Positions 1 to 13,645 of a stretch of DNA of 13,645 bases are shown here, piece by piece. A program made the translations under genes and the position numbers. Source of the DNA: Candidatus Heimdallarchaeota archaeon (GTDB lineage Archaea > Asgardarchaeota > Heimdallarchaeia > Heimdallarchaeales > Heimdallarchaeaceae); the NCBI GenBank assembly GCA_030668875.1, contig DAOVER010000070.1, positions 1-13,645 of the forward strand, read 5' to 3'. Each line of letters opens with the position of its first letter. The stretch's first letter is position 1. The notes under the pieces are model-generated. The model did not search any database and was not told where the DNA came from. It saw nothing but the letters and a program-made list of their open reading frames with translations.

Positions 1-141
1 AACGCATTAAATTATATACTTATTCCAAAATTAAAGGCAGCTGCAACTTTTATTGCAAGCACACTTGAGGAACAAGAAAGAGAAACATTTTCTAGACTTA
101 AGAGAGTAAAAGCAATTTTGGAAGCAAAAAAGGAACAATAG
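1..141 (+). CDS. atpD: A/V-type ATP synthase subunit D, C-terminal part (5' end outside window)
   Basis: Not in the ORF track. Frame 1 translates to NALNYILIPKLKAAATFIASTLEEQERETFSRLKRVKAILEAKKEQ*, matching the conserved subunit D C-terminus (NAL..IP.L......L.E.ERE.F.RLK..K). Confidence 0.9.
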   Translation, partial: NALNYILIPKLKAAATFIASTLEEQERETFSRLKRVKAILEAKKEQ

Positions 142-150
142 TCAAAGAAA

Positions 151-162
151 TTTCCCTTTTTT
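151..162 (+). terminator. Possible oligo(T) terminator after atpD
   Basis: TTTCCCTTTTTT lies 10 bp after the atpD stop. Archaeal intrinsic terminators are T-rich tracts. Confidence 0.35.
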
Positions 163-167
163 CAATA

Positions 168-281
168 TGTTACATATCACAGTTCATCACTTTTTAAGCT
201 CAGATTGCTTTTTGCTTTGAGAATATGACTTTTAGGTTAAGAGTGTTACATATCACAGTTCATCACTTTTTAAGCTCAGAT
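168..281. repeat. Exact 38-bp direct repeat (168-205 and 244-281) separated by a 38-bp unique spacer (206-243)
   Basis: TGTTACATATCACAGTTCATCACTTTTTAAGCTCAGAT occurs twice, identical, with a period of 76 bp. The flanking bases differ on both sides. Confidence 0.95.
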
Positions 282-385
282 GTCATGGCAACAGTAATAG
301 AGTTTATTAAGCTAATATCGGTAATAAATAGACAGAGAAAGAAATAAAAGGATTCTAAATAATAGAATTTTCAAGAGGCAAAAAT

Positions 386-1306
386 ATGGCAATTACAGAT
401 TGGTTCGATAACGTATTTCCAGATACTATGGATTCAGGTCTTAAGATGTTAATATATCTACTAATAATATTTTTAGTTTTAAGTGCAATGGCAGTAGCCA
501 TTTCAACAAAGGTCTACAAGAAAAAAGACGCGCCAACTTTGCTAGACATGGATATGGAAACGGATCGGCCCGTGCCATCTGATATCGTTCCAGCAGAAAG
601 GATAGCTATTTTAAAAATTGAGAAAGCTAAGTTTTTAGCAGCACAACGTGCATTATCAGATGCTCACAAAAAGAAAGAAATAGGTGAAAACATATTCACA
701 CGATTATCTGTAAGATACACATCAGATGTAAAGAAAATTGAAGATGAAATTGAGAAAACTGCAAGAGAAGCAGAAGTATCCCAATTAGAACAAGAACTAA
801 AGAAAATGCAAGGGGATTATCTCAGTAAAATTAAGGGAGAAGAGAAAATAGAAACTCCTACCCCTATTCCAACAACTGCTCCCCCAGCTCCTCCAACCAA
901 ACCTGTAAAGGAAAAGAAGGTTAAGGAAAAGAAAGTTAAGAAGGAGAAAAAGGGAAAAAGAGTAACTGTTGCTCCTCCAACACCACCAATGCCAACCGCA
1001 CCCACACAAAGCGGCGTAGCACCACCAAGTCCGCCAATGCCACCATCAATTGGAAAAACTCCACCCCCAACAGCAATTCCAACACCACCAATGCCAACCG
1101 CACCTAAGTCTGGAGCAGGAGCACCCGCAATTCCAGCACCTAGTATGCCAACACCCAAACCACCGGCACCTTCAGTAGCACCATCCCCAGCCCAAGAAGG
1201 AGGGGAAGGGGATTTGTTCGCAAAGAGCACTTCAATTGCAGCACTGCGCAAAGAAATGTTGAAGGAATTAGATCGTCTTAAAAAATTCATGAGTGAACAA
1301 CAATAA
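386..1306 (+). CDS. Single-pass membrane protein: helical hairpin/coiled coil, Lys-rich patch, Pro-rich region, C-terminal amphipathic helix (function unknown)
   Basis: 306-aa ORF. Hydrophobic segment LKMLIYLLIIFLVLSAMAVAIS followed by KVYKKK (positive-inside), then KEKKVKEKKVKKEKKGKR, repeated PPxPPMP motifs and a terminal SIAALRKEMLKELDRLKKF helix. Confidence 0.85.
   Translation: MAITDWFDNVFPDTMDSGLKMLIYLLIIFLVLSAMAVAISTKVYKKKDAPTLLDMDMETDRPVPSDIVPAERIAILKIEKAKFLAAQRALSDAHKKKEIGENIFTRLSVRYTSDVKKIEDEIEKTAREAEVSQLEQELKKMQGDYLSKIKGEEKIETPTPIPTTAPPAPPTKPVKEKKVKEKKVKKEKKGKRVTVAPPTPPMPTAPTQSGVAPPSPPMPPSIGKTPPPTAIPTPPMPTAPKSGAGAPAIPAPSMPTPKPPAPSVAPSPAQEGGEGDLFAKSTSIAALRKEMLKELDRLKKFMSEQQ
976..1104 (+). 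repeat. Exact 27-bp intragenic repeat (976-1002 and 1078-1104) encoding PTPPMPTAP
   Basis: TCCAACACCACCAATGCCAACCGCACC is present twice, 102 bp apart and in frame. Confidence 0.9.
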
Positions 1307-1456
1307 TTTCACTTTTAGCATATTAAAAACGAGAGGAAATATTTCAAATTAAAACTCTCAACTCATTTCTATTTTATTTTCATTAACTGTCTTTCTTAAT
1401 ACAAAAGATTTTACAAGTAATTATTTCTAATGTTATTTAGAGTAAGTGATGTTGAA

Positions 1457-2155
1457 ATGACTGAGAAGATTGATAATTCGAAGATAAATGCAGCGGTAAG
1501 AGTTGCTAAAGAGTTCATCTATGATGATTTTACTGTTGGAATAGGAACGGGCAGCACTGTAAAATACTTCATTCAAGCTCTTTCTGAACTAGTTGACAAA
1601 GATGAATTAAACATCCTCTGTATTCCTTCATCCTTAGAAAGTCAGATTGAATTAGCGAAGGTAGGGTTACCAACAGGATCGTTGATTGAAGAACCAGAAT
1701 TGGACATTTATGTAGATGGAGCAGACATAATTACGAAGGATTTTGTACTTATAAAAGGTGTAGGTGGAGCTTTGACAATGGAAAAAATTATGGCACGAGC
1801 ATCCCAAGAATTTATTGTTATAGCAGATTACTCTAAATTTCTCCTAGAACTAAATAGCTTTCCTGTTCCAATTGAGGTGCTTCCTCAGACCATAAATACC
1901 ATAATTAGACCCATTTTTGATTTGGGTGGTGAATTTAAATTACGATATGGGGCAGGTAAAGTTGGACCAGTTATTTCTGATAATGGGAATGTAATTGGAG
2001 ACGTTCACTTCAAGGACATATATGATCCTTGTGTAATTGAAAAAAAATTAACATTAATCCCTGGAGTAGTTGAAAACGGCATTTTTCCAGATGATGCCGA
2101 TAGAATAGTTATTGGACACCCAACTTCCTCTGATGTAGTCTTCACGAGATCTTAA
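1457..2155 (+). CDS. rpiA: Ribose-5-phosphate isomerase A
   Basis: Motifs GIGTGST, DGAD, KGxGGAL..EK, PIEV, DNGN and GVVENGIF. Start placed at ATG 1457, downstream of an SD-like GTGAT, rather than at the ORF-track 1430. Confidence 0.93.
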   Translation: MTEKIDNSKINAAVRVAKEFIYDDFTVGIGTGSTVKYFIQALSELVDKDELNILCIPSSLESQIELAKVGLPTGSLIEEPELDIYVDGADIITKDFVLIKGVGGALTMEKIMARASQEFIVIADYSKFLLELNSFPVPIEVLPQTINTIIRPIFDLGGEFKLRYGAGKVGPVISDNGNVIGDVHFKDIYDPCVIEKKLTLIPGVVENGIFPDDADRIVIGHPTSSDVVFTRS

Positions 2156-2164
2156 AAGGAAGAA

Positions 2165-3985
2165 TCATAAAATTGCGCTGATTGTCGCTCCTTTATTGTA
2201 AGCTGCAGATAACGCTCTTCCGGTTTCGGTATCTTTTGCGACACTGATTTCTCCAGATTTTCCTACAGTTAATTGAAACATAACCTCACCATTTATTGCT
2301 ATTAAAACATCTTCACCAATACATGTTGAAGGGAAAGTTATATTCATCTTACTCTTTGTAGGATAAACATCCAATATATATTCTGCTTCTTCGTTTTCAT
2401 CTTTCTCTCCATAAGTTTTCACATCTATTGACAAACCAAGCTTTTGCTCTATTTCATCAATCCTTTTTCCATTTTTTCCTATTACACGTGGTTTATCTTT
2501 ATCTGAAACGAAGAGTGATAATGAATTTGGGGGTTCGAATTTATAATTAAAATCATAAATGGAATATTTTTTTAGCACTTTTTGTAATCTTGCAGGTGTT
2601 ACAGCAGCGATGGGTTTCCCACTTGCTGAACGTTTTGGAGATTTATTAATTGGGGAAACAACTATTTGCTCACCAAAAGTGTAAATTTCATATTCTAGTT
2701 TATTTGTGAGGAAATCCTTTACGAGAATCACTGGTCTGCTTAGATCCTTTTCTGTCATGCCTGTTGGCACTTTAACAGTCATAGTAAGTGTGTAAGTTTT
2801 TGCAACTTCTCCTTTTGCAATGAAAATAATGGTGTCAACAATAGAAGGGATAATACCTAAGTCTACTCGTTTAATAAATCTCTGGATGCCATCTATTGCT
2901 TGTGTTGCATGAACTACACCCAACAGACCGATACCAGCTAAACGCAAATCTGAATAAGTTTCAAAATCTCTTGTCTTTCTTAATTCATCGTAAATAACAT
3001 AATCAGGACGCATTAGAAGAACCAAATCTGCAGAAGCAGAGATGTCTCCATCAAAACCAGACATTTGTGTAATTCTATTATCAACTTGTAAATCTCTAGG
3101 ATTTTCAAATGTTTTTACAATCTTGCCTTTATCAGCATAAAACTCAGCAACAGCTGTAGCAAATGTACTTTTTCCAGCACCAGGAGATCCAGCAATAATA
3201 ATTCCTTCAGCTTTTTTCTCAATTCTTTCGAGCAATTTATAATCCAATTTATAATCTCTTAGTGTTAGTTTTAGAATTGGTCTTACTGCTGTTATTTCCA
3301 TTGCATCACTAAAGGGAGGACGAATAATCACAATTCTGGTATTCTTTAGTTGAATAACAGAAGTACCAAATCTGTCAGATTCTATGAAACTATCCTCTTC
3401 TCTAGTTGCTCTCTCTATAACATCTTTAGCTAGTTCTTCGAGATATTCTCGAGTAAGAATCTCCTCATCTGATAATGTAACTAACTCAAAATTTCCGGGT
3501 TTTCCCTTTTTTCCTAATGGAGGATTATTCTCACGTAAATGAATCGACATCGTTTGTTCATCAAAGTAATCTTCAATTTTCTTACCTATACTTCTAGCAG
3601 CTTGTTTAAGGTATACTACAACAAGCCCTTCAGCCTTCCCAATTTCTGCCATCACTCTATCAGAAGTAACTAATATAGATTGATGCTCTTGTGCTAATTC
3701 TCTAATCTGTGCATCTAATTCTCCTGCAGGAGCTCCTCGTATCTGATTGCCTGTTGGTCTATACCCGTCAATAAGTATATTATAACCGTTCTTTGCACAA
3801 ATATCTCTCATCAATTGCAATTCTTCTAATGCAGCCATCCCTGTTGTTTTTGCTTGATTGGCCATATTTTCTATTTCAGCTAAAACAACACGAGAAAGGA
3901 CGATTGTCTCAACATCTTTTTGTGTTGAAAGATATTTCAAAAACTGACCATTTATTATTACACTTGTATCAGGTGTGTATTTCAT
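2165..3985 (-). CDS. pinA: PINc/VapC-family ATPase PINA (PIN domain + P-loop ATPase + KH domain)
   Basis: N-terminal PIN signature (PDTSVII...E), Walker A GSPGAGKST, RPDYVIYDELRK, GVVHAT and KH motif VIGKNGKRIDEIEQKLG. Length is 606 aa. Confidence 0.93.
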   Translation of the reverse strand: MKYTPDTSVIINGQFLKYLSTQKDVETIVLSRVVLAEIENMANQAKTTGMAALEELQLMRDICAKNGYNILIDGYRPTGNQIRGAPAGELDAQIRELAQEHQSILVTSDRVMAEIGKAEGLVVVYLKQAARSIGKKIEDYFDEQTMSIHLRENNPPLGKKGKPGNFELVTLSDEEILTREYLEELAKDVIERATREEDSFIESDRFGTSVIQLKNTRIVIIRPPFSDAMEITAVRPILKLTLRDYKLDYKLLERIEKKAEGIIIAGSPGAGKSTFATAVAEFYADKGKIVKTFENPRDLQVDNRITQMSGFDGDISASADLVLLMRPDYVIYDELRKTRDFETYSDLRLAGIGLLGVVHATQAIDGIQRFIKRVDLGIIPSIVDTIIFIAKGEVAKTYTLTMTVKVPTGMTEKDLSRPVILVKDFLTNKLEYEIYTFGEQIVVSPINKSPKRSASGKPIAAVTPARLQKVLKKYSIYDFNYKFEPPNSLSLFVSDKDKPRVIGKNGKRIDEIEQKLGLSIDVKTYGEKDENEEAEYILDVYPTKSKMNITFPSTCIGEDVLIAINGEVMFQLTVGKSGEISVAKDTETGRALSAAYNKGATISAIL

Positions 3986-3989
3986 TACT

Positions 3990-4538
3990 TCAAATCTCCT
4001 TTTGTTCTGTAAGATCGGGGAACTCTAACTCACTTACACTGTAATATGAAACATCACCTAAACTGTCAATCACAGCAAAAATCAATTGCTTACTAATTGA
4101 TTTTGATTCAGAGACAATTTGATCAATACCATCAATGTCAAACAGAACTCCTTCTACCATAGGTACAACCAATGCCAAATGAATTGCATTATTAGGAGTT
4201 GCACCTCTTTCGTAAAGTTCAAAGTATTTGCCGTTCTTAGAGTTTCTTTTAATGACGTATCCTCTTCCACGTAAGTCTTTGTAGAGAAGGTAATGGATAA
4301 GAAAATTTGGGATGTTACTTGAAAAAAATGCTACTACTTCAGACAAAGAAAGAACATTACTATCAGATTCTACAACTTCAATTCTACCTCTTTCCAGTAG
4401 GATCACTGTTTCATAGGGATCTAATTTTAGATGATTCTTGTTTGTATAGTGACCATACCAACCTTGACTGTATAGAGAATTACCTTCTTTCTCTTCAACT
4501 AATGCAAAGTCTTTGTTCAATTTGGCTAGTAGTACCAT
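3990..4538 (-). CDS. endA: tRNA-splicing endonuclease (EndA) family subunit, possibly non-catalytic/structural
   Basis: L..YE...L.ERG N-terminal domain, YKDLRGRGYVIK, LYERG, and AVIDSLGDVSYY C-terminus. The canonical KYG/KFG position reads KNG. Confidence 0.88.
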   Translation of the reverse strand: MVLLAKLNKDFALVEEKEGNSLYSQGWYGHYTNKNHLKLDPYETVILLERGRIEVVESDSNVLSLSEVVAFFSSNIPNFLIHYLLYKDLRGRGYVIKRNSKNGKYFELYERGATPNNAIHLALVVPMVEGVLFDIDGIDQIVSESKSISKQLIFAVIDSLGDVSYYSVSELEFPDLTEQKEI

Positions 4539-4604
4539 TTTCCTCTAGTAATATGAAAGAGAGGATAATATTAAAAATTGACGTTAAAAGATATTTTAGA
4601 TTTG

Positions 4605-5441
4605 ATGAAATTCAAAGAGAAACTTCAAGAATCACTAAAGGGGACAATACCCAAAGATTTACTGAAAAAACTACCGTCTGGGTATTCTGTTATTGGAGAG
4701 ATTGCAGTTTTTAGACATCTAAATCCGAAGATAAGTGCCTACAAGAGAACTATAGGGGAGCATTTAATCTCAATTGATCCTCAAGTCAAGATAGTTGTAG
4801 AGCAATTAGATACTGTTTCATCTTATCGAAAACCAGTCATAGAACACGTTGCTGGGGAAAAAAGAACGCAGACTATCCACAAAGAATTCAATACTATTTT
4901 CAATATAGATTTAGTAATGGTCACATTTTCTTCAGGAAATAAAAATGAAAGAAATCATTTAGTTCAAACAGTGAGTGATAACGAAGTTATTTGTGATATG
5001 TTTGCTTGTATTGGAAACTTATCCTTACCCATTGTTGTGAATAAACCGTCGGTCAGAATTTATGGTGTTGAATGGAATCAAAGAGCGTTTGATTTTCTAA
5101 AACAAAATATTGAGGCAAACAAAGTAGATGAAAGATATTTTCCAATCTATGGAGATAATAGAAAGAGTACACCGAAAAACTTTGCAACTAGGGTACTAAT
5201 GGGTTACTTTGATATTGATTGTAATCAGTTTCGATGTGCCTTAGAAGCAATAGAAAATCAAGGATGGATACACTATCACAGCATAGCTCCTCGAGGTAAT
5301 TTAGAACAACCACAAGAGATTATTGAACAAGCTAGAAACGAATCTGGATATAAAATTGAGGTAAAAGAGATTAGGCAAATTAAGAAATATTCTCCAAGAT
5401 TAAATCATTTATGTTCAGATATCTTTGTTGAGAAATATTAG
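4605..5441 (+). CDS. taw2: tRNA wyosine-pathway aminocarboxypropyltransferase Taw2 (Trm5/TYW2 family, SAM-dependent)
   Basis: DMFACIGNLSLPI SAM-binding motif, RVLMGY, GWIHYH and KKYSP..HL. These features resemble archaeal Taw2 rather than Trm5b. Start placed at ATG 4605. Confidence 0.8.
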   Translation: MKFKEKLQESLKGTIPKDLLKKLPSGYSVIGEIAVFRHLNPKISAYKRTIGEHLISIDPQVKIVVEQLDTVSSYRKPVIEHVAGEKRTQTIHKEFNTIFNIDLVMVTFSSGNKNERNHLVQTVSDNEVICDMFACIGNLSLPIVVNKPSVRIYGVEWNQRAFDFLKQNIEANKVDERYFPIYGDNRKSTPKNFATRVLMGYFDIDCNQFRCALEAIENQGWIHYHSIAPRGNLEQPQEIIEQARNESGYKIEVKEIRQIKKYSPRLNHLCSDIFVEKY

Positions 5442-5499
5442 AAATAGCGATTTCTTGCCAATGACAATTTTTATTACTACTACAAACAATCTACATAAC

Positions 5500-5988
5500 A
5501 TGCCTAGATTGGAAAAACCAACGCTTTACGACATAAGGCAATTAAAAGGAATAGCCGATTTTCAATTTGGTAAGGGTTCAGGCGATATTCTATTTCCTAA
5601 AGATATAATGGTCGAACGTTCAAGGGGTACAAAAAGGATAAAAATTGCTTATCTAAATGGGGACAGATTATGTTCTTTTCGTGTTCGTGATGGTTTTCTT
5701 ATACTTTCCATCTCAGGGGGAGAAAAATTACATAAAAACAAACTAGGGTTGAGAGTAAAGATAATTGAAGACGTAGAACCTTACATAAGAAAAGGCAAGT
5801 CTGTTTTTGCAAAACACGTTTTAGAAGCTGATGAAAAAATATCCTCCAAGGAAGAGGTACTAATTGTTAATCCTCAAGATGAATTCCTTGGAATCGGAAC
5901 TGCAAAAATACCCGGAAAATTAATGCTACAAATGAATAGTGGTGTTGCTGTAGATACAAGAAAAGGAATAGGGGAAAAAAATAGATAA
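5500..5988 (+). CDS. PUA-domain protein (stand-alone archaeosine tRNA-guanine transglycosylase C-terminal C2/PUA-like module)
   Basis: IADFQFGKG..LF, R..DGFLILS..G, GKSVFAKHV..AD..I...EEVLIVN and GVAVDTRKG. The start is ambiguous (5461 or 5500). Confidence 0.85.
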   Translation: MPRLEKPTLYDIRQLKGIADFQFGKGSGDILFPKDIMVERSRGTKRIKIAYLNGDRLCSFRVRDGFLILSISGGEKLHKNKLGLRVKIIEDVEPYIRKGKSVFAKHVLEADEKISSKEEVLIVNPQDEFLGIGTAKIPGKLMLQMNSGVAVDTRKGIGEKNR

Positions 5989-5989
5989 T

Positions 5990-6367
5990 TTATTTCTTTG
6001 TTTTTAGTTTTACAATGGCTCCAGCTAAATCGCCGTTTTCTTCTTCTAGAGCTTCACGAACTTCTTCCTCCGATGCTCCTGTTTGCGCCATAACTAGTTC
6101 TACATCTGCTTCGTTGATACTAACACCGGCTACTGCACCAGATTCGCTACCTAGAGGACGATCAATGCCAGGTCCTACAACTTGCCATGTATCTGAATCC
6201 ACCATACCAGGGATAAAAGCTTTCATAACAGACGGAGTATAGATTACTGTCTCTTTGTCTGCAAAGCGAATAATTACTTCTTCTACACCTTCTAATTGAA
6301 TTTGTCTCATCCTCGCTTGCATTCTTTTAGCCTCACGAGGCGACATAGGTCTTTTTCCACCCTTCAT
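5990..6367 (-). CDS. nac: Nascent polypeptide-associated complex protein (archaeal NAC with C-terminal UBA domain)
   Basis: VEEVIIR...P.V...WQVVG NAC domain and DVELVMAQTGASEEEVREALEEENGDLAGAIVKL UBA domain. A GGTGA SD lies upstream. Confidence 0.95.
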   Translation of the reverse strand: MKGGKRPMSPREAKRMQARMRQIQLEGVEEVIIRFADKETVIYTPSVMKAFIPGMVDSDTWQVVGPGIDRPLGSESGAVAGVSINEADVELVMAQTGASEEEVREALEEENGDLAGAIVKLKTKK

Positions 6368-6386
6368 ATATATTCACCATTATTGT

Positions 6387-6635
6387 TTAATTTTCAATTA
6401 TTTGTTCTGATATATCTTCCTTAGGAGCTCGATTCTTTAGAAAATTGAAACCAATCCATACGGTTAACATTGTTAAAACAAAGATTGTAATAAATAGCAC
6501 AATTGCTATAGCCATATAGGCTTCGAACAGAAACTCTTCATCTAATAACGGAAGGATAATGGTCCATATAAACATAAAAACCATCACACCTAAAGAGCCG
6601 ATAATCATTACCACTCCAACAAATTTGTCATTCAT
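6387..6635 (-). CDS. Small two-TM membrane protein, DPM2-like
   Basis: 82 aa with two hydrophobic helices. The pattern D..VG......S......W.I.LP..D....AY..AI resembles eukaryotic DPM2 as recalled. A GAGGT SD lies upstream. Confidence 0.55.
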   Translation of the reverse strand: MNDKFVGVVMIIGSLGVMVFMFIWTIILPLLDEEFLFEAYMAIAIVLFITIFVLTMLTVWIGFNFLKNRAPKEDISEQIIEN

Positions 6636-6679
6636 TGGTTTTACCTCTATTGAATATAGAAAACTAAGTATATAGTTTT

Positions 6680-7009
6680 TTACATTTCGATGTCAATACC
6701 TAAAGCCATCTTGATTAATGCACGAACTTTATCCTCGGCACTATCATATTTTGCTTTCTTTCCAGGGACTTCAACGATAACAGGGTAGGGATGAATGCTT
6801 ATTCTTCTTATAACATCAACATTTGCTTTTGCTACTTCTTCAGTTATAATCAGAACGGCTAACTCAGGATCATCTGCAAGAGAACGCAAAATAGAACCAG
6901 ATTTGTCAGGTTCTTCGGTGTACACCTCTGATATTCCAGCTAATTTAAAGCCCATAGATGTTTCTTCATCGCCTACACTTGCGATTTTTGTTCTTTGAGG
7001 AGTACTCAT
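6680..7009 (-). CDS. atpF: A/V-type ATP synthase subunit F
   Basis: KIASVGDEETSMGFKLAGI, LAVLIITEEVA and YPVIVEVPGK motifs. ATG at 7009 is preceded by a GGTGAT SD (7014-7019). Confidence 0.93.
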   Translation of the reverse strand: MSTPQRTKIASVGDEETSMGFKLAGISEVYTEEPDKSGSILRSLADDPELAVLIITEEVAKANVDVIRRISIHPYPVIVEVPGKKAKYDSAEDKVRALIKMALGIDIEM

Positions 7010-7028
7010 TGGAATCACCGCCAATATT

Positions 7029-7349
7029 TTACATTACTTCTTCTAGGATGAAGTCGATTGCTTTTTTCTCTTGTTTTTTTGCTTTAGCCTTTAACTCATT
7101 TTGTTCTTCTTCGTATGAATTAAGCATTTTGACATATTCCTTTTCGACTCTATCTTTTACACCAGACAAAATTTTAGTAGCTTTCTCTTTAGCTTGAATT
7201 TCAGTATCTCGAATTTTCAAAACTGCTTTCTTCTCTGCTTCCATCAAAGCATTCTGTTTAGCTGTTTCGGCTTTTTTGATATTTTGTTCGCACTCTCTTT
7301 CTGTTTCTCTTATAGTTTTTAGAAAGTCAACGCTCATAGTAAAGACCAT
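7029..7349 (-). CDS. atpH: A/V-type ATP synthase peripheral stalk subunit H (G)
   Basis: 106-aa charged coiled coil (L..IRETE.E.E..I..A...A....A....A) ending in the typical KKAIDFILEEV. It lies directly upstream of atpF. Confidence 0.75.
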   Translation of the reverse strand: MVFTMSVDFLKTIRETERECEQNIKKAETAKQNALMEAEKKAVLKIRDTEIQAKEKATKILSGVKDRVEKEYVKMLNSYEEEQNELKAKAKKQEKKAIDFILEEVM

Positions 7350-7485
7350 CTTTAATTCGTGTTGTTAAGATATCCCGACGTTGTAGTTTTTAAAAGATTT
7401 TGTTCTATCTCTATGTCTTCTTGTTTGATTCTTACTAGAATAATACTTAGAAAATGTTATAATATGAGATTTATTCCGTGGTGTA

Positions 7486-8853
7486 ATGAACAGGAAATAT
7501 TTCGGAACCAACGGGATAAGGGGCATTGTTGGTGATTTAATTACACCTTCATTTATATCAAAAATGAGTTCTGCCATGGCTTCGATGTTAAAGAATAAGG
7601 GAACTGTAATCATAGGTGCAGATCCCAGACTTAGTAGCCCTTTTATCAAAAACAATGTCATTTCCAGTTTCCTTGCAAGTGGGATAGAAGTGATAGATTT
7701 AGGGGTGGTTCCAACTCCCATGGTTCAGTTTGCAGTAAAACATTTGCGCGCAAATATGGGAGTGGTGGTTACAGCAAGTCACAATGCTCCTCAATTTAAT
7801 GGTCTCAAAATCATAGATGATGATGGAATTGAAATTGATATAAGAAAACAACTTAAAGTCGAAGAAATTTTTGAGAAAAAGCAATTTGCCTATGTTCCTT
7901 GGAATGAGAATGGTTCAGTCACAAGAATGAATCTTAAGCAGGAATATATTGATCAAATAATACAATTAGTAGATATAGACACCATACAAAAGAAAAAGAT
8001 GTCCGTTGTAGTTGATACTGGAAACGGAGCTGGAAGCGTCATTACTCCAGAATTACTTCGACAACTTGGAGTGAGAGTAATTACGGTAAACGGCAACTTA
8101 GATGGAAGATTCCCAGGAAGAGGGTCAGAACCTACCCCAGAAAAACTAACGGAGATGAGTAAAATCACTTTGCAAAGTAAATGTGATTTCTCAGTTGCAC
8201 ATGACGGAGATGCCGATAGAGCCATATTTGGAGATGAAAAAGGCACTATTTTCTTTGGAGACAAATCTATAGTTTTGTTTGAAAAATGGTTTATGAGTAA
8301 TCATGAAAACAAACAATTTGTGACACCCATTAGCTCGTCATCTGCAGTTGTTGATATCGCTGATGAAATGGGAGGAAAGGTAATCTGGACTCCAGTAGGT
8401 TGTATTTTTGTAAGTAGAGAAATGATATCCAAGAACATTATATTAGGTGGAGAAGAGAATGGAGGGTTATTTTATGGGTTACATCAAAGTGTACGAGATG
8501 GTGCGATGGCAACTGCTCTGATGGCAAATATATTAGCAGAAACTGAAAAAACTTTTAGTGATTTAGTATTAGAATTGCCAAAATATTATCAAAAGAAAGA
8601 CAAATTACCTTGCCCAAATGAATTGAAAAAGAGGGTAATGGACCAAATTATTACAACTATCCCAGAAACAGTTGAACTCATAGATATGGATGGAGTGAAA
8701 CTCATCTATGATGAAGGTTGGGTATTAATTAGACCTTCTGGAACGGAGCCTATTTTCAGAATTTTCGTTGAAGCTAAAACTGAGAAAAAAGCAAAAGAGA
8801 TTATGGCTAAAGGTATGAAGCTTGTTCAGGAAGCATTACGGGAATTAAGTTAG
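7486..8853 (+). CDS. glmM: Alpha-D-phosphohexomutase (archaeal PMM/PGM/GlmM family)
   Basis: YFGTNGIRG, phosphoserine loop TASHN, metal-binding DGDADR, sugar loop GGEENGG and W.LIRPSGTEP..R. Substrate specificity (mannose, glucose or glucosamine phosphate) cannot be resolved from the sequence. Confidence 0.9.
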   Translation: MNRKYFGTNGIRGIVGDLITPSFISKMSSAMASMLKNKGTVIIGADPRLSSPFIKNNVISSFLASGIEVIDLGVVPTPMVQFAVKHLRANMGVVVTASHNAPQFNGLKIIDDDGIEIDIRKQLKVEEIFEKKQFAYVPWNENGSVTRMNLKQEYIDQIIQLVDIDTIQKKKMSVVVDTGNGAGSVITPELLRQLGVRVITVNGNLDGRFPGRGSEPTPEKLTEMSKITLQSKCDFSVAHDGDADRAIFGDEKGTIFFGDKSIVLFEKWFMSNHENKQFVTPISSSSAVVDIADEMGGKVIWTPVGCIFVSREMISKNIILGGEENGGLFYGLHQSVRDGAMATALMANILAETEKTFSDLVLELPKYYQKKDKLPCPNELKKRVMDQIITTIPETVELIDMDGVKLIYDEGWVLIRPSGTEPIFRIFVEAKTEKKAKEIMAKGMKLVQEALRELS

Positions 8854-9166
8854 AAGAAGAAAATAGACTTAATTCCCAATTTGATAACAATCTAAAGCAA
8901 ATGAGGAGATTTAATAAGACTTAAAAAAAGGAAGCTAAAAGTAAAGGAAAAAAAAGGAAAAAGGGAGAGTAGGAACATAATCATGAGTTTGTTTCTACGA
9001 CAATTTCTGAGAAAATTGTGAAGAATACTTCAGGACTCATCCTCAACCAGTGCCCAATTAAGAAAAACTACGTTTTTCATAAAGACATAATAGCACAACA
9101 AGAAAGCAAAAGCAAGTAAAACTTAGCGATTCAAGTTGTGACTGTTCCGGTTGTTAGAAAAATTGA

Positions 9167-9442
9167 CTAATTCTGTTGCTCATATCCCTTCAATATTTCA
9201 ATCAATATTTGGACAAAGAAGCTATTTGGATAGTTTACCTCTAAAAGCTCAGCTAAACCTTGGCAACCGGTGCTTTTTATAAACACCGAGAGAAGCTCAT
9301 AATCATCTTTTAATTGAGATGCAAAATAAATTAGAGCTAAGAAGGTAGTTTCATTCATATCTGTGTTTCCTGTAAGGTAAGCACCTACATCTCTACATAA
9401 TGTCCTACATTGTTCTTTTGTTAGTTTTCTATTGAATGTCAT
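9167..9442 (-). CDS. Small all-helical hypothetical protein (~91 aa)
   Basis: ORF with a likely start at ATG 9442, an upstream GTGAT-like SD and a TTTATATA box (9470-9477 on the minus strand). Confidence 0.65.
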   Translation of the reverse strand: MTFNRKLTKEQCRTLCRDVGAYLTGNTDMNETTFLALIYFASQLKDDYELLSVFIKSTGCQGLAELLEVNYPNSFFVQILIEILKGYEQQN

Positions 9443-9649
9443 TATATCACATATAATTGCACTTTTTAGTATATAAAACATCTCAATTCAGAACAAGAAA
9501 GTCTCCTAAGAGAACTGATTAATCTTGAAATTTTATTTGTAGATTTTATCAAAGTTTCATTCTCTTTTTCAAGAAGGAGCAAAGAAATACATAAAAGACT
9601 AGAAAATGTAGTAGGGCATTTGGATAATATTAAAGATGAGAGGGTCCTA

Positions 9650-10348
9650 TTACTTATTCTTTCTGTAATTTAGATAAAGACCAAATGATCCTCCCAAGAA
9701 AAACAAACTAGCAAAAACGATAGCTGTTATTCTACCAGCGATATTTTGTTCTATTAAAATAGCTAATGGTATTAAAAAGATTTCAAAGGCTATGCTAACT
9801 AATATTAACCACTTATCAGATAAGAATGAATATAACCAATTAGGTTTTTTTACTTCATCTATATCAGATTCTTGTTCTTCTTGTTTAGGTTCAACAAAAT
9901 CTGCTTCTAAAATTAGATTATTGCTTTGAAGAGATAATCTGTTCAAACCATCAAGAACTCTCTTAACTCTACTTTCTACTGTTTGAACTTTCGTTACCTA
10001 TGAGATATAAGATAAGGGGTCTTTTGCGGTTTTTGAGCCATCATACTTTATGATAATGCAATCTTCCAAAAAGCGTTCTAATTCAGTAAAATCTATATTG
10101 AAATTTAATTTTAAAGAAAATAGTGGATCATTTCTTTTCTTTTTTGCTTGTCCAATTGTTCTCTTTAGACCAGTTTGAGTGATTCTAGCTTGGGGAATTA
10201 ATATTTTTGACACAAATGAACCTAATTTTGCGATATTATCAGTTTGAACTTTATCTTTTTCCTTTTGTTCCTTTACTTTTCTTATTTCATCTTGATAATG
10301 ACGAAAGATGGAGATATTTCTCTGGACTTCTTGTTGTGCCTTATCCAC
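9650..10348 (-). pseudogene. ~232-codon gene (soluble N-terminus + two C-terminal TM helices) interrupted by a single in-frame TAG at 9998-10000
   Basis: ORFs 9998..10348 and 9650..9946 share one frame. The 17 codons between them (VTKVQTVESRVKRVLDG) are open. The downstream ORF has only a weak TTG start, whereas the upstream GTG has an AAGTGATT SD. Confidence 0.7.
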
Positions 10349-10386
10349 TCAAATCACTTATTTTTCTCAAGGAGCTATAAAAATAT

Positions 10387-10408
10387 TGTAATATAAATAT
10401 GTATTACA
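10387..10408. promoter_or_regulatory. Inverted repeat TGTAATA-N8-TATTACA overlapping a TATA box, a candidate operator
   Basis: Perfect 7-bp arms. The minus strand reads TTTATA inside the site, about 45 bp upstream of GTG 10348. Confidence 0.4.
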
Positions 10409-10669
10409 GTGCAATGAGTTAAAATGTTAAAAGAAGTTATTGAGTTTCATCTGTACTATCTTCTTTTCTTTTATCTTCCATTCAGTCTTTCCTTTCTTGA
10501 TTAGTTTAATCCAACAACTCATATTTTATTAAGAAAGTGAAAAATTGAAATTTGGATGATTTAACATGCTTTTCCTCTTAATTAAGTTCTTTTTCACTCC
10601 AACAAGTTTTGGGACAATGTCCGTATTGAAAAAAATAAAAGGCGAATAATACTAACAATCTATTGTAAT

Positions 10670-11704
10670 TCAATAGTTTTTACCCTTTTTTTTCCTATTT
10701 ATTATTACTGCTGCAAAAATAAGAGTAGGTATAACTGATACTAATAATGGGAAGTCAACAAAATCACCAGCAAGCCGTATGAAATTATTTACATACCAAT
10801 TACTAGCAATGATCATGTCAAAGATTTTATGAACTGTCTTCATTTTATTTTTAGTGAGACCAGACTTATAATAGATTTTTATACCTATTTCTCCTAAATC
10901 TCTAAATTTTATAACATAATTATATGTTTCATTAAAGACTAGTGGTTCTGAAAGATTAAGTAGGGGGAAATCTCTTTCCTCGGGCCAATTTGATTCTGGC
11001 CAATTCATGCTAATATTATCAATTTCAAACATCATATTTTTTAGTGAAAGAATGCTAGAAATGAGAATTTCATGAAATTCGTTATTTTCTATCCATTTTT
11101 CACCATCATTTATGAAATTTGATGCAATAATCCCATCCTTTGATTGGAAGTCTAAAATAGTCTCGTTACTTGTAGAATAGCTTTCATTAAATGTTGAAAA
11201 TAATGTGAGATCAAGCGGAGCTTGATTTGCAAAAGCATATCCAAAATTAGAACCATCTGGAGGGATAATTGAAGGAGTTACTGTCTCTACGTACCACCAA
11301 CGGTCATTGTCAGAGTCAATCATATTAAATAGTTGTTCATACACGCTTTTATCCTCATAAGAGACATTTGCTAACAAGAAGTCTACTTTCCCAGGTAATA
11401 CAGTATCATTAAAATTATAGACTAAAATGTCATCTAAACCAGAGATTTGATGAGATAACCAATTCAAATCCTCAATAATTCCATCTTTTAGTATTTCATT
11501 CTCTTCATATGTTTGGCTAGTTTCATTGAAAATTAATAGTTGGGCAGTAAGATCCTCCTTTGTCAATCCATTTAGTTCTATCGTAATTAAAGAGTAGATG
11601 GATGGAATACCCGTACTATTCACTAGATTTACATTAGGGACAGAGAAAGAAGAAACAAGTAAGAACATGAACAAGCAAATGAGAGATGTTTTTTTCTTTT
11701 TCAT
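10670..11704 (-). CDS. Secreted/surface glycoprotein with signal peptide and C-terminal membrane anchor
   Basis: MKKKKTSLICLFMFLLVSSFS signal peptide, several N-x-S/T sequons (NST, NET, NDT, NVS, NES, NIS, NLS), and a C-terminal FPLLVSVIPTLIFAAVII TM followed by NRKKKGK. Confidence 0.85.
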   Translation of the reverse strand: MKKKKTSLICLFMFLLVSSFSVPNVNLVNSTGIPSIYSLITIELNGLTKEDLTAQLLIFNETSQTYEENEILKDGIIEDLNWLSHQISGLDDILVYNFNDTVLPGKVDFLLANVSYEDKSVYEQLFNMIDSDNDRWWYVETVTPSIIPPDGSNFGYAFANQAPLDLTLFSTFNESYSTSNETILDFQSKDGIIASNFINDGEKWIENNEFHEILISSILSLKNMMFEIDNISMNWPESNWPEERDFPLLNLSEPLVFNETYNYVIKFRDLGEIGIKIYYKSGLTKNKMKTVHKIFDMIIASNWYVNNFIRLAGDFVDFPLLVSVIPTLIFAAVIINRKKKGKNY

Positions 11705-11729
11705 TATTGAACTTCCTTTCTAATTTTGG

Positions 11730-12284
11730 TTAATGACATAAGTAAATCGCTGTCTGCAAATCGTTGAACTCCATTGGATGTTGATCCCATTCTGGATGGG
11801 TTGTAGTAATCCAAAAATAAGCGGTAGCAAACGCTGTGTTTGTATCATAATAATAATTATAGAATATATCACACATTTTTTGTAGAAACGGGCTAGACAT
11901 CTGACCTATTCTGACTGCTAGTGACGAACTGGGATCATAACTCCTTTGCAAATGATAACCAGTTTCGTCCCACTCACAAGCTACCATCACATGCTTTTTG
12001 TTAGTTAATTCTTGTCCTCTGTAAAGAAACCCTTCTGCATGGCAGCTATCCATGATATATATTAAGTTATCAGTTTCTAAATCAGATAACCAACTTTTCA
12101 GTTCAATAGCAGTAACACCCGCACCATAAGGTGTCCACTCCCATTCATGAAACCATGTGGTTGTATGAGAATATGTCCACGCATCCCAAGTTGGTGGAGG
12201 ACCCACAGCATGTCCATGTGCTGAAAATAGGACTACTACAATGTCTTTTTGTTTTTCTTTTGTATCTAAAGTATCTAATATACT
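11730..12284 (-). pseudogene. 5'-truncated caspase-like (clan CD, C14/C13-type) cysteine peptidase
   Basis: The frame stays open upstream of the ORF-track start: SILDTLDTKEKQKDIVVVLFSAHGHAVGPPP. This gives a catalytic His-Gly (His at 12216-12218) plus LIYIMDSCHAEG (Cys at 12042-12044). There is no start codon before the frame runs into the IS left end. Confidence 0.75.
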
Positions 12285-13377
12285 AAAGCATGTCCCAAAA
12301 CTAGTCTGCGTGGACTAGAGCTTCTCTAAGGGAAAAAGAGCGTTTTAGCGGAGAAAAGGGGGAAAAAAAGCAAAGACCGAAGAGTCTAAGTAATGAGGGT
12401 CAAATCTTGAAATATGCTAATACTACAAAAATTCGACCCTCAAGTAGTTAAGCAGTTTATTGAAATAAATAAAGATTTGGTTAGAAGGAAATTCCCAGAG
12501 AAAAGAAAAGTAGACCGGAGGAAGGGGGGAGCGCCAAGGATAGGTGAAAGGTGGATAATAGTCTTACTTTGTGTGATTGGAAGGATAGAAGGAGTACCTT
12601 GGAGAACACTACCTCTAAAACTGTCCTTGTGTGAATTTCTGACAAGAGAAGGGTACCTTAGAGTCATACCTTCGAAGACAACTTTTCACAGAGTATGGCA
12701 GAACACAAGAGTAGGATCATTAGAGAGCTGGATTAGAGGCATGGGCTACATCCGGGCAACACAATGGGAAGACGCGGAGTGTGCAGTAGACAGTTCGGGT
12801 TTTAAGATTGCCACAGGGTCGCTTTGGCGTTACCTTAAGTGGGCAAAAAGACAACTGAAGAAGACCTCAAAGATTTTCAGAAAAGTGCATATCATCGTCT
12901 CTCTCCCTTCCCGGGCAGTAGTATCGATCACTACTTCTCCCTCTCCTACTCATGATAGCAAGGTCTGTGGCAAACTCTTCCAAACTCTATCTAAAAGACT
13001 AATTCAACGTTTCAAAATTATACATATGGATAAAGCTTACTGGGATGAAGACATCTTGGGGTGGATAGAACAAGAAGGTATGCGACCTGATATCCCACCC
13101 AAGGAAAATGCTATCGATCATGGAACTAACAGTCCCCATGATAGAATTGTAAGAGCATATGCAGCTTATCCTGGTCTATTTCGTTATAACCACCACTCAG
13201 AACATCGTGCAAGTGTTGAACATGTCTTCGGTCTGATCAAACTCCGTCCCCTCACCATCTATGATAGAAAGTTAAACAACAAGCTCAAGACCTTACTCTG
13301 TCCTTTCCTCTGGTACAACTTTCTTTTATACGCTCAAAGCCTGTGGAGGTGAATAGGAGGTTTTGGGACATGCTTTA
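12284..13377 (+). mobile_element. IS5-family insertion sequence (~1.09 kb), IS903-like DDE transposase
   Basis: Perfect 18-bp terminal inverted repeats, TAAAGCATGTCCCAAAAC (12284-12301) and GTTTTGGGACATGCTTTA (13360-13377), bracket one transposase ORF. The element is visibly more GC-rich than its flanks. Confidence 0.93.
12414..13352 (+). CDS. tnp: IS5-family DDE transposase
   Basis: AVDSSGF (D1), RKVHIIV...HDS, MDKAY (D2), IPPKEN and RASVEHVFGLIK (R-x3-E-x6-K signature). 312 aa, uninterrupted. Confidence 0.92.
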   Translation: MLILQKFDPQVVKQFIEINKDLVRRKFPEKRKVDRRKGGAPRIGERWIIVLLCVIGRIEGVPWRTLPLKLSLCEFLTREGYLRVIPSKTTFHRVWQNTRVGSLESWIRGMGYIRATQWEDAECAVDSSGFKIATGSLWRYLKWAKRQLKKTSKIFRKVHIIVSLPSRAVVSITTSPSPTHDSKVCGKLFQTLSKRLIQRFKIIHMDKAYWDEDILGWIEQEGMRPDIPPKENAIDHGTNSPHDRIVRAYAAYPGLFRYNHHSEHRASVEHVFGLIKLRPLTIYDRKLNNKLKTLLCPFLWYNFLLYAQSLWR

Positions 13378-13383
13378 AGACGA

Positions 13384-13645
13384 TCATAAGAGCTTCATAA
13401 ATATATCATCAGACAAAAAGTATTCTACTATGTTTGACATGGTTTCAGTGAGAGGGTATTGTGGTCTATAACCTAATTCAGTTCTAGCCTTTGAATAGTC
13501 ACACAGTAAAACATTTACTTCAGCAGGTCTATATCGACTCTCGTCTATTTCAATCTTGTAATCAATATTGTAAAGTGAGGCAGTTAATTTTATTAGGTTT
13601 TCAATACTTATTCCTAAACCATGACCTAAATTATAGACATCACCT
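13384..13645 (-). CDS. gmd: GDP-mannose 4,6-dehydratase-like NAD-dependent epimerase/dehydratase, C-terminal part (5' end outside window)
   Basis: Not in the ORF track. The minus strand translates to GDVYNLGHGLGISIENLIKLTASLYNIDYKIEIDESRYRPAEVNVLLCDYSKARTELGYRPQYPLTETMSNIVEYFLSDDIFMKLL*. RPAEV..L..D.SKA...LG..P is typical of Gmd/Rmd. Confidence 0.75.
   Translation of the reverse strand, partial: GDVYNLGHGLGISIENLIKLTASLYNIDYKIEIDESRYRPAEVNVLLCDYSKARTELGYRPQYPLTETMSNIVEYFLSDDIFMKLL

Follow-up and report, generated by a model that had tools for sequence, protein, structure and literature searches.

The window, which is the whole stretch of 13,645 nucleotides that was analysed, contains a gene for a single-pass membrane protein of 306 aa, and it raises the question what this protein does at the membrane. 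A sequence-only reading had proposed an actin-assembly adaptor of the WASP/VASP/ActA kind. The membrane tether, the arm and the end helix stood up in the analysis, which also found an actin gene next to the family gene in one family of Loki-type genomes, while the WH2 motif, the basic region and a constant proline-rich arm did not. The protein appears to be a membrane tether which presents a docking or self-association helix on an arm of ~120 residues and which probably serves the actin system.

The reading frame (Table 1) is open along its length. The gene is more than a chance ORF, because 83 homologues of the 306-aa protein were retrieved, its head (profile of aa 1-158) occurs in one copy per genome in 28 of 29 Heimdallarchaeaceae genomes, and a profile of its last 33 residues found matches in 328 of 399 Asgard genomes, mostly one in each. 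Judged by sequence comparison, the protein is the Heimdallarchaeaceae form of a pan-Asgard family composed of an arm and an end helix.

Table 1. Positions of the gene, its parts and its neighbours in the window.
Feature	Position (nt)	Strand	Basis
A/V-type ATPase subunit D gene, 3' end, upstream neighbour	1..141	+	frame stops at TAG 139-141
Whole gene, 306-aa single-pass membrane protein	386..1306	+	ORF list, translation
N-terminal membrane helix, aa 17-46 (hydrophobic core 20-42)	434..523	+	AF2 helix 17-46, hydropathy
Predicted cytoplasmic helical hairpin, aa 69-95 + 101-151, 'K-E-I-[GS]-E' turn	590..838	+	pLDDT 85-89, many invariant columns
Disordered arm, aa 153-275, 31% Pro, length varies	842..1210	+	pLDDT below 50
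Lys-rich patch, aa 172-192, 13 K/R in 21, lineage-specific	899..961	+	residue count
Exact 27-bp copies, 976-1002 and 1078-1104, each coding PTPPMPTAP	976..1104	+	exact repeat
End helix, aa 276-305, DLFAKSTS + IAALRKEMLKELDRLKKFM	1211..1300	+	alignment, 33-residue profile, AF2
Ribose-5-phosphate isomerase A, downstream neighbour	1430..2155	+	Pfam Rib_5-P_isom_A 1.7e-53

Membrane head, disordered arm and gene neighbours

The N-terminal membrane helix and the cytoplasmic C-terminus of the sequence-only reading were both supported. Hydropathy reached its maximum of 2.9 at aa 21-39, and the AlphaFold2 model, built from an alignment of 24 homologues, placed a helix across this region. The flank on the N-terminal side has a net charge of -4 and KVYKKK directly follows the helix. 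Given these flanks, the positive-inside rule puts the acidic N-tail on the outer side and KVYKKK on the inner side, and thus predicts a cytoplasmic C-terminus. The helical hairpin, which had been proposed as well, was modelled as H69-95 and H101-151 with good confidence, followed by disorder over aa 152-276 and the end helix at 277-305 with a pLDDT of 64-78.

With the profile of the head, relatives were detected both in two other classes and in other families of Heimdallarchaeia (E 1e-10 to 1e-14), and the head was found in only 14 clusters among 1.84 billion representatives. A fold search with the model returned generic helical hairpins only (Z 8-9.7). The ESCRT-I core, the tail of Asgard OST1 (ribophorin I) and CdvA came out on top with Z 9.3-9.7, tied with unrelated proteins. 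The superposition on CdvA (9s9g_A; Z 9.3, rmsd 1.6 Å, 71 residues) was likewise tied with many unrelated hairpins. Neither the Pfam CdvA model (PF18822, E<=10) nor Vps23_core at its threshold matched the gene.

The count of basic residues in the Lys-rich patch was confirmed, and four PxPxMP repeats were found as described, starting at aa 198, 214, 232 and 250. The two PTPPMPTAP copies belong to these repeats; at the DNA level, they form an exact 27-bp repeat. These features are restricted to close relatives, as are the PTAP motifs, which were lost in many orthologues. Arm length and sequence differ among orthologues. Wukongarchaeota members have a Glu-rich arm and some other distant members a mixed one. 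The longest proline run within aa 153-275 is 3. The patch had been taken for a basic lipid-binding region, a claim that was given up as it is missing or reduced in many orthologues (P0046, P0066, P0069-P0083). By the alignment, the conserved parts of the protein are only the anchor, the hairpin and the end helix.

A membrane protein of this build could be a ZipA/TonB-style tether for a partner unrelated to actin, such as a small GTPase, a division protein, the A/V-ATPase or the ribosome. The order of N-terminal TM, charged region and proline-rich linker is ZipA-like, and one JGI record of the family was auto-labelled ZipA. The neighbouring genes vary by lineage, with atpD and rpiA here, an Arf-like GTPase in one Heimdallarchaeial family, a Ras-family GTPase and ICMT in one Loki-type family and a Rce1-like protease in another family. 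The ATP-synt_D gene holds the equivalent position in loci L005 and L006. The rpiA gene adjoins the family gene in L004-L006 and also in L020, L026 and L128 of other classes, so that this adjacency recurs in distant lineages. However, rpiA is the only neighbour that recurs in this way, it encodes a metabolic enzyme and its orientation varies. The hairpin resembles the ribophorin I cytoplasmic domain, the ESCRT-I core and CdvA, but the scores are below the level that would mean more than 'helical hairpin', and the Pfam models for CdvA and Vps23_core miss the gene. A tether unconnected with actin was considered unlikely.

The end helix across Asgard genomes

The terminal helix that had been read from nt 1232-1303, ending in LKK, was recovered in the model. 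Its family-wide core is LRxEMLxELxRLK. The helix is invariant in 24 Heimdallarchaeaceae sequences. Across distant members, L287, M291, L295 and K299 are invariant, and R288, E290, L292, E294, R297 and L298 are at least 90% conserved. The third residue of the LKK motif (300) is K, A, T, G, R or E and the fourth (301) F, L, I or Y. Hence, the conservation among orthologues that the sequence-only reading had asked for was observed for the end helix and L298-K299, while the third LKK residue and the proline repeats vary. LKK lies inside one continuous predicted helix, here as well as in a soluble form of the family, where the end helix has a pLDDT of 88. I284, L287, M291, L295, L298 and M302 form a hydrophobic stripe with the conserved R/E/E/R/K alongside. 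The 33-residue profile scored its own gene with E 4e-19, which was its sole match in the host genome.

Going by these profile matches, the family is nearly pan-Asgard, hitherto undescribed and unnamed, and consists of a variable head, a mostly proline-rich disordered arm and an almost invariant C-terminal amphipathic helix. The architecture, in which a disordered arm leads to the helix at the very C-terminal end, was inspected in 30 or more members. The 306-aa protein belongs to this family, as it has the C-terminal helix and the disordered arm and occurs in one copy per genome. Three types of head were found, namely, a soluble coiled coil in Loki- and Odin-type genomes, the single membrane helix with hairpin in the 28 Heimdallarchaeaceae genomes and a polytopic membrane domain in one Heimdallarchaeial genus. 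Odinarchaeum carries the soluble form, and so do two closed Loki-type genomes of 4.4 and 6.0 Mb that come from one family. Named members are UCC20321.1 from a Lokiarchaeota-labelled genome and WEU40329.1 (OdinLCB4_007640) from Odinarchaeum yellowstonii, both hypothetical proteins.

The C-terminal helix of the soluble Loki and Odin proteins is homologous to that of the 306-aa protein (profile E 1e-9 to 1e-19 per genome). In both, it lies at the extreme C-terminus behind a disordered arm and is preceded by an [ST/L]-F-A-K motif. The soluble homologues differ in their head of ~50 helical residues, an 'ASTLFSLLSGG' helix, GPPK repeats and a near-invariant LPPAPKLPP, whereas the membrane helix, the hairpin and the PxPxMP repeats are features of the 306-aa protein. 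Its arm motif is KTPPPTAIPTPPMPT, the Loki-type counterpart being LPPAPKLPP.

Pfam searches with the complete protein, with parts of it and with distant relatives yielded nothing above threshold; the hits below it were DUF6377, an OAR motif on 'SIAALR', GvpG, SHOCT and Vps23_core, and CCDC53 in the Odin member. A feature search in the ESM Atlas returned no informative cluster. In one Loki-type genus, second weak matches of the end-helix profile were seen in a zinc-ribbon protein of ~155 aa with an internal SLRDEMLTELDYLK; it was set aside as an unrelated protein.

The PDB sequence search with the end-helix profile returned only GCN4 leucine-zipper constructs (NEVARLKKL..., E 0.006-0.1, below significance), and the full family profile had no match in the same search. 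The zipper matches fit self-association as well as docking. The end helix could be a self-association coiled coil, comparable to the Ena/VASP tetramerisation helix or a leucine zipper, in a membrane-anchored oligomeric scaffold. Clients would then bind elsewhere, e.g. to short motifs of the arm, and a role with actin would be compatible with this. The long, uninterrupted and amphipathic helix with its high pLDDT in the soluble form also agrees with it, as does Pfam VASP_tetra, which was touched by one of 20 end peptides (E 0.095). Such a scaffold is nevertheless unlikely. The GCN4 and VASP_tetra matches are all below significance, and the hydrophobic spacing of 3-4-4-3-4 (~3.6 residues per turn) suits a straight surface helix better than a heptad zipper. 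Furthermore, the charged residues on the exposed side hardly vary between classes, which is more typical of a fixed heterologous interface.

The helix was also compared with MIM1-type motifs, through which the MIT domain of the ESCRT protein Vps4 would be brought to the membrane. Its last 16 residues can be aligned with the tail of a host ESCRT-III protein (ELDRLKKFMSE vs ELESLKKKMSE), hhalign selected the same stretch, and a regular expression matched only two ESCRT-III proteins and the 306-aa protein among 3817 ORFs. Comparable C-terminal Leu-rich, MIM1-like helices are borne by the Vps2/24/46-type subunits of Asgard archaea (PMC7240154). However, the regular expression was post hoc, written after the three tails had been viewed, and the hhalign probability was 2%. 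An HMM of 63 distinct ESCRT-III tails, all from Heimdallarchaeia, recovered both host ESCRT-III proteins with 31-33 bits but missed the 306-aa protein, which was absent from 926 matches at E<=1000. With the second ESCRT-III tail as query, it fell outside the top 12 of the BLOSUM ranking. Ahead of the motif, ESCRT tails are acidic (EEDTSDLExEL), whereas the end helix is basic (LRKEML). When the family profile was compared by hhalign with the two host ESCRT-III proteins, no alignment to the Snf7 core resulted (probability 2%). The MIT domain of the host Vps4 lies at C91:42314-42562; its complex prediction with the end peptide, run without controls, gave an ipSAE of 0.01 and speaks neither for nor against binding. 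Recruitment of Vps4 was rejected as highly improbable because the unbiased test with the ESCRT-tail HMM failed, while the BLOSUM ranking was mixed.

Actin genes and the WH2 comparison

The Asgard host with actin that the sequence-only reading presupposed was confirmed: the genome is of the Heimdallarchaeaceae type and has three Pfam-Actin genes (449, 434 and 198 bits) and two gelsolin-domain genes. The actin-family genes lie at C78:7349-8458 (-), C16:2176-3288 (+) and C29:32203-33435 (-), the gelsolin-domain genes at C23:32657-33175 and C80:1371-1889. The Pfam profilin model (PF00235) had no match in it at E<=10; this model matched no control genome above the cut-off either. In a Lokiarchaeota-labelled family, an actin paralogue lies just downstream of the soluble homologue, at a distance of 0.15-2.0 kb and in the same orientation; among 25 loci from 7 genera, this holds for 23. 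In locus L120, for example, the family gene occupies 1492-2181 and the actin paralogue 171-1292, both on the minus strand. The paralogue scores about 296-301 bits for Pfam Actin and has 42-44% identity to the host's actin. It is divergent and not the main Lokiactin-type gene. When 20 loci of ±5 kb were compared, the family gene, the actin gene and a small wHTH-like gene were present and co-oriented in all 20 and no other gene was found in all of them; upstream genes were common to 12 loci or fewer. Since the family gene adjoins an actin gene in this Loki-type family, the 306-aa protein is a candidate linker between membrane and actin.

This adjacency was absent in the host genome, in Odinarchaeum and at other Heimdall-type loci. 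It was also absent in a second Loki-type family, where two closed genomes have actin 43 kb and 273 kb away from the family gene. Being confined to one family, it may be synteny inherited from a single event. Actin without a detectable end helix occurs in two Asgard families, so the family is not strictly co-distributed with actin, although this may reflect the sensitivity of the profile.

Taken literally, the sequence-only reading describes a nucleation-promoting factor in which the basic patch binds lipids, the polyproline binds profilin-actin and the helix with LKK binds G-actin as a WH2 motif. The WH2 consensus is an amphipathic helix, LLxxIxxG, followed by LKK[VT], with the L-[KR]-[KRH]-[VT] tetrad placed after a non-helical linker. 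Like WH2 factors (WASP, WAVE, WIP; PF02205), the 306-aa protein has a proline-rich tract that is followed, near the C-terminus, by a short amphipathic helix containing L-K-K, L298-K299 is conserved, and the host actin is eukaryote-like. The actin gene next to the family gene in one family also agrees with this. Furthermore, the GPPK repeats and LPPAPKLPP of the soluble homologues resemble the VASP peptide GAGGGPPPAPPLPAAQ, which was weakly bound by a Heimdall profilin (PMC8410842).

These resemblances are countered by several results, which make a true WH2 factor improbable. Pfam WH2 matched neither the last 45 aa, nor 20 end peptides, nor 23 full-length soluble homologues (nominal E<=10, where HMMER filters discard most matches above about 0.1, so that the range of 0.1-10 is not covered), nor the genome in a six-frame scan at E<=1. 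The membership in WH2 suggested for the end helix was therefore dropped. The motif itself fits poorly as well, as K300 is variable, the fourth residue is a bulky hydrophobic one and the helix runs unbroken into LKK. The helix-to-LKK spacing had been described as shorter than in WH2; if the count starts at the first hydrophobic position of the helix, it comes out longer than in the consensus. The basic patch is not conserved, nor is the arm constant in composition, given the Glu-rich and mixed arms and the short proline runs mentioned above. Compared with WH2 factors, the protein also lacks C or A regions, and the regulatory head is replaced by a membrane anchor. Known Asgard WH2-like motifs sit elsewhere, inside gelsolins (PMC9433394).

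The preferred reading, to which a probability of roughly 0.4 was assigned, is that the Heimdallarchaeaceae form anchors a conserved partner from the cytosol at the membrane. The most plausible partner is a protein of the actin family or a regulator of actin, and the end helix is the candidate binding site. The hairpin would join at least two chains on the cytoplasmic side of the membrane, and the arm would act as a flexible spacer. The end helix would serve as a straight docking helix that captures the partner. In this way, the Heimdallarchaeial protein would attach either the partner itself or filaments composed of it to the membrane. The proline arm, which is not a conserved feature of the family, might additionally recruit profilin-actin. 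By analogy, we infer a docking logic like that of ParR, arcadin-2 and WH2 peptides, in which a terminal helix would enter the cleft of an actin fold.

In a broader and more doubtful version, the whole family would represent a missing class of Asgard actin-system proteins. The end helix would sit on the cleft of the actin monomer or on the side of the filament and the arm would recruit profilin-actin or SH3/EVH1-like readers, the head having been swapped for an anchor in Heimdallarchaeaceae.

Cultured Asgard cells form actin-filled protrusions, and only profilins and gelsolins are named in the literature as Asgard actin regulators (PMC12050087; 10.1101/2025.11.30.690169); it names no factor for attaching actin filaments to the membrane or promoting their assembly there. 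The wide range of the family, which about four fifths of Asgard genomes carry, the near-invariant helix, the linkage to an actin paralogue in one Loki-type lineage and the anchor in Heimdallarchaeaceae make it a concrete candidate for such a factor. If this is true, the close archaeal relatives of eukaryotes would have a direct membrane-to-actin tether or a membrane-localised assembly factor. If the partner is not actin, the family would still be among the most conserved uncharacterised Asgard-specific proteins and an example of a portable docking helix that was moved between soluble and membrane-bound heads.

Comparison with known tethers and regulators

In the prokaryotic regulators ParR and arcadin-2, a C-terminal helix inserts into the actin-fold cleft of prokaryotic actins. 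The 306-aa protein is predicted to share with them a short terminal helix on a flexible tail as its working part, and the gene of the regulator adjoins an actin-family gene, here in the Loki-type family only. Those regulators are soluble and their binding has been demonstrated, whereas the end helix is a candidate for such binding.

Ena/VASP proteins consist of EVH1, a Pro-rich region and EVH2 with a C-terminal tetramerising helix. The order of head, Pro-rich region and C-terminal helix is the same here, the end helix is charged and coiled-coil-like, and there is the one sub-threshold VASP_tetra match. There is no significant similarity beyond this, and Pfam EVH1/WH1 had no match in the 306-aa protein or the relatives scanned. 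ESCRT-III MIM1 tails share the C-terminal helix behind a flexible linker, and crenarchaeal CdvA follows a similar plan, in that it binds the membrane and has a helical hairpin, a linker and, at its end, a recruiting peptide. The difference is that the ESCRT-tail profile, Pfam CdvA and Snf7 all miss the protein, and the Z score for CdvA is in the range of any helical hairpin.

ZipA of γ-proteobacteria resembles the 306-aa protein in architecture, not by homology: an N-terminal TM is followed by a charged segment and a long P-rich cytoplasmic linker, and each would tether a cytoskeletal protein to the membrane. The C-terminus of ZipA forms a globular domain that binds FtsZ, whereas no Pfam domain was found in the 306-aa protein, which ends in a single helix of 29 residues and has a conserved hairpin next to the membrane.

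Architecture and conservation of the membrane-anchored form

Contig C2 of a 3.23-Mb assembly (99 contigs, 92% complete) begins with the window, and close homologues of the protein under study carry the source labels Heimdallarchaeota or Heimdallarchaeaceae. A sequence-only reading had described the product as a candidate membrane-anchored, WASP/VASP/ActA-like adaptor of actin assembly, and the membrane segment, basic patch, proline repeats and end helix which it listed were all found in place. Hydropathy was highest (2.9) at residues 21-39. The stretch N-terminal of the membrane helix bears a net charge of -4, with KVYKKK on the far side; by the positive-inside rule, the C-terminus would be cytoplasmic. 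An AlphaFold2 model of the protein was built with 24 homologues.

Features of the gene, its 306-aa product and other host loci (window positions in nt unless stated otherwise)
Feature	Position	Strand	Remarks
A/V-ATPase subunit D, 3' end	1-141	+	ends at 141
Gene under study	386-1306	+	open frame, 306 codons
Membrane helix	aa 17-46		AlphaFold2
Hairpin, two helices	aa 69-95 and 101-151		AlphaFold2, pLDDT 85-89
Disordered arm	aa 152-276		AlphaFold2
Lys-rich patch	aa 172-192		13 K/R per 21 residues
PxPxMP units (four)	starts at aa 198, 214, 232, 250		
Exact 27-bp repeat	976 and 1078		
Terminal helix, coding sequence	1232-1303	+	
Terminal helix, predicted	aa 277-305		AlphaFold2, pLDDT 64-78
A/V-ATPase subunit F	6680-7024	-	
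Helical H/G-like ORF	7029-7349	-	106 aa
Host ESCRT-III genes	C91:40906-41520 and C91:41535-42188		both end in Leu-rich MIM1-like helices

A fold search with the model returned helical hairpins with Z of 8-9.7. At the top stood the ESCRT-I core, the cytoplasmic tail of an Asgard ribophorin I and CdvA, tied with unrelated proteins, and neither Pfam CdvA nor Pfam Vps23_core matched the gene. The hairpin is probably a dimerisation or assembly element. Elsewhere in the host genome, a 312-aa ORF (C82:27839-28153, +) matched Pfam CdvA weakly and under the cut-off (E 0.004, 18 bits).

The 83 homologues found have lengths of 228-338 aa, and none contains a Pfam domain. The 24 that were aligned show little or no variation in the anchor, the hairpin and, most of all, residues 276-302, with the arm differing in length and sequence. 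The Lys-rich patch was absent from many members, and neither PTAP nor the first PxPxMP units were retained. PTAP is replaced by PTMP, PTPI or PTS in many orthologues and is therefore not a conserved feature. Both PTAP motifs of the host gene (window 992-1003 and 1094-1105) fall in the exact 27-bp duplication.

A profile of the head (aa 1-158) matched a single copy in 28 of 29 genomes of the host's own family. It also picked up relatives (E 1e-10 to 1e-14) in families elsewhere in the order and class and in two further classes. Only 14 clusters were retrieved at E<=0.001 among 1.84 billion representative proteins. Nearly all distant relatives show the succession of membrane helix, hairpin, disordered arm and end helix; the records P0087 and P0092 end short of the terminal helix. 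Wukongarchaeota members have a Glu-rich arm, and in the other relatives its composition is mixed. Within the end helix, L287, M291, L295 and K299 are invariant across these relatives, R288, E290, L292, E294, R297 and L298 are conserved to at least 90%, and the final K of LKK (position 300) is variable.

The end helix behind other heads and its genomic neighbourhood

A 33-residue end-helix profile (E<=0.01) matched in 328 of 399 Asgard genomes, mostly once per genome; its sole match in the host is the gene under study. Carriers retrieved from other classes, all annotated as 'hypothetical protein', added two head types. The soluble form (about 205-290 aa) occurs in genomes labelled Lokiarchaeota and in Odinarchaeum yellowstonii LCB_4. 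It has an N-terminal helix of ~50 residues, a second, short helix ('ASTLFSLLSGG'), GPPK-type proline repeats, a near-invariant LPPAPKLPP and a [ST]FAKRP motif, and ends in the invariant GGLSSLRDEMLxELNRLKKIMRG. The polytopic form of one Heimdallarchaeial genus (a 570-aa protein at locus L121 of G065) carries arm and end helix behind a membrane domain of ~400 aa. Since the end helix is shared behind three head types across classes, the gene represents, for Heimdallarchaeaceae, a nearly pan-Asgard family in which the arm and the end helix are the constant elements. In some genomes of the polytopic genus (G073/G064), two such genes lie ~2 kb apart. Zinc-ribbon-type proteins of ~155 aa from one Loki-type genus (L164-L167) contain an internal SLRDEMLTELDYLKDLI, end-helix-like at E about 1e-3.

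The gene is flanked by the 3' end of atpD (A/V-ATPase subunit D) and by rpiA. This order is repeated in relatives, and rpiA adjoins the family gene even in other classes in variable orientation; no functional meaning was seen in either adjacency. The spacer behind atpD (window 168-318) contains the unit tgttacatatcacagttcatcactttttaagctcagat twice, at about 168-205 and 244-281, ~38 bp apart. A/V-ATPase genes are scattered in the window, and in relatives (L005/L006) subunit A begins ~8 kb further on. Small-GTPase-related genes stand beside the family gene in separate lineages (L126, L131, L158, L021): one Loki-type family has a Ras-family GTPase (divergent) with an ICMT-family methyltransferase, another has an Rce1-like CAAX protease, and one Heimdallarchaeial family has an Arf-like GTPase.

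Association with actin genes

One Lokiarchaeota-labelled taxonomic family comprises 135 species genomes. Of 25 loci examined there, which cover seven genera, 23 have an actin-family gene at 0.15-2.0 kb downstream of the soluble-form gene and on its strand; one of the two exceptions terminates directly past an intervening PIG-L gene. When the ORFs of 20 loci (+-5 kb each) were clustered, only three genes were present in all 20, all co-oriented: the family gene, actin and then a small winged-helix-like gene (about 112-126 aa). A PIG-L deacetylase separates the first two in 9/20 loci (within L120-L154), and each upstream gene is common to at most 12. The adjacent actin is a divergent paralogue of ~373 aa (about 296 bits, Pfam Actin); the main Lokiactin-type gene of those genomes (about 441-445 bits) lies elsewhere. 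This adjacency independently supports an actin connection. In the two closed genomes examined from a second Loki-type family, the genes are separated by 43 kb and 273 kb, and the adjacency is also missing from Odinarchaeum and from every Heimdall-type locus examined. The linkage may thus go back to one event. In two Asgard families, actin is present and the 33-residue profile detected no end helix.

The host itself carries three genes of the actin family and two with gelsolin domains. The Pfam profilin model had no match in its genome and was likewise silent in all control genomes.

Candidate partners of the end helix

In the end helix, hydrophobic residues are spaced 3-4-4-3-4 and hence form one straight stripe, flanked by conserved basic residues on one side and acidic residues on the other. 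Such a pattern suits a helix docked against a surface or groove of a protein more than one lying in the plane of the membrane. We tentatively favour a membrane tether that would work for the actin system through its end helix (probability about 0.4): the hairpin would dimerise or assemble chains, and the end helix would dock on a partner protein. A scaffold that self-associates through this helix is unlikely; it is still a live rival because the best PDB matches of the helix were GCN4 zipper constructs, albeit non-significant ones. A tether for some other partner is judged rather improbable.

The tail had also been read as WH2-like. Pfam WH2 was matched neither by the last 45 aa, 20 end peptides and 23 soluble homologues nor by the six-frame host genome. 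LKK lies inside one uninterrupted predicted helix, the third and fourth motif residues depart from L-K-K-[VT] across members, and Asgard WH2-like motifs described so far lie between gelsolin domains (PMC9433394; 10.1101/2025.11.30.690169). These results lend no support to an assignment to the WH2 family, and a literal WH2 tail is very improbable; a WH2-like mode of working is compatible with this outcome.

It is similarly doubtful in the extreme that the helix is literally MIM1, the ESCRT-III tail motif bound by the Vps4 MIT domain. Leu-rich MIM1-like C-terminal helices occur in ESCRT-III (PMC7240154); one host ESCRT-III tail resembles the end of the protein, and hhalign selects exactly that stretch. 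A regular expression, written post hoc with the tails already seen, matched 3 of 3817 ORFs, namely both ESCRT-III and the 306-aa protein. However, an HMM from 63 Heimdallarchaeia ESCRT-III tails alone retrieved both host ESCRT-III and did not list the protein, on which ground MIM1 identity was largely rejected. When host C-termini were ranked by BLOSUM score against the host ESCRT-III tail, the best one outside ESCRT belonged to a 568-aa ORF (C31:29292-30998, -), which terminates in DLKNELKELKDKIQEEDDEE, a possible MIM1-like tail.
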